Positions 1 through 64,000 of a DNA stretch of 64,000 nt are shown one piece after another. The stretch lies in assembly GCA_050251055.1 (NCBI GenBank), contig JBFWNL010000006.1, positions 128,001 to 192,000 on the forward strand, given 5' to 3'. Each line of letters opens with the position of its first letter. The stretch's first letter is position 1. The notes below the pieces were generated by a model that had not been told where the DNA came from, did no database searches, and was given only the letters and a program-made list of their open reading frames with translations. Made by a program: the position numbers and the translations under genes. The stretch comes from Bacteriovoracia bacterium. GTDB taxonomy: Bacteria > Bdellovibrionota > UBA1018 > JBFWNL01.

Positions 1-230
1 TGCGCGACACTGAGATTCTTGATCGCCACGGCCGGAAGGTGCTGGCCGCTGGGAGCTTCACCGTCGTTGGGTTTTACGAGGCGGAGCTGGGGATCGGACT
101 TTTCTTTTTCCGGTTGGTAGCGTTTAAAGCTTCCCCCATTTTGATGGGGAGAGCCGGTGTCGGAGGAAATTTTGGACGACGCGACGGGCGCGATGAATTT
201 CGCGAGCGCGGAGCTGACTTTATTTAACAT
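1..230 (-). CDS. Hypothetical protein, N-terminal part (runs off the left edge)
   Basis: Manual translation from ATG at 230 gives MLNKVSSALAKFIAPVASSKISS..., open to the window edge; preceded by a sigma-28-like promoter. Confidence 0.6.
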   Translation of the reverse strand, partial: MLNKVSSALAKFIAPVASSKISSDTGSPHQNGGSFKRYQPEKEKSDPQLRLVKPNDGEAPSGQHLPAVAIKNLSVA

Positions 231-297
231 ACGGACTCAAACCTACCTGCCGAGGTAGTGCCGGGCACACGGCTAGGCGTGCACGGGCTCTAAAGTC

Positions 298-324
298 CTA
301 TCGGCATTTGGCGGTGGGACTTGA
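298..324 (-). promoter_or_regulatory. Sigma-28 (FliA)-type promoter
   Basis: Minus strand TCAA-N15-GCCGATAG versus consensus TAAA-N15-GCCGATAA, upstream of the ORF starting at 230. Confidence 0.6.
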
Positions 325-571
325 GGGGTTTTTGAGAAATTTTCGTCGAAAACCAGGTTCCTAATCTTGAATGGTGTCCGGGGGGAGATAGCCTGAAATC
401 AGGACGTTTTTTCGACTCAATGCGGCATGCGGGTGCGTAGTAAATTACCCATCATTTCCAGTAGTTGACTGATGATTTCGCCTATTTACAACTCAGTTGA
501 CGCTCATACGTGCTTGATGCTAGCGCTTGGGCCCTAGTGTCAAACCAGAATAAAAGGGAAATTCGATAGTT

Positions 572-1891
572 ATGTCAGCTAGCAACGTAGGGAATAACTC
601 TGGTATCGGGGACCGTGATCTATTTAACAAGTGCTTCACCTATTCAGAAGCCAAGGCTTTGAAGGCCACTGGCCTGTATCCGTTCTTTCGTCCGATCGAA
701 TCCACGACCGGCTCCAACGTCGTTTCGCATGGCAAGCGCCGGGTGATGATCGGTTCTAATAACTACCTGGGCCTGACCCACCACCCGAAGGTGATCGAAG
801 CGGCCCAGCGCGCGGTGGAAGTCTATGGCGCCGGTTGCACGGGTTCCCGCTTCCTGAACGGCAACCTGGACCTTCACGAAGAGCTCGAAGCCAAGCTCTC
901 CAAGTATCTGGGTTACGATTCCGCCCTCGTCTTCAGCACGGGCTTCTTGTCCAATCAGGGCACGCTTTCGGCGCTCGTCGGTCGGAAGGACGTGATCTAT
1001 AGCGACCGCGAAAACCACGCTTCCATCATCGAAGGTACGCGCGTGGCCATCGGCGATACGCTCAAGTTTCGTCACAATGACATGGAAGACCTCGAACGCG
1101 TGCTCTCCGAGTCGCGCGACAAGTACCAGGGCGCGCTCATCGTCGCCGATGGCGTCTTCTCGATGTCGGGCGATATCCTCATGCTTCCGCAAGTGTTGGC
1201 GCTCGCGAAGAAGTACGATTGTCGCGTTTACGTCGACGACGCCCACGCCTTGGGCGTATTGGGCCCGCAGGGCCAGGGCACCGGCCATCATTTCGGCGTG
1301 TCCGAACAGGTGGACGTGGTCATGGGCACGTTCTCGAAGTCCTTCGCTTCCATTGGCGGCTTCGTGGCCGGCAGCAAAGACGTCATCGATTACGTGAAGC
1401 ACAAGGCACGGCCGTTCATGTTCAGCGCCGCCATGCCGCCGGCCTCCGTCGGCGCCGTGCTCGAGTGCCTGCGCATCGTGCAGGAAGAGCCGGAGCATCT
1501 CGAGAATCTTTGGAAAAATGCCCGCCGGATGCAGAAAGAGCTCACCGGCATGGGTTACAACACGCTTAACAGCCAGACGCCCATTATCCCGCTGCTGATC
1601 GGCGACGATATCACCGCCTACTCCTTCGTGGCCAAGCTCTACGAGATGGGCGTGTTCGCCACCCCGGTCGCCCGTCCGGCCGTGCCGGAAGGCTGCGCGC
1701 TCATCCGCACTAGCTACATGGCTAGCCATACCGCGGAAGACCTTGATTACGTGCTCGAAGTGCTCGAGAAGCTCGGACGCGAGTTTGGCATCCTGGGCAA
1801 CGCGGGCCGGAGCGAAGAACTGGCCACCCTGGCCCAAACTCACTTCGGCGTTCGCGCCGGAGCCCAGGTTTCCGCGCATGTATCAGCTTAA
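572..1891 (+). CDS. spt: Serine palmitoyltransferase-like PLP enzyme (alpha-oxoamine synthase family)
   Basis: GSNNYLGL, GCTGSRFLNG, DRENHASI, DDAHALG and GTFSKS (PLP lysine) motifs; overlaps a CerS-like GNAT gene, which favours Spt over BioF/Kbl. Confidence 0.8.
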   Translation: MSASNVGNNSGIGDRDLFNKCFTYSEAKALKATGLYPFFRPIESTTGSNVVSHGKRRVMIGSNNYLGLTHHPKVIEAAQRAVEVYGAGCTGSRFLNGNLDLHEELEAKLSKYLGYDSALVFSTGFLSNQGTLSALVGRKDVIYSDRENHASIIEGTRVAIGDTLKFRHNDMEDLERVLSESRDKYQGALIVADGVFSMSGDILMLPQVLALAKKYDCRVYVDDAHALGVLGPQGQGTGHHFGVSEQVDVVMGTFSKSFASIGGFVAGSKDVIDYVKHKARPFMFSAAMPPASVGAVLECLRIVQEEPEHLENLWKNARRMQKELTGMGYNTLNSQTPIIPLLIGDDITAYSFVAKLYEMGVFATPVARPAVPEGCALIRTSYMASHTAEDLDYVLEVLEKLGREFGILGNAGRSEELATLAQTHFGVRAGAQVSAHVSA

Positions 1892-3017
1892 GCAGGTCAT
1901 CTCGAAGCAGGAGTGGAACGACTTCATTGATCTTCCCTGGAAGATCTACAAAGGCGACGCGAACTGGGTGCCGCCGCTCAAGATCGCGGTTCGTGACGTT
2001 CTGAACGTCAATAAAAACCCCTTCTTCAAGCATGCGACGATGTACCCGCTCGTGGCTTATCGCGGAAGCGAGGTGGTTGGGCGAATCGTGGGCGTGATTG
2101 ACGAGGCTCACAACAAGTTTCACGATGAGAAAACCGCCTTTTTCGGGTTTTTCGAAGCCATCGACGACCAGAAGCTCGCCGATCAGATGCTCCAAGCCGT
2201 GACGAAGTGGGCGGCGGAATGGGGCATGACCACGTTGCGCGGGCCGATGAACCCCAGCACGAACCACGAGTGCGGGCTGCTGGTCGAAGGGTTCGACGAC
2301 CCGCCGTCGGTGATGATGACCTACAATCCGCCTTATTACGGAAAGCTCTTTGAAGGCTTTGGTCTGGCGAAATCCAAGGATCTGTACGCCTACGCCATCG
2401 ATAGCCGCATCGTGAAGTTCTCCGAGCGTCTCGTGGCGCACGCCGAGCGCCTGAAGAGCAAGTCCAACGTCAAGTTCCGCACCGTGAACATGCGCGACTT
2501 CGAAAAGGAAGTGGACCGCATCATCGAGATCTACAACGACGCCTGGGAGAAGAACTGGGGCTTCGTGCCGATGAACGAAGAAGAGTTTCGTCACATGGCC
2601 AAGGAAATGAAGCCCATCGTGAATCCGGAGCTGTTCTTGTTCGCGGAAGTGGACGGGAAGCCCGTGGCTTTCGGCTTGGGTCTGCCGGACGTGAATCAGG
2701 CGATCAAGACCATCCCCGACGGGAAGCTGTTCCCGACCGGTATTTTCAAGCTCCTTTGGAATTTGAAGGGGCCGGGCCGCCGCAAAACGATGAGCCGCGC
2801 GCGCGTGCTGACCTTGGGCATCAAGAAGGAATACCAAAAATACGGATTGGGGCCATTGCTGTATTTAGAGTTCCTCAAGCGCTCTCCCGCCCAAGGCATG
2901 CCGATGGGCGAGGCGTCTTGGATCTTGGAAGACAACGTCCCCATGAATAAGGCGCTCGAAGCGATGGATGCGAAGAAGACGAAGACCTATCGCATCTACG
3001 ACAAGCCGCTGCACTAA
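1878..3017 (+). CDS. Bacterial ceramide synthase-like tandem GNAT N-acyltransferase
   Basis: Probable start MYQLKQ at 1878, overlapping the spt stop by 14 nt; FIDLPWKIY, WVPPL, FFGFFE, MMTYNPPYY, NWGFVP and SWILEDN motifs of the bCerS family. Confidence 0.75.
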   Translation: MYQLKQVISKQEWNDFIDLPWKIYKGDANWVPPLKIAVRDVLNVNKNPFFKHATMYPLVAYRGSEVVGRIVGVIDEAHNKFHDEKTAFFGFFEAIDDQKLADQMLQAVTKWAAEWGMTTLRGPMNPSTNHECGLLVEGFDDPPSVMMTYNPPYYGKLFEGFGLAKSKDLYAYAIDSRIVKFSERLVAHAERLKSKSNVKFRTVNMRDFEKEVDRIIEIYNDAWEKNWGFVPMNEEEFRHMAKEMKPIVNPELFLFAEVDGKPVAFGLGLPDVNQAIKTIPDGKLFPTGIFKLLWNLKGPGRRKTMSRARVLTLGIKKEYQKYGLGPLLYLEFLKRSPAQGMPMGEASWILEDNVPMNKALEAMDAKKTKTYRIYDKPLH

Positions 3018-3036
3018 TTTCAAGGAGTAATAAAAT

Positions 3037-3717
3037 ATGTTGAACCGCACGATTCGTTACATCACCCTTTCTTTGAGTGTCTTGACCCTGGCCGCGAACG
3101 CGTTCGCCGCCCCGTCGTGGACGGGCAACCGCATCTTGACCGCCGCGGAAACCGGGCTTTCCGCGGACCGTCAGCTCACCGTCACGCTCCGACAAAGCTC
3201 GGTGATTCCCGCGACGGTGAAGTCTTATAGGCACACCGTAACCGGCGAAGACGGCGGCGCCGAGTACGATGTTTGCGTGACCGAGGTCCGCGCTTTGCTT
3301 GGGCAGGCGCAGGCACGCCTTGCTGGCCCGCAGGGCGCCGTGAGCAAGAGCAATGATCTGTGGATCACGGCCCGCTTTGAAGCCGAGGCGAACAAGTACA
3401 CGCCGGATTGCCTGCTGGTTTCGTCGGGCGAGATGATTGGGTTCAAGGTCGAGTCCGCTTCTGGCCTCTTTCGTAACCTCGTCACGGCCCGTCGGATCAT
3501 GACGTTGAAGCTTTTTCCCGCTGCCGATCGCATGAATGCCTGGGCACGCCTGACCCGCAATGAAGCGGGCGAGTGGATGGTTTCCAACGTCGATCCGGCT
3601 ACTTTGGTGAAGGCTCACCGCGCCGTCTCGCAAGACGCGGATGGTAACGGCGTCGATTTCGAAATCGACGTTCGTGGCGCCGCTGGCGCAAAGAAGCGCA
3701 TTCGCGGCTCTTTCTGA
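3037..3717 (+). CDS. Secreted hypothetical protein
   Basis: AAGGAG RBS; signal peptide ending ANAFA. Confidence 0.7.
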   Translation: MLNRTIRYITLSLSVLTLAANAFAAPSWTGNRILTAAETGLSADRQLTVTLRQSSVIPATVKSYRHTVTGEDGGAEYDVCVTEVRALLGQAQARLAGPQGAVSKSNDLWITARFEAEANKYTPDCLLVSSGEMIGFKVESASGLFRNLVTARRIMTLKLFPAADRMNAWARLTRNEAGEWMVSNVDPATLVKAHRAVSQDADGNGVDFEIDVRGAAGAKKRIRGSF

Positions 3718-3804
3718 TTCCATCCCGTCCAGGGTCGTGGACGGAACGCGCGTACCGGTGTACGCTAAGCTCAGCGGTAAACCACGCATGGACGGGGGGC
3801 TTGC

Positions 3805-4443
3805 ATGAGAATTTTAGGCGTCGACCCAGGATCGCGTTTGACGGGCTATGGCTGCGTGGACTTGGTCGGGAACCAAGTCCAATACGTGGCGAGTGGCACC
3901 TTTAAGCTGCTGGCCCCCGGCAAGACCGCGCAGGACGACCAAGATCAAGAAACCATGCCCGCTCGCCTGCTGACGCTTCACGAGGCATTGGGCGGTGTGA
4001 TCCAGCGCCTGCGTCCCCAGGTCCTCGTGGTTGAGAAGGTCTTTTTCGCTAAAAATGCAATGTCTGCTTTGAAGCTCGGACAGGCACGCGGCGTGGTGCT
4101 ATTGAGCGCCGCGGCCCATTCCTTAAAACTAGCCGAATACAGCCCCACGGAAGTGAAGCAATCCATCGCCGGTAGCGGCCGCGCGGATAAGGTAGACGTG
4201 GCGCGCGCGCTGCAGCTGCTTTTCGGCCCGAAGGACTTCGAAAGCTGGGATGCCTCCGACGGATTGGCGTTGGCGGTCTGTCATGCGCACCGTTCGGTGC
4301 AGAATATTCTGGCGCGCTCGCTCGCGGGCGCCAGCTCCCTGCGCAGTGGGTCCAAGCGTCGTCCGACCATTGCCGAATCGCTCGGGTTTGGCGGCGCTTA
4401 CGGCGGTCGATTTGATTCGGAGCGTAAGGTGAAGCGCCGTTAA
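3805..4443 (+). CDS. ruvC: Holliday junction resolvase RuvC
   Basis: ILGVDPGS, VVEKVFFAKN, LGQARG and DASDGLALA motifs; precedes ruvAB. Confidence 0.95.
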   Translation: MRILGVDPGSRLTGYGCVDLVGNQVQYVASGTFKLLAPGKTAQDDQDQETMPARLLTLHEALGGVIQRLRPQVLVVEKVFFAKNAMSALKLGQARGVVLLSAAAHSLKLAEYSPTEVKQSIAGSGRADKVDVARALQLLFGPKDFESWDASDGLALAVCHAHRSVQNILARSLAGASSLRSGSKRRPTIAESLGFGGAYGGRFDSERKVKRR

Positions 4444-4500
4444 CTTACGCCCTGACTTCTAGTTGACTGGCACCGCAAACGTTGAGAGATTCCGTTCGTA

Positions 4501-5160
4501 ATGATCGGTTTCCTGCAGGGAAAAATCCTCGATAATCAAGTCAGCACGGAAGGAAAGCTGCTCGTCGGTGTCGGCCATGCCGACTCAGGCGTGGTGGGTT
4601 ATTCCGCGTTCGTTCCGCGTTCGGTGCATTATGAGGCATCCTTGCCGGGTTCGGCGATCCAGCTCTACGTGCATTCGCACGTGCGCGAGGACGCCTTTGA
4701 TCTCTACGGATTTTCCACCACGCTTGAGCGGGATCTCTTCCTCACGCTACTTTCCGTAAACGGCATTGGTCCCAAGGCCGCGCTCTCGGTGCTTTCGCAT
4801 GCGGAACCCGCGCAAGTGCTGCGCGCGGTTGTGGAAGCGGACAAAGATTTCCTGACTCGCATCCCGGGCGTGGGCAAGAAGACTGCTGAGCGCGTGGTGC
4901 TCGAGCTGAAGGACAAGGTCGAGAAAAAATTTGGATCCGCGCTAGGGGCGCCCATCCATGCGATCGACAGATTGCAAGCGAGTCGCACGGGCCAGGATTC
5001 TAGCCGCCATGTGTATATGGATGCGAAGGCCGCGCTCGTGTCGTTGGGCTTCCCGGAAACCAAGGTCGCCCTCGTGCTCGATAAGGCGATGGAAAACGTC
5101 GCCGCCTCGAGTGGGAAAACGGCCGAAGACCTCATCCGGATGGCATTGCAACAGTTATGA
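4501..5160 (+). CDS. ruvA: Holliday junction branch migration protein RuvA
   Basis: [21 protein letters not shown] and [17 protein letters not shown] motifs. Confidence 0.95.
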
Positions 5161-6239
5161 CGGATATTATCGATCCTCTGAATAGGTTGGGTAACGAGCG
5201 GTTGGTCGATCCGAAGGCCAGCGTCGCCGGCGGCGAGAACGAGCACCAGGAGCTTTCGCTGCGCCCGAGTTTCCTACGTGAATATATCGGCCAAGAAAAA
5301 ATAAAAGAAAAGCTGGGCTTGTTCATAGAAGCCGCGCGCGCGCGTGAAGACGTGCTCGATCACGTCCTCTTGGCCGGCCCACCGGGCTTGGGCAAGACGA
5401 CGCTCGCGAACATCGTGGCCCGCGAGATGGGTAGCCAGATCCACATCGTCACCGGCCCGAACGTCGAAAAAAAAGGGGATTTAGCCGCGATTTTGTCCAA
5501 TCTGCAGCCGCGCGACGTTTTGTTCATTGACGAGATTCATCGCTTGCCCAAGATGATCGAAGAAGTGCTCTACGGCGCGATGGAAGACTTCAAGCTCGAC
5601 ATTATCATCGGTCAGGGTCCGTCGGCTCGCACCCTGCGCATTGATCTGCCGCGCTTCACGCTGGTGGGCGCGACGACGCGCACGGGATTGCTCTCCAGCC
5701 CGCTTCGTGACCGCTTCGGCGTGCAGCTGCGCCTGGATTTTTATCCCGCCCATGAGCTCGAGCAGATTGTTGCGCGTTCCGCGGGCTTGTTGAGCTTGGA
5801 GATTGAAGCGGACGGCTGCAATGAAATCGCCCGTCGTTCGCGCGGTACGCCTCGCATCGCTAATCGTTTGCTCAAGCGCGTGCGCGATTTCGCGCAGGTG
5901 CGCGCGGGTGCGCGTAAGCTCGATCGCAAAATCGCGCAGGACGCGTTGACGTTATTTGAAATTGACGATCGGGGCTTGGACCCGATGGATCGAAAAATCT
6001 TGCGCACGATCATCGAAAAGTTCGACGGTGGACCGGTGGGGATCGAAAGTCTCTCTGCCGCGCTCGGCGAAGAGCGCGACACTCTCGAAGACATCTACGA
6101 GCCTTTCCTCATTCAGGAAGGCCTCATTCAGCGCACCAGCCGCGGGCGTGTGGCTGCGAATGCGGCATACGAGCATTTGAAGATCGGGGTGCCGGCCCAA
6201 CGGGCTCCGACGCCGCAGAATCTCAGCCTCGATTTCTAA
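5157..6239 (+). CDS. ruvB: Holliday junction helicase RuvB
   Basis: GPPGLGKTT Walker [14 protein letters not shown] and [12 protein letters not shown] motifs. Confidence 0.97.
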
Positions 6240-6240
6240 A

Positions 6241-6256
6241 TGTGACCGAAATCACA
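6241..6256. promoter_or_regulatory. CRP/FNR-family-like palindromic site
   Basis: TGTGA-CCGAAA-TCACA, an exact match to TGTGA-N6-TCACA, in the intergenic region upstream of lpxC. Confidence 0.5.
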
Positions 6257-6450
6257 CATGTATTCCGGATGTGGGTGTAACCAAAACAACACAGTTTTGA
6301 GTAATTAACTCGATGCATCAAATAATCCAGTGAGCGTTGTTCATTTGACTCGATTTCTATAATTTGTTAGTCGCTGAAATCACTGAATAAAATCCTTTTT
6401 TCGACGGGCCGCCAAAATCAGATCGGTTGAGTGATTAAGTAAACTGATTT

Positions 6451-6466
6451 AGGCATAGTGCTTGCT
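6451..6466 (+). promoter_or_regulatory. Sigma-54 (-24/-12) promoter of lpxC
   Basis: AGGCAT-AGTGC-TTGCT with correct GG-N10-GC spacing, 43 nt before the ATG. Confidence 0.6.
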
Positions 6467-6509
6467 CTAGATATCTTTACGGTCCATACAGGAAGGGATT
6501 CGAAACGCT

Positions 6510-7418
6510 ATGCATCAGAGAACGATTAAAAAGCCTGTCAGCCTCTCCGGTATTGGACTTCATTCCGGCAAAACCACGCAAGTCACGATTCAGCCCGCGA
6601 ACCCGAATATGGGCGTCGTCTTCGTCCGCTCCGACCTGCCGGGCGCGCCCTCTGTGCGCGCGCACTACGAAAACGTAAAGAGCACTCAATTGGCCACGAC
6701 GATTGGCCGTGACAGCGTCACCGTATCCACCGTCGAGCACGTGCTAGCGGCACTCGCGGGTCTGGGCGTGGATAACGCCGTCGTCGTCGTCGACGGCCCC
6801 GAAGTTCCGATCATGGATGGCAGCTCGCAAGCCTTCGTCGAAGCGATCCAGAGCGTGGGCCTGCAAACGCAGATTCAGCCCCGTAACGTGCTCAATATCT
6901 TGAAGCGCGTGGAAGTGAAGGCCGATGGAAAGTGGGCGGTGGTGGAGCCTTCCTCGGGTTTTGAGATCCATGCTTCGATCGAGTGGGATCACCCGATCAT
7001 CGGCTACCAAGAATTGAATTATCAAGACGGCCGCGGCGCTTTCGAAGAAATCGCCTCCGCCCGTACCTTCGGCATGCTTCGTGACGTCGAGGGTTTGAAG
7101 AAGATGGGTCTTGCCCGCGGCGGATCGCTCGAGAACGCCGTTGTGCTTGATGACACCCGCGTACTTAACCCCGACGGTCTGCGCACCCCGGATGAATTCG
7201 TTCGCCACAAGGTGCTCGACGCCATTGGCGATCTGAAGCTCGGCGGTTTCGCCATCCAAGGCAATTTCCGCTTCCACCGCTCCGGCCACGACCTGCACTA
7301 CAAGCTACTCGCGGCCATTTTCTCGAATCCGGCCCACTACGAGATCGTTAAGGCCACGGAAGAAAAAGAGAAAAAAGTGGTCAAAAAACCGCGCCTCGCG
7401 GTCGCCGCCGCCTACTAA
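6510..7418 (+). CDS. lpxC: UDP-3-O-acyl-N-acetylglucosamine deacetylase LpxC
   Basis: GIGLHSG, TVEHVLAAL, PIMDGSS, ARTFG, GGSLENA and HKVLDAIGD motifs. Confidence 0.96.
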   Translation: MHQRTIKKPVSLSGIGLHSGKTTQVTIQPANPNMGVVFVRSDLPGAPSVRAHYENVKSTQLATTIGRDSVTVSTVEHVLAALAGLGVDNAVVVVDGPEVPIMDGSSQAFVEAIQSVGLQTQIQPRNVLNILKRVEVKADGKWAVVEPSSGFEIHASIEWDHPIIGYQELNYQDGRGAFEEIASARTFGMLRDVEGLKKMGLARGGSLENAVVLDDTRVLNPDGLRTPDEFVRHKVLDAIGDLKLGGFAIQGNFRFHRSGHDLHYKLLAAIFSNPAHYEIVKATEEKEKKVVKKPRLAVAAAY

Positions 7419-7509
7419 TTGCGCCCGCCGCGTTAAGTTAGCGACTTCTCAGCTTGAAAGTCCGCGCGTTCTTGGGTACTCGTTAATCCGTTATCACGTC
7501 TTTTAGAGT

Positions 7510-7587
7510 CGGGACGTGGCGCAGCCTGGCTAGCGCACTTGCATGGGGTGCAAGGGGTCGTGGGTTCAAATCCCGCCGTCCCGACCA
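7510..7587 (+). tRNA. tRNA-Pro(GGG)
   Basis: CGGGACG/CGTCCCG acceptor stem, anticodon arm CTTGC-ATGGGGT-GCAAG, GGTTCAAATCC T arm, encoded CCA. Confidence 0.96.
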
Positions 7588-7705
7588 TTTCTTCCTTCCC
7601 TAACTTCAGACCCACCTGGGCTCAGACAGTCCTCGGCTTGCTTTGCAAGCCTGCGGAACTCGCCGGCGGGTCTGAAGTTAGGGAAGGAAGAAATGTTCGC
7701 GACGG
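7576..7705. repeat. Long inverted repeat overlapping the tRNA-Pro 3' end
   Basis: 7586-7613 pairs perfectly with 7668-7695 (28 bp), extending to 38 bp with 2 mismatches into the tRNA acceptor strand. Confidence 0.9.
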
Positions 7706-7861
7706 TGGTGAGGTGAAGCCGAACGCGCGAACGGAGTGAGCACGTGGGTTCACGATTTGGCCAAGGAAGCGCAGCGACGGCCAAATCGCACGTTGCGAAG
7801 CAACGCCCCGAAGGGGCGAACCCCAGGATGGGGTGAGTGAAATCCCGCCGTCCCGACCATT
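7588..7861 (+). repeat. tRNA-linked structured repeat unit ending in a duplicated tRNA 3' end
   Basis: AAATCCCGCCGTCCCGACCATT occurs at 7568-7589 and 7840-7861; internal hairpins GATTTGGCC/GGCCAAATC, CGTTGC-GAA-GCAACG, CGCCCC-GAA-GGGGCG and CCCCA-GGA-TGGGG. Confidence 0.8.
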
Positions 7862-8803
7862 AAATTTTTTCAATCACTCCAGGCTGACCGAAAAACACAA
7901 ACAAACTAAGTAGTTAATATCAAAGAGCCTGATGTAACTTAGGGAGTTCGAGATTTTACAAAATTTCTCGAGTTTTCACCAGTATGCTCCATATTTGCTA
8001 CACGAATGCTACATGCATTGGTGAGATTGGGGAGTTGAGGAGCCACTCTTTGGGAGCTGAAATCTTCAGATTCTGACCGCTATTGATGCGGTTTCAAGAG
8101 TTAAGGCGCGAATTAAAAGATTGGTGTAGCGGTCGACATTGATGTCTATACTTTGGTGTCAATTCAGATAGAATATTTTTATGAAAAAATTTTTCATTTC
8201 TATTATTGCCGTTTGCTTGATGTGCGCATGCGGTCCTAAAAATTCCGGGCCTGAGCAACCGCCGACTAAATACATTGAATATGACTTGAGCGAAACGTTA
8301 CCTGCCGGCGTTTGGAAAGGGGAAGGATACTCTCACACGTCGATTGGCGAAAAAAATCACGTGGAAATTGAAATCCAAATCGATAGAAACAATATCATTA
8401 CTGACACGTATTCCGGAGTATTCCACGGGGTCGCGCACGAGAGTTTTGAGTACGTCTCGAAGGGACTTGCAAATGTAATACACAACGACGAAAAAATTGG
8501 TACGTGCCGGTGCGCTCTTTCTATGTGCGATTGTGATCTTGTCTCTGACGGGGTAACAATGAATCGCATCATCACCTTTTCTAAAATTGGTATCGATATT
8601 GTCGAAGCCGGTTCCTTAGGTGATTTGACCTTCGAACAAACATATAGACTTTACGTTAAGAAATAGGCACAAAACCCCTACTCCAGTTGGCAAATTTTGG
8701 TCGGAAACCCTGATTTTCACATGAACAGAAATAGCTCTGCTACATTCATGCTACAAAACCCGCGCAAGTGCCCAAAATGATTGAAGTGCCGTAGTACCGA
8801 CCA
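7862..8803. mobile_element. Putative non-autonomous integrative mini-cassette at the tRNA-Pro 3' end
   Basis: AT-richer segment bounded by CCGACCATT copies; TGCT(A/C)CA at 7985, 7996, 8007 and at 8738, 8749 (11-bp period); one cargo gene and no integrase. Confidence 0.6.
8181..8666 (+). CDS. Hypothetical lipoprotein (cassette cargo)
   Basis: MKKFFISIIAVCLMCAC lipobox-like signal; AT-rich codon usage. Confidence 0.75.
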   Translation: MKKFFISIIAVCLMCACGPKNSGPEQPPTKYIEYDLSETLPAGVWKGEGYSHTSIGEKNHVEIEIQIDRNNIITDTYSGVFHGVAHESFEYVSKGLANVIHNDEKIGTCRCALSMCDCDLVSDGVTMNRIITFSKIGIDIVEAGSLGDLTFEQTYRLYVKK

Positions 8804-8888
8804 TTTCTTCCTTCCCTATCTTCATACCCACCAGGGCTCAGACAGTCCTCGGCTTGCTTTGCAAGCCTGCGGAACTCGCCGGCGGGTC
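8797..8888 (+). repeat. Second, truncated copy of the tRNA-Pro downstream repeat
   Basis: 92-nt direct repeat of 7581-7672 with 3 mismatches. Confidence 0.92.
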
Positions 8889-8947
8889 CCTCACTCAGGC
8901 AATATCTCTCGAGTACATCGAGTGGCTGACTGGAAATTCAGAACTAC

Positions 8948-10198
8948 CTATCTGTTCCGCCGGGTGATGACTTCGGTGAATACGTCCTCGACCTCATCCA
9001 GCACGGTGGGCGCCAAGAAGGGTGCGCCTTCGGAATCGCCTCGGTCTTCAAAGTTCATTGGGAATAGATAGGGGTAGCGCGCGCACGCGCGGGGCGGTTG
9101 CTGGCTGGACTCGAGCCGGCAGAGCTCCTGGGTCGGCATCACGTGGGCGACGTAGTAGAAATCGCCGGCGGGTCCCTCCACGACGGAGCCGTGCCCGACG
9201 TTTCGAGTGCCGGACATTAGCAGGTGTCGACCAGAAAGTCGGTTCTTCGCACGATCCCGAAGGCCGCGGATGCTTTTCGCGGCCACCCAAAATGTTTGGT
9301 AGTAGCTGCTGCGATAACTGTTGGCCGAAAAAATGGCGTAATAAAGATGCTTGAGGGGGTGCCAGAATATTTCGGTCCCTTCGATTACGCCATGGATGTA
9401 TCTCAGGGGCGCGTCTTCCCGGTTGTAGTTGAACCCCAACTTGAAATCCCCTAGCTCGGATGAACGAGAGAGCTCTTCGAGTAGTTTCGGATTTTTCGGT
9501 GAAACGAGTCGTTTAGGGATATTGGTGTCCTGACAAAGCAAGTGCGTGGGACGATTGGCGCGAAGCCGGGTGAGATAGGTCGCGTATCCCTGTTTGTTCA
9601 CCCGGGAATAAGCGAGCCACGGCGCGCCGGAGTGATTCCAAACCACCGAGCCGTCATAGGATCCTTCGAGTCCTTTTGATAGTTTTGGACAGGTTGCGGA
9701 TAGAGCGAAGGGCTCGCCGGTCGCCGTTCCGAATGGTCCCGTGGGGGAGTCGCTCGTGGCGACATAGAGCTGGATGTCCCGGTCATTTCCGCAACGGCCG
9801 TTTTCCACGGGGATTGCGCCGAAGTAGGCCACGTATTTTTTTAATGTTTTTGAATGGTGAATGCCGACGCTGCGTGGGCAGAGGGCTCCGGTTTTGAAGA
9901 GCAGTGGCTTACCTTTGGGGTAGCCGCGGTTAAAGCGCTCGGCCCCGCCGAAAAGATATCCATGCTTTTTCCAGCGCACGAGATCAGAACTCACGTAGAT
10001 CGGAGCGTCGTCGGTTCCCACGGTTCCGGTCATGACGTAAAGCAGTTCGGGCTGATCGACGCGCAAGACGGTGAGGTCGGCCAAGGGCTCGGGCGTGAGC
10101 GGATTCTTCGCGAGTTCGATTTGATAGGGTCCGGCCGCCAAAGACTCCGGCGCCACTGAGTTTCGGAGGATCGTGCGTGGGTCGGTATGTCCGCTCAA
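8948..10198 (-). CDS. Glycoside hydrolase family 43-like beta-propeller protein
   Basis: LADLTV, SSDLVRW, VATSDSPTGPF, YDGSV, IEGTEI, YYAIFSAN and GHGSVV motifs; the true start may be upstream at 10249. Confidence 0.7.
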   Translation of the reverse strand: MSGHTDPRTILRNSVAPESLAAGPYQIELAKNPLTPEPLADLTVLRVDQPELLYVMTGTVGTDDAPIYVSSDLVRWKKHGYLFGGAERFNRGYPKGKPLLFKTGALCPRSVGIHHSKTLKKYVAYFGAIPVENGRCGNDRDIQLYVATSDSPTGPFGTATGEPFALSATCPKLSKGLEGSYDGSVVWNHSGAPWLAYSRVNKQGYATYLTRLRANRPTHLLCQDTNIPKRLVSPKNPKLLEELSRSSELGDFKLGFNYNREDAPLRYIHGVIEGTEIFWHPLKHLYYAIFSANSYRSSYYQTFWVAAKSIRGLRDRAKNRLSGRHLLMSGTRNVGHGSVVEGPAGDFYYVAHVMPTQELCRLESSQQPPRACARYPYLFPMNFEDRGDSEGAPFLAPTVLDEVEDVFTEVITRRNR

Positions 10199-10425
10199 TG
10201 GCGTGAGAGTTACGAAGAGTGAAATGGCTAGATAGTGCGCAGTACGAATGAGACACCTCGTAAAAAAGTGGAGACAGCTCTAGGGTAGGTGCGAGTAAAA
10301 AAATATACAATGTGTCAAAATGTATGTAATAATTTGTAATTAAAAATACAATAAATACGTATATTTATAAAAATAATAAAAATTAAAAATTTTTTTATGT
10401 ATTCAAAAAGTGATCGAACGTAAGC

Positions 10426-10878
10426 TTAGGAAGCCTGAGGAAACGCCAGCAGCACCCGGGCCCGCCCCTGCATCGGCAACGTCGTTTCCTCCGTCCGCAT
10501 GCCGAGGGTACGGGCCAGTTCGTCGAGATGACGCATCCAGGGTTTATAGGACATGGAGTTATCGCTGCAGCAAGGAACGACGGCGCAGGGGATTCGGTGT
10601 TTGGCCGCATACTCGATGATGATGCGGGTCGCGCCGTCGGCATGCATGCCCACCACTAAATCCGCCTCGCAAGGCTCCGTCAGCGTGAATTCACGCTCGG
10701 CGAACGGAACCTCCAAGTGCTTGTGACGGCGATCGAAGGTCAGGCACTGGCGGCCCCGGCGGGTCAGTGATTCGTTGAGCTTTCCCATGCCACCCGCAAC
10801 GTCGAAAATACGGCGTGCTTCGGGAAAGCGATCGACGAGTAAATCGGCGAATAAATCAAAGCGGCGGAGGTCGGCCAT
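10426..10878 (-). CDS. Small SAM-dependent methyltransferase-like protein
   Basis: DVAGGMGKL motif I, GMHADGAT and VVPCC. Confidence 0.6.
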   Translation of the reverse strand: MADLRRFDLFADLLVDRFPEARRIFDVAGGMGKLNESLTRRGRQCLTFDRRHKHLEVPFAEREFTLTEPCEADLVVGMHADGATRIIIEYAAKHRIPCAVVPCCSDNSMSYKPWMRHLDELARTLGMRTEETTLPMQGRARVLLAFPQAS

Positions 10879-10962
10879 GATTCATCGGTCTTTACCGTAA
10901 GTGGATCCCTTTCGCTAGGCCTCCTCGAGCAGAATTTAGCCCCATGAACCGAAGGAGTCGCC

Positions 10963-12285
10963 TTACTCACGCTCGCATACTCGGCATCTAGAGACAAGTT
11001 GCGCGGCCAGTTGGGCGGCTCCCCCTGCGTAGTAGCCATTTCCGGTCGAGGATCCCCCGAGCGCTGGCGCGGTGCCTTGCATTCCAGCGGCCAACCACTT
11101 TCCGTTCTCATACGCGCTGTGGGCGTAACAATGGTGCCCGTTGCATTGAGCGGTTGGGTGGAGAAGAAACTCCGGCATGCAGCTCCCGCTGCCGGCTAGG
11201 TTTGACTGAGCATCCGTCCGCTCGCTTCCGTAATAACTGTAGCCTTCCCAAAGAGATCGCCACTGGTCGCCGGGCGGACATTCGGGGGTATCGTTGGTTT
11301 GGCTGTGTACGGCAATCACACGGGACGTGTGTTTGCCGCATACGACGCAGCGACTGACCATTTGGCGGACCACGGCAGGGTCATAAATGTCCGCGTTTGG
11401 GCCGGGTTGGGTGGCTTCGGAGAAGGCTTTTGTGGAAATCCATAGGCTATAACTGCTGTCGTCGGTAGAGGAAGAGAGGCACCCCGCACCGTTGCAGCCG
11501 ATAATTCCGCCCGGATCGAAGTGGCGCAAACATGCACCCGGCTGGGAGAGGTCCTGGCCCCGGGACATCCACACAGACTGGTAGGATAGGCTTATCGCGC
11601 CGGCGAAGCTGTATCCACGCCACAGCTCTTCCCAGCCGCTTCCTTTTCCCATTTGCGTTTGGCAGTAATCGGCGGGTGGCTCGGCGGCAGATTGCGTGTG
11701 TCGAACGAGCGTTTCGTAGTTGCCCCCTCTTTGTGTCGATGCGGAATTGGACGTGGTGCAGCCTTCGATTTTCCCGTCCGCAACTCTCACATGAATGGGA
11801 ACCGAGATTCGAACTTTTGAGCTAGCCGACGCAGTAATGTTGGCATCGAGGGCACCGATTACTTCGATTTTTGCCGAATACAAATCACCCATGGCAGTTA
11901 CTCTTGAAAAACCTCCCACGGAGATGCTTTCGTATACCACCGATCCGTGGGGTCCGGGGACGAGGATCGCTTGAATTTTTTCCTGACAATCCGGCGAGTA
12001 AGAAAATATGCCATCTACTTTTACTTCGTCGATTTGGCCTTCTCGCGAGATATTTAATGACTTTCCCAGTAATGAGCAGGTGCAAGCGTTAGTCAATCGG
12101 AGGCTTTCCGACAGGTGTATTTTGTCGGAGTTTACATCGACTCGACGCGAGGACTGCTCGAGCACCCGTCTTTGCCCGAGCACGGAACTCGCGATTGCTA
12201 ACGTACCGATCGCTAGCGCGGCCATGGCGAGGATTACCTCTAGGAAAGAAAACCCCTTTACGCCGATAACACCCCTGCTATCCAT
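10963..12285 (-). CDS. Type IV prepilin-like protein with a C-terminal collagen IV NC1 (C4)-like tandem domain
   Basis: N-terminal KG|FSFLEVILAMAALAIG prepilin motif; C-terminal RHTQ, LWRGYS, GQDLSQPGACL, SRCVVC, IAVHSQT, CPPG, LWEGYS, GSCM and SRCRVC motifs. Confidence 0.8.
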   Translation of the reverse strand: MDSRGVIGVKGFSFLEVILAMAALAIGTLAIASSVLGQRRVLEQSSRRVDVNSDKIHLSESLRLTNACTCSLLGKSLNISREGQIDEVKVDGIFSYSPDCQEKIQAILVPGPHGSVVYESISVGGFSRVTAMGDLYSAKIEVIGALDANITASASSKVRISVPIHVRVADGKIEGCTTSNSASTQRGGNYETLVRHTQSAAEPPADYCQTQMGKGSGWEELWRGYSFAGAISLSYQSVWMSRGQDLSQPGACLRHFDPGGIIGCNGAGCLSSSTDDSSYSLWISTKAFSEATQPGPNADIYDPAVVRQMVSRCVVCGKHTSRVIAVHSQTNDTPECPPGDQWRSLWEGYSYYGSERTDAQSNLAGSGSCMPEFLLHPTAQCNGHHCYAHSAYENGKWLAAGMQGTAPALGGSSTGNGYYAGGAAQLAAQLVSRCRVCERE

Positions 12286-12389
12286 ATAGTCCCCCTTGCG
12301 CTAGAAAAAATTGAGCCGATAGGCAAAGAGGGGGGAAGGCTGCTAAACGAAGCAAACTTCCCCCCTTTTCGGCAGTAATTTGGGAGTGA

Positions 12390-13991
12390 TTACTGCAAAA
12401 TCATTCCCTTGGCCTGCGGATTGAATCCGGCAGGAAAAACCGTACAGGACGTATAGCGCGCGCCCGTAAGTTGAGCCTGTCCGAAGGTGGGTGCTCCGGA
12501 GAGATCGACCTTTCCCAGCTTGGCTTGCCGCAGATCCGTTCCCGCGTTGAAAATCGAACCCGGAAAGGAAACGCCCGCCGCCTGGGCGCAGTTCTGCACC
12601 TGGCCCACCGTGGCCTCGCCAAATTTCACATCCGAAAAGTTCACGGTAGCGAAATTAGCTCGATCGAGAATGGTGACTTTCTCGAACCGGCTGCCGTTTA
12701 ACTCCGTCGAGTAGAGCTGCTCGGATACCGTCATTTGGCGGACCTCTAGATTACGCATATTCACGAGGTACATGTAGGCGCCGGCGCCGCCGTCTAGAAT
12801 CTGCAAGTCGTCAATGTGCGAACCACTGAAGTTCGAGCTTTGTACGTAGCCGGATAGATAGAGCATGTCGAGATGGGACGCGCGAACATCGGCGCCGACG
12901 AGAGATCCCACATTCGAGCTGAGTTGGCTCCAGCTGTAGAGATGGAGCCCAATGTAAGCATCGGCGGACTTTTTATCTTCCGTCACCACGTCGCCCAGAC
13001 GGCTCTCTTCTTCGGCCAGTCCGCTATTCAGGGGGTCGCTCCCTTTCGGTCTAGAATCTCTTCCCATGCCGACGGCTTTCAATCCGGTCACATACGAGGC
13101 ATTGATATATATTGCCCGCTGGGCTCCCGTGGCATCCATCCGGTTTAAATTGGACGCGTCGACCTGCATTTCTGCCTGGAGGCCTCGGGCGATTAGGTCC
13201 GAAGCATTAGCTAAGTGAAATGCGATTCCGTCCTTTGCGTAGACACCTGAGAAGTCGGCGCCGTTGAGGGTCCCTCCCCAGAAATCAGCACGTCCAGAAA
13301 AATAAGCTTGATTGAATTTCGCGCCGTTGAAATTTGAGTGACCATAGATGTAGTTAACAATCTGATACCCTTGCAAGTAACTCGCACGCGCGCCGAAAGA
13401 GACGTCGCCCAAGAGGGCCTTCATTCCCGAGAGATTGGCGTTTGTGAAGTCGGAGTAGACTACGCGATTTTTATTGCCAAACCATTGTAGGCCGCTGAGG
13501 TCGGCTCCCGAGAATGTGCTGCCGTAGATGTAGGTGTCCGACAGCTTAGCGTTCTTGAGCTGGGTTGGACGACCGGCGGCGGAGTTGAAATTCGTGTTGA
13601 CCCAACGGGCGCCACTGAAGTCACCGGCCGAAACCGTCGTACCAGTGCGGTTCGCGTTCAGTGATTCACCGCAGATGCCAAGGGTCGCTGCGTTTAGCCC
13701 GATAGTATTCCCGCGTTTGCATACATTCTCGCGGATCTGGCAAGTGCACACGCCGTTCGACATGTAACCCGTCGGACAGTTCACCACCACGCCTACACCG
13801 GGCATGACCGTCGGAATTGCGGTCATCACGACCTGGTTGTCGCAGACCAGCTGGCGGGGCTCCATCGAATTCTTCGCCACTCTGATGTAGGCGAAAGATC
13901 CAGGGTCATCCGCCCCGGCGGTCGTGACGCCGCCGAAAAAAAACAGAATACACGCCCCCATCCGTCCGAAATACACGCGCTTGTCTTTCAT
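12390..13991 (-). CDS. Secreted pentapeptide-repeat protein with a Cys-rich N-terminus
   Basis: Probable start MKDKRV at 13991 (GGGGAG RBS); signal peptide; repeats such as ADLSG, ANLSG, AKFNQ, ADFSG, TDLRQ, AKLGK and AQLTG. Confidence 0.75.
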   Translation of the reverse strand: MKDKRVYFGRMGACILFFFGGVTTAGADDPGSFAYIRVAKNSMEPRQLVCDNQVVMTAIPTVMPGVGVVVNCPTGYMSNGVCTCQIRENVCKRGNTIGLNAATLGICGESLNANRTGTTVSAGDFSGARWVNTNFNSAAGRPTQLKNAKLSDTYIYGSTFSGADLSGLQWFGNKNRVVYSDFTNANLSGMKALLGDVSFGARASYLQGYQIVNYIYGHSNFNGAKFNQAYFSGRADFWGGTLNGADFSGVYAKDGIAFHLANASDLIARGLQAEMQVDASNLNRMDATGAQRAIYINASYVTGLKAVGMGRDSRPKGSDPLNSGLAEEESRLGDVVTEDKKSADAYIGLHLYSWSQLSSNVGSLVGADVRASHLDMLYLSGYVQSSNFSGSHIDDLQILDGGAGAYMYLVNMRNLEVRQMTVSEQLYSTELNGSRFEKVTILDRANFATVNFSDVKFGEATVGQVQNCAQAAGVSFPGSIFNAGTDLRQAKLGKVDLSGAPTFGQAQLTGARYTSCTVFPAGFNPQAKGMILQ

Positions 13992-14101
13992 GTTATTGCT
14001 CCCCCATTTTGTGATCGTAAATGGGAGATGCGGAGGAATGGGGCCAGGTTGCACCGCTTTTAAATTTTACCTGCCAAGGGGTGGGTCAATCACGACCCGG
14101 G

Positions 14102-15886
14102 TCAAAAAAATCCCCGAAAAAGATAGGTCATGACGTTTTGCCAGCCCGCCTCGAATTCTGCGGATTTTGAACGGGGTAGTGGCGAGTCGCCGGCGTGGTC
14201 GTATTCTCCATCTGCCCCCAATCGGTAGGAATCGCGGGCTCGCGTCATCGTCACTTCCCGCAGGGCCTCCGCCACGGCGGGAGCATTCGGGACGATCAGC
14301 AGTAGCTCTAGATTATATTCAAGGGAGCGTGGATCGAGGTTTGCCGATCCGATAATGGAGGTGGTTCGATCGATTACCATTGTTTTGGCGTGAAGCTCTG
14401 AGCGAGGGTTGCCCCCCCAAGTTTTTCCCGCGAATCCAAACACCGTCATCCCTGATCGTACCAGGCCCGGTAATTCGGACTCCATGATGTTGGCCAGGAC
14501 CAGATACTCATCGTCGAAGCTGTAACGGCTATTGGTGACTAAATTTACCGCCACGTGACGATCCCGGACCGCGGCGCGAATTTCTTCGGCGACTTCCCCG
14601 CGTAGTATCACGTAGGGATTCTCGACCCAAATCTCCTCGCGGGCATTTTTGATGTAGCTCGCCAGCGTGCCCGCGGTGACTCTGCCCCGGTAACAGTTTC
14701 CGGGTCGGTCGCTCGCGAAAATCAGCTCATCGACATCGAAGGTTCGAATCGCGGCGTGCTCGCGTTGACCTCCTATTTCGACCCATTTGCGCAATCCTTC
14801 AGAATCTCGATTTATTTGCCACCAAGGCGAGGAGGGGCGGTCGGAATTTTTCCAAAGTAATGCTTCGGGGGATTCCCAAATCCGGTCAAAGGTAGCCCGA
14901 ATCCGATGAACAATCGGCCCTTTCACCCAGACGTCCCGGTCCTGATAAACTTTTTTCGTGGTCGCGATATTGAAATATTGATCGGACAAGTTTCTTCCCC
15001 CTAGGAGTGCTTGGCGGTCGTCGACTATTATTAGCTTTCGATGGTTCCGAAGCTGTGCGGGGTTGAGGCCAGGATAAGGATTGAAAAAACGAAAACTCAA
15101 GCCGGCGTTAGCCAGCGATCCGGTCTGATTTTCATCAGGGAAAGCGGTTCCCGGGGATCGATCCAGGAGGAAACGAACTCGTACTCCGGCTTTTGCGCGT
15201 TCCACCAGTGCCTGCAAAATCAGGCTAGCGGACCTATCGCGCCCTAGCTCGAACGACTCTAGCTCGATGGAGTACTTGGCTTCTCTAATCATCCGCAAGC
15301 GTTCATAGAGGGAGGGGAGTCCTTGATCGAGGACTCGAATTTGGTGAGGCGCACGAGAAACCGAATAGTAAGGGGCTTCCGCCATGGTGTCGTACTTTTG
15401 AACGCGTAGACGAACTCGATGGCTTTTGAAAATCGCTTCTGCGTAAGGAGTAAGGTCTTTTCCGTAGTGCCGGACGTAAAGCACGATGTTTTTAGGTCGC
15501 TCCCGGCTTGCTTTCTCAGTGAGTGGATAGAGGTCTTCCGGGTGAATTTGATATCCGGATATGGGAAGTCCATCATGCGCACGCACTACAAAAGCTAGAT
15601 GGCTCAGTTGAACGGGGACGGCATAGGGTCGGGTTTTCGTTTCGGGTATCTCCAACCAAAGGGGAACGCGATATTTATATGCGGAATGATCCGATCGCTC
15701 GACCGGGCCCCATTTCATTTCTATGTCGCTAATCAACGATCGATCTGAGCTGGCGTCGCGTGCGTAAACGTCCACTTGGGCGCCTAAGTTCCAAAGGGGG
15801 TCGTCCGCGCTCGATGCCTGCGCTGAAAAAGAAAAAAAAAGTGCCCCATAGGCTATGGCGAATGCAGGTAGGCGCACTTTCCTCAC
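14102..15886 (-). CDS. Secreted phospholipase D-family protein with an N-terminal extension
   Basis: Two HKD motifs (NHRKLIIVD..GGRN and LHAKTMVID..GSANLDPRS); signal peptide. Confidence 0.85.
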   Translation of the reverse strand: MRKVRLPAFAIAYGALFFSFSAQASSADDPLWNLGAQVDVYARDASSDRSLISDIEMKWGPVERSDHSAYKYRVPLWLEIPETKTRPYAVPVQLSHLAFVVRAHDGLPISGYQIHPEDLYPLTEKASRERPKNIVLYVRHYGKDLTPYAEAIFKSHRVRLRVQKYDTMAEAPYYSVSRAPHQIRVLDQGLPSLYERLRMIREAKYSIELESFELGRDRSASLILQALVERAKAGVRVRFLLDRSPGTAFPDENQTGSLANAGLSFRFFNPYPGLNPAQLRNHRKLIIVDDRQALLGGRNLSDQYFNIATTKKVYQDRDVWVKGPIVHRIRATFDRIWESPEALLWKNSDRPSSPWWQINRDSEGLRKWVEIGGQREHAAIRTFDVDELIFASDRPGNCYRGRVTAGTLASYIKNAREEIWVENPYVILRGEVAEEIRAAVRDRHVAVNLVTNSRYSFDDEYLVLANIMESELPGLVRSGMTVFGFAGKTWGGNPRSELHAKTMVIDRTTSIIGSANLDPRSLEYNLELLLIVPNAPAVAEALREVTMTRARDSYRLGADGEYDHAGDSPLPRSKSAEFEAGWQNVMTYLFRGFF

Positions 15887-15960
15887 GATGCGGAAGCTAC
15901 GAAAAAGTTGCAGCCCGACTTCATTTTAGTAGGAATTGACACATAGTTTCACTGCCGCTA

Positions 15961-17397
15961 ATGTCTGGCTGCTTGATCTTAACGGCTTTACTTCTACTTG
16001 CTTCCTCGGCCTTCGCCGCTCCTGGTGGGGTGAGTTTTCGCCTGTCGGGGGGTCAGATTGAGGGTCTTGGTCTTCCCTCAGCCCCGTTGCCATCAAGCGG
16101 TGATGCGAAGCAAGTCGTGTTTCGGGGAACGTACCAGCGAAAGGGCTGGGTGCTTCTGTACAAGGGGTCGGGGGATCGCTACTACGCCCTCCGCAGAAAC
16201 TCCTCCGGCGTAGCGGAGAAGTTGGCCTTTGAGATTACCTTGGCGACGAGTGAGCTTCCGCGAGCGATCGATTTCATCGCGCTTGGTCCTCACCAACAGC
16301 GTGAGCGCCTCACCGTTTACCTCCAGCCCCCGCGTGCCTCCGTCGATCAAAAACATCCTGCCAAAAAATCTCCTTTTCTTGAGGAAGAGCAGTACATGGA
16401 AAGTCGCGATCACCTGGGTGTGGGTGGGGTGGACGGATTCACCGCGGAGCTGTTTAAGTTTGTGCAAGCACGCCAGACCTCCGTGGTTCAGTGGCAGGAC
16501 GATCAGGTTCCGATGACCCCCCGAGGCGGGTCGATCGCCGGCGAATGGGTGGCGACACTAAATGGAAAGTTTTTGAGAAAAGACTGGGCGTTGCTTGTGC
16601 AGGGAAAGCGAATCGCCTCCGGGGAAGATCGGAATTTTTCGATTACCTGGCCCATTAAAGACGTGACGACTTCAATCACCTTGCAGGCGATCGGTCCGGG
16701 TGGGGAGGTGCAGGATGAGGAAGTCGTTCTGGACTTTCCCCAGCTGGTTGAGCTCAATGCGCGCCAAACCGCGCTTTACGGGGATTCTCCGTGGCAGCAA
16801 CGCCTGAGCCTGGGAGCGATTCAGGTAGCCTACTATCCTTACGGATACGGGCAGATCTCCGAGTACGGTTTGGATTTGCGCTACAGCGCGAGTTACGCGC
16901 TGACCAAGACCAAAGAGTGGCGGGCGCAATTCGGCGGACGATTTACCCCGTTGATGATTGCCGCGGGCGCGAACGAGTATCCAATTCGCTTCTATGAGGC
17001 AGCCTTGAGCGGTACTTATGCCTATCCTTGGTTTCCTCGTAAGTTTCAGCTTCGTTTTCAACTGGGGGGAAGAGTGTCCGGGACCCTAAGTAGTCATCCT
17101 TCCGATATTGGCTATCGAATTGTCGGCGCTCAGTTCATCCCTGAGTTTGCGTATTTTTTTCCGTCCGACCACGTATTGCGCTTTCATCTCAAGTGGATCC
17201 CTATCACCAATGAGGCGGGCTGGCAGGTTCTCAATAATCGGGAGATTGCCGCGGGCATGGAGCTGGAGTTGCCGAATGTTCCGGGACGGAGCCATCATTG
17301 GGGCTTGTATTTCGAATACGCGCATCTCTCCGCTACGCAGGAGGGGCGTGGCTTGCGTCTACGCCAAATTGGATTGGGAGCGAGGCTGGTATTTTAG
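15961..17397 (+). CDS. Hypothetical outer-membrane protein with a probable C-terminal beta-barrel
   Basis: Signal peptide; alternating aromatic strands in the C-terminal half; ends LGARLVF (beta-signal). Confidence 0.6.
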   Translation: MSGCLILTALLLLASSAFAAPGGVSFRLSGGQIEGLGLPSAPLPSSGDAKQVVFRGTYQRKGWVLLYKGSGDRYYALRRNSSGVAEKLAFEITLATSELPRAIDFIALGPHQQRERLTVYLQPPRASVDQKHPAKKSPFLEEEQYMESRDHLGVGGVDGFTAELFKFVQARQTSVVQWQDDQVPMTPRGGSIAGEWVATLNGKFLRKDWALLVQGKRIASGEDRNFSITWPIKDVTTSITLQAIGPGGEVQDEEVVLDFPQLVELNARQTALYGDSPWQQRLSLGAIQVAYYPYGYGQISEYGLDLRYSASYALTKTKEWRAQFGGRFTPLMIAAGANEYPIRFYEAALSGTYAYPWFPRKFQLRFQLGGRVSGTLSSHPSDIGYRIVGAQFIPEFAYFFPSDHVLRFHLKWIPITNEAGWQVLNNREIAAGMELELPNVPGRSHHWGLYFEYAHLSATQEGRGLRLRQIGLGARLVF

Positions 17398-17398
17398 C

Positions 17399-19225
17399 TC
17401 AGTACGAGACGCGCAACAGCCGCCGGTTTCCGTCGCTGGCGTAGCCTTGAAAGTAGAGGTACCGACTGTCGGCGTAAAATCTGGGCGCCGCGGCCACCAC
17501 ATCATGTCCTACGGATTGGCCGATCCCCAACCGTAAGGATTGCTTTCCATCCGTAAGGTGCAAGCGCACCAGGCCCACGCTGTCGGCGGCGGCAAAGAAC
17601 AGAAATCCGGCGAATGCCTGCAACGGGGCCCCGGTTACCAAGTCATTTGTGGAGGAGGTGTTCGAAACCTGGCGCACGGTCGTCCCGTCGTAAGAGTAGA
17701 GTTTTAGGTAGGTTCCGGTGGCTTCGTAGCCGATAAAAAAAAGATATCCGTTGGCGGCGGTGAGGCTAGTGATGTTGTCGGAAAGCGCCGAATTTTGGAC
17801 CAAGTCGACGATCTGTGACACGTGATCTCCATCATATCGGTAGAGCTTGACTGCTCCGGCGGCATTTGCCGCCGTAAAATAGACGCCGTTTCCGTACTCT
17901 ACGGGTTTGCTGGGTGAGTCAGCTGTAGCCGCCCCGGCGATGTCGGAAATCTGGGAAACCGATGTCCCATTCGTGCGAAACAGTTTCGTTTTCCCGGAAG
18001 CGTTGCGGCCCACGAAATAGACGTAGCTCCCGATGGCCGTCATTTTTGCCGCATCCACGCCGTCGTTTCCTGCGGATCCTGAATTAAAAACCAGCTCCAC
18101 GCTCGTACCGTCAGTCCGAAAGAGACGATTGGTGGTGGTGGCGTCACTGGCGACAAAGTATCCATAGTTTCCTAGTACCGCGAATCCTTGAGTCGAGATC
18201 GCGTCGCTAGCCGCTCCCGTGGTCGCCGATACTAGGTGAATACCGCTGCCGTCCGTTCGATAAAGGCGGGGCTGTCCGGCCCCTCCGTTATTGGCAGAAA
18301 AGTAAAGATTTCCCGCGAATTGCCCCAAGATGATGGGAAAATCCGTTCCGCCACCTACAATATTGGAAACTTGCTCTACTCCCGAGCCGGATATCTTGCG
18401 GAGCTTCGTCACCCCGGCGGAGACGGAGGCTCCCAGATAAATTCCTCCGGAAAACTCCGTGAGCGTATTGTAGATGTCGCTCGAGCCAGCTCCGAGGGCA
18501 TCGATTACATTGACGGGAGAAAGCCCATCCAAACGATACAGCTTGGAGTTGCCCATGGCGTTGGAGGCGCTGAAGTAATGGATGCCATCCACGGTAATCC
18601 TGGGAGAGGGCTCGTCGTTGGTATTGCCAGTGGTTGATCCGGTCGCCTCCACCACGAACTTACGTACCGGGATAGACACGAGGTCCACGACGTTTTGGCT
18701 TCCGTTTAGGCGAGATGTGAATCGAACCACCATATCCACCGAGCGGGAGATGTCCAGCGTGGATACAAAGAACGAAGGTAGACCGCAAATCCAGGATGCC
18801 GGTAAGTCACCCAGGAGCGAACAGTCATTGGTCGCGTCCGACTCGAGAGTGGCGTTAACGCTTACCTCGACTTCACGAGTGTCTGTTCCAAGTAAAGTGC
18901 TGGTCGTGCTGCCCGAAGCGGCCATCGTGCTCGAAACGGCGGCGGCGGCGGGAGAGGCAGTGCCCCCGCTGCCGGATGCGGCGGATCCCGATCCCGAGAC
19001 CACCATGGAGTTATTGCTGGTCGTCAGCAATGATACGGTGGCGGTACCGGCGTTTATGTTGTTCAAGGAGCTCACCACCAGTGGCGTTCCCGGAACCGCC
19101 GACGCATTTCGAGCGCCGAAACCCGGCCCGGTTATTTTGATCCCACAAGCGGTCCAGAAAGCCGTGACCCCAATCAGCGCGACGGTTCGTATGCGATGCG
19201 CGATTTTCAGCGAATTCACGGTCAT
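17399..19225 (-). CDS. Lipoprotein with ELWxxDGT-like beta-propeller repeats
   Basis: Lipobox-like FWTAC; repeated YFSA..(K/R)L(Y/F)RTDG(T/S) units; Ser/Thr/Ala-rich linker. Confidence 0.7.
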   Translation of the reverse strand: MTVNSLKIAHRIRTVALIGVTAFWTACGIKITGPGFGARNASAVPGTPLVVSSLNNINAGTATVSLLTTSNNSMVVSGSGSAASGSGGTASPAAAAVSSTMAASGSTTSTLLGTDTREVEVSVNATLESDATNDCSLLGDLPASWICGLPSFFVSTLDISRSVDMVVRFTSRLNGSQNVVDLVSIPVRKFVVEATGSTTGNTNDEPSPRITVDGIHYFSASNAMGNSKLYRLDGLSPVNVIDALGAGSSDIYNTLTEFSGGIYLGASVSAGVTKLRKISGSGVEQVSNIVGGGTDFPIILGQFAGNLYFSANNGGAGQPRLYRTDGSGIHLVSATTGAASDAISTQGFAVLGNYGYFVASDATTTNRLFRTDGTSVELVFNSGSAGNDGVDAAKMTAIGSYVYFVGRNASGKTKLFRTNGTSVSQISDIAGAATADSPSKPVEYGNGVYFTAANAAGAVKLYRYDGDHVSQIVDLVQNSALSDNITSLTAANGYLFFIGYEATGTYLKLYSYDGTTVRQVSNTSSTNDLVTGAPLQAFAGFLFFAAADSVGLVRLHLTDGKQSLRLGIGQSVGHDVVAAAPRFYADSRYLYFQGYASDGNRRLLRVSY

Positions 19226-19950
19226 GCGCCCTTTCGGATGCGTTCAACTAGGCGGTCTTTCTCCGCCTGGGAGAGCGCCTTGAAGATCGCGAATTTTCTG
19301 CGTAGATCGGACTTCTTTGATGGAGTAAATGCGACGTATCTCTGGTGGTTCAATCGGGTCTTTGCCCTTGTGACGGGCGTCAATTGTCGCCAGCGCTGAT
19401 TCGCTTGCACGATCGCGGCTTGCGCTTCTGGTGGACGTTGCGAAAAGTCGCGTTTCGCCCTCGGCAGGTCTACTTGTAGGGCTAGCCGCTGTTCCTGCTG
19501 ACGGGCTGCCTCGGCGGTCAACTCCGCCGCCACTTCTTCCAGACTGGTTTCTTCCCAATGTCCCGCCGGCGCGTCATCCGCTACCGCCTCGGGGAAGAAA
19601 TAAAACGGTGAGCGCTCCGATGCATTCCAGCGCTCCAGTACGTCTAAATAAAGATAGAACTCCATTTCGACCAAGACTTCTTGGTCCGCTAATGCCAGGG
19701 GATCTGACAGGACCGTTTGGGCTAAAGTGTCGTGAACCTCAGGAGTAGACTGAAGTTTCGTCTTGATCTGCCAAGCCATCACGATCGCTAACGCCGCCGC
19801 GCCGACTCCGATCATCTTCCAATTCGGAAAGGAGGGAAGCATGCGCCAAATCGACGTTTCGGCCCCCACGATTTCGGCCACCTGGCGGCGTACTTTCGCG
19901 TCGAGCCGTGACGGTGGGTTTTTTTCAAAATCATCTGACCATTTACTCAT
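19222..19950 (-). CDS. Putative anti-sigma factor (single TM; DUF3106-like C-terminus)
   Basis: Overlaps the ECF sigma stop; TM segment MIGVGAAALAIVMAW; helical repeats RWRQLTP, RYVAFTP and FKALSQ. Confidence 0.55.
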   Translation of the reverse strand: MSKWSDDFEKNPPSRLDAKVRRQVAEIVGAETSIWRMLPSFPNWKMIGVGAAALAIVMAWQIKTKLQSTPEVHDTLAQTVLSDPLALADQEVLVEMEFYLYLDVLERWNASERSPFYFFPEAVADDAPAGHWEETSLEEVAAELTAEAARQQEQRLALQVDLPRAKRDFSQRPPEAQAAIVQANQRWRQLTPVTRAKTRLNHQRYVAFTPSKKSDLRRKFAIFKALSQAEKDRLVERIRKGA

Positions 19951-20551
19951 CGCTTTCCCTTCCTAGGATTTCCGAAAGAGCTTTCCGAGCCCGAAACAGG
20001 GTAGACTTCGTGTTTGCCAACGAGAGTCCGTGGGAGTGGGCTAATTCTTCGTACGAACACTCTTCGGTCAGCCACTGAGTAATTACCAATCTTTGTCTTT
20101 CAGGTAGCTGCGTTAATGCATGCAGTACCCGGCTCAACTCGTGACGGCTGATCACGTCCGCTTCAAAGCTGGGTACGGTCAGCTCGACGGGAGTGGCGTA
20201 TTCTATTTTGTCTTCCTCCAAGCTCTCGCCTTCGATCTTTTCGTGATCACGGAAGTGCATATTCACGGCGTTTCTGGTGATCTGCAGCAGCCATCCGCGG
20301 AATTTATTCGGTCCCTTGTAGGTGCTGGCCTTGCGGGCCACTTGGGACCAGGTTACTTGAAATAGATCGTCGGCTAGGTCGGAACGTTTGCCGAGCATGC
20401 GGTGTAAATACCCGTACACAAGTCGCTTATAGCGGCCATATAGTTCGTCAAAAGCCGCCATTTGGCCTTTCACTAGTGAATCCACTAGCTCGTCGTCACT
20501 GGCTGCTTTGGAATGATCTGAGGGCCGCATCGCCACCCAGTTTACCTGCAT
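19943..20551 (-). CDS. ECF RNA polymerase sigma factor
   Basis: AFDELYGRY, ADDLFQVTW, FRGWLLQITRN, LPERQR, SYEELA and KSTLFRAR motifs; start uncertain (20551 or 20530). Confidence 0.9.
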   Translation of the reverse strand: MQVNWVAMRPSDHSKAASDDELVDSLVKGQMAAFDELYGRYKRLVYGYLHRMLGKRSDLADDLFQVTWSQVARKASTYKGPNKFRGWLLQITRNAVNMHFRDHEKIEGESLEEDKIEYATPVELTVPSFEADVISRHELSRVLHALTQLPERQRLVITQWLTEECSYEELAHSHGLSLANTKSTLFRARKALSEILGRESDE

Positions 20552-20681
20552 TTCTAGAGCAAACAACGTCCCTAACGTAAGCGCTCCTTCGTAACTATAG
20601 ATGCGTGCGAGAGACAAAAGTTGCAACGCGGGGGTGGGAGGAGGCGTGCCGCCAGGCGCTGGCCATACTTTATTGATATTA

Positions 20682-21719
20682 TTACTTAATAGTCGCTTTT
20701 GGGTCGGTCAGGTAATGCGCGTACCGAGAAAGGAACCGCCCCTCGTCGGGCACTGCTTTCACAAACCACTCGTAGGACGCCCGAAGCTTTGGCTTAGCCA
20801 AGTTCACCGCCGCGTTCATTTCGGTCAGCAAGGATTTCTCTTCGTTGGTTACGGGTTTTCGGGTCAAGCGCGCCAGCTCGTCCAGTTTGGCGGGAAGGGC
20901 GGCCATGCGCTCGACGAGACCGACGAGGGGCTGGAGGCGGGATAGGAACCCCAGGCGAGAGCCTTTCATACCGTCCGCGCAAATCCCCAGAAAAGCGGCG
21001 CCGTTTTCCACCAGGTAACGATAAACGTCCATTTCCTCGCCATCGCGGTGGGGAAGGTACTTTAGCTGGACGAGATTCGTTTTCATTTCGAGTAGATTCC
21101 ACTCCCGTTCTTCGTCGGCGGTCCAATCGCGCTTTTCGGCGATTTCGCCCAGCTGGGTTTGGCGCGTGGAGATCGGTTCCAGGCTTGCGAACCAGCGGTC
21201 GTATTCTTGATCGAGCCGGTGGAAGGCGACGGGATTTCTTGCCCGGTGAATCAGATAGTGAATGAACTCGTGCACGAGCGATTCCCGCAGCGACACCGCG
21301 AAAACCAGCAGGATGGGGTAAGGACGCACGAGCTTAGGCAGGGATTCGTTCGGCTGAAACGCGTTGTCTGGACGGAGAAATATTCCGGAAATAGATTGCG
21401 TCTCGTCCGATCGGTAAGATTCGCAGTACGCTTTCAGGGTTTCCTGATCGGGCTCAAGCGCGTTGATTCCGTTAAATTCGGGATTGTTTCCTTCTTTGTA
21501 CTGACGGAAGGATTCTGGCCCGGGCTCGCAGATGAATGTCCGCACCTGATAGCGCTCGCGGATCGTGCGCGCGAAGGCAAGACTGCTGAGCCCGCCCAGC
21601 TCTTTCATCTCTTTTTTTGAAATCGGGGTTTGAGTCCAGAGGGTGACCGTGTCCTCGGGTCCCGCCTGGACGAGGGGGGCGAATAAGATAAGAGTCAGAA
21701 TAAATCGAGTTGGACTCAA
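20682..21719 (-). CDS. Secreted protein with an HExxH motif (putative zinc metalloprotease)
   Basis: GGAGG RBS with TTG start; signal peptide; LVHEFIHYL with a downstream GEE. Confidence 0.55.
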   Translation of the reverse strand: MSPTRFILTLILFAPLVQAGPEDTVTLWTQTPISKKEMKELGGLSSLAFARTIRERYQVRTFICEPGPESFRQYKEGNNPEFNGINALEPDQETLKAYCESYRSDETQSISGIFLRPDNAFQPNESLPKLVRPYPILLVFAVSLRESLVHEFIHYLIHRARNPVAFHRLDQEYDRWFASLEPISTRQTQLGEIAEKRDWTADEEREWNLLEMKTNLVQLKYLPHRDGEEMDVYRYLVENGAAFLGICADGMKGSRLGFLSRLQPLVGLVERMAALPAKLDELARLTRKPVTNEEKSLLTEMNAAVNLAKPKLRASYEWFVKAVPDEGRFLSRYAHYLTDPKATIK

Positions 21720-21874
21720 AAAGCCTCCAAAAATCAGCTTCTTATCTTACATTTGTGTAATTTAGTCAAGAATTAAGGTCACCCCTTAAAACCCAGCCGA
21801 ACCGGGTAGTTGAGGTGGGTACCCGCGATCGTTCGCTAGTCCAACGCGGGTATCGCTGTTAGCGTAGGGGCTCT

Positions 21875-22237
21875 ATGATGCGAGCCTGGATTTTAATCGG
21901 ATGGGTGTTTTTCGTGCAGACGGCCGGGGCTAAGCCTAAGTCGGGACGATTCCAGATTTACGGGCAGTATGCGGTTTTGGAGTTTGCGGGTGCGCAGGGC
22001 GATATCGACATCTGTCGAAAAATCGATGTGGAGTCCGAGCGGAAAATTCTCCAGGAAAGGACCTGTCCGACGAAGACATCTTCCTGCGGGAGCAATGACG
22101 GCGTTCCCTGTCGAGCGTGCGCGATCAAAAAAGGTCCCAAGGGTAGAAGACTCCTCGTGTTCAAGTACGAGACCGATTGCGAGCGGGAGCGTGAGACCCA
22201 AGGCGTGAATAAGCAGGTAGCGGAGGATGCGGAGTAG
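21875..22237 (+). CDS. Small secreted Cys-rich hypothetical protein
   Basis: Signal-like N-terminus and six cysteines. Confidence 0.5.
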   Translation: MMRAWILIGWVFFVQTAGAKPKSGRFQIYGQYAVLEFAGAQGDIDICRKIDVESERKILQERTCPTKTSSCGSNDGVPCRACAIKKGPKGRRLLVFKYETDCERERETQGVNKQVAEDAE

Positions 22238-22449
22238 CCGTCACGTGGGGCCGTTTATGTTACCCGTGTAACGCTTGGGGCTCAACCCGTGGACGTCGGG
22301 ATTGTTTCCGCGATAGTTAAGTAAAGCTTTTCAAACCGTGAACGTTTGTGCGCGCTTACCACCTTCGTTTAGACCGATCTTTTGATCCGGGCGTCCGGCG
22401 GGCGTAACCTGGATCTTGGGATTGGGTCACCTTGATCTAAGGGGAAAAA

Positions 22450-24570
22450 ATGAAGGCTAATATTTTACGAAAAGCGGCGCCGCTCGCGTGGATCTTGGTA
22501 ATATCGTCGATAGTTACGGTGGATGGAGTGGATGCGCGACCCTTCCGGTCGCCCGCGCGGGAAGGGGGGCCGCGCGAGACGGGGTCCCCCCAGGACTCCG
22601 TCGCCGAATGCGCCGATGGTATCGACAATGACGGCGATGGCCTGGTCGATTGGCAGCAGGACCTGGGCTGTACCGATGCCAACGATACCGAAGGTAGCCT
22701 CAGTTACGCCGTGAAGAATGGGTGGACGGTCGCGGCCCCCTCGGCTGACTCCCGAATCATTTACGTGAGCTCTTCGGGTGGCAACGATAGCAATTCCGGC
22801 CTTACGCCCGCGATGGCTAAGCGGACGATCGCAGCGGGTTTGGCGCTTTTGCGTTCCGGTTATCCCGATTGGCTTCTCCTAAAGCGCGGTGACGTGTTCA
22901 GTTCCCAGAGTATCCGTTTTCGAATCAATGGACGCTCCCCGAGTGAGCGGCTCGTGCTAAGCTCTTACGGCAGCTCAATCGTGCGTCCCCAGCTCGTGGG
23001 TTCCAACGAGGTCATTAGCTTCGACTCCGGAACGCGAAACATATTCATCTCCGGCCTGCGCGTTTCCTCGTCCGTCGTCCATCCAACGAGCGAGACCTAT
23101 GGCATTCGCATCCTCGGCACGGCCCAATCTCATATCGAATTCCAAGATATGTACGTAGAAAAGTTCGAGGAGAATTTTTCGATCCAAACCTATCCCAGCA
23201 ATGGCACGCGGATTTCGAATATCGTCTTGCGTCGGAACGTGATTGCCGACGCCGCCGCAAACTACTGGAAGGCGCAAGGGATATACATCCAGAGCGTCGA
23301 CGGCATCGATATGATCGAGAACATTTTCGAACACAACGGCTGGCTGGCCGCCAACGAGACGCCCACCACGCCCGGGTCGTCCCAGGCCCCTACGGTCGGG
23401 CCGAACATCTACAAACACAATGTTTATGTGCAGGGGGATGGGGGTTTGCTCGATAGCAGTTCCGTAAAATTCTTGCGTAACATCGTCACGGGAACCGATG
23501 GAGCGCAGTTCCGTTCCGGCGGGATCGTCGAAGATAATCTCTTCGTTCGCAATGCCACTAACCTCTATCACAGCCGCGGCGGCCCCGGTGACAACAAGAT
23601 CATTCGCAACGTCGTGCTCGAAGGCCGCACCATGTTCGCCGATTACCCGTATAATCGATCCTGGGGGCCTAAGATTGATGGAGGATCGGGGTTGGAAGTG
23701 ATTGAAAATATCGTCGCTTATGATCAGAGCACGGCCCAGTACGCTAGCTTCGCGTTCGATTTCGACGGAAATTCGGGGGTGGCTACGCGGAACATCTCGT
23801 ACAAGTGGTCGCCGGAATCACCGCTGCAAAGTGGCTCCTACGGCGGGCTTACCGCATCGGGTAACCAGCTGAATGCCGCCGTTTCGGATCCGAACCGGCG
23901 TATCCAGCATTACATGGCTTTCGTCGGCGCCATGCCCGCGAGCTACGACGGATTTGTGGCCGCCTTGAGAACCATGCAACGCTTCAACTGGAGCCCGGCT
24001 TACATGGCGCCCGCGGTGATTGACTTCGTACGCGCGGGGTTTGGATTAAGCTCGGGCATGCCGCCGGTGGTTTCGTTGGCGGTGGTCAGTTCACGGGCGG
24101 ACGAAGCAAGTCCTGGTTCAGTGAAGGGGCGGATCCGGTTCACGCGCTCGACGAGCGCGGGTAACCTCGGCATCCAATTCTCCCTTCAGGGGAATGCGGT
24201 TGCCGGCGTGGATTTCGTCGCCCTCGCGGGCCCGATCGTGATCCCGGACGGCCAGACTTTCGTGGAGCGCGAGATCGTGGCTATCAACGATACGGCAGTG
24301 GAGCGTACGGAGCATGTCACCATCGTATTAACGCCGTCGGCGGAGTATGCCGTGAACGGCGCCGCCGCGTCGGGTACGGTAGCCATCGTCGATAACGACG
24401 GCTGTCCTGGCGATCTCGATCGTAACGGTAACCTGAACGCGAACGACTTCCAATCCATGACTAACGCTTACGCCCACAAGCTTCCTATGGCGGATATCGA
24501 CGCTAGCGGTACCTTCACCGCGAATGATTTCACCGCATTCTTGTCGGCTTATGCGGTCGGCTGCCCATAG
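22450..24570 (+). CDS. Secreted parallel beta-helix protein with Calx-beta and GC-type dockerin domains
   Basis: ECADGIDNDGDGLVD motif; IYVSSSGGNDSNSG and pectate-lyase-like repeats; IPDGQT..INDTAVE..IVDND Calx-beta; C-terminal CPGDLDRNG..ANDF..ADIDASG..ANDF..AYAVGCP. Confidence 0.75.
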   Translation: MKANILRKAAPLAWILVISSIVTVDGVDARPFRSPAREGGPRETGSPQDSVAECADGIDNDGDGLVDWQQDLGCTDANDTEGSLSYAVKNGWTVAAPSADSRIIYVSSSGGNDSNSGLTPAMAKRTIAAGLALLRSGYPDWLLLKRGDVFSSQSIRFRINGRSPSERLVLSSYGSSIVRPQLVGSNEVISFDSGTRNIFISGLRVSSSVVHPTSETYGIRILGTAQSHIEFQDMYVEKFEENFSIQTYPSNGTRISNIVLRRNVIADAAANYWKAQGIYIQSVDGIDMIENIFEHNGWLAANETPTTPGSSQAPTVGPNIYKHNVYVQGDGGLLDSSSVKFLRNIVTGTDGAQFRSGGIVEDNLFVRNATNLYHSRGGPGDNKIIRNVVLEGRTMFADYPYNRSWGPKIDGGSGLEVIENIVAYDQSTAQYASFAFDFDGNSGVATRNISYKWSPESPLQSGSYGGLTASGNQLNAAVSDPNRRIQHYMAFVGAMPASYDGFVAALRTMQRFNWSPAYMAPAVIDFVRAGFGLSSGMPPVVSLAVVSSRADEASPGSVKGRIRFTRSTSAGNLGIQFSLQGNAVAGVDFVALAGPIVIPDGQTFVEREIVAINDTAVERTEHVTIVLTPSAEYAVNGAAASGTVAIVDNDGCPGDLDRNGNLNANDFQSMTNAYAHKLPMADIDASGTFTANDFTAFLSAYAVGCP

Positions 24571-24707
24571 ACGAGGGGGCCGCATCCTCGGGCGGCTCAT
24601 TGTGGCCGAAACGAAACGAATTCGCGGCTTCGCTCGTAAGGCCTGTTGCGCGGCGTTAGGTGGGCCGTTTCGTTTCCACTATTCTTCGTAGGAAAGCCTG
24701 CGGATAG

Positions 24708-25817
24708 TTGTTAACTTTATTGCTTGTGAGGAAACGCTTTCGGCAAATCGTCATCTTATTCGTTTCATTCTCCTCGCTGGGCGCCTTTTCGGGGTGCTCC
24801 GCCGTCTTTCACCGTTCAACCACGCTTCATCGGTATCTGGTGGCTTGCCAACGGTCCGACTACTGCCAGCGTTTCAAGATCGATAAGCATACGGGCGCGT
24901 TGAGTGGTTTCGAGGATCCGTTTCATCTGCTGGACGGGGCTTATCACTATCCATTCTTCGTGCCCAACACGGATCTGATCGCGTACAGCGGATACTCCAG
25001 CCAATCGATCATCTTGTCGCGGATCAATTCGACGACCGACGAGCAAACCACGGTGTCCACGACCGCGGTCTCCGGAAATCCGCGCTCCATCGCGTTTAGC
25101 CCCGAACTCGCATTGGCGTTCGTGGCGTCCTCGACGGGAGTCAACAGTGTGCAAGTATTCACGTTCGACGCGGCGGCGGGTAGATTGACCGCCGTATCCT
25201 CCGTGGCCACTGCATCGACCAATGCCCACCTGGCCGTGCACCCTAGCGGAAGGTTTGTTTTTTCCGGGAGCTACGATAACGGGGCCGTGCGGGCGTTTTC
25301 GGTCGATGGCGCGAGCGGGACTCTCGTGCAGGTGGGCGCCGACTTGACGCCCGCATCCCGTTCCGTCGAAATCGCTTTGTCCAGAAACGGTGAGTATCTG
25401 GTTTCCACGAGCCTCACGGGGTTGCATGTATTTTCCATCAACGCGGGTACCGGGGCGCTGCAGCTTCAGTTTAGTAGCGCGGCACTGGGCACCGTATTAG
25501 GCCGAGCGATCTTCGTCGGTTCGGGGGATGAGATGGTTGTCACCGACCCGGGTACGAACCAGGTTCATCTCGTTCGGCTCGACTTTTCGGCCCGTACGGT
25601 GACTTCCCTGAGTTCGATTTCGATCGCGGGCTTGGGTGCGCGGGCGGCAGCCGCAGGAGTCGGCAATGTTGCCTACGTGAATTCGGGGGCGACCTCGGAG
25701 ATCATCATCCTCGATTGGAGCGAGGCGAATCCGCAGCTGGTGGAGACAGGAAGAGTGACCAGCTTCTCCGTCGTGGAAGCCCTCGAGGCGGGACGCATTT
25801 CGGTTTCGGCTAACTAG
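24708..25817 (+). CDS. Lactonase-family (Pgl/YkgB-like) beta-propeller lipoprotein
   Basis: Lipobox FSGC; repeats FKIDKHTGAL, HPSGRFVF, FSVDGASGTL and FSINAGTGAL. Confidence 0.7.
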   Translation: MLTLLLVRKRFRQIVILFVSFSSLGAFSGCSAVFHRSTTLHRYLVACQRSDYCQRFKIDKHTGALSGFEDPFHLLDGAYHYPFFVPNTDLIAYSGYSSQSIILSRINSTTDEQTTVSTTAVSGNPRSIAFSPELALAFVASSTGVNSVQVFTFDAAAGRLTAVSSVATASTNAHLAVHPSGRFVFSGSYDNGAVRAFSVDGASGTLVQVGADLTPASRSVEIALSRNGEYLVSTSLTGLHVFSINAGTGALQLQFSSAALGTVLGRAIFVGSGDEMVVTDPGTNQVHLVRLDFSARTVTSLSSISIAGLGARAAAAGVGNVAYVNSGATSEIIILDWSEANPQLVETGRVTSFSVVEALEAGRISVSAN

Positions 25818-25839
25818 CGTCAATCCGCTGGTTAGTTAT

Positions 25840-26748
25840 TTAAAACCCATCATAGCGCCGAAATACGTAGGCGGAGTTAACGAAATCAATCGCGTCGGCT
25901 TCGACTTCCTCACCGTAGAGCAGACCGATTTCATCGCACCAAAAGGTAGCGACGAATTCACCCGAAGGAGGGAGCTTTTCCCCGCAGTCGGTGCTTAATT
26001 TATCGAGGGGCACAGAGGCAAGGTAAAGCTTGCCCGGATTTTTTCTTTCCTTGTCCCTGGCGAAGGCGTTGGCCACGCCGGGGTCGAATGAAAATGAAAC
26101 CACGGAGTCCAGGCTGGAGGGCTTACCTTTTCGATCGACATAAGCGATTTCGCTTCCTGCGAGGTGAATTTGAAGCAAGGCGGCCGCATAGGGAATTCCG
26201 GGAGCGCCGCGATTTTCCTTGGCTGGACTGGGATCAATGCGTGAGTTGGCATCGAGCGCGTCGTAGACCCAGTATTTTTTATTTTCTAGATAATAGTACG
26301 GGTCACCGTCGGAAATGTAGGCGAACGGACGCATTTTTTGGATGAGTTTCTGGAGGGCGGCGTGCGCGTCCGCCAGCTTGCAGCCTTTACATACGGGGTG
26401 TTCGCCGGAAGTCACGGTGCGGGCGAAGCCCGATACCGCGGGCCAGTCATATGCGGATTTTTCGCCGCGAAATAGAACTACCCGACTGGGGTCGCAGGGC
26501 TCCCCAGGGTCGCTTACCTCGCATTCGTTCAGATAGCGGGAGCGTTCGGGAAGCCGGGCGTCCTTTTTCGCTTGGAGATTCTCTTTCCACTTCAGCAAGC
26601 GTGTTTCCGTCACCTCGCCACGGTCGGCGGCTTGCCACTTTTGAGAGATTTCCGCGATCCAGGCCCTATCCGCCGTGAAGTCCGCGGCAACGGCTGCCGA
26701 CGCAAGCAGCAGAGGTAACCACGACCATGAAAACACGGCTAAGCGCAT
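25840..26748 (-). CDS. Secreted protein with an R-S-E ADP-ribosyltransferase-like motif set
   Basis: Signal peptide; VLFRG, VVSFSFDPGVANAFA and GEEVEAD motifs. Confidence 0.55.
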   Translation of the reverse strand: MRLAVFSWSWLPLLLASAAVAADFTADRAWIAEISQKWQAADRGEVTETRLLKWKENLQAKKDARLPERSRYLNECEVSDPGEPCDPSRVVLFRGEKSAYDWPAVSGFARTVTSGEHPVCKGCKLADAHAALQKLIQKMRPFAYISDGDPYYYLENKKYWVYDALDANSRIDPSPAKENRGAPGIPYAAALLQIHLAGSEIAYVDRKGKPSSLDSVVSFSFDPGVANAFARDKERKNPGKLYLASVPLDKLSTDCGEKLPPSGEFVATFWCDEIGLLYGEEVEADAIDFVNSAYVFRRYDGF

Positions 26749-26770
26749 GCGCGGAACCCTTAATCGATAA

Positions 26771-27043
26771 TCAAGTGCGCTTAATGAGGTGAAATCCGAA
26801 CTGCGTGCGCACCGGGCCCGACACTTCGCCGGGCTGCAGCGCGAAGGCCGCGGTCTCGAACTCCTTCACCATCTGGCCTTTGCCGAAGGTGCCGAGCGCC
26901 CCCCCGTTTCTTCCGGAGGGACACTTGGAAAACGTCTTGGCTAAGGCCTCGAAAGCTTCGCCCGCTTCCAGCTTCTTCAGCAGGTCTTGGGCTTCGAATT
27001 CTTTCTCCACCAGGATGTGGCTAGCGCTTACGGTCGATGACAT
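26771..27043 (-). CDS. ppiC: Parvulin-type peptidyl-prolyl isomerase
   Basis: ASHILV, SKCPSG, GGALG, GQMVKEFE and TQFGFHLI motifs; AGGAGG RBS before MSSTV. Confidence 0.93.
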   Translation of the reverse strand: MSSTVSASHILVEKEFEAQDLLKKLEAGEAFEALAKTFSKCPSGRNGGALGTFGKGQMVKEFETAAFALQPGEVSGPVRTQFGFHLIKRT

Positions 27044-27056
27044 GGGGATCGCCTCC

Positions 27057-29588
27057 TTAGTGGGCTCGTTTAGCGAAGCTCGAAACGCTTTCACCGCCCA
27101 TGCGCAGACCGAGGTCGCGGATGCGGGCGTTGCAGGCGTTGACCTTCTGAACTTCGGCGGCGTCCATTTGGAACTTCTGGGTCGTGGCCCATTTCGGGGC
27201 TACTTCCGCAAACGCGATACCACGGTAATCCGGATGGTTCGACGGGATCACGCGATCGCCCGAAGTGCCTTCCCACATGCGGGCGTAGTAGGACAGCTGC
27301 GCGCGTGGGAGGTCGAGGATTTTGCCGGTGATGCGAGCCTTGGCGAAGGCGCCCGGCAGCTTGCCGGCCAGTTCCTTGATGCCGGAATCGGCCACGCCCA
27401 CCTTGCGGGTGATCACGACGTGCGGGATGTTCAGGCGCTTGGCTTCCTTCTCGGCGTAGACGCCGTCCACGAGCACGAGTTCAGGCTTATGCTTGACGAC
27501 GGCCGGAAAGAGCGCATCCCGGTAGCCGGTGGTCTTGCCGAACATCAACTCCCAATCCGCCATGTTCTTTTCGTCCATGTCGTACGGGGCGGTCTTGATG
27601 ACCAGGTAGTTGTTGCCGACGCCCAGGTCGCTCATCAGGCCGTGCAGGTACTGGCCACGGGCACCGCTGAGCGCGCGGGCGGTGATGATGTCGTCGTAAC
27701 CGGCCGGGTCGGCGAAGATCACCACGCGCGGATTTTGGAACGTGCCGCGATAGTGGCCGTAGTCCATGTTGGCGGTGAGGCGCTGGCCTTGGCGAAGCTC
27801 GGGCTTCTGCGCGGGCGGCAGCTTGTTTTGCTTCTCGAGCCGCTCGAGCTGCTCGACTTTCTTCTCGAGGGGGCCGTAAAACTCATCACCGGGCAGGTTT
27901 TCGATCATCAGCTGGGCGAATTCTTCACCCGGGCCGGCGTCGAAAGTGTAGCGCGTGGCTTCGCTGCGCGGACGAGTCGTCCACATTTCCGAGTCCGACG
28001 GCTTCGTGGTGTAACGGCCGTTGAGCGAGTTCAGGATGGCCGGGTCATTTTCGTTGAAGGCCGAGCTTTCGCGCGTGCCGACGATGATGACGTTGGCGTT
28101 CAGGCGTACGGCATCGGAGACGTCCACCATGCGGGAGGCGGGGGCGCCGAAGTCATAGTATTCGGGACCGATGCTCGTGCGGCCGTACTGGTACTTCTTG
28201 CCAGCGGCGAACTGATTGACCTGGCCGTGGTCCGGTTCGATCTTCCATCCGCGTTGAACATACTTAGGGAAGGCGGCGAGATCTTTGGCGATCGCTTCGG
28301 ATGCCTGCTGGGGGTTCATCATGCTGAGACTGGTGGGGTGCGGGAACTGCACCATCAGGATGTCGTGATTGATGATCTGTCCGCCGACTTTCAGGCCCTT
28401 AAGCGAGATGGTTTTCTCGCCATTGATTACCATTTTGTTGTCGGTATCGTAGCCGCCCAGCTGAGCGGGGTGGATGATGCCGCTACCGTTGATGCCCTTG
28501 GCGAACACCATGCGCTTCTGCCAGGAGGTCGGATCGGAGTCGAAGGCCTTCTTGAACATAGCCTGAATCACCGGCATCGTTTCCATGATCGTGTTGCGGG
28601 ACTTCTGCTTGATCGCAGGATCCGTGCCGAGGTAACGCACGCCTTTGTACGTGGCCTCTGTGAAGACCACCGGCTTGCCGACGGGATATTCTTCGCGGAA
28701 AGTGTCGCGATATTCCTTGCGGAATTCCTGTTCAAAGACCGCGCGCGCGGCGGCGTCGGATTGATAGGCTTCCAGGTAAAGGTCCTTGCCTTCTGGAGTC
28801 TGCGGAACCGGGGCTTCCTTGTTGCCGCCGTTGCTGACCATTTCGAATTCGGGAACGCGGATGTTCTTGAGTTGTTCTTCGGTGTACTTCGTGCCGACCT
28901 GGCCGCCGTTGGCGGTAATGAAAGCGGCGGCGGTATTTTGGGCGGCGCCGCCGAAGAGCACGATCATTTTAAGGGAATCTGGGTTGTTGCGGATGATCCA
29001 CTCGATGAGGTCATTGCGCCACTGCGGAATCGGGCTCTCGAGGTCGTTCGAGATCATCCATAGGTGGTTGTCAGTGAAGGAGCCGTAGGAAATCTTCATG
29101 TCGCCGTTTTTGTTTTCGATGACCGGTGTGCCGAAAGACATGGCCTGGCCCCGGATTGTAAACGCGTAGGCGTTGATGAAGGCGGCGCTGGACGTAACGC
29201 CGAAGTACTTCGCCAAGTCTTGCGCGCGGCCGCCGAAGCCGGCCGTGGCGGGACGACCGGCGGCTTCTGCGATGTGCGTGCCGTCTTGGCCGATGAAAAG
29301 GATTTTCACGCTATTCTTGGGCTGCATCATGCGCCAGGGCATGGGGCCGAAGGCCGGGCGGAATTTCTGGTCGCCGGCGATCATCGTCGAAATGCCGGGG
29401 TAGTAAGGGATCGCGGAATTCAAATCGATCAGCTCCTTGCCCATCGGATCGGTGGGGTTTGGACCGGCGTCGTAAATCCACGTAGGCAGCGGGCCGTTGC
29501 CCGCGTACGTAAACGGGGTTTGCAGCAGCACGATCGCCGCGACGAACGAAGCGATCAGGGAGTGAAGACGATTTTTATTCGAGATCAT
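27057..29588 (-). CDS. Large secreted protein with two uracil-DNA-glycosylase-like domains
   Basis: Signal peptide; ILFIGQDG..GRPATAGFGGR, IVLFGGAA and FPHPT; second copy HYRGTFQNPRVVIFADP..ARALSGARGQYL. Confidence 0.55.
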   Translation of the reverse strand: MISNKNRLHSLIASFVAAIVLLQTPFTYAGNGPLPTWIYDAGPNPTDPMGKELIDLNSAIPYYPGISTMIAGDQKFRPAFGPMPWRMMQPKNSVKILFIGQDGTHIAEAAGRPATAGFGGRAQDLAKYFGVTSSAAFINAYAFTIRGQAMSFGTPVIENKNGDMKISYGSFTDNHLWMISNDLESPIPQWRNDLIEWIIRNNPDSLKMIVLFGGAAQNTAAAFITANGGQVGTKYTEEQLKNIRVPEFEMVSNGGNKEAPVPQTPEGKDLYLEAYQSDAAARAVFEQEFRKEYRDTFREEYPVGKPVVFTEATYKGVRYLGTDPAIKQKSRNTIMETMPVIQAMFKKAFDSDPTSWQKRMVFAKGINGSGIIHPAQLGGYDTDNKMVINGEKTISLKGLKVGGQIINHDILMVQFPHPTSLSMMNPQQASEAIAKDLAAFPKYVQRGWKIEPDHGQVNQFAAGKKYQYGRTSIGPEYYDFGAPASRMVDVSDAVRLNANVIIVGTRESSAFNENDPAILNSLNGRYTTKPSDSEMWTTRPRSEATRYTFDAGPGEEFAQLMIENLPGDEFYGPLEKKVEQLERLEKQNKLPPAQKPELRQGQRLTANMDYGHYRGTFQNPRVVIFADPAGYDDIITARALSGARGQYLHGLMSDLGVGNNYLVIKTAPYDMDEKNMADWELMFGKTTGYRDALFPAVVKHKPELVLVDGVYAEKEAKRLNIPHVVITRKVGVADSGIKELAGKLPGAFAKARITGKILDLPRAQLSYYARMWEGTSGDRVIPSNHPDYRGIAFAEVAPKWATTQKFQMDAAEVQKVNACNARIRDLGLRMGGESVSSFAKRAH

Positions 29589-29777
29589 GTCGGGTTCCTT
29601 CTAAAACACCGGTTTACCGCGCCTGCGCGCGGAGCGATTTCGCCCATTGAGTTCGACCGGCCAAGTACCATGGAATAACGCACCGTGTAAATCAAGTTTG
29701 AGAGGAATTCCGCGGGTGGGATATCTACAGGGAAGGATTGGTTAATTTTCCAAAGAAAACGTACCCGATTTTGAGGC

Positions 29778-30113
29778 TTAGGCGTCGATTTTCTTCGTCG
29801 CTTGGGCGTCGAAGTGGATCCAGATCAGGCGTGAAAAACGGAACAGTAGCGGGATCATTATAATGACTTGCAGGGAGGGGATGAGAATGACGCCTAACGG
29901 CCCCGACTGAACGACGAAAACGAGCCACACGAGGGTGGGCACGATCGAGAGGCAGCCCAGCAGGTAGCTGACGATCATGGCGCCTAAAAAGTAGCCGAAC
30001 TCCTTTTCGAAACGATGTCCGCACTGCCCGCACTGGGCGTTCATCAGCACGAACCCGCGAAAAATTTCGCCTTGGTGGCATTGGGGGCAGCGGTTGGAAA
30101 GGAGGCTGGGCAT
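29778..30113 (-). CDS. DUF983-family membrane protein
   Basis: RCPQCHQGEIF and CGQCG zinc ribbon followed by two TM helices. Confidence 0.75.
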   Translation of the reverse strand: MPSLLSNRCPQCHQGEIFRGFVLMNAQCGQCGHRFEKEFGYFLGAMIVSYLLGCLSIVPTLVWLVFVVQSGPLGVILIPSLQVIIMIPLLFRFSRLIWIHFDAQATKKIDA

Positions 30114-30755
30114 TTATCGAGGATCAGTATTAGCACGAAGGATATTGGTGCCAAGCACGAATTGCTCCAGCATGTAGACTGAAGTGACCCCGGGAATTCG
30201 GTTCAATACGTGGCTGTAAAGCTGCAGATCGCCTTCGCCATTTTGGATCCGGCCCAAGCCATAGAGCTCGATTCGCGCCGTGGGGAAGGTGACGCCGAAT
30301 TCCCCACGAGGATTCGTGACGTGTACGGGAGTTTGATAGGTGCAACCGGCCCTCAAATCGAGGTACCCATCCAAGTACTTGCCGTCTTCTAGGTTGGTTT
30401 GCAGAAGCAGCGACAACTCTCGGCTGTTCGCGGACATCGTGTACTCGTAGTACGAGTCGGCCTTGGTATTGGAATTTCCTTCCGGAGCTAGCGGGACCGA
30501 CACCGCCAACCGCTTTTCTCCCGGGACGTCGACCCGGTAGAGATAAAACGCTTCGATGCAAAGGGTGACGAATGCTTCGCCCCGGACGAGCGAGATGTTT
30601 CGGCGATCGATGAAGATATTCACCGATGGAGAGCTGACCTCGGGGGTTCCGCCGCGCGTACCGCTTCGAGACGGTTCCATGGATAGGTCGCCGCCACTGC
30701 CCGCGCAGCCGGAAAGAATGAGCACACCCCAGATGAAGAATGGATTGAGTTTCAA
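30114..30755 (-). CDS. Hypothetical lipoprotein
   Basis: Lipobox LSGC; TTG start with GGGGG RBS. Confidence 0.6.
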   Translation of the reverse strand: MKLNPFFIWGVLILSGCAGSGGDLSMEPSRSGTRGGTPEVSSPSVNIFIDRRNISLVRGEAFVTLCIEAFYLYRVDVPGEKRLAVSVPLAPEGNSNTKADSYYEYTMSANSRELSLLLQTNLEDGKYLDGYLDLRAGCTYQTPVHVTNPRGEFGVTFPTARIELYGLGRIQNGEGDLQLYSHVLNRIPGVTSVYMLEQFVLGTNILRANTDPR

Positions 30756-30850
30756 ATGGCCCCCTGCCCGTTAGTGTACTTATTTTATCAGGTATTAAAG
30801 AATTCGGAATCCGAAAAACATTACTGTAACTATTTGATATTAAATGATTA

Positions 30851-31708
30851 TTAAGGTTTAGGGGTGAGTCGGGTGATAGGGTAAGCCAACACTCCGAGGT
30901 GGTAGACGCTTTCCTTGGCGCTGGGCTCTTGCGCCATGGCCATCACTTGGTCGATCGCGCCAACTAGGATGGCTTGGGCTTTTTCGTACTGCGCTTCGCT
31001 CAATCCCACCGTCAGTCCCTCGAGCGTGCGACGCTCGCGCGGGGCCACTTCGATGGCGTCGATCGCGCGATTGAGCATGGACTGGTGATAGCGCGCGAGC
31101 GCGAGACGGTAAACGTCCCCGCGACACTCGATTAGATGCTCGTTGATGAGGCGAAGCGTCCCGTCGCCCGCTTTCTCGACGAAGCCGTTACGAATCAAAA
31201 AATCCAAGGCATTGCGGATCTCGTCTCGACGGGTTTCGAAGATCAGAAAATTCTGAATTTCCTCGATATTATGCGGTTTTTGCCGCAGTTCCACCATTTC
31301 ACGAATGACGACGCAAAGCCACTGGCTCATGTAGCGGTAGACTTCGTATTCGCGCGGATTCAAACGGCGATAGCGTTTCGAGCGTTGCGCTTTCTGCACG
31401 AACTCCTGATCTCCGGCCAGCGTATCCTGTTCGTCTTTTTCGCGCAGCGTGCGTAAGTAGCTGACCTCGTGCTCGGCGAGGCCCAGGTGGGGAAGCATCT
31501 TTTCCAGAAGTTCGGCGGGGAGTTTGCGCTGCCGGTTAAAGACGAGCGCGAAATACCCCATGGAATATCCGAGGGCGCGGGCGACCGCGCGTGCGCTATG
31601 GGAGCGGTCTTTTGCCCGGCGATAATCCGTCCAGGCTTTTAAGAAGGTGGCTGCGCTCGTGTAGTGAAAAATGTCCGGACGAGGAGGGATGGGTTTGGGT
31701 TTTCGCAT
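30851..31708 (-). CDS. TIGR02147/DUF4423-family HTH protein
   Basis: PDIFHY..FLK, N-terminal HTH (SARAVARALG), YMSQWLCVVIREM, YHQSML and VYHLGVLAYP motifs. Confidence 0.85.
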   Translation of the reverse strand: MRKPKPIPPRPDIFHYTSAATFLKAWTDYRRAKDRSHSARAVARALGYSMGYFALVFNRQRKLPAELLEKMLPHLGLAEHEVSYLRTLREKDEQDTLAGDQEFVQKAQRSKRYRRLNPREYEVYRYMSQWLCVVIREMVELRQKPHNIEEIQNFLIFETRRDEIRNALDFLIRNGFVEKAGDGTLRLINEHLIECRGDVYRLALARYHQSMLNRAIDAIEVAPRERRTLEGLTVGLSEAQYEKAQAILVGAIDQVMAMAQEPSAKESVYHLGVLAYPITRLTPKP

Positions 31709-32029
31709 ACTTTCAGAGTACCATTCGCTTACACATTTTTATATATTTAAATAAAGTAAATTCTAATTATTAAAATAAATATAATAATATTAGTATATTA
31801 ACAAAAAAATAATAAATATCGCTTACTGATTATCATTTTTTATCTTGATCAAAATAGTCAATTTTTGTAATCTGAGGGAGTGAGGGCAGCTTGGCAAGGA
31901 TTTCAATCCGCGACACCCAGCCCTGGGTCGCCCACCCAGAGGTGTCGTCAACCAGAGCCGGAGGCTTGCTCGTAGGATCTCCTGAACAAACTACGACGAG
32001 CTTCCGGCTTTTACGCAAGGGAGAGGGCA

Positions 32030-32611
32030 ATGAGTTTCCATCGAATGAAGTTTTTTGCGGTCGCATGTTTGGTCGGGGGCCTGCTCAGCCCGCCTACTGG
32101 TCAGGGAGCGGGATTCACTATTTCTACGGAAGTGGTCACGGGTTCGAACGCTGGTTTCGTTGTTAGCCGAAGTCCCGGTGATTCTTCGGTGAGCGTGGTC
32201 GATGTCGATTTGATTGCGTCCGGTCCGGGCGACGTAAATCCATACGAGTGCCCCGATCATAACCCCTATGACGGGTACAGTTGTGAGGCGCTCAAGGCGA
32301 AACTCAAGGAGCTGGAGATGAGCCGAGACCGGGTTCGGACGCGTATTGCCCAGCTCGACCGGCAAATCGCCCGGTTGGATCGCGAAATCGCCGAGCAGGA
32401 GCGCTTGTTTCGGGAGAGTGGGTGCCGAGAAGACATCAGTTTTTTTGATCTAACCCCCGCATGTCAGGCGATCAGTAGAAAGATCTTTGGTTTGAATATG
32501 GAGCGGGACGGGGCGGTTTCTCTTCGTAGCATCATGCAAGAAGTGCTCGATCACTTTCTATGCCGAGTCGGCCTGGTTCAGAAGGCGATGGAAGCAAAGG
32601 GCTGTAAGTAG
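32030..32611 (+). CDS. Secreted Cys-containing coiled-coil protein
   Basis: GGAGAGG RBS; signal peptide; heptad stretch LKAKLKELE..IAQLDRQIARLDREIAE. Confidence 0.65.
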   Translation: MSFHRMKFFAVACLVGGLLSPPTGQGAGFTISTEVVTGSNAGFVVSRSPGDSSVSVVDVDLIASGPGDVNPYECPDHNPYDGYSCEALKAKLKELEMSRDRVRTRIAQLDRQIARLDREIAEQERLFRESGCREDISFFDLTPACQAISRKIFGLNMERDGAVSLRSIMQEVLDHFLCRVGLVQKAMEAKGCK

Positions 32612-32666
32612 GATTTGTTTTGCGACACCGTTAATCGGGTCACCCATCCGGCGGTGTCGTCAATCG

Positions 32667-32728
32667 GAGCCGGAAGCGCGTTTGTAGTTCTCCCTTGAAG
32701 AAGCAATAAAGCGCTTCCGGCTCTTTTT
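32667..32728 (+). terminator. Rho-independent terminator-like hairpin between convergent genes
   Basis: GAGCCGGAAGCGC / GCGCTTCCGGCTC 13-bp stem followed by TTTTT. Confidence 0.6.
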
Positions 32729-32729
32729 G

Positions 32730-34538
32730 TCACGAAGGCGGAGCGACGAAAGAGCGTACGCTATCGTCATGCAAAGTCTGCGCGAGCTGGGCCACGCCTT
32801 GCTTTGAAACGCTGATCAACGTCTGATCGTCGTCACGCACCTTGAATTGTTCCTGCAGCATGATCTCGTCGTGCTGCCGGAATTTCGTGACAATCAACTG
32901 CGCCAGGGCAGGGGCGTATCCCATCGCTTGCAATAGATCGCCAACGAAGTTGACGCTCGAATCAAACGTTTCGCGTTTGATGTATGAAACATTCTCGGCC
33001 ATCAAATCAAAGACGTGCCCGCGGTTGCGGGCCCGGGCAAAGATGGTGAGATTGGGAAAATTCTCTTTTACGGTCTTCGCGGTTTGGATGGACACCTCGA
33101 CGTCATCAATCGCCAGAATGAAAAACTTGGCTTTGCCGGCGCCGGCGGTCTGCAGGAGCTCCAGCCGAGAAGCATCCCCGTAGTAAACCTTGTTTCCGAA
33201 TTTGCGTACTTCCTCGACATGATCGGGGTCGTGATCGATGGCGACGAAGGGAACGCCTTGGGCGCGCAGGACCCGGCCGAAGATCTGACCGAAGCGTCCG
33301 AAGCCCGCGATAATAACCGAAGGGGTTTCGGAGTCGATGATGTCGTATTCCGGCTTTGCCGGCGCCGGCGTGCACGTCAGCCGTTCGACCGCCATCCCCA
33401 CTAGCGGATTGAGAGCCATGGATAGAGTTACGACCACGGTCAAAAGGGTGAGGGTGTGCGTGGGGGCGAGCTGCGATTGGGCGATTAGGCCGAAGATCAC
33501 GAAGGCGAACTCGCCGCCCTGGGCGATGGTGATGGCCATGCGCTTGGCATTTTCGTGGGTGAGGCGGAAAGCCCGGCCGGTGCCGTAGATCACGAACGAC
33601 TTGATGGCGAGATACCCGATCACCATGCCGCCGATTTGAAGGGGCTGGGCGCGGATGAGTTCGAGGCTGACGCTCATGCCGACGGCAATAAAGAACAAAC
33701 CCATCAGTAAGCTTTTGAACGGCTCGAGATCGGTTTCCAGCTCGTGGCGGTATTCGGAGTCGGCGAGCAGCACGCCGGCGATGAAGGTTCCGAGCGCGGC
33801 GGAGAGCCCGATGCTTTGCATGAGCGCGGCCACTCCCAGCACGATCAAGAGCGTAGCGGCGGTAAAAATTTCCCGCGCCCGCGCGGAAGCGATGAGGCGA
33901 AATGCGGGGCGGATCAGATAGCGGGCGCCCACGATTAAGCCGGCGATGATGGCGACGGCGGCTAGCGAAGTTTGCCAGGAAAATCCGGCGCCACCGGAAG
34001 CGGGTAGTCTTCCGTCCACGCCCAAGGCCGGAATCACGGCGAGCGCGGGGATCGCGACCAGATCCTGCATGAGCAACACGGCGAACGCGGCTCGGCCGAA
34101 TTCGGTATTGAATTGATTACGCTCGGTGAGCGATTGCACCGCGAAAGCGGTGGAGGAAAGCGAAAGCCCGAAGCCCACGACGAGCGCGGCGACCGGGGGA
34201 AGCCCTAATTCGCGTCCGATCGCCCACCCGATCGCGGCGAACGCCAGCGTGGTTACCGTCACCTGCAGGCCGCCCAGGCCCACGAGGTGTCGGCGCATCG
34301 ACCAAAGTTTACGGGGTTGGATTTCGAGCCCGATGATAAAAAGCAGCAGCACCACGCCCAGTTCGGAGAAGTGCATGACGCTTTCCGAGTCTTGGATGAG
34401 CTTCATGCCAAAGGGGCCGACGATCATCCCCGCGATGAGGTAACCCAAGATAGAGCCGAAACCCAGGCGTTTGAAAATGGGGACCAGAATCACCGCCGAG
34501 GCGATGAAGACCAGGGACTGACCGATAAAGGAGTTCAT
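32730..34538 (-). CDS. kefC: CPA2-family K+ efflux antiporter (KefB/KefC-like) with KTN domain
   Basis: LSLSSTA, LLMQDL, YRHELETDLEPFK, QGGEFAFV, GFGRFGQ and YYGDASR motifs. Confidence 0.85.
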   Translation of the reverse strand: MNSFIGQSLVFIASAVILVPIFKRLGFGSILGYLIAGMIVGPFGMKLIQDSESVMHFSELGVVLLLFIIGLEIQPRKLWSMRRHLVGLGGLQVTVTTLAFAAIGWAIGRELGLPPVAALVVGFGLSLSSTAFAVQSLTERNQFNTEFGRAAFAVLLMQDLVAIPALAVIPALGVDGRLPASGGAGFSWQTSLAAVAIIAGLIVGARYLIRPAFRLIASARAREIFTAATLLIVLGVAALMQSIGLSAALGTFIAGVLLADSEYRHELETDLEPFKSLLMGLFFIAVGMSVSLELIRAQPLQIGGMVIGYLAIKSFVIYGTGRAFRLTHENAKRMAITIAQGGEFAFVIFGLIAQSQLAPTHTLTLLTVVVTLSMALNPLVGMAVERLTCTPAPAKPEYDIIDSETPSVIIAGFGRFGQIFGRVLRAQGVPFVAIDHDPDHVEEVRKFGNKVYYGDASRLELLQTAGAGKAKFFILAIDDVEVSIQTAKTVKENFPNLTIFARARNRGHVFDLMAENVSYIKRETFDSSVNFVGDLLQAMGYAPALAQLIVTKFRQHDEIMLQEQFKVRDDDQTLISVSKQGVAQLAQTLHDDSVRSFVAPPS

Positions 34539-34575
34539 AGCGGGATTCTAATCCGACGCGGGAAGTAAACCCAAC

Positions 34576-34602
34576 TAAAGAATTTTCGTTTAATACCGAT
34601 AT
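34576..34602 (+). promoter_or_regulatory. Sigma-28 (FliA)-type promoter
   Basis: TAAA-N15-ACCGATAT immediately upstream of the GGAGGGG RBS and ATG at 34621. Confidence 0.65.
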
Positions 34603-34620
34603 CGATAGACGGAGGGGATT

Positions 34621-35244
34621 ATGGCGAAACTACGTCTTCTGAAGAATCGGAAGGAAGCCGGTACGACTCACGGCCCGGCCCGCGAAGGTGAACATTCCAC
34701 CGCGAATTTGCGCGGTTTTGGCGATCCAGCGCTGTTTCATCAAAGCTGTTTCGTGGTGCATCTGCTGGTGAAAGGTCAAATATCTGACGCTACCTTGAAC
34801 CGTTTGGTGCCCGCCTACAACCTGCACGTGGAACGACACCCGACGCAGGCGAACGCCTTTCAAGTACGCACGCATTGGGTGGCTCCGGAGCAGCATAAGC
34901 TGCAGGCGATTCGTCTTTTCGCGGCGGCGATGGACATACACCGCGCGCATCCCGGTATTTCTCTCCGCATTTGCCAAAGCAACGGGCTGCATGAACTGAT
35001 GCAATCGCGAATGCCCGGCCGCAAGCACGAAAATGTCTTCACGACGCATGCCGATTTCTTTCAAAGCGAGATTCATTCCTTCGCGATGGATCAATCGGTG
35101 CGCATGTATCTCCAGCAGGCTGGGTTGCCCATTGGGGGGACCACCTCCGGCATGCACGAATGCACCCATGCGGAGCTGGACCAAATGCACGACTTCATGA
35201 TGGGCCAGACGCACGCGCCGGCCTCGAAGCGGAAGGCGGGTTGA
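34621..35244 (+). CDS. Hypothetical His-rich protein
   Basis: Strong RBS; first gene of a tightly packed three-gene operon. Confidence 0.7.
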   Translation: MAKLRLLKNRKEAGTTHGPAREGEHSTANLRGFGDPALFHQSCFVVHLLVKGQISDATLNRLVPAYNLHVERHPTQANAFQVRTHWVAPEQHKLQAIRLFAAAMDIHRAHPGISLRICQSNGLHELMQSRMPGRKHENVFTTHADFFQSEIHSFAMDQSVRMYLQQAGLPIGGTTSGMHECTHAELDQMHDFMMGQTHAPASKRKAG

Positions 35245-35245
35245 T

Positions 35246-36184
35246 ATGGAAAACTCAGAAATGCAGAAAACCCCGCTCCCGGTCGACTTGTTGGTACCCA
35301 TCTACTTGGCCTTGATGGCGGGGCTGCCCACGGCGGCCACCGCGGCGATGTTTGCCGCCGCGCCGACGGTTTGGGGTAAAGTCGCGGCCGCATTCTTTGC
35401 GCCGGCCGTGTTCTCCATCGTGCTGGTGACCACGGCGGTGATCTTGAGCCTGCCGTTTCATGCGGCGATCATTCCGGGCCGCTTCCCGCGCAACACCAAG
35501 CACGTGGTTTACGGCCCGCGGCGGCTGTACGGACTTTGCTGGGGCGCTGTATTTTACTGCACGCCGGTTTATTATCTCTGCATGAGCTTCGGGCCCCTGA
35601 AGCGCTTCCTGCTAAAGGGGTTTGGTTACCGCGGGAGCCCGGATGTGAACTTCGCGCCCGATGCTTGGATTCGCGACCTGCCGGTGATGAAGGTCGGTCG
35701 CGGCGTATACGTGGCCAATAAATCCACGGTCGGTACGAACATGTGCCTTTCCGACGGCACGATCATGGTGGACCACGTCACCTTGAAAGACGGCGCCATG
35801 ATCGGCCACCTGAGTATGATCGCCCCGGGCTGCTCGATCGGTGCTAAGGCCGAGGTGAGCGTTGGCTGCGCCATCGGCATACGCGCCCAGTTTGGTGATG
35901 GCGCCCGCGTGGGTCCGATGTCCCTGGTGAATCACGGCGCGATCATTGGCGATAACGTGGATATCGGCGCGAGCGCCTACATCGGCGTAAAGACCCGTAT
36001 CGCGCCGGGTTTGAAGATCCCGGGCGGGGCGAATTTCCCCGAAGGCACAGAAATCGCGACCCAGGCCGACGTCGAGAATCATCTTACTTCCGAAACGCAG
36101 GTGATGAAGAACGAACTGCGGCGAATGGCGTTGGTTTACAGCGCCGGAGCGGATCCGAAAGCCACGGAGACGCACGCCGGGTAA
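35246..36184 (+). CDS. Membrane-anchored left-handed beta-helix (hexapeptide-repeat) protein, acyltransferase-like
   Basis: N-terminal TM helices; repeats VGRGVY, LKDGAM, IGAKAE, FGDGAR and IGDNVD. Confidence 0.75.
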   Translation: MENSEMQKTPLPVDLLVPIYLALMAGLPTAATAAMFAAAPTVWGKVAAAFFAPAVFSIVLVTTAVILSLPFHAAIIPGRFPRNTKHVVYGPRRLYGLCWGAVFYCTPVYYLCMSFGPLKRFLLKGFGYRGSPDVNFAPDAWIRDLPVMKVGRGVYVANKSTVGTNMCLSDGTIMVDHVTLKDGAMIGHLSMIAPGCSIGAKAEVSVGCAIGIRAQFGDGARVGPMSLVNHGAIIGDNVDIGASAYIGVKTRIAPGLKIPGGANFPEGTEIATQADVENHLTSETQVMKNELRRMALVYSAGADPKATETHAG

Positions 36185-36193
36185 TGGAGGAAC

Positions 36194-37597
36194 GTGGAGG
36201 GCGGTCCATCCGTTGATCGCAAGCCGGATTTAGCGGGAAAGGTATTGGAGCTTTCCCTGCGGGACGCCGCGGAGCGTGCGGGCACCCTTTCGTTGATCTT
36301 CGCCCTGCTCTTCGGCAGTTACGGCTTTACTAGCCTTGATTTCATCAACCGCTTCGACCCCAGCGTTACTCTTTGGCAGAACGTGGTGCCCCGGCTGTTT
36401 TTCTGCGCGCTGCCTTTTTTCCTGCTCGGGCTCTTCATTAAGAAATCAAATGCTTCCGACCTCACGAAGTTCAACGCCTGGGTTTTTGGCTTTCCGGTGA
36501 TCTTGCACGTCACGGCCTGGATCCACATCTGGCCGATTGCGCTTTGGAAGTCCGCGAACATTCTGACTTACGTTAACGAGGCGAATTTGTTCCTTTATGG
36601 CGCCGTCTTCGCGGGCGTCGGCCCGCCCCGCCGTTATCTCGTGCGATTTTGCGCGGGGTTGGTCGCGATTTTCATCCTGCCGCTTTTCGTGGTCGCTTTT
36701 TTGACCTGGGACAAGGTCATCCTGAATCTTTTGATTGGCGACACGTTCCTATCGCTCAGCACGAGCATCTTTGTCTCCCACATGATCGATAAACTGCGTG
36801 CGGAAGTGGCTTACTATAAGTTGGAAAAAGAGATGGCGGCCAGCCAGTTCCTGGGACCCGTACTTTCGAAGGCGATCTTCGAGAACCAGCAGAACCGGCT
36901 CGAGCGCGTCCGGTGCCGCGGCTACATTGTCTGCATCGACATCCGCGACTCCACCACGCTGCAATCCGAGTTCGGCGAGCGTTGGCTGGAGTTCCGTAAA
37001 CGGTACTTCGCCCTGGTCAGTCAGTGCGTCTCAAGAAACCACGGTTATATCCAAAAAACCGTGGGCGATTGCCACGTCATTAATTTTGGCGTCATGGACT
37101 ACGGCGTGGATCTTTCGGATATACCGGGACTGGAGAGTGAGTTGGAGCGGGCGGATGATCGCCGTTTAAAGCGCGCGAGCGACAGCGTTTTCCGTTTCTT
37201 CGACGAGCTGTTCACGGCCTTCGAAGGGCTCGATCGTTCGCAGATTGAAGACCGCCCGATCTCCTTGGGCGCCGGCGTTGATAAGGGCTGGGTGGAGCGC
37301 GGCGTGCAGGGTGACGCCGCCACGAACAGTCTCGAGCTGGACGTGAACGGAGATCCCGTGAATTGCGCCAATCGCCTGCAGGAGTATTCCAAGTACCTCA
37401 AGCGCGACATGGAATGGGGAGGATCCCTGCTCGTTATCTCTCCGTTCGCCGCCGATTACATCTCCGACTTCAGTTCTTTCTTGAAGCACTCGACGACCGA
37501 CAACCCGGTTCGCAACTATAACGGCATCAAATGGGTGCTCTCGCGCAAGTACGGGGGCGCGCAGCGCCAGCGCCCGCCTCTGAAATTAGCCGCCTAA
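36194..37597 (+). CDS. Membrane-bound class III nucleotidyl (adenylate) cyclase
   Basis: About 6 TM helices, then CIDIRDST, QKTVGD, GAGVDKG and DVNGDPVNCANRLQ. Confidence 0.75.
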   Translation: MEGGPSVDRKPDLAGKVLELSLRDAAERAGTLSLIFALLFGSYGFTSLDFINRFDPSVTLWQNVVPRLFFCALPFFLLGLFIKKSNASDLTKFNAWVFGFPVILHVTAWIHIWPIALWKSANILTYVNEANLFLYGAVFAGVGPPRRYLVRFCAGLVAIFILPLFVVAFLTWDKVILNLLIGDTFLSLSTSIFVSHMIDKLRAEVAYYKLEKEMAASQFLGPVLSKAIFENQQNRLERVRCRGYIVCIDIRDSTTLQSEFGERWLEFRKRYFALVSQCVSRNHGYIQKTVGDCHVINFGVMDYGVDLSDIPGLESELERADDRRLKRASDSVFRFFDELFTAFEGLDRSQIEDRPISLGAGVDKGWVERGVQGDAATNSLELDVNGDPVNCANRLQEYSKYLKRDMEWGGSLLVISPFAADYISDFSSFLKHSTTDNPVRNYNGIKWVLSRKYGGAQRQRPPLKLAA

Positions 37598-37667
37598 GCG
37601 TTGGTCAGTGACTAATTCGTGTACGGATTAGTTACGGTAATTATTGGCTATTTTCGTAACTTAAATC

Positions 37668-37683
37668 TGGCCCCGTGTATGCA
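37668..37683 (+). promoter_or_regulatory. Sigma-54-like promoter
   Basis: TGGCCC-CGTGT-ATGCA with GG-N10-GC spacing, 41 nt before the ATG at 37725. Confidence 0.45.
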
Positions 37684-37724
37684 TCCTCAAGCTTAGGGGA
37701 AGTAACGGGCTTTGAGGTTCGGAT

Positions 37725-38297
37725 ATGACTTTGGGAAGGTTCGTATCGGGTTCGGGTTTTACCGCCACATTTTTTATCGGTCTATTGGTCGGGAGCGTTG
37801 GCTTTGCCGGCGAGTGCCGCGGTCCTGCTTACGCTAGCGAAGGATTATTTGAAAAGGATCACCCCCAGGTGAGGCGCGTGTCCGACGCGGTGGAGCGCGG
37901 ACGGGTGCACGGCCAAGATGTCGTTTTGAGCAACGGCATCGAGGTTCACTACACATGGGCGGGATGCCGATCCGAGGTGACGCCGGAATTTAAAGAAGAG
38001 TTAGTAGTGGAGACGATGGATCAACGGACCGCGAAGACCGCGGCCGAATACCTTCGCCTCGCTTACACCGTATTCAAGTCGCTTCCCATCCGTGACGACG
38101 CGATTTCAGAATTTGATCACTTCGAGATCGCATTCGAGCAGGCCATGGTTCGCGCCAATAGCTACGCAGGAAAACCGCTCTCCGAGCGCGCCGAAATCGA
38201 CATTGCCACCAGCGAGGCGGGCACCTACCGCGTGAAGTTCATGCGCGAAAAAGGCAAACGGCTGAAAATTAGATTTCAGTTCGTGCGCCCAGCTTAG
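37725..38297 (+). CDS. Secreted hypothetical protein
   Basis: GAGG RBS; signal peptide ending VGFA. Confidence 0.65.
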   Translation: MTLGRFVSGSGFTATFFIGLLVGSVGFAGECRGPAYASEGLFEKDHPQVRRVSDAVERGRVHGQDVVLSNGIEVHYTWAGCRSEVTPEFKEELVVETMDQRTAKTAAEYLRLAYTVFKSLPIRDDAISEFDHFEIAFEQAMVRANSYAGKPLSERAEIDIATSEAGTYRVKFMREKGKRLKIRFQFVRPA

Positions 38298-39448
38298 CCG
38301 AGGTTTTTCAGGTAGGCGAACGGATCGGCCCAGGCGCTCGTCCAGTTCATCTTCATCTCGACGTCATTCAGTAGCGCGCTTTCCATCCGGCGTATCCAGT
38401 CGATTGGCGCAGATTGATCGCAGATGAAAACGACTTCGCTGTGGCGGTCGCCGTGCCGCTTATCCCAGTGGCGGGCAAGCTCCGGATGGGCTTCCTGCGC
38501 CGCCATTGCGTCCTCCGAATCCATGCTCGCGAGCCACGGTCCGTCGTCGGTGAGATGAATGGAATTAGGGCCGATCTGGCTGAAATTGACGGCCACCTCG
38601 TTGTGATTCGCGATCCAGATCGTCCCAAAGGTGCGGAAAATATCGGTTGGCCATTTCTCGATGAGCTTGGCCAGGCGCTCGGGATGAAACGGCCGCGTGG
38701 CCCGGAAGTGGATGCTGGGGACCAGGGCTTCGGGATCTTCCAGGGTGTGCCGCCAGGTCGATCCCCGCTCGGTTTGTTCGGCATCAAATAAGTGCTGACC
38801 CAACAGATCGTCGGGGAGGGTTTTAGTGGAGGCCGAGAAATGGATTCGCGCGCGCGGTTGCAGGCGGCGCAAGCCGCGCTCGATCCCAAGCAGCTCCCAG
38901 TCCAGCATGCGGGAAGCTTGGTTCAAGAGGATTTGATCGCAGTATTCGATTTGTTCGACCAAAAGCTCGTTGACGTCGTCTTTCATCCCGCCTTCCTCGA
39001 GCACTTCCTGCGAATAGACATCATTCCAAAACTGACGGGAGTCGATGACGGTAATGATGGAGTCGATGCGGTATCCGGCGTCGAGAATGTCTTCGACGAC
39101 GTGGCGAGTATCGATCAGGGCGGGGAGGTCGATGATCGCGGCACGCGCGTCTTTCGCGTCGGTCTCAATCTTGCGGAGAAACTCGAAAACCTTGTCAGCA
39201 CAAGCGCAGTCGGGACAGTCTTCCTCGTCGGGAGGATCGTCTTGCCCAGTGCCTCGCGTGGCGCGCGGAACGTGCGGCTTCTTGGGCCTTCGGGGCGGGA
39301 GCAAGCTGCGGGCGTCGATGTGGAGGACGCCCGTGCGATCTGCTAGCGCGCTGGCGACCTCCGAGCGGTCATGGTCGGTGAGGCCTTGCACCAAGGTCAA
39401 CTCCAGCACCGGTTTCTTATATTGATAAAGCGAAATAATCTGGGACAT
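38294..39448 (-). CDS. COG0523 (CobW/ZigA)-like protein with degenerate GTPase motifs
   Basis: IDSIITVIDS, LLVEQIEYCD, RPFHPERL and WDKRHGDRHSEVVFI motifs; Walker A absent. Confidence 0.75.
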   Translation of the reverse strand: MSQIISLYQYKKPVLELTLVQGLTDHDRSEVASALADRTGVLHIDARSLLPPRRPKKPHVPRATRGTGQDDPPDEEDCPDCACADKVFEFLRKIETDAKDARAAIIDLPALIDTRHVVEDILDAGYRIDSIITVIDSRQFWNDVYSQEVLEEGGMKDDVNELLVEQIEYCDQILLNQASRMLDWELLGIERGLRRLQPRARIHFSASTKTLPDDLLGQHLFDAEQTERGSTWRHTLEDPEALVPSIHFRATRPFHPERLAKLIEKWPTDIFRTFGTIWIANHNEVAVNFSQIGPNSIHLTDDGPWLASMDSEDAMAAQEAHPELARHWDKRHGDRHSEVVFICDQSAPIDWIRRMESALLNDVEMKMNWTSAWADPFAYLKNLG

Positions 39449-39510
39449 GGCGGTCGCCCAAGCTCATATCATAACCGGGGCCCGTACGCCAAATCGTGCC
39501 GGGTTTTCGG

Positions 39511-42462
39511 TTATTTTCCAAATAACTCGCGGCGTAGCGTCGGGTATCCCCAACCTTTGGGTTGCTGCTCGGTGGAAAGATCCGTCAGATACTCAAAGAT
39601 CGTCACGGGTACCGAACCGTTGACGGCGGCGGGAATTCGTCGCGTCGCCCGTACCGGGTTGCCCCAGAAGCCGACAAAAGCATCTTTCTCGTGGAAGAGC
39701 TCGCCCGCGTGGCGTCCGGGAACGCTCGTGTTGTAACCCACGCCCTGCTTGGGAAAAAGGTTAATCGTGCCCGGAAGGTCGGAGTCGTAAAGATGCGCGA
39801 TCTGCACGACCGAATCGGGGCGCTCGGTGAACGACGAAAGTAGGCGCCATTCCCCGTCCGTACACCAGGTATTTGGATCTTCCTCTTTGGCGGCGGTCAC
39901 GCACTTGCTCAGAAGGCCCTGGTACTGATCGAGCGATCGGCCCACGAGTGGTGGATCGTACGGCGACGGCTTATGAAGTGAGAGTAAGCTGTTTCCCGTC
40001 GAAAATTTATAGTGGATGCGGTTACCCACGCGCCTGACGTATTCATCCACGCGTTTGCCGTCGCGCGTGCCGACCAGGTGGTAGGTTCCGCCTTGCGTGT
40101 CGCAGGCGGTTTCGCGCGTCACCAAGTAATCCAAGGATTCACTTAGGCGCGTGGCAAGCGTATCGATGACGTCGATCGTACGGCCGTCCAGCGTGCGTAG
40201 ATGCGTGAGATCCGCGTGCAAGGGTTGCTGGATCCAGCCGGCGCCGTGGTCCTTGAAGAAATCCATCATGTAATTGCCGCCGGCCGTGGAGGCGACGATC
40301 ACGTCGTAACCGCGGTTAGTGGGCGGGTGATCCGGGTTGGTCAAGATCGGCGCACCGCCTTCATCCGCGGAAATTTTTCGAATCTTGAGATTCAGCTCTC
40401 CGAGCGCTTCCACTTCGGGATTGAGCATATGAAACACAGGGGCCAGGCCGTGATCGCCGGCCATGCCGAAGAGGGTGCGCGAGAGCAGGCCGGCGCTTTG
40501 GTAAGTGGACTCCATTCGCGACAGCCAGTAATCTAGGCGGTTCAGCTCGCCGGAAGGAGCGAGAATCTCGTCGGCGAACGGGCCGGTGAAGTGGGCGAAG
40601 TGATCGGGGAACGGGTTGTAGTACTGGACGTACTGGGGCATGCCGTCGTCCTCCATCTCCGCCAACTCCGCGATCAGCTGGATAGCGCGCCGATAGGTCA
40701 TGAGCGGATTGTCGATGGGGTTGAGCTTGCCCATGAATCCGCCGAATCCCTTGGCCCCGTACTTCGCCAAGGTCGCGCGCTTGGCGAGCAAATCTCGGCG
40801 CTTTTTCTGCAACTCCAGCTCTACTTTTGCGCGTCGTTCGAGCTCATTCGCGCAAAGTACGTCGCCGAAGTCGCGTACTTTTTCACCCAAGATCAGGTTC
40901 AAAAGGCCGTCGAATGTGCCCTTGGCGCCGCGTTCGTGGGCCGAGTTGCAGTTGAAGGTATTGAGCGAGCTTAGGCGCTCGAACATGGTTTGGGCGCCAT
41001 TTTTCGCCGTTATTTTTTCCATCAGCAGCGCGTCGTTTCCGTAAAAATAGTAGGCGCGATCTTCGGGCCGGTCGACGAAGTGGAAGTTCGGGAGGCCGAT
41101 CGAAGCCTCGCCCAGTACGGGTGCGCCCATCATGGCCACGGGCAGGTTACGTACGCTGATCGTAGGCGTGGTGGATATTCCTCCGCGGGCGAAACCGCCG
41201 GGTTGGTTCGCGAACTTTCGGCGCAGGTAAGCAAGGTAGTTCGCGTTCGCGTACCCTTTGCTGGCGAAGTGTTCGAGAAATGCGGTGCTTTGCTTAGGCG
41301 CCGGAGTTGAATTCTGCGTGGCGGGCTTGGTTTGGTCGGCCTGCCGGTATTCGCGCAAGGTTTCTTGAATGAATGGGGAATTGGCATTTCCTTCGGCGAG
41401 GGCTCTTACCAAGTGTCCCTGCAGGCCATCGACGACGATATGAAACCCGTAACGCCGATCGTTCTGGGCGTGCTCGAGGTACTCCCAGAATCGAGGCGAG
41501 TTTTTCTGCGGATTTTTGAGCCAGGCGTCGAGCTGAGTCGTGAGCCAGTTTTTCAGGGCTTCGGATCGCGCGAGCTTACGCGCGAAAACGGAATAGTGTT
41601 TGAAGACCTCCATTTCGACGAAATCGACGACGGACAAAGTTAGGGTCTCCATCATCGCGTCGTCGTCGATCCACTTCTTCAGGCCCTTGGCGTTGTCGCT
41701 CGATTGATCCATGGAGGCTTGCAACCGGTTAAGCACTGACTTGAAGATGGGCTTCACGCGAGAGATCGTGGCCCGGTTCCGCTGGGGAGCGGCGTCGATG
41801 CGATAGTTCGGATCTTGTAAGAAAAGCGCGTCGTAGATGGCGACGATATCGGCCGTGATTTTCGGATCCAGGTGGAAGCCGCTCTTTTGTCCTGCGGGCG
41901 TCTCTTTCGGAAGGTCCCATTTGAACAGCGAGTGCTCGGTGCCCGGGGGAGATCCCGCGCGGTTGAACTTGCTTCGGAAGTAGCGATCGAAGTTGTTTTG
42001 GGTGGCTTCCTTGGGCGCCATATAGTGATCCTTCACGGCAAGCAGGAACGGAAAGGTCTTGTCCATGAATTCACCGGTCTCGATCCGCCGTAGAATGCGT
42101 TTGCGCACAGCTTCGTCGATCGGGAGATCGGCTAGGAATTCCTTCACTTTGGATTTGAGCACGATCGGAGCGATGAGATCCATCTTGATGGCTTCGACGG
42201 CGCCGCCGGTGCCTTTGAAGATGTCATGTGCGAGCGCTTCGACGCCACCGATGAGGACGTCGTCGCCCGTGGGTACGCGCGCGGGAACTCCCGTGCCGGT
42301 GCCGCCACCGGGCGCGGCGATTCCGTACATGTCCGCGTAGGGCGATCGCGCGGGTGGACGGGCGCCGCCGCCGGCGAAACCCAGATTAAGACTCAGGCCG
42401 AAAAGGACTCCCACCCCGGCGAATCCTAGAAGGAAGCGCCCCCGCGTTTGCATTTGGACCAT
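39511..42462 (-). CDS. Large secreted alkaline-phosphatase-superfamily (nucleotide pyrophosphatase-like) protein
   Basis: IVVDGLQG, TPTIS nucleophile loop, FPDHFAH, AGDHG and GRHAG metal ligands; start uncertain. Confidence 0.75.
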   Translation of the reverse strand: MVQMQTRGRFLLGFAGVGVLFGLSLNLGFAGGGARPPARSPYADMYGIAAPGGGTGTGVPARVPTGDDVLIGGVEALAHDIFKGTGGAVEAIKMDLIAPIVLKSKVKEFLADLPIDEAVRKRILRRIETGEFMDKTFPFLLAVKDHYMAPKEATQNNFDRYFRSKFNRAGSPPGTEHSLFKWDLPKETPAGQKSGFHLDPKITADIVAIYDALFLQDPNYRIDAAPQRNRATISRVKPIFKSVLNRLQASMDQSSDNAKGLKKWIDDDAMMETLTLSVVDFVEMEVFKHYSVFARKLARSEALKNWLTTQLDAWLKNPQKNSPRFWEYLEHAQNDRRYGFHIVVDGLQGHLVRALAEGNANSPFIQETLREYRQADQTKPATQNSTPAPKQSTAFLEHFASKGYANANYLAYLRRKFANQPGGFARGGISTTPTISVRNLPVAMMGAPVLGEASIGLPNFHFVDRPEDRAYYFYGNDALLMEKITAKNGAQTMFERLSSLNTFNCNSAHERGAKGTFDGLLNLILGEKVRDFGDVLCANELERRAKVELELQKKRRDLLAKRATLAKYGAKGFGGFMGKLNPIDNPLMTYRRAIQLIAELAEMEDDGMPQYVQYYNPFPDHFAHFTGPFADEILAPSGELNRLDYWLSRMESTYQSAGLLSRTLFGMAGDHGLAPVFHMLNPEVEALGELNLKIRKISADEGGAPILTNPDHPPTNRGYDVIVASTAGGNYMMDFFKDHGAGWIQQPLHADLTHLRTLDGRTIDVIDTLATRLSESLDYLVTRETACDTQGGTYHLVGTRDGKRVDEYVRRVGNRIHYKFSTGNSLLSLHKPSPYDPPLVGRSLDQYQGLLSKCVTAAKEEDPNTWCTDGEWRLLSSFTERPDSVVQIAHLYDSDLPGTINLFPKQGVGYNTSVPGRHAGELFHEKDAFVGFWGNPVRATRRIPAAVNGSVPVTIFEYLTDLSTEQQPKGWGYPTLRRELFGK

Positions 42463-42553
42463 GCATTCTTTTCGGAATTTAGGCGCAAGGCCATAAGGCA
42501 CTACGAGCCCGGGCCGAACCCGTCAGGGAATTGGCGCCTTTTAAAATCGCGAG

Positions 42554-44389
<1,836 letters not shown>

Positions 44390-44522
44390 GATGCCCTTCC
44401 TGTACCAGTATTCGATCGAATCCTTCAAGTGTTAAAACGGGTTTGGACGCAGGGCGAATTGACATAAAAACCTAATATTTCTAAATTCTTAAGCACTAGA
44501 TGGAACTTAACCAGGGGGTACA

Positions 44523-45152
44523 GTGGTGAAACGGTATGTAACGCACGGATGGATACTAGGATTGGGGTGTTTGGTTGTGGTCGTGGGCGCTTCGGCATGC
44601 GGGGAACCCGTCCCGGGGACGCCGATAGTTACACCAAAAAAAGAGCCCGATCTTTCCGCGCAACGCCGGGCCGTTCTGGAAAAACTTCCGGCGCGCGCGC
44701 GCCTTTGGGTTTCGACTTTGGAGATCGAACCTGATTTTGAGTTAGGTCAGTTTCCGAATCGGGAAAGTGTCGAAGCGCAGGTCGTGGCAAAAAATGCTCG
44801 GCGCATCGACGTCGACCAAGTGCTAGTCGTAGAGGACGGCCAAAAGGTGAATGCCACTCTCTCACTGCAAGGGATGGGGGAGCAGCTATTCACCCTCGAC
44901 TACGGGATCACGACGGGAACGACCACCGTGTCCTCGGACTTGAACGTGGTCACGGCGGATCCGCGCTATACGTTTCAGGTGCTCGATCCCAGCGGCAAAG
45001 CCGTCTTGAGTACACAAAAACCGGTAACTTCCGGCTTCTTCGTACGCATACTCACGAGCGAAGGTCGTCGCTTGCTCATTACCGTGGAAGCGGTGATGCC
45101 GATGGTCGTGAAGGGCACGGTTTATCCGGCCGACTTAGTTTCCCAAATATAA
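44523..45152 (+). CDS. Hypothetical lipoprotein
   Basis: Hydrophobic stretch followed by lipobox ASAC. Confidence 0.6.
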   Translation: MVKRYVTHGWILGLGCLVVVVGASACGEPVPGTPIVTPKKEPDLSAQRRAVLEKLPARARLWVSTLEIEPDFELGQFPNRESVEAQVVAKNARRIDVDQVLVVEDGQKVNATLSLQGMGEQLFTLDYGITTGTTTVSSDLNVVTADPRYTFQVLDPSGKAVLSTQKPVTSGFFVRILTSEGRRLLITVEAVMPMVVKGTVYPADLVSQI

Positions 45153-46829
45153 ACGAAAACCACCGACGTCTTTCAGGGCCTGAAGCCGGAGTTTTCGCCC
45201 GTTGATCTGGATCGATCCATCCGGATCTCTTCGCCGTTTTCCGCTCAGTAAGACGCCCACCGAGGGCTCGGCGTGCCGAAACTTCCAATGCGGCGGCTCG
45301 GGCCACGGGATTTCCTCAGAGCCGAAAATCGGGTTTTCGCGCGAAGCGAGCGAGTAGGTGACGCTTTCCCAAAAGTCGTCGGTCCAAACGTACTTTACCC
45401 CGGAGCGGCGAAAGGTGTCGATTACCTCCCACATCTGCGCGGACTTGGCGACGACTCGCGGTTGCGTCGCCCATGCGTATCGTTGGTGTAACTGGTAAAA
45501 GAGCGAAAGCGAAAGCAGCACCAACAGCACTGAGCGGACCGCCGGGCGTGCGAGAGGCCCTACGCTTTGAAAGAGTAAAGCCATCGCTAGAATGAGAGTC
45601 GGGAAGATCGGGAAAAGGTAGCGGGCAGCTCCGGGCGAAGTCATGGTGATGCCTAAGAAAGCGGCGAAATTCAGCGCCACCACCATCACCGGCGCGGTGA
45701 GCTGGGTTTGGCGATGCTTGATCCAAGCAAGCAGTAGGTAGGCCATCGCGATGACCACGATCAAAACCGGCTCCCACCGAAATGGCGCCGAATCCACGAT
45801 CTGATTCGGTAAACCGGTCAGTAACTCATAGGTGCCCGTAAATAAGCGGCTCACGCCCAGGGAGTCCATGCCCATTTTGGTCCAAGAAGAATTAGAACCG
45901 TGCCGTAACGAATAGATGACCTGCGGGAGGAAACCCAAAGCCAGTCCGCCTAAGGTGATCGCGCCTCGGGCATAGGGTATTTCACGCCAGCGGGTCCGTC
46001 CCCGGATCGCGACCCACGCGGCAAAGATCAAAATCGCGAAATCCAGGTTTGGACCCGGGTCGAGCTTAATCGCTTTGCCCCTGAGGTGCCCGAGCTCGCG
46101 ACCGATCAAAAGGCCCGCCGCGAAAAGCGTGAGCGCGCCCACGAAAAGAAAGGTCGTGATCCGTGCGCCGACAGAGCGACCGCGGACGAGGGCGAGGAAT
46201 TCATCCCACGCGTACCGCCATGGAAATAGGACGGCGACGACGTAAATCAGGAATGGCCGGAAATTGTAGGCGCAAAAGCCGCCGAGCACCGAGAACCAGA
46301 AGAGGCGGCCGCGGGGCATGTCCATGAGCGGCGCGCGAAACCCGGCGCCCAGCCCCAAAAGCAATGCCCCGCCGATGGGCAGCATCATATATATGTCGAT
46401 TCCCGCGAGGTGCGACCAAAACACAAATCCAATCGACGCGACGATCGCGCCCACCCAGCGGGCCCGCTGCCAGCCAGCCTTATCCCAAGCAAATCGCGAG
46501 ACCATCCAGGTGTTCGCCCAGGCGATCAAGGTCGGCGTTACCCAATAGGAAAAAAGCCAATGCGCGCGCAGGAAATCCACGCCCAGCCGCTCAAGACCGC
46601 CCACCCACAGCGCGCGTAGCCATGTGTAAGCGGTGCCGCCGTAAGTTTGCGTGAACGGAAAGAAGCTCCATTCCCCGAAACGGTAAAAATGCTCCGCCGC
46701 GAGTGGATAAAATGCCTGGTCGGAGTCATGGAGGGCCAACCCCTTGGGAACGAGAAAGAAGTTCGATAGCCAAGTGAAGATCGGAATCAGGAGATAAGGA
46801 AGTAATGAGCGAACGCGCGTGGCGTCCAT
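45135..46829 (-). CDS. Polytopic membrane protein, probable GT-C glycosyltransferase
   Basis: HDSDQA in the first periplasmic loop, QTYGGT, ARYLFP and multiple TM helices; coupled to a GT2 gene. Confidence 0.6.
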   Translation of the reverse strand: MDATRVRSLLPYLLIPIFTWLSNFFLVPKGLALHDSDQAFYPLAAEHFYRFGEWSFFPFTQTYGGTAYTWLRALWVGGLERLGVDFLRAHWLFSYWVTPTLIAWANTWMVSRFAWDKAGWQRARWVGAIVASIGFVFWSHLAGIDIYMMLPIGGALLLGLGAGFRAPLMDMPRGRLFWFSVLGGFCAYNFRPFLIYVVAVLFPWRYAWDEFLALVRGRSVGARITTFLFVGALTLFAAGLLIGRELGHLRGKAIKLDPGPNLDFAILIFAAWVAIRGRTRWREIPYARGAITLGGLALGFLPQVIYSLRHGSNSSWTKMGMDSLGVSRLFTGTYELLTGLPNQIVDSAPFRWEPVLIVVIAMAYLLLAWIKHRQTQLTAPVMVVALNFAAFLGITMTSPGAARYLFPIFPTLILAMALLFQSVGPLARPAVRSVLLVLLSLSLFYQLHQRYAWATQPRVVAKSAQMWEVIDTFRRSGVKYVWTDDFWESVTYSLASRENPIFGSEEIPWPEPPHWKFRHAEPSVGVLLSGKRRRDPDGSIQINGRKLRLQALKDVGGFRLYLGN

Positions 46830-47569
46830 TAGAAGCCCAGGCGCCGCCGCACGAGCAGGCTTAATGAATCGAGGATGGTCTGCAGCACCTTCATCTTGGA
46901 GAGGCCGGGCTTGAGGTCGTAGCGTAGAATGAGCGGAACTTCGGCGAAGATGAGATCGGACTGGCGAAGCTTCAGGAGGATGTCGACCATGCAGGAGAAG
47001 CCGCGCTCGGAAATGAACTCGTTTTTATACTTGTGAATCAACCCACCGATGACTTTCGCGCGGTAGGCACGATACCCGCACGTGTAATCGCGCACGCCCC
47101 GGATGGGGAAGAGGAGCTTGAAGAGGACGGCGGCGCCCCAGCTCAGCACGAGCCGATTCAAGGGCACGCCCACCACGCGACTGCCGGCGCGGTACCGGCT
47201 GGCGATGACGACGTCGTTGCCCTCGCGGATGAGGCGAATCATGCGCAGCGCGAGCCCGGCCGGGTGCGTGTTATCCGCGTCCATCGTGATAATGATGTCG
47301 TTCTCTCCCGCGCGTTGCACGGCTTCGAAGAGTCCCCGGCGGATGGTTTCGGCCAAGCCCCGGTTGGGATCGTTGCGTAGCGATGTCACTTCGGGGCAGC
47401 GTTTTGCGTAATCTTCGAGCAGCTGGGGGGTGCCGTCGGCGCTGCCGTCATCGACCACGATGATGGAGAAATCGCGCTGTTCTTCCTTCAGTGATTCGAC
47501 GAGTGAATCGAGGAGCGGCGTGAGGGCTTTCTCCTCATTATAGGCTGGCAATACCACCCAAGTTTTCAT
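46829..47569 (-). CDS. GT2 polyprenyl-phosphate glycosyltransferase (DPM1/ArnC-like)
   Basis: LPAYNE, VDDGSADGT, MDADNTH, IASRY and DYTCGYRAY motifs. Confidence 0.9.
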   Translation of the reverse strand: MKTWVVLPAYNEEKALTPLLDSLVESLKEEQRDFSIIVVDDGSADGTPQLLEDYAKRCPEVTSLRNDPNRGLAETIRRGLFEAVQRAGENDIIITMDADNTHPAGLALRMIRLIREGNDVVIASRYRAGSRVVGVPLNRLVLSWGAAVLFKLLFPIRGVRDYTCGYRAYRAKVIGGLIHKYKNEFISERGFSCMVDILLKLRQSDLIFAEVPLILRYDLKPGLSKMKVLQTILDSLSLLVRRRLGF

Positions 47570-47584
47570 AGGTTTGACTTTTAC

Positions 47585-49255
47585 ATGACTACCCAGGGCT
47601 TTCCTAGCGCAAACCGGCCGTCCTCAGACGGGGTAAAAGACGGGGTGAAACTCGCGATTTTGGTCGCTTTCCTGGCGGCCGTAGCCATGCGCATCGGCGG
47701 TCCCGCCATCGCGGACGAAGTCGATTTCCTGCTCCCGATTCAAGCGTGGGTTCAAGGCGGGCCGCAGCCGGCCGGGCTTTGGCATACGCCGTTCTATCCT
47801 TGGTTTCTCTCCCTCTTGGGAAAAGTATTCGGTCTGACTCCCGCCGTGGCGCGAAGCATTGGCGTGGTTTGCATGCTGGCGACGGCGGTCTTGATCTACC
47901 GCACGGCGTGCTTGCTTTGGCCGCGTTTGGATACCGAGTCGGACGCGTGGATCTCGCGCGCGGTTTGGGCGGCGGCCCTTGGCCAGCCCTTGCTCTACGC
48001 TTCCGCGCTATTGCTCGATTACGACAACACCCTGATGACGCTCGCGACGGCGTATTATTTCTACTTGCTGGTGAAATATGCGCTCGAGCCCGCACGGTCT
48101 TCGTGGAAGATGATCGCGCACCTGGGGATCGCGATGGGATTTTGCCTGATGGGCAAGGAGACGACCCCGTGGTGCTACCCCATCGGCGCGCTCGTTTTGT
48201 TCGGGCAGCTGGCGATTCGTCGCGGTGCTTCGAACGCACAAGCGGCTTTGCGCGCGGCCGGACAGTCGATCGCGGTAGCGTGCTTGGGCGCCGCGGTTTT
48301 TTTCGGCGCGATCGGGATCTGGTGTGCATCGTTTGGTATTTCGCCATTTAAAGTATTCGAGATGGCGGTGCTAGGCCTGAAGGTACATGGAGGGACATCG
48401 CTGCTCGAATCGCGCGGCGTCGCCACGTTCGTCTGGGTAAAGGTATTCCCGTTGTTTTGGTTAGGGTTGCCGGTGCTGGGTTTGTTGATAAGCGGAGGTC
48501 GTAAGCTCGGGAAGACCACGGCGCTATATCCGGTTTTCGCGGTGATGGCCGTCGTCTTCTTCACTTATACGTTTTTGATCAACCAGATGACGTATCAGTT
48601 TCCGAAGTACATGCTTTCGATGCTCGTGTGGCTTGCCCCCTTGGGGGTAGCGACCGTGGATGCACCCACTTGGTCTCGGATGCAAAATCGCGTTTGGCTC
48701 GGCCTGTCCGCCACCTTGGGGTTATTCGGACCTTGGGTGATGGCGCCGCTTTATTATCGGATGCCGATCAGTTTCCTGGCGCCCGCGCAGCCTGTGGCTT
48801 TCGTGCTGGCCGTGACGTGGTTTCTGCGGAAACGTTTCCCAGACGCGTGGCGAATGGCTTGGGTGCTGGCGAGCCTGGCGTTCGCGGTTTCCTACTTTCA
48901 TGCCTTGATCCCGGGCAACCGTTCGCCCGCCTATTGGCCGGGAGAGCAGGCGATGGCGGAGGCCCACCAGGCCCTAGCGCCCTACTTGACGGGAGAGTAC
49001 GCGCTTTTTTCTCCCATCAAGGATCTGGCTTACGAGTTTCGTTCGGCGGGCATGACCCACCTTAAGTTATCCGAGCTGCCAGAGATGATGGCCGAGCGTT
49101 GCGCGTCGGGTGCGCCCGCGGTGGTGGTGAGCCGAATCCGGGAAGCCGAGACCGTGCTCGCGGCGGAAGAATCCATTTCGCTGGCCCTCAAGGATCGACC
49201 CTGCCGCTTCACGACGAATCGGGGTCAAGATATCGTGATCGGCGTACTTCGTTAA
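47585..49255 (+). CDS. ArnT/PMT-like GT-C glycosyltransferase
   Basis: ADE after TM1, WHTPFYPWFL, MGKET and many TM helices. Confidence 0.7.
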   Translation: MTTQGFPSANRPSSDGVKDGVKLAILVAFLAAVAMRIGGPAIADEVDFLLPIQAWVQGGPQPAGLWHTPFYPWFLSLLGKVFGLTPAVARSIGVVCMLATAVLIYRTACLLWPRLDTESDAWISRAVWAAALGQPLLYASALLLDYDNTLMTLATAYYFYLLVKYALEPARSSWKMIAHLGIAMGFCLMGKETTPWCYPIGALVLFGQLAIRRGASNAQAALRAAGQSIAVACLGAAVFFGAIGIWCASFGISPFKVFEMAVLGLKVHGGTSLLESRGVATFVWVKVFPLFWLGLPVLGLLISGGRKLGKTTALYPVFAVMAVVFFTYTFLINQMTYQFPKYMLSMLVWLAPLGVATVDAPTWSRMQNRVWLGLSATLGLFGPWVMAPLYYRMPISFLAPAQPVAFVLAVTWFLRKRFPDAWRMAWVLASLAFAVSYFHALIPGNRSPAYWPGEQAMAEAHQALAPYLTGEYALFSPIKDLAYEFRSAGMTHLKLSELPEMMAERCASGAPAVVVSRIREAETVLAAEESISLALKDRPCRFTTNRGQDIVIGVLR

Positions 49256-49258
49256 AAA

Positions 49259-50371
49259 TTATCTCAACGCTCTTAAGATCTTTTGGGCGGAGTTACCGTC
49301 ACCGTAGGGGTTGGGCGCATTCACGCGGCAACCTTGAGTAAGCGCCTTCTCGGTTTCGGCGCGGATGCGCGCGGGATCGGTGCCGACGAGGACGGCGAAT
49401 CCCGCTTGCACGCCTTCGGGCCGTTCGGTTTGCTCGCGCATGACCACGATCGGCTTGCGCAAGGTGGGGCCTTCTTCCTGGATGCCCCCCGAGTCGGTCA
49501 ATAGTACTTTCGCCAAGTCCATCAACTCCACGAAGGCCACATAAGGCAAGGGCTCGATCAGGCGTATCCTCGCGTGTCCGCCGAGTTTCTGGGTTACGAT
49601 TTCCTTCACGTTCGGGTTCGGGTGCACCGGATAGATGATGCGGACATTCTGGGCTGAGTTAGCAATATCCAGGAGGCCTCGGCAGATATCCGCGAAGCCC
49701 TCACCGAAGCTTTCGCGCCGATGCGCCGTGACGAGCACGAGATCGCCCGCCCGCGCGAACTCGCGTACGTCGGCGGGCAGTCCCCACTTCGCGACGACCG
49801 CGGGATCGGTCAGGCGCTCGCGCGTCCAGAGCAGGGAGTCGATCGCGGGATTGCCCACGTTAAAAATCGTCTTTTCGGCGACGCCTTCGCGGCGCAGGTT
49901 TTCTGCCGCGATCGCCGTGGGCGCGAAGTGCACGCTCGCGATGCGGCCGATGAGCTGGCGGTTCATTTCCTCCGGAAACGGCGCGGAAAGGTCGTAGGTA
50001 CGCAGGCCCGCTTCGACGTGGGCTATCTTCACTCCGCGCCCCCGGTGCAATGCCGCCCAGTAGGCGCCGATCCAGGCGCTGGTCGTGTCCCCTTGGACGA
50101 TCATCCAATCGGAGGGCAGTAACCGGTCCGCGTGGCGCTCGAGCTGATGAAGCGTCTCCGCGCTGAACTGCGGTAGCGATTGATTAGGCCGCGCGACTGC
50201 GAGGTCGACGTCGATCGGGAAATCAAAGAACTCCGTGAGTGGGCGAACGAGATGTTCGTGCTGGCCCGTGAAGACGACTTGGGTGGAGACGCCGGCGGCC
50301 CGGGCTTCGCGGATGACCGGCGCGAGTTTGATCGCTTCGGGTCGCGTTCCCAGTAAAACCGTCAGCTTCAT
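49259..50371 (-). CDS. wecB: UDP-N-acetylglucosamine 2-epimerase (non-hydrolysing)
   Basis: GTRPEAIK, QGDTT, HVEAGLRT, PFPEEMNR, TDSGGIQEE, TERPEG and NPYGDG motifs. Confidence 0.95.
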   Translation of the reverse strand: MKLTVLLGTRPEAIKLAPVIREARAAGVSTQVVFTGQHEHLVRPLTEFFDFPIDVDLAVARPNQSLPQFSAETLHQLERHADRLLPSDWMIVQGDTTSAWIGAYWAALHRGRGVKIAHVEAGLRTYDLSAPFPEEMNRQLIGRIASVHFAPTAIAAENLRREGVAEKTIFNVGNPAIDSLLWTRERLTDPAVVAKWGLPADVREFARAGDLVLVTAHRRESFGEGFADICRGLLDIANSAQNVRIIYPVHPNPNVKEIVTQKLGGHARIRLIEPLPYVAFVELMDLAKVLLTDSGGIQEEGPTLRKPIVVMREQTERPEGVQAGFAVLVGTDPARIRAETEKALTQGCRVNAPNPYGDGNSAQKILRALR

Positions 50372-50372
50372 C

Positions 50373-51890
50373 TTAGAAATAGCTCTTGATCTTGGGCCGG
50401 AAATAGTGCGTCGGCGAGTAATGCAGAAGGTTCGAGACCTTCGACGTGTAAATGCACGCGAAGCGCTCGACGGTCATGCCGAACTGGCTCTGATCGTTGC
50501 CGGCCCACAGCAGCTCTCCCCAGTGCGGGTTGAAATGCGAATTGTACGCCTCGATGTGCCCACCCAGCTTTTCGTCGAGCGCGACGATCTGCTGGCGGTA
50601 TTTCCCCTGTAGTTCTTTCAGGTCGGACTTCGAGAGGGAGTCGATATCCACGATCGAATAGGTGATGCCGTTGAGTTTCTTCACCACCTGATCCAGCTGG
50701 AGCTCGAGCTCTTCTTTTTCTTTCATTAACTCGCGAATACTAGATAGATTTTTGTAACCCTGCATGGCGGCGCGGAGCTCGCCCTCGAGCTCGGAGATGA
50801 CGAGCATCGTGCGCCACTGGCGGATCTTCTTCGACTGGTGCACGTCGCTGTAGACGTGATCGCCGACGAATAGGATCTCTCCCGGGCTGACGTTGAAGAG
50901 CGTTTCCACGCCTTGGGAGTTTCCACCCTGGTAGATCTTCCCGGTTTGGATTCCGCCCGAGACGTTCTTCAGGAAGCCGGTGGTAGGGTCCACCTCGAAA
51001 TAGGAATTCGGACTGATAAAGAATGAAGGTTTGGAGGAGGAAACGATGATGACCTCGAAAAGATCGCGCCAGGTCTGCCCCTTTTCCAGGAAGCGATCGT
51101 AACAGAAGCTCATCATGGCGTCGCAGAATTTCCATTCGGAATTCGTGATCAGCACGAGCTTCTTGCCGAAGTGCTTCAACTGCTTCAAGGTCTCCGCGTA
51201 CAGGGGGTCCGGCACGACGAACTCGCTGGGGTTCGCCATCATCTTGTCTTTCAGCCAGCCGTTGCGGTGGATCAGGTCGACGGCGTTCGTGCAGTCGACG
51301 AAAAGATCCTCATAGGTTTCCTTGTTCTCGGGCCCGTGGAAACGGTCAACCATCTGGCAGTAAAGCGAGCAAACCGCGAGCGAGAACATGGTGTGGACCA
51401 TTTCGTAGCGGGGGTTGCTGAAGGTGACGATCTCGTTGCCGTAGACCTTCTTTTGCTCTTCCAAAGTTAAGAAGTGGTCTCCATGCAGGGCGGCTTTGAT
51501 GTAGCCGAAGCGGTTGATCTTGATGAGGTTGCCGAGCTTTTTATCGATAACCAGTCCGCGGATGATGCGCTCGCCCGAGAACTTGAGTTTCCGGATTTCT
51601 TGCGGGTAGTTCAAATGGTCGACGAGGTAGTCGATGGCGCCTTGGAAGGCGAGCTCCTCGACGTGCGTCTCGTTGTACATTACGAGCGTGTAATCCTGGT
51701 CGAAGCCGATGACTTTCACGCTGTTGAGATTCAGGGTGCGGTTCACGAACACGCGTTCGTTGAGCTGCAGATGGTAATCGGCGATCGGGATTTTCTTGGC
51801 GGTGGCGGTCGCGCGCGTAGGGGCCTTCGCCGATTTCAGGGCTGGTTTCGGCGCGGTTTTCCCGCCGTTCTTATCTAGATTAGTTTTCAT
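50373..51890 (-). CDS. HAD-superfamily cytosolic 5'-nucleotidase (cN-II type)
   Basis: VFVNRTL, GFDQDYTL, LITNS, KPSFF and VGDHVYSD motifs. Confidence 0.88.
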   Translation of the reverse strand: MKTNLDKNGGKTAPKPALKSAKAPTRATATAKKIPIADYHLQLNERVFVNRTLNLNSVKVIGFDQDYTLVMYNETHVEELAFQGAIDYLVDHLNYPQEIRKLKFSGERIIRGLVIDKKLGNLIKINRFGYIKAALHGDHFLTLEEQKKVYGNEIVTFSNPRYEMVHTMFSLAVCSLYCQMVDRFHGPENKETYEDLFVDCTNAVDLIHRNGWLKDKMMANPSEFVVPDPLYAETLKQLKHFGKKLVLITNSEWKFCDAMMSFCYDRFLEKGQTWRDLFEVIIVSSSKPSFFISPNSYFEVDPTTGFLKNVSGGIQTGKIYQGGNSQGVETLFNVSPGEILFVGDHVYSDVHQSKKIRQWRTMLVISELEGELRAAMQGYKNLSSIRELMKEKEELELQLDQVVKKLNGITYSIVDIDSLSKSDLKELQGKYRQQIVALDEKLGGHIEAYNSHFNPHWGELLWAGNDQSQFGMTVERFACIYTSKVSNLLHYSPTHYFRPKIKSYF

Positions 51891-51913
51891 GTAGGATGTT
51901 AGTTTTACGTGGT

Positions 51914-52795
51914 TTACTCGAACAAAGTCAATTGACTTGGGTGGCCGATTTGGCGTTCCACCCGATCCACGAACACTTCCTGGCGGATGATGGGATCGGA
52001 ATGCGAGGTGAAGACGAAGAACGAGTTTTGCTCGTAGCGGCGCTTCAATTCTTTCATGGCTTCCAGAATGAGTTCAATGTTGTGGGGATCGTCATCCGAC
52101 ATCCCGAAGCGGTGGTGGGGATTGTCCCCGTAAATGCGCATCGCGGCTTCGACCGATTGGATGATGGCGGCTTGCTTGAGCTTCGCCGTGCTCCAGTCTC
52201 CCACGTGGTCGCCCAGCTCCTTGCGAATTTCAGGATTGCTCACGGGGAAAACGCTCATGTAATTAGGCGTATGGGTGAGGTGGCCCTCGGCGCGGAGAAG
52301 CTCGATGCCTCCCTTCAGGGTATCGGGCCCGTGGCCGCGTGCCGTGATGAGAGCCATGGGACGCTGGTTGAAAACGGCGTGGTGGAAGAAAGTCCACGAC
52401 GGGCCTTTCCAGGTGAAATCGGGTTGGCGGATGGCTTCGCGGATGTCGTCGTAAAACGGTTGGTTTGCGCCAGGGAAGTCGCGAAAGCGGCGAAAGCTAC
52501 CGCGATCCTGATCGAGCCAGACTTTATAGCGAGCGAATTTTCCCTGCTTGCCGATGTTCTTGTTGTGAATGGCGAAGTCGCGGGTGGAAAGCGCCACTTC
52601 TTCGCCGGTCTCTTGGTGGAAGATATAGATGGGCGTGGAGAGGAAGAATACGTTGTCGTCGAGATCGAAAAAATAGAAGCTGCGCCCGCCCTTGGCGAAG
52701 TTTCGATCAGGTTCAGGTACCCGACCAAAGCCCAGGTCGAGCTGGGAGGTAGTAGGTGGCACGGTCGCAGTCATGGCCGCAGCACTATGCGTCAA
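51914..52795 (-). CDS. HAD-like hypothetical phosphatase
   Basis: FFDLDDN motif I, ITARGH motif II and GMSDDD motif IV. Confidence 0.65.
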   Translation of the reverse strand: MTHSAAAMTATVPPTTSQLDLGFGRVPEPDRNFAKGGRSFYFFDLDDNVFFLSTPIYIFHQETGEEVALSTRDFAIHNKNIGKQGKFARYKVWLDQDRGSFRRFRDFPGANQPFYDDIREAIRQPDFTWKGPSWTFFHHAVFNQRPMALITARGHGPDTLKGGIELLRAEGHLTHTPNYMSVFPVSNPEIRKELGDHVGDWSTAKLKQAAIIQSVEAAMRIYGDNPHHRFGMSDDDPHNIELILEAMKELKRRYEQNSFFVFTSHSDPIIRQEVFVDRVERQIGHPSQLTLFE

Positions 52796-52907
52796 AATGA
52801 GCTAAAAATCAAGAGTTTCAATAGGTTAAATAAATCCAAATAAAAACAGAAACCTAAACCCGCTGCTCAGCTTTCTTGATATAACTTCCGGCGTCGAAAG
52901 AAAGAAA

Positions 52908-55043
52908 ATGCGCTCCGAGTACCTCATACCCACTCTGAGCACGCTGTTGAAGACGCCGGGTCAGCCGATCATCCATCGGGACCTGTCCTGGCTCCAGTTC
53001 AACGAGCGCGTGCTCGCCGAAGCCCGGACCTCGGCCAACCCGTTGTTGGAGCGGCTGAAGTTCCTCGCCATTACGGCCTCCAATCTCGACGAGTTCTTCA
53101 TGATCCGCTACGCATCGCTGAGCCAGGAGATCTCGGTGCAGCTCAAACGCAATCGCTCCGGCGCTCGTCACCTTTTTCGGGTGCGAAACTCCATTCTGGA
53201 CACGGTAGCGAGCTTTACCGCTAAGCAGTCCGAAACCTTCGATTTGATCGCGGCCGAGCTCGCGAAATCGGGTATCCAGCTCATCCTGAAGCCGTCGCCG
53301 GGCGACCCGGCTTTCGTGCTGGGAAAGAAGGTCTTCGATCAGCACGTCCTGCCTAATCTGTCGCCGCCCGAAACTTTCGCGCCGCCGCTGCTCTCCACGG
53401 TGGAAAACCTTCAGTTCGTGGCGGTTTTCCGTAACGGCGTCTGGTTTCGGATTCCCAAATCCCTGCCAAACGTTTTCATGGAGGTGTCGGAAGCGACGAA
53501 CGAGATCTTTGTGTTCTTCCTGGATGACCTGCTGTCGTCGCACATGTCGGCCGCGTTTCGCTTGAACGACGCGCCCGGATTCCTGCGCATCACCCGAGAC
53601 GGAGATTTGGCGATCGATCTGGGGGAAGAAGATTCCGAGTCGATTCCGAATATCGTGCGCAAATCGATCGGATCGCGTGAGCGTGGCAAGATCGTACGCA
53701 TTCAATACGCGGGCGAGATGACGAACGACCTGCTCAATCAAACGATCAACAAGCTTAAGATCGCCCCGCGCCAGATGATTTTTGCGCCCACGACCCTGAT
53801 GCTGCAAGGCCTGTGGACGGTGATCAAGCGGATGCCCGAGAAGTTCACCCAGCAGCCGGGGTTGAGCCTGCCCGTGTTTAAACCCCGCGTTCCGCAGGTT
53901 CTGCAGAACGGTAAGACCATCTTCGACGAGTTAAAGCAGCACGATGTGTTGCTGCATCACCCTTACGATTCATTCGACGCCTACGTCGCGTTCATCGAGC
54001 TTGCCTGCCGTGATTCGCACGTGACTTCCATTCGTCAGACCGTTTACCGCATGGACGCGCTTTCTCCGATCATTAAGTCACTCAAAAAAGCGGCCAAGCA
54101 AAAGAAGATCCACATCGTCATCGAGCTGCGTGCTCGTTTCGACGAGCTCAATAACCTGAAGCTGGCCGAAGAGCTGCGCCAGGCCGGCATCGAGGTGAGC
54201 TTTGGGTTCGGGAAGTTGAAGCTGCACGCCAAGGTCGCGCTGATTACGCGCACGGAGAACGGCGTGGAAAAGAAGTACACCCACCTTTCGACTGGAAACT
54301 ACAACGCCGCCACTGCGCGCGAGTACGAAGATCTGGCGATTTTGACCGCTAACGAAGATTTAGGTGAGGACGCGAGGCAGTTTTTCGAAGCCGTGATCAA
54401 TGAGACGATCCCTTCCAGCTTCAAACAACTGGTACCGGCGCCGCTGCAGCTGCATAAAAAGCTGGTGGCGCTCATCAAGCAAGAGACCGCCGCCGCCAAA
54501 CGCAAGGAAGTGGCCCGCATCGTGGCTAAGGTCAACGCGCTCGTGGATGAGGCAATTATTCAGGAGTTGTACCTGGCCTCGCAGGCGGGCGTCGAGGTCG
54601 ACCTGATCGTCCGCGGTGCTTGCTCGCTCATTCCGGGCGTTAAAAACTTAAGTGAAAATATCCGCGTCTATAGCGTGGTGGATCGTTTCCTGGAGCATAG
54701 TCGGATTTATTATTTCGAGAATTCCAAACAGATGTTTCTTTCAAGCGCCGACTGGATGCCGAGGAACTTTTTCTCGCGCATGGAGCTGGCGTTTCCGGTG
54801 CTAGATAAAGCGATCTATCAGTTCGTCGAGGAAGTGATCATTCCGGCCTATCTGCTCGACACATTGAAGGCAAGGGAGCTTACTCCCCAAGGCACCTGGA
54901 AAAAACGCACGTTGCGTTCGATCCGGGCCACCACCCGAAAGAAGGCTTCCCCGATTTTGCGGGATAAGTCCGTGCGCGCGCAGTTCCTTTTCCAGGATTT
55001 GGGCGCCAGCGATTACAAAGATACGTCGCTTTGGCGGACTTGA
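52908..55043 (+). CDS. ppk1: Polyphosphate kinase 1
   Basis: RDLSWLQFNERVL, SNLDEFFMIR, HHPYDSF, ELRARFDE, KLHAK, STGNYN and FLEHSR motifs. Confidence 0.96.
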   Translation: MRSEYLIPTLSTLLKTPGQPIIHRDLSWLQFNERVLAEARTSANPLLERLKFLAITASNLDEFFMIRYASLSQEISVQLKRNRSGARHLFRVRNSILDTVASFTAKQSETFDLIAAELAKSGIQLILKPSPGDPAFVLGKKVFDQHVLPNLSPPETFAPPLLSTVENLQFVAVFRNGVWFRIPKSLPNVFMEVSEATNEIFVFFLDDLLSSHMSAAFRLNDAPGFLRITRDGDLAIDLGEEDSESIPNIVRKSIGSRERGKIVRIQYAGEMTNDLLNQTINKLKIAPRQMIFAPTTLMLQGLWTVIKRMPEKFTQQPGLSLPVFKPRVPQVLQNGKTIFDELKQHDVLLHHPYDSFDAYVAFIELACRDSHVTSIRQTVYRMDALSPIIKSLKKAAKQKKIHIVIELRARFDELNNLKLAEELRQAGIEVSFGFGKLKLHAKVALITRTENGVEKKYTHLSTGNYNAATAREYEDLAILTANEDLGEDARQFFEAVINETIPSSFKQLVPAPLQLHKKLVALIKQETAAAKRKEVARIVAKVNALVDEAIIQELYLASQAGVEVDLIVRGACSLIPGVKNLSENIRVYSVVDRFLEHSRIYYFENSKQMFLSSADWMPRNFFSRMELAFPVLDKAIYQFVEEVIIPAYLLDTLKARELTPQGTWKKRTLRSIRATTRKKASPILRDKSVRAQFLFQDLGASDYKDTSLWRT

Positions 55044-55046
55044 GGC

Positions 55047-56570
55047 CTACTCGGAGACCCGCGCCACCGAGACTTCTTTTCGGAACACCTTTTCAAAGAT
55101 CGACCTCTTTTGCTCTACGCGTAGAATTTCCAGATTCACCGCGGTCTTCCCCGAAACGAAAATAACGATCTTTCCCCGCTCGAACTTGATGCGCTTGATG
55201 GTAACGAGTGACTGGTGATTGCGATCGAGGGCGTCGGCCAGCTGAAAGATCGCCAGGATCTTGAGAAAGGCGTTTCGGCGCGCGGGGTGGGAGCGAAACG
55301 GAACGTCGGCCGAGTCGATTTTTTCGGCGTTGTGATAAAGGCAAAGCGTCGCGATGAACTCACGCTCCCAGGTTTCCATTACCGGGAGGTCGGCGTTCAT
55401 CACCGTGTAGTAGGAATGTGCTTCGTGAAAAGACGGGTTAATGGCGTCGCCAACGTCGTGCAGATACGCCGCCGCCGTGAGGTAGGCGCGCCATTCGGGA
55501 CGCAGTCCGTGCACCTTCTGTAGTTTCTTGAAGAGTCCTTCGGCGAGCGCGGCGACCTGCCGCATGTGGCCGGGCCGGGAGCCCAGTCGAGTGGCGATCC
55601 GGAAGAGGTCTTCCAGATGGAAGGCGAGCTGCGTGACTTTTTTCTGTTGTACGACCCGGGTTTCCTCGTCGAGGATGCCGTCGCGCAAGGCATAGGTGGT
55701 GGTGCGCGCGGACTTCGCGCCCAGGTAATCCATGACTTCGTCGAGTAATACGGCTCCCGCCAGAATCATGTCCACGCGCTTGGCCTCCATGCCGGGAATT
55801 CCCAGGAGCTGACTCGTGGTGAGCGTGCTCATGTGGCGGGTGAGGTGTCCCAGCGCTTTTGCCGTGAGATCGGACTTGGATTTGGTTGATTTTTGGAGAA
55901 TCTTGGTCAGGGCGCGGATGGTCCCGGAGGATCCGACTACCTTGCGCGCGTCACGCTTGAGCTTGTTCTTCAGTACGGCGTCGAGCTCGTCCCAGATGTA
56001 CTGGCGAAGCTGGCTGACGGGATGAGGATCGGTCGACTTGCTTCGCCGGGGCGGACTGCTCTTGAGAAAAATCTGCTGCAGGCGGGCCGTGCCCAGGTCG
56101 AAACTGTGCGCGAAGAGCACCTTGCTGCCTTCGCAGATGCTGATTTCGGTGCTCCCGCCGCCGATATCCACCAAGGCGAAGCGTCCCTTTAACTTGGTCT
56201 CGTTGGCCAAGATTCCGCGCGCGATGAGGCGCGCTTCTTCGTGTCCGGATATCACGCGCACGTCGATGCCGGTGGCCTGGCGGATTCGAGAAAGCAGCAC
56301 CTCGCCGTCGGCGGCTTCGCGCAGCGCGCTCGTCGCGAACGCCGTAATGCGGTCCGTGCCGATTTGGCTAGCCGTGCGCTTAAAGCTCGTGAAGGCGTGC
56401 AGCGTGCGGGCGATGGCGTTCTTGTCGAGGCGGCCGTCGGTGAAAAGGCCTTGCCCCAGACGCACCATCAGTTTTTCCCGATGCAGGCGCTTCACCTGCT
56501 TGCCGGGACCGATCTGATGGATGTCGAAGCGCACCGAGTTGGTGCCGAGGTCGATGATGCCGAGACGCAT
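55047..56570 (-). CDS. ppx: Exopolyphosphatase Ppx/GppA with HD domain
   Basis: IDLGTNS, ATSALRE, ISGHEEA, DIGGGSTE, LRDG and LHDVG motifs. Confidence 0.92.
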   Translation of the reverse strand: MRLGIIDLGTNSVRFDIHQIGPGKQVKRLHREKLMVRLGQGLFTDGRLDKNAIARTLHAFTSFKRTASQIGTDRITAFATSALREAADGEVLLSRIRQATGIDVRVISGHEEARLIARGILANETKLKGRFALVDIGGGSTEISICEGSKVLFAHSFDLGTARLQQIFLKSSPPRRSKSTDPHPVSQLRQYIWDELDAVLKNKLKRDARKVVGSSGTIRALTKILQKSTKSKSDLTAKALGHLTRHMSTLTTSQLLGIPGMEAKRVDMILAGAVLLDEVMDYLGAKSARTTTYALRDGILDEETRVVQQKKVTQLAFHLEDLFRIATRLGSRPGHMRQVAALAEGLFKKLQKVHGLRPEWRAYLTAAAYLHDVGDAINPSFHEAHSYYTVMNADLPVMETWEREFIATLCLYHNAEKIDSADVPFRSHPARRNAFLKILAIFQLADALDRNHQSLVTIKRIKFERGKIVIFVSGKTAVNLEILRVEQKRSIFEKVFRKEVSVARVSE

Positions 56571-56618
56571 GCCGGTATCGTAGATGACCGGCTGGGCAAA
56601 GTCTACTAGGGCGTATCG

Positions 56619-57653
56619 TTACACCGCCAAGTCTTCGAGCCCGGGCGGGATCGCTTCGGGCTCCCGTCCGCGGCGGTCTTGATCGTCGGCTTCGGAGTCG
56701 CGCTTGGCGTGAAGTAGCCACACGGGGCAGGGCGCCTGGCGTAGCACTTGTCGACAGACGCTGCCCAGCAGGACGCTGGCTAAGAGCTCGCTTTCGGAGG
56801 CCATCGCCACTAGGTCGAATTTTTCCCGCTTGATCAGTCCCAGGATGGCGTCGCCGATCGTAAGCCTGGATTCTTCCACGCGGATTTCGCAGTTCACGTC
56901 GCTAGCGCGGGCCATTACCGCCCATTCGGCCGCGGTTTGGCGCGCGCGTTCGAGCTCTTGCTCATGGTAAAGGCGCGCCGTCGCCCAGGTGCCGCCGATC
57001 ATTTCAATGCTGGTCGACAGCAAGGGTTCCACGAAGGGGTTAATGCGGTAGTAAAGCGTGAGATCAGCCCGGAGGTCTTTGGCCATCGCCACCGCCCGCA
57101 GGAAGACCGGCAGCGCCGAGGCGTTGAGGTTCGAGGGGAAGAGCACCTTGCCTAACTTTCGCGGGGCATGGGTGTTCGGATTGATGGAAAAAACTGGAAT
57201 TTTGGTTGAAAGCAGTAGGGTCTCGGAGAAGCTTCCCATGATCGCCCGCGATATGCCCTTACGGCCGTGAGTGCTAACGACGATCATCTCCGCTCCGGCT
57301 TCCTCGGCATGGTTCACAAGGGTCTTCACGCACGCCTTCGTATTGGTCTCCCGCTGGAGCAGCACCTTCGAGGGCACCAGGTTGGGAAGGCGCAGGCGTT
57401 TCACCGTCCCGTCCACCACGCGTACGGCGGTCGAGCGGTATAGATCCAAGTAATCCTCCATGCGATCCGCGTACAGGTTCAGCTCGTCGGGGCTGAGGAC
57501 GTACACCGGCTCGATCGGCGCGCCCGTGTGCTCCGTGAGTCGGCGCAAGGTCTGGCCCGCGTGCCGGATCAGGGAGCGATCCTCGATGAACGGATCGAGG
57601 GCCCAGACGATGGGTTTCAAGGTACCGTCAACCGCTTGCTTGTGAGTCGCCAT
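56619..57653 (-). CDS. Tandem universal stress protein
   Basis: Start MATHKQ at 57653; IVVSTHGRKG..MGSFSE and LLGSVCRQVLRQAPCPV motifs. Confidence 0.85.
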   Translation of the reverse strand: MATHKQAVDGTLKPIVWALDPFIEDRSLIRHAGQTLRRLTEHTGAPIEPVYVLSPDELNLYADRMEDYLDLYRSTAVRVVDGTVKRLRLPNLVPSKVLLQRETNTKACVKTLVNHAEEAGAEMIVVSTHGRKGISRAIMGSFSETLLLSTKIPVFSINPNTHAPRKLGKVLFPSNLNASALPVFLRAVAMAKDLRADLTLYYRINPFVEPLLSTSIEMIGGTWATARLYHEQELERARQTAAEWAVMARASDVNCEIRVEESRLTIGDAILGLIKREKFDLVAMASESELLASVLLGSVCRQVLRQAPCPVWLLHAKRDSEADDQDRRGREPEAIPPGLEDLAV

Positions 57654-58389
57654 TTTGCTTTTCCTCCCGGGTTTTGAATTCGGTGAACAACGCCAAGTGA
57701 TCGGACAGCCCGCGCCAGGGGTGATGGGTGAAGCATTGGGCCTGGGAAGCGTGCAGTCCACGAAAGTAAATGCGGTCGAGATGGAGCCAAGGAAAAAAAG
57801 AGGGAAACGTGCGAGCATGCTTACCTTGGACCTCGCGGAAAGCCTCGCGGATCCCGAGCGAGTCTGCGAGGACCCGCGAAACACGTTGGTTCCAGTCATT
57901 AAAGTCACCGGCCACGATCAACGGTTCGTCCGCTTCCACCTCGTTTTCGATTCGGCGGGCCAACTGTTGCACCTGCTTTTCGCGCCCGAACGCGGTTAGC
58001 CCCAGGTGGATGCAAATCAGGTGAAGCGGTAAGCCCGTCGGTTCCGGCTTTACTACGGCGTGTAGCATGCCGCGGTTTTCGTAGGCATGGGCGGAGATGT
58101 TGATGTTCTCCCAGCGGATGATTGGGTAGCGGCTGAGGATCGCGTTGCCATGGTGGCCGTTCGTGTAAACCGCGTTTTTTCCGTAACTCATGTGGGGCCA
58201 TACCTGATCGGCGAGAAACTCGAGTTGGTTTCCTGGGTGACGGCCGTGCGCCCCGGATACCTCCTGGAGGAAAACCAGGTCGGCGTTGACCATGCGGATC
58301 TCGTCGCGGATCTCGGAGAGGACGTATCTACGATTCGACGCCGTGAAGCCTTTGTGAATGTTGTAGGATAGCACGCGTAAATTCGTCAT
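57628..58389 (-). CDS. ybhP: Endonuclease/exonuclease/phosphatase (YbhP-like)
   Basis: SYNIHKG, FLQEV, GNAILS, GDFNDW, LDRIY and LSDH motifs; adjacent to clsB as in E. coli. Confidence 0.85.
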   Translation of the reverse strand: MTNLRVLSYNIHKGFTASNRRYVLSEIRDEIRMVNADLVFLQEVSGAHGRHPGNQLEFLADQVWPHMSYGKNAVYTNGHHGNAILSRYPIIRWENINISAHAYENRGMLHAVVKPEPTGLPLHLICIHLGLTAFGREKQVQQLARRIENEVEADEPLIVAGDFNDWNQRVSRVLADSLGIREAFREVQGKHARTFPSFFPWLHLDRIYFRGLHASQAQCFTHHPWRGLSDHLALFTEFKTREEKQNGDSQASG

Positions 58390-58393
58390 CAAT

Positions 58394-59476
58394 CTACATC
58401 CAATATCTCCACCGGTGCAGCAGATGCCCAATCCAGGCCGTCCAGGTGGTGGAAACGAGGCGAACCTCCTGGGTTTGCTCGAGATCCTCGAGAAACTGTT
58501 GGCTCAGCCTTTCGCGGTTTTCTGGATGCGTGACCACGACGTCGACCTCCAGGTCATGGAGAAAACTACGGTAATTTAGATTGCTCGATCCTACGACCGC
58601 CCAGTCGTCGATGATCAGGCTCTTCGCGTGGATGAAACGGGGTCCGTACTCGTAGATACGGACACCTGAACGCAAGAGAGTTCGGTAGAAGATGCGGCTG
58701 ATCCAAGGAATAAAGAACACATCCGACGTGCGTGGCAGCAGCAATCGGACATCTACCCCGTTCGACGCCGCGAACTTGAGCGCCTTGATTAAGGAAAGCG
58801 TCGGGACGAAGTAGGCGGTGGTCGCCCAGATTCGGCGTTCGGCGGAAACTATTTTTCCGAAAACATCGAGGTGAGTTCGTCGGCGGAGAGCGGGGCTGTC
58901 CTTTAGTAAGAGGAGATTTTCACGGTGGACTTCGACGGCTTTGCGCTGGGACGCGTACATCCAGCGCCATCGCCGCCGGTTCCACGCCCGTAGAAAACTG
59001 ACGTTCAAGGTGTTTACGCCCTCGCCCGCGACGCGGATGCCAGTGTCGCGCCAACAAAGCGTGCCCTGACTCATCGTAAGATGCTTTTCCGACACATTCA
59101 AACTACCCACCCACGCGATACGGCCGTCGATGATGCAGACTTTTTTGTGATCGCGGTGATTCAGCTTGTGAAAAGCCCTGGGCAGGGAACGGAAGAGGGG
59201 GTGGTAAACCTTGAACCTTACGCCCGCGTCTATGAGCCGTTGGCCATAGTGGGATTCCCACTTAGGGGAGCCAAAGCCGTCCACGATGACCCGCACGCGC
59301 ACGCCTCGGCGCGCGAGATCTATCAGAAGGCAAGCGAGCCTTTCCCCGAGGTGGCAGGCCTCGTAAATGTAGGTTTCGAAATCGACGCTACGCCTGGCCT
59401 TCGCCAGATCCACGAACATCTTTTCGAAGTATTCGTCCCCGGAAAAATACAGGGTCTCTTCATACCAGCGTTGCAT
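58394..59476 (-). CDS. clsB: Cardiolipin synthase ClsB-like phospholipase D
   Basis: RDHKKVCIID and IHAKSLIIDD..GSSNL HKD motifs. Confidence 0.8.
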   Translation of the reverse strand: MQRWYEETLYFSGDEYFEKMFVDLAKARRSVDFETYIYEACHLGERLACLLIDLARRGVRVRVIVDGFGSPKWESHYGQRLIDAGVRFKVYHPLFRSLPRAFHKLNHRDHKKVCIIDGRIAWVGSLNVSEKHLTMSQGTLCWRDTGIRVAGEGVNTLNVSFLRAWNRRRWRWMYASQRKAVEVHRENLLLLKDSPALRRRTHLDVFGKIVSAERRIWATTAYFVPTLSLIKALKFAASNGVDVRLLLPRTSDVFFIPWISRIFYRTLLRSGVRIYEYGPRFIHAKSLIIDDWAVVGSSNLNYRSFLHDLEVDVVVTHPENRERLSQQFLEDLEQTQEVRLVSTTWTAWIGHLLHRWRYWM

Positions 59477-59669
59477 ACTTTAGTTTTTGGCTTCGGTGCA
59501 AACCTCCCCACTCATTCACTTCAAGATGGGTGCCACCACGAATTCCCGCCAGCGGCCGCTGATCGGGCGTCATTGGCTAAGTCGGGAAAATATGTCCCAC
59601 GCATGAGCGGTTAAGGGACGTGGCTATTTTGGAATAACGATTGCACCACAAGTGGTGATGGGAGGCGAA

Positions 59670-60419
59670 ATGGAACGGACGCGCAGAGCAAAAGCTTATT
59701 GGGGCGGAATTTTCTTGAGCATGTTTTTTTGGATTGAATCGGCGCATGGGTTTCGCGCGGGTCCGCAGCCGGAGCTCGTCAATCATCTTCCACGTGAGAT
59801 TTTCGTGCCTACTAGTTTTGACGACAATGATTTCGTTCAGATCGTGGTGGCGGGCGAGTACGCCAACACCTGCTTCAAAGTGGCCGCGAGCGAAGTCACG
59901 GTGGATCCAGATCGTCATCGAATACTGATACGCGACCAAGCATACTTCTTTCAAAACTGCTTTTGCTTGTTCGTGCTGGTTCCATACGACAAAGTGATCC
60001 CCATTGGCTTGCTCGCGAAAGGAAACCATGATCTTTTTTTCGACGACGGCCGTGGCAACGAAGTGAGAATGGGTTCCATTCAGGTAGCGGCGGCCCGAAA
60101 GAGCACCGATCCAGACGAGCACTTATACGCTCCGGTGGAAGGGCTTACGGTTTTGAAGCGTCGCAAGACCCATCAGGTGGAGTTAAGGGGGCACTACCCC
60201 AACACGTGCTTGGCGATCCAAGAGACGCGGGTTGTCCATAGGAACCCCAAGGTGGTCGAGATTCTGCCGATCATGAAGATGGCGGTCCGTGACGATTGCG
60301 AGGCCGCGCGCGTTCCTTTCGTCGTGAAGGCAGCTTTGCCGGAGGGACTAGAGGGGCGTACCTTAATTCATGTACGGGCACTGAATGGCAAATCGATCGA
60401 CCAGCTGCACGAGTTCTAG
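59670..60419 (+). CDS. Secreted hypothetical protein with two similar Cys-containing halves
   Basis: GGAGG RBS; signal peptide; FDDNDFVQIVVAGEYANTC and LRGHYPNTC repeats. Confidence 0.7.
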   Translation: MERTRRAKAYWGGIFLSMFFWIESAHGFRAGPQPELVNHLPREIFVPTSFDDNDFVQIVVAGEYANTCFKVAASEVTVDPDRHRILIRDQAYFFQNCFCLFVLVPYDKVIPIGLLAKGNHDLFFDDGRGNEVRMGSIQVAAARKSTDPDEHLYAPVEGLTVLKRRKTHQVELRGHYPNTCLAIQETRVVHRNPKVVEILPIMKMAVRDDCEAARVPFVVKAALPEGLEGRTLIHVRALNGKSIDQLHEF

Positions 60420-61021
60420 GCGACCGCAAGTTTCTTCATTTCGAAATCGGCCTTGGCGTCACGAAAATCCACGGCCAGCGCGATGCGCTCCTTCATGCTC
60501 AAAACGTCGCGCATTTGACGAAAAAGCTGGCGCTCCTCATGTCGGATATGCTGGAGCAGGCGGGCTTTGAAAACGCGGAAGATCGGCAGCCACTCTTGAT
60601 CTTGGAGAGGGAGTTGATCCAGCTTGTCAAGCAGGTCGGAGATCGTGCGGTGATCCTCCGCGGATTCGGCCGCGATTTTGAGGGTTTCCGGATTGGCGTA
60701 AAGCCGCGCGTAGACGGTTTTCTCCTCGGCGTGAGTATGGCGGCGAACGTCCTCCGCTAACCAGTTGAAGAAGTTTCGGCGTAGGTGCTGATCGCGGTGG
60801 GCGGTGGCGTCAACCCGGGCTAAGAGTTCCTTGAACTGCTGGTGGTCTCGCTTGAGAAGTGTCTCCACGCTTTTTTCCGATTCCGGACGTCGGCTCGACC
60901 CGACCATGCCCACGATCGCGGTCGCTACCGCCAAGATCAGGAAAAGCCCCATCCAGGCGCGGTCGCCCACGGCGGCGAAGAACAAGGTTAGGATTACGAA
61001 TATAATGAGTGGTTTCAGCAT
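60416..61021 (-). CDS. Hemerythrin-domain protein with two N-terminal TM helices
   Basis: LKRDHQ, HTHAEE..Y, EDH and HIRHEE..LF motifs. Confidence 0.85.
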   Translation of the reverse strand: MLKPLIIFVILTLFFAAVGDRAWMGLFLILAVATAIVGMVGSSRRPESEKSVETLLKRDHQQFKELLARVDATAHRDQHLRRNFFNWLAEDVRRHTHAEEKTVYARLYANPETLKIAAESAEDHRTISDLLDKLDQLPLQDQEWLPIFRVFKARLLQHIRHEERQLFRQMRDVLSMKERIALAVDFRDAKADFEMKKLAVA

Positions 61022-61038
61022 ATCTTCCTCCTCGATTC

Positions 61039-61434
61039 TTAGGCGTGTTTGTGCTTTTTGCTGGCGCGCCGGCGGACGCGCTTGACCAGGTGGTGGCGTC
61101 GTCCCCGGGGCTTGACCGCCGGCGCCAGCGGAGAGGGTAACGGGGATCCACGGGGGCTTTCATATTCCCCTTCGTGGTGCGCGATGCGATCGTATCCGTA
61201 GTCGTCGTCATAATTGTCGTAACCGTGTCGATCGTTCGCCCGCGAAGTTTCGCGCTCTTCCTCGAAGTCGTTTAGCGAGTAATCTGACCCGTTTCCGTGG
61301 AAGGTCGAACGTCCGCCAATCCTCGGTACCTCCCGCGTGCGCATGTAGTCGCCGTCTTCCAGCTCCCGGTCGTCGCTGCGAACGTCTTCCGTCAGATCCG
61401 TCAAATCGATGGGCTCGAATTTTTCTCGTTCCAT
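61039..61434 (-). CDS. Hypothetical disordered protein (acidic core, basic tail)
   Basis: Start MEREKF; coding-like composition; sigma-54 site upstream. Confidence 0.55.
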   Translation of the reverse strand: MEREKFEPIDLTDLTEDVRSDDRELEDGDYMRTREVPRIGGRSTFHGNGSDYSLNDFEEERETSRANDRHGYDNYDDDYGYDRIAHHEGEYESPRGSPLPSPLAPAVKPRGRRHHLVKRVRRRASKKHKHA

Positions 61435-61449
61435 AGTGAGGATTAGGGA

Positions 61450-61465
61450 AGCAATTGGAATGCCA
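61450..61465 (-). promoter_or_regulatory. Sigma-54 promoter (leftward)
   Basis: Minus strand TGGCAT-TCCAA-TTGCT. Confidence 0.6.
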
Positions 61466-61611
61466 CGAAAGATCTGACGGTGAGCGGTGCGTGAGCCGAT
61501 CAAGAGGAAAAGAATTTTTATCGGCTAACCAAATTGACCCGATTCGGCGGGCCGATTCTTCCCAATTGAAGTCAGAGGAGAGAGTTCGCGCAACGGGAGA
61601 GTCCGCGAGCG

Positions 61612-61627
61612 TGGCATAGCGAATGCA
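61612..61627 (+). promoter_or_regulatory. Sigma-54 promoter (rightward)
   Basis: TGGCAT-AGCGA-ATGCA upstream of the small ORF at 61661. Confidence 0.55.
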
Positions 61628-61660
61628 GTTCTTGCTTTCACGTAAACAAGGAGAAATGAA

Positions 61661-61825
61661 ATGACGAACCAAATGGGGAACCAGGATAGAAACAACGAAA
61701 AGAATCAGAAACAGGGTCAGAAGAATCAAAGCGGAGCTCAGCCGAATTCCCAGAGTTCTTCGACCGGAAATCGCCAAGGCCAGGCCGGCCAGCAGTCGAA
61801 TCAGAGCCAGAAACGGTCGAGCTAG
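61661..61825 (+). CDS. 54-aa Gln/Asn-rich hydrophilic small protein (not in the ORF track)
   Basis: AAGGAG RBS 7 nt before the ATG; MTNQMGNQDRNNEKNQKQGQKNQSGAQPNSQSSSTGNRQGQAGQQSNQSQKRSS; promoter upstream and terminator downstream. Confidence 0.75.
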   Translation: MTNQMGNQDRNNEKNQKQGQKNQSGAQPNSQSSSTGNRQGQAGQQSNQSQKRSS

Positions 61826-61861
61826 TCACTTGACGAAGGAGTGAGGGAGTAGCGACCCAAG

Positions 61862-61908
61862 AAGGCGAAAAAAGGGGATCCCCACGTCCCCTTTTTTCGC
61901 CTTTTTTG
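61862..61908 (+). terminator. Rho-independent terminator
   Basis: AAGGCGAAAAAAGGGGA / TCCCCTTTTTTCGCCTT stem followed by a T-run. Confidence 0.7.
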
Positions 61909-61995
61909 CGCGGCGGCACGTGATTTTTGAAGGGCCTAGACGTGGATTTGCCGATGTGCTAACCACTCGGAATCAGCCTCCAATTCCAATCATGC

Positions 61996-62085
61996 GGAGA
62001 GATGTCCGAGTGGCTGAAGGAGCACGCTTGGAAAGCGTGTGTAGTGTAACAACTACCGTGAGTTCGAATCTCACTCTCTCCGCCA
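61996..62085 (+). tRNA. tRNA-Ser(GGA)
   Basis: GGAGAGA/TCTCTCC acceptor stem, anticodon arm CACGC-TTGGAAA-GCGTG, long variable arm, GTTCGAATC, encoded CCA. Confidence 0.96.
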
Positions 62086-62228
62086 TGCATTCTTTTTATC
62101 TTTTATAAAGCATCGGCAACCAGGGGTACGCCACCACACGGGCCCGACCGTTCAGGGCCTTCGTGGCCCACGGGTGTCCTCGCCTGACGATCCCTTATAA
62201 AAGATAAAAAGAATGCATGGCGGAGAGA
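62075..62228. repeat. Perfect 34-bp inverted repeat overlapping the tRNA-Ser 3' end
   Basis: 62075-62108 TCTCTCCGCCATGCATTCTTTTTATCTTTTATAA is the exact reverse complement of 62195-62228. Confidence 0.93.
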
Positions 62229-62373
62229 CGTAGGATGAGGAGGGCAGGAGGCCCGACTTCCTTAGAGATGTCTCGGAGCGCTGGAGGCGCGGAGAGAAAT
62301 CGAACGACTCCACCTGAGCGCAGTCGGGCGATTTCGGAAGTTGAAGACTCCGGTTATGAAACGGAGCGAATTG

Positions 62374-62661
62374 ATGTTCACGTTGAGCGTGTCTGTCTTG
62401 GAGTTAGTCTTCCGATCCGTCGTGATTTACTTCGCTCTTTTATTTGCCTTTCGGCTGACGGGAAAGAAAAGAAGCGGGGAGATGTCGGCGTTCGATTTGA
62501 TGTTCTTGCTCATCATCAGTGAGTCCGTGCAAGGCGCGATGAACGCCGACGATCGGTCCGTTACGGGAGGGGTGGTTGTGGCCGCGACCCTAATCGCCGT
62601 GAATTATTTTGTCAGCTGGCTGGGCGGTCTTGGAAACCAACGGCAAGATTACGATTATTAA
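62374..62661 (+). pseudogene. DUF421/YetF-family membrane protein, apparently C-terminally truncated
   Basis: RLTGKKRSGEMSAFDL..IISESVQ N-terminal TM module; stops before the usual soluble domain. Confidence 0.55.
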
Positions 62662-62676
62662 GCGCCGTTCAGTCGC

Positions 62677-63999
62677 CTAACGGGGTGAAAATAACAGCGA
62701 GGCCTGGTTTGTCGCGAAGCGCACGTGCAGTCCACTGCCGTCGAGAACGAAAGGCGCTGCTTGTGCTTGGTCCACCATCGGCAGGCGGATCACGCCGGTA
62801 TTGGGACGGGTAAAATCCATCCGCGCGATCGTATTTCCCAGCCGTACGAAGTAGCCATGGTTCGGGTCTTGCCGGATTTCCCAAGTTCCGTAGATTTCGT
62901 TTTCATAAGTGCCGAAGAGGACACTGCCGTCGATTTGGTGGGGGTACTGTACTAACCCCGGCGAATCTTCGGTGCTGTTTGCATAGAGCGAACGGAAAGC
63001 CGTTGCCAGAGACGGCGAAGCGACGAGGAACCGGGTGGCGATGGCTTGGGCGAGTTTTTCGACCAGGACCCGTCCCCCGTCATTCGTTAGGATCACAAAC
63101 CCGGAACGGGATTCGGGCAGCACCGCGAGCATGCTCTTGAACCCCGGCAAAGTACCGCTGTGGAAGGCCAGTTTCCGTCCAGCGTCATTCAGTACGAACC
63201 AACCCGGAGCGTAGCCTATGGACGCGTCTGCAGCCTGGCCAATCATGATCGTCGGCTCTACTAAGGTGCGCCGATAGGATTCGAACGCCGCGGCGGGCTC
63301 AAATGCTCTAGCTGGTTGCACGAAAGTGCGTAGCCACTGGGTCATATCCGCGATCGAGGATTGTATACAGCCAGCCGGACAAACGGTTTCGGAGGGAGCA
63401 TCGGCGATGGGGGCCGAGAGAAAGTGACCTTCGGCATGGTCCGCGTCGGCCGCGCACTGGCCCTTTACGCAGGTGCGGGTCATCTGCAGCGGTTCCGTAA
63501 TTGCTTCGCGAATTTGATCCGACCAGGCTCGGCCGACTTTCTGGGCTTGATAGTGAGCGGCCATCGCGAATCCAATGTTGTTGTAGTTAAAGTGTCCGCG
63601 GCCATCGGTCGAAAGATTAAATGCTGGAAAACGGGTGGCTATTTGATTGGCGTCGATACCCGTCAGCAGCCAAAGCGGGTCATGGGAGGCGATGCCGGAG
63701 CTCATCGTAAGCAGTTGCCGAAACGTTAAACTGGATTCAATGGCTGGGTCATCGAAGTGGAAGCCAGGTACTTGGTCCCGAAGGGGGGCGTCGAGTACGA
63801 TCTCTTCGGCATCGGCGGAGCGGTACAAAAGCGCGGAGGTGAGGGTTTTACTAAGAGAGCCGATCGCAAAGCGCGTCTCCAGGGTGACGGGCGCGGCGGG
63901 AAGCCGGCGCGCCTGTCCGAACACCGTTTGCGCCACTACCTGGCCACCTTCGATCACGGCCACCGCCACCCCCGTGTTCCGGTCCTGGTCCAGCTCTAG
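62677..63999 (-). CDS. Serine hydrolase, beta-lactamase class C family (5' end beyond the window)
   Basis: FAIGSLSK (SxxK), FNYNN (YxN), FHSG and LLTMSSG motifs; frame open to the window edge. Confidence 0.88.
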   Translation of the reverse strand, partial: LELDQDRNTGVAVAVIEGGQVVAQTVFGQARRLPAAPVTLETRFAIGSLSKTLTSALLYRSADAEEIVLDAPLRDQVPGFHFDDPAIESSLTFRQLLTMSSGIASHDPLWLLTGIDANQIATRFPAFNLSTDGRGHFNYNNIGFAMAAHYQAQKVGRAWSDQIREAITEPLQMTRTCVKGQCAADADHAEGHFLSAPIADAPSETVCPAGCIQSSIADMTQWLRTFVQPARAFEPAAAFESYRRTLVEPTIMIGQAADASIGYAPGWFVLNDAGRKLAFHSGTLPGFKSMLAVLPESRSGFVILTNDGGRVLVEKLAQAIATRFLVASPSLATAFRSLYANSTEDSPGLVQYPHQIDGSVLFGTYENEIYGTWEIRQDPNHGYFVRLGNTIARMDFTRPNTGVIRLPMVDQAQAAPFVLDGSGLHVRFATNQASLLFSPR

Positions 64000-64000
64000 G

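Follow-up and report, generated by a model that had tools for sequence, protein, structure and literature searches.

The NC1-pilin gene and its product

The locus holds a gene of 440 codons plus a stop (10963..12285, minus strand) within the window, the whole stretch of 64,000 nucleotides of bacterial DNA analysed here. Its product, as read from the list of open reading frames and from Pfam and PDB searches, is a modular pilin-like protein with a C-terminal domain of the collagen IV NC1 type. The sequence AAGGGGG stands 6 nt upstream of the ATG. The neighbours are RuvB, LpxC and tRNAs, and none of the genes adjoining the NC1-pilin gene belongs to the pilus machinery. Between this gene and the upstream pentapeptide-repeat gene, a 9-bp G/C-rich inverted repeat (GGGGGGAAG ... 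CTTCCCCCC; 12330..12365, minus strand) was found by eye, which may be a terminator, giving the NC1-pilin gene its own promoter. A consensus terminator scan did not flag this repeat because its loop is 18 nt long, and a promoter scan upstream of the gene returned no match. The window corresponds to positions 128001-192000 of contig C6, in a genome estimated to be 93.5% complete and 0.71% contaminated.

Residues 1-11 form a prepilin-type leader peptide (12253..12285, minus strand; MDSRGVIGVKG/FSFLEV) that ends in Gly11, with cleavage predicted before Phe12, at the slash. The motif read from the sequence, KG/FSFLEVILAMAALAIGTLAIASSVL, places Glu16 at position +5, ahead of a hydrophobic helix. N_methyl (PF07963) scores this leader at 14.8 bits (E=0.022), below its cut-off of 21.2, and TIGR02532 at 15.7 bits, just below its cut-off of 16.3, while a profile of the PilV N-terminus matches at E=6e-4. 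The class III signal peptide named in the preliminary description is thus present as a motif followed by a hydrophobic helix, and falls short of both cut-offs. In the wider family, homologue P0004 is over the TIGR02532 cut-off at 20.3 bits, and N_methyl matches (E≤0.01) occur in 11 of the 83 aligned members.

In the AF2 model of the full-length protein (83-row alignment, mean pLDDT 82), a long α1 helix comes first and a four-stranded sheet second, and a linker precedes NC1. The hydrophobic N-terminus and α1 occupy residues 12-64 (12094..12252, minus strand; helix 14-64, block pLDDT 75-90). The globular head of the pilin module follows at residues 65-177 (11755..12093, minus strand), with a helix at 98-108 and strands at 116-128, 135-146, 157-169 and 172-177, and a linker at residues 178-189 (11719..11754, minus strand; pLDDT below 50 at 181-186) joins it to NC1. 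No pilin structure was among the matches listed by Foldseek for this model, so the assignment of a pilin fold rests on topology; a phmmer search of residues 1-190 against the PDB gave nothing relevant. With a pilin module at 12-177, a linker at 178-189 and NC1 at 190-440, the architecture fits the modular-pilin definition given in the text of PMC8179133.

The NC1 domain comprises two C4 repeats. The first, its N-subdomain, covers residues 190-318 and ends in VSRCVVC (11332..11718, minus strand; C4 match 11335-11709, E=1.2e-16). The second, its C-subdomain, covers residues 319-440 (10966..11331, minus strand; C4 match 10969-11319, E=6e-18; best Pfam stretch 323-439) and closes the protein with VSRCRVCERE. 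Across these two stretches, Pfam C4 (PF01413) matches the 440-residue protein at E=1.5e-35 and 122.2 bits, with a cut-off of 27. A phmmer search of the PDB recovers collagen IV NC1 chains (1li1, 1m3d, 5nax, 5nb0, 8tys; 2e-28 to 3e-21), and identity to animal NC1s is about 30%. In the predicted model, pLDDT of the NC1 part is mostly 83-96. At E≤0.001, Foldseek matches the predicted NC1 to 42 chains, every one of them a collagen IV NC1 (TM to target 0.75-0.84), and the best match after them appears only at E=0.35 or 7.5e-3 in two runs. The ESM Atlas, whose own model of the protein is poor (pLDDT 0.54), gave no usable feature match and two eukaryotic C4 clusters at TM of about 0.3. A modular pilin-like protein carrying a bona fide NC1 domain is, in our assessment, almost certainly real.

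These results agree with the preliminary description on the exact limits of the reading frame and on a complete C-terminal NC1, and the structural comparison that it proposed returned the collagen IV fold. Its statement that all 12 cysteines are in register was slightly generous, since all 12 are present and 11 are in MAFFT register with a mollusc α1 NC1, but the first is displaced by a few residues owing to a small insertion. The absence of a Gly-X-Y tract, also claimed there, is borne out by a longest run of 0 and by the lack of a Pfam Collagen match in the 440-residue protein, which is therefore not a collagen. The same holds for the sulfilimine cross-link, whose residues we take to be Met93 and Lys211 (Hyl211), with Arg76 as the chloride switch, in collagen IV numbering. 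In an alignment to 6mpx, the position of Met93 is Asn, and that of Lys211, by manual count from the SRC motif, is Ala; the final 45 residues contain no Lys. The animal-specific chemistry (the Met93-Hyl211 sulfilimine and the Arg76 chloride switch) thus appears to be absent from the bacterial NC1, and any trimer-trimer contact would have to work differently.

Distribution of the NC1-pilin family

The same genome encodes a second NC1-pilin paralogue on contig C13. C4-positive genomes number four of 61 in the order and eight of 401 in the phylum Bdellovibrionota, with none among 14 controls; within the phylum they span five families and are deeply diverged. A pilin-type leader is present on 11 of 11 C4 ORFs in the four genomes of the order and also on those of G317, G356 and G394. 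The architecture noted in the preliminary description, a pilin-type N-terminus joined to NC1, therefore extends to a family: of the eight C4-positive genomes, seven have it on every C4 ORF read, and the AF2 topology of the pilin module fits it. The eighth genome, G206, carries NC1 behind ordinary Sec-type signal peptides, without a pilin module. Many metagenomic proteins also carry NC1 behind Sec-type signals, indicating that the domain needs no pilus. Across homologous loci the C4 genes alone match, and no conserved neighbours were found.

Genome G024 contains tandem arrays of four and three NC1 paralogues. A search for further homologues counted 3,859 matches. Among 159 retained metagenomic matches, 33 (about 33 clusters) combine a pilin-type leader with the absence of Gly-X-Y, and ten of ten bacterial-type representatives inspected have no taxon name. 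Searching with the NC1 region, we found no homologue longer than the query. We looked for prokaryotic proteins with a single C4, which could represent the state before duplication, and found nothing convincing: 19 'other' one-repeat proteins look animal-like or like truncated fragments, and seven one-repeat pilin-type rows represent four distinct proteins (three entered twice) of the divergent G024 type, whose other repeat lies below threshold.

The bacterial pilin-type NC1 family is apparently undescribed. No bacterial or pilin-linked NC1 was found in the available portions of the literature on collagen IV NC1, PF01413/IPR001442 and pilins, including papers on collagen IV and NC1 background (PMC5395295, PMC5560861, PMC11923368, 10.1101/2021.10.08.463732, 10.1101/2023.10.18.563013). 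The domains that the text of PMC8179133 names do not include NC1, although its Dataset S1, with 264 modular-pilin architectures, may already list N_methyl with C4.

A trimeric pilus-tip model and its alternatives

Modelled as a homotrimer, the NC1-pilin reaches an ipSAE of 0.87 (runs 0.88, 0.87 and 0.87), compared with 0.00 for the best control. The runs have at least 73% of their contacts in common, and partner pLDDT is at least 75. At the interface, the C-subdomain (321-439) packs against the N-subdomain (187-270) of a neighbouring copy, including the N-terminal residues 187-192. The calibration of this score used two copies rather than three; there, proteins solved as pairs reached the mark in 20 of 30 cases and those solved as single chains in one of 23. 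Because solved NC1 trimers exist, the pass may be a product of model memory and may reflect likeness to those structures. The self-association suggested in the preliminary description is supported to this extent, at the level of a model.

We propose that the protein acts as a minor type IV pilin of modular build, with an NC1 domain that trimerises, adheres, or both, at a filament tip. The precursor would use its hydrophobic N-terminus to insert into the inner membrane and would be cleaved after Gly11 by one of the two A24 prepilin peptidases encoded in the genome (Peptidase_A24 matches at 1.3e-20 and 3.3e-14). Its α1 helix and small β-sheet head could then make it a low-abundance subunit of a type IV filament, either a pilus or a pseudopilus, with the complete disulfide-rich NC1 held outward on the 12-residue linker. 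NC1 domains pairing head-to-tail, as in collagen IV, would form a ring-shaped trimer with its three N-termini close together. By gathering three pilin modules, such a trimer would build a tip or cap comparable to the tip complexes of minor pilins, and its exposed face may mediate attachment to surfaces, prey or a further NC1 trimer. Processing, filament incorporation, in vivo trimerisation and adhesion are all steps that we infer, and we give the mechanism as a whole a probability of roughly 0.45. To our knowledge, no pilus tip has been described as a homotrimer of pilins, which counts against the proposal. Leader scores below cut-off, the lack of a pilin structure among the matches listed and the lack of linked pilus genes were also counted against it, as were the NC1 domains behind Sec-type signals and the possible model memory in the trimer score.

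Two described systems resemble parts of this model. Modular type IV pilins are described as widespread, as exemplified by Streptococcus sanguinis PilB (vWA) and PilC (lectin) (Raynaud et al. 2021, PMC8179133). In the text of that study they share with the NC1-pilin a class III signal peptide, a small pilin module and, after a short linker, a module known outside pilus biology, whereas the NC1-pilin belongs to a diderm of the Bdellovibrionia and its gene is an orphan, away from pilus genes. Variable minor-pilin tips have been described in predatory bacteria for the Myxococcus Kil/Tad pilus (Herrou et al. 2025, PMC12075869). Common to both cases, from what that source describes, are a predatory lineage, multiple paralogous pilin-like proteins with variable exposed domains and a proposed α1 bundle at the tip. 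The Myxococcus tips, however, are heteromeric, are clustered with Tad genes and bear no sequence relation to NC1, whereas the NC1 homotrimer exists as a model only.

The pilin-like N-terminus may instead serve solely as a membrane anchor and export signal. The protein would then never enter a filament, and NC1 trimers, perhaps in higher assemblies, would act as a periplasmic or surface scaffold. We regard this account as rather unlikely, if a serious contender. It would accommodate a gene without pilus-gene linkage or conserved neighbours and the Sec-type signal peptides that precede NC1 in G206 and in metagenomic proteins, and the passing of the trimer model against its controls is equally in its favour. 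The genome also encodes 41 N_methyl-like leaders at E≤0.1 (24 above cut-off), many of them on very long ORFs of 400-959 residues, suggesting that the leader is a promiscuous module in this organism; the same set of leaders also counts in favour of a pilin module in the window protein. An anchor alone is harder to reconcile with a model that contains a full pilin module of α1 and sheet beyond the leader, with the retention of the leader in every C4 ORF read from seven genomes, and with the presence of prepilin peptidases. Published modular pilins of like layout are also, according to the text of PMC8179133, filament subunits.

NC1 might also act on a minor pilin as a single-copy head, lectin-like or protein-binding, that does not oligomerise. 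The positions taken for the hexamer switch and the cross-link are not conserved, and the branch of the window protein (P0001) is very long, at 1.66-2.32 changes per column, so that its interfaces may have drifted. Known modular pilins bear monomeric binding modules of this sort (vWA and lectin, in the text of PMC8179133). A score of 0.87 against 0.00 for the controls, obtained with a collagen-IV-like ring interface, argues against such a head, with the same caveat of model memory, and we regard a monomeric adhesin as improbable.

Origin of the domain and its significance

The placement of the bacterial domains was examined in two trees. The larger comprised 109 full-length-NC1 proteins minus eight duplicates (101 rows), and the smaller the 53 rows left after 48 were dropped (redundant vertebrates, fragments and some long or redundant prokaryote-type rows). 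In the 53-row tree, 16 named or close animal NC1s form a clade (UFboot 96, SH-aLRT 90) that contains none of the pilin-type NC1s, and in the 101-row tree a branch with SH-aLRT 96 sets the pilin-type NC1s apart from the animal ones; neither tree includes named sponge, ctenophore, cnidarian or Ministeria sequences, MvCN among the latter. The position of the pilin-type NC1s outside a supported clade of named animal sequences excludes a recent transfer from a bilaterian.

To find a root from the internal C4-C4 duplication, 78 proteins were used, after 23 more redundant vertebrate or duplicate rows were dropped, giving 156 halves and 111 columns. This brought no resolution, and the halves of prokaryote type fail to separate into an N and a C group. 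The eukaryotic N-halves form a supported clade (96), and both halves are sisters in several proteins (P0031, 95; P0045, 97; P0044, 99). The preliminary description had invoked either horizontal transfer or an older origin of the fold. The bacterial NC1s are indeed not nested within the sampled animals, and the root gives no direction.

A recent acquisition from an animal, yielding a host-mimicry protein that binds or inserts into animal collagen IV networks, would account for the shared fold and the identity of about 30% to animal NC1s. We consider it very improbable, given both tree placements, the deep divergence of the family over five Bdellovibrionota families and an ordinary local GC content (0.555, within a window range of 0.51-0.63). 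The sequencing runs that contain the NC1-pilin DNA are, moreover, labelled landfill metagenome, and no RNA run is listed among them. Because of this label, and because the source lineage is Bdellovibrionia, a 'host' in the sense of an animal is unlikely.

An artefact, whether eukaryotic contamination or the chimera at the pilin/NC1 junction that the preliminary description had raised, is practically out of the question: there is no evidence for one, the gene is a single open frame deep within a long bacterial contig, the junction is spanned by contigs from two samples that show 0 differences, and the same fusion recurs within the order (11 ORFs from four genomes), elsewhere in the phylum (three more genomes) and in unrelated metagenomic clusters.

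A more far-reaching scenario, which we rate as unlikely, is that NC1, the defining assembly module of collagen IV and of animal basement membranes, is a bacterial invention. It would have started out in predatory bacteria and their relatives, capping pilin-like and secreted proteins as a disulfide-rich trimerising domain; a unicellular forebear of animals that fed on bacteria would have taken it up by horizontal transfer and later fused it to collagen repeats. If so, the bacterial family would serve as a present-day model for NC1 as it was before collagen, and tandem arrays of three to four paralogues, as in G024, could give selective heterotrimers like the α chains of collagen IV. NC1 is known outside animals from MvCN, a collagen-IV-like protein of Ministeria vibrans (Grau-Bove et al. 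2017, PMC5560861), whose N-terminal domain is described as resembling uncharacterised bacterial proteins (10.1101/2021.10.08.463732). Compared by these descriptions only, MvCN differs from the NC1-pilin in being eukaryotic and in having collagen repeats.

The likeness to collagen IV extends to two tandem C-terminal C4 repeats, 12 cysteines, the level of identity, a predicted fold at TM of about 0.8 and a predicted head-to-tail ring trimer. The differences are a pilin module where collagen IV has Gly-X-Y, non-conserved residues at the positions taken for Met93, Lys211 and Arg76, and a place outside the animal clade. A two-repeat, 12-cysteine NC1 without collagen shows that the fold, and probably the trimer geometry, is independent of the triple helix, and the family offers a tractable system for studying the function of NC1 alone. 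It also reopens the question of where the animal domain came from, as the direction of transfer of a basement-membrane component can now be tested. For predatory bacteria, in which prey recognition is attributed to variable pilus tips, NC1 is a striking new module in the repertoire of modular pilins.

The window gene and its NC1 domain

P0001, the 440-aa window protein, is encoded on the minus strand at 10963..12285, where the ORF listing and translation agree with the coordinates, leader and C-terminal NC1 position of the preliminary description. Pfam matches C4 (PF01413, by Pfam's own name the 'C-terminal tandem repeated domain in type 4 procollagen') over two stretches at E=1.5e-35 (122 bits; cut-off 27), as that description anticipated, whereas the N_methyl profile it also named matches at E=0.022 with a score short of the Pfam cut-off. 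Across all PDB chains searched with phmmer, the significant matches are collagen IV NC1 entries only, comprising single-chain NC1s (1m3d, 1li1, 8tys, 5naz, 5nb0 and 5nb1; 2e-28 to 3e-21) and engineered three-NC1 fusions (1e-81 to 6e-67). The suggested fold comparison agrees: Foldseek searches of the PDB with both P0001 models gave 42 matches at E<=0.001, all collagen IV NC1 chains with TM values of 0.75-0.84 relative to the target, followed by a sharp drop. The domain contains 12 cysteines, once thought to be all in register with animal NC1s; MAFFT aligns 11 of them, the first being shifted by a short insertion. By every test run, the NC1 of P0001 is a C4/NC1 family member. P0001 is not a collagen, and the motif classifier detects no Gly-X-Y tract, in line with the earlier reading. 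Overall, we are about 95% confident that P0001 is real, modular and pilin-like and that its NC1 domain is genuine.

The animal-specific chemistry differs. The positions that we take to be Met93, Arg76 and Asp78 of collagen IV NC1 align with Asn, Thr and Ser in P0001 (6mpx alignment), while what is presumably Lys211, counted by hand from the SRC motif, is Ala, and the tail contains no Lys. Because of these differences, a peroxidasin-type cross-link and a chloride switch, as in animals, are not expected in P0001; Asn and Ala at the assumed Met93 and Lys211 positions match the earlier impression that the sulfilimine residues are not conserved.

A bacterial family of pilin-NC1 proteins

The search for bacterial homologues proposed in the preliminary description identified C4 matches in 4 of 61 genomes of the window's order, which lies within Bdellovibrionia, in 8 of 401 genomes of the phylum (five family codes) and in none of 14 control genomes. 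Every C4 ORF in the eight positive genomes was inspected. In seven of them (the window genome G000, G024, G037, G042, G317, G356 and G394), all C4 ORFs open with a leader of the G↓F/L/M-S/T-L-x-E type and a hydrophobic helix and end in two C4 repeats. G000 carries two pilin-NC1 ORFs, the second being a contig-13 paralogue with 30% identity to P0001, a ...KTGG↓FSLLETIV... leader and C4 repeats at 1.2e-29 and 2.5e-25. G024 has seven, in tandem arrays of four (locus L013, contig 77, 7986-14784) and three (L014, contig 7, 6982-12168); these paralogues are 520-620 aa long, with cysteine-rich middle regions larger than in P0001. Such arrays invite the idea of heterotrimers, as with collagen IV alpha chains. 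G356 has two, one clipped at the locus end, which lie convergent and tail-to-tail within 2.5 kb on contig 14 (L020, about 52.1-54.6 kb). The eighth genome, G206, holds three tandem NC1 genes without a pilin module (L021, contig 20, 698-3362), two of them encoding about 270 aa in which an ordinary Sec-type signal peptide runs straight into NC1; thus the phylum also uses NC1 on its own, as a secreted or periplasmic domain.

When a profile built from 12 bacterial members was run against 1.84 billion representative proteins, 3,859 matched at E<=1e-3, of which 570 reached 1e-10 or better and 164 reached 1e-30 or better. A simple motif classifier assigned 33 of 159 proteins to a pilin-type leader without collagen repeats, 54 to at least six Gly-X-Y repeats, none to both and 72 to neither, a class in which several are truncated pilin starts or carry NC1 behind a signal peptide or anchor. 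Pfam detects C4 in all 83 aligned members, Collagen in 23 of them and N_methyl in 11. P0010, P0034, P0047, P0065, P0066 and P0131 display a second prokaryote-like architecture, in which the N-terminus is basic, a single hydrophobic segment is present and the motif '(M/F)GHSxxE' is conserved shortly before NC1. A search of the collected set for proteins with one repeat gave no convincing single-C4 prokaryotic case. P0001 is very probably a member of a bacterial family separate from the animal NC1s; the original observation is confirmed and, owing to this wider family, more general.

The surroundings of the gene are bacterial. The window covers positions 128001-192000 of contig 6 in a 3.77 Mb, 21-contig genome (estimated 93.5% complete, 0.71% contaminated). 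GC around the gene is unremarkable, and its neighbours include RuvB, LpxC and two tRNAs. Immediately upstream lies the gene for a pentapeptide-repeat protein of 554 aa (12390-14054), which has a hydrophobic segment at its N-terminus; this gene is followed by a 9-bp G/C-rich hairpin (12330-12365) and preceded by a PLD-family protein (14102-15886); downstream are a 150-aa protein without family match (10426-10878) and a GH43-like protein (8948-10198), all four genes on the minus strand. Two samples of the same study, the first possibly the source DNA and hence not independent, yielded contigs that span 10700-12600 and 10700-12508 with zero differences and so cross the boundary between pilin module and NC1 near nt 11718. 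An artefact, including the chimera at this junction considered earlier, is rejected given the bacterial neighbours and the bridged junction, the strongest argument being recurrence in other genomes.

Relationship to animal NC1 domains

The preliminary description proposed horizontal transfer or an older origin. Among the named animal NC1s in our trees, those of vertebrates are alpha1/2/4/6-type chains from fish, bird and lizard; the others come from two molluscs, amphioxus and an ostracod. In the larger tree (101 rows, 223 columns; IQ-TREE quick, LG+C20 PMSF), a single branch (SH-aLRT 96) parts 51 rows, containing all 43 collagen-linked or named animal sequences and 8 unclassified ones, from 50, containing all 25 pilin-type sequences and 25 without collagen repeats. 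In the careful 53-row tree, 16 named or close animal sequences form the starred clade (UFboot 96 / SH-aLRT 90) and a wider collagen-linked group splits off at 91/76, with no pilin-type sequence inside either. The P0001 branch is long in both trees (1.66-2.32), its nearest sequence being 36-37% identical. Because pilin-type NC1s fall outside the animal clade in both, these sequence trees exclude that bacteria acquired NC1 recently from a bilaterian animal; an ancient transfer, in either direction, is compatible with them.

Rooting via the internal C4-C4 duplication gave no root. Eukaryotic N-halves form a clade (96), while prokaryote-type halves intermix, often pairing within one protein. Median within-protein half identity is 38.7% in eukaryotes (28.6-43.1), 42.7% in pilin-type (28.8-66.4) and 45.3% in signal/anchor-type proteins (up to 97%); the P0001 halves are 30.5% identical. 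The intermixing and high identity point to concerted evolution or repeated duplication of prokaryotic C4 repeats. In the metagenomic proteins P0044 and P0045 the two repeats share 97% and 96% identity, compared with 29-43% for animal NC1s, which indicates that internal duplication or gene conversion took place very recently.

Putative pilin module, modelled assembly and novelty

AlphaFold2 with 12 sequences modelled well the NC1 part alone; with an 83-row alignment, mean pLDDT reached 82 over the whole protein. The latter model contains a helix (residues 14-64), a short helix (98-108), four strands in type IV pilin topology (116-177), a low-confidence linker (181-186) and NC1 (190-440). The TIGR02532 score is borderline (15.7 against a cut-off of 16.3 bits), and a PilV N-terminus matches at E=6e-4. 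Because the Foldseek PDB matches listed include no pilin, and sequence searches against the PDB did not recognise this module, the putative pilin assignment draws on the leader motif, borderline HMM scores and model topology. G000 encodes two A24 prepilin peptidases and 41 N_methyl-like leaders at E<=0.1 (24 above the Pfam cut-off), many on ORFs of 400-959 aa, for example C2:443789 (959 aa), C7:169871 (758 aa) and C6:216587 (733 aa). Large domains grafted onto pilin leaders are therefore common in this organism, and its set of modular pilin-like proteins is apparently large. Entry of P0001 into a type IV filament is slightly favoured.

Three copies of residues 186-440, folded together alongside controls, scored 0.87 (runs 0.88, 0.87 and 0.87) against 0.00 for the best control, with at least 73% of contacts in common and partner pLDDT of at least 75; this mark was reached by 20 of 30 solved pairs and 1 of 23 solved single chains in a two-copy calibration with other alignments. 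In the model, the C-subdomain of each copy packs against the N-subdomain of its neighbour, at an interface that takes in N-terminal residues 187-192, and the copies adopt the ring arrangement known from trimers of collagen IV NC1. Since NC1 trimers are already solved, this result denotes likeness rather than proof, and we consider it reasonably probable from the model that the NC1 of P0001 trimerises. In such a trimer, three linkers would exit the ring together and bundle three pilin modules, much as the triple helix leaves NC1 in collagen IV. The full proposed mechanism, a pilin-borne NC1 trimer at a filament tip, is tentative, at slightly under even odds.

Predatory bacteria are described, in the available text of PMC12075869, as having interchangeable minor-pilin tips with variable exposed domains; that of PMC8179133 does not name NC1 among the modules of modular pilins. 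The accessible portions of the collagen IV literature searched place NC1 outside animals in the filasterean Ministeria only (10.1101/2021.10.08.463732, PMC5560861, 10.1101/2023.10.18.563013), and no description of a bacterial or pilin-linked NC1 was found in the literature searched. Precomputed Pfam labels already tag P0004, a homologue of P0001, as N_methyl + C4. Bacterial pilin-NC1 proteins are thus visible in databases, and what is missing, as far as literature searches reach, is any description of them. P0001 represents a putative modular pilin bearing a module hitherto regarded as holozoan-specific.
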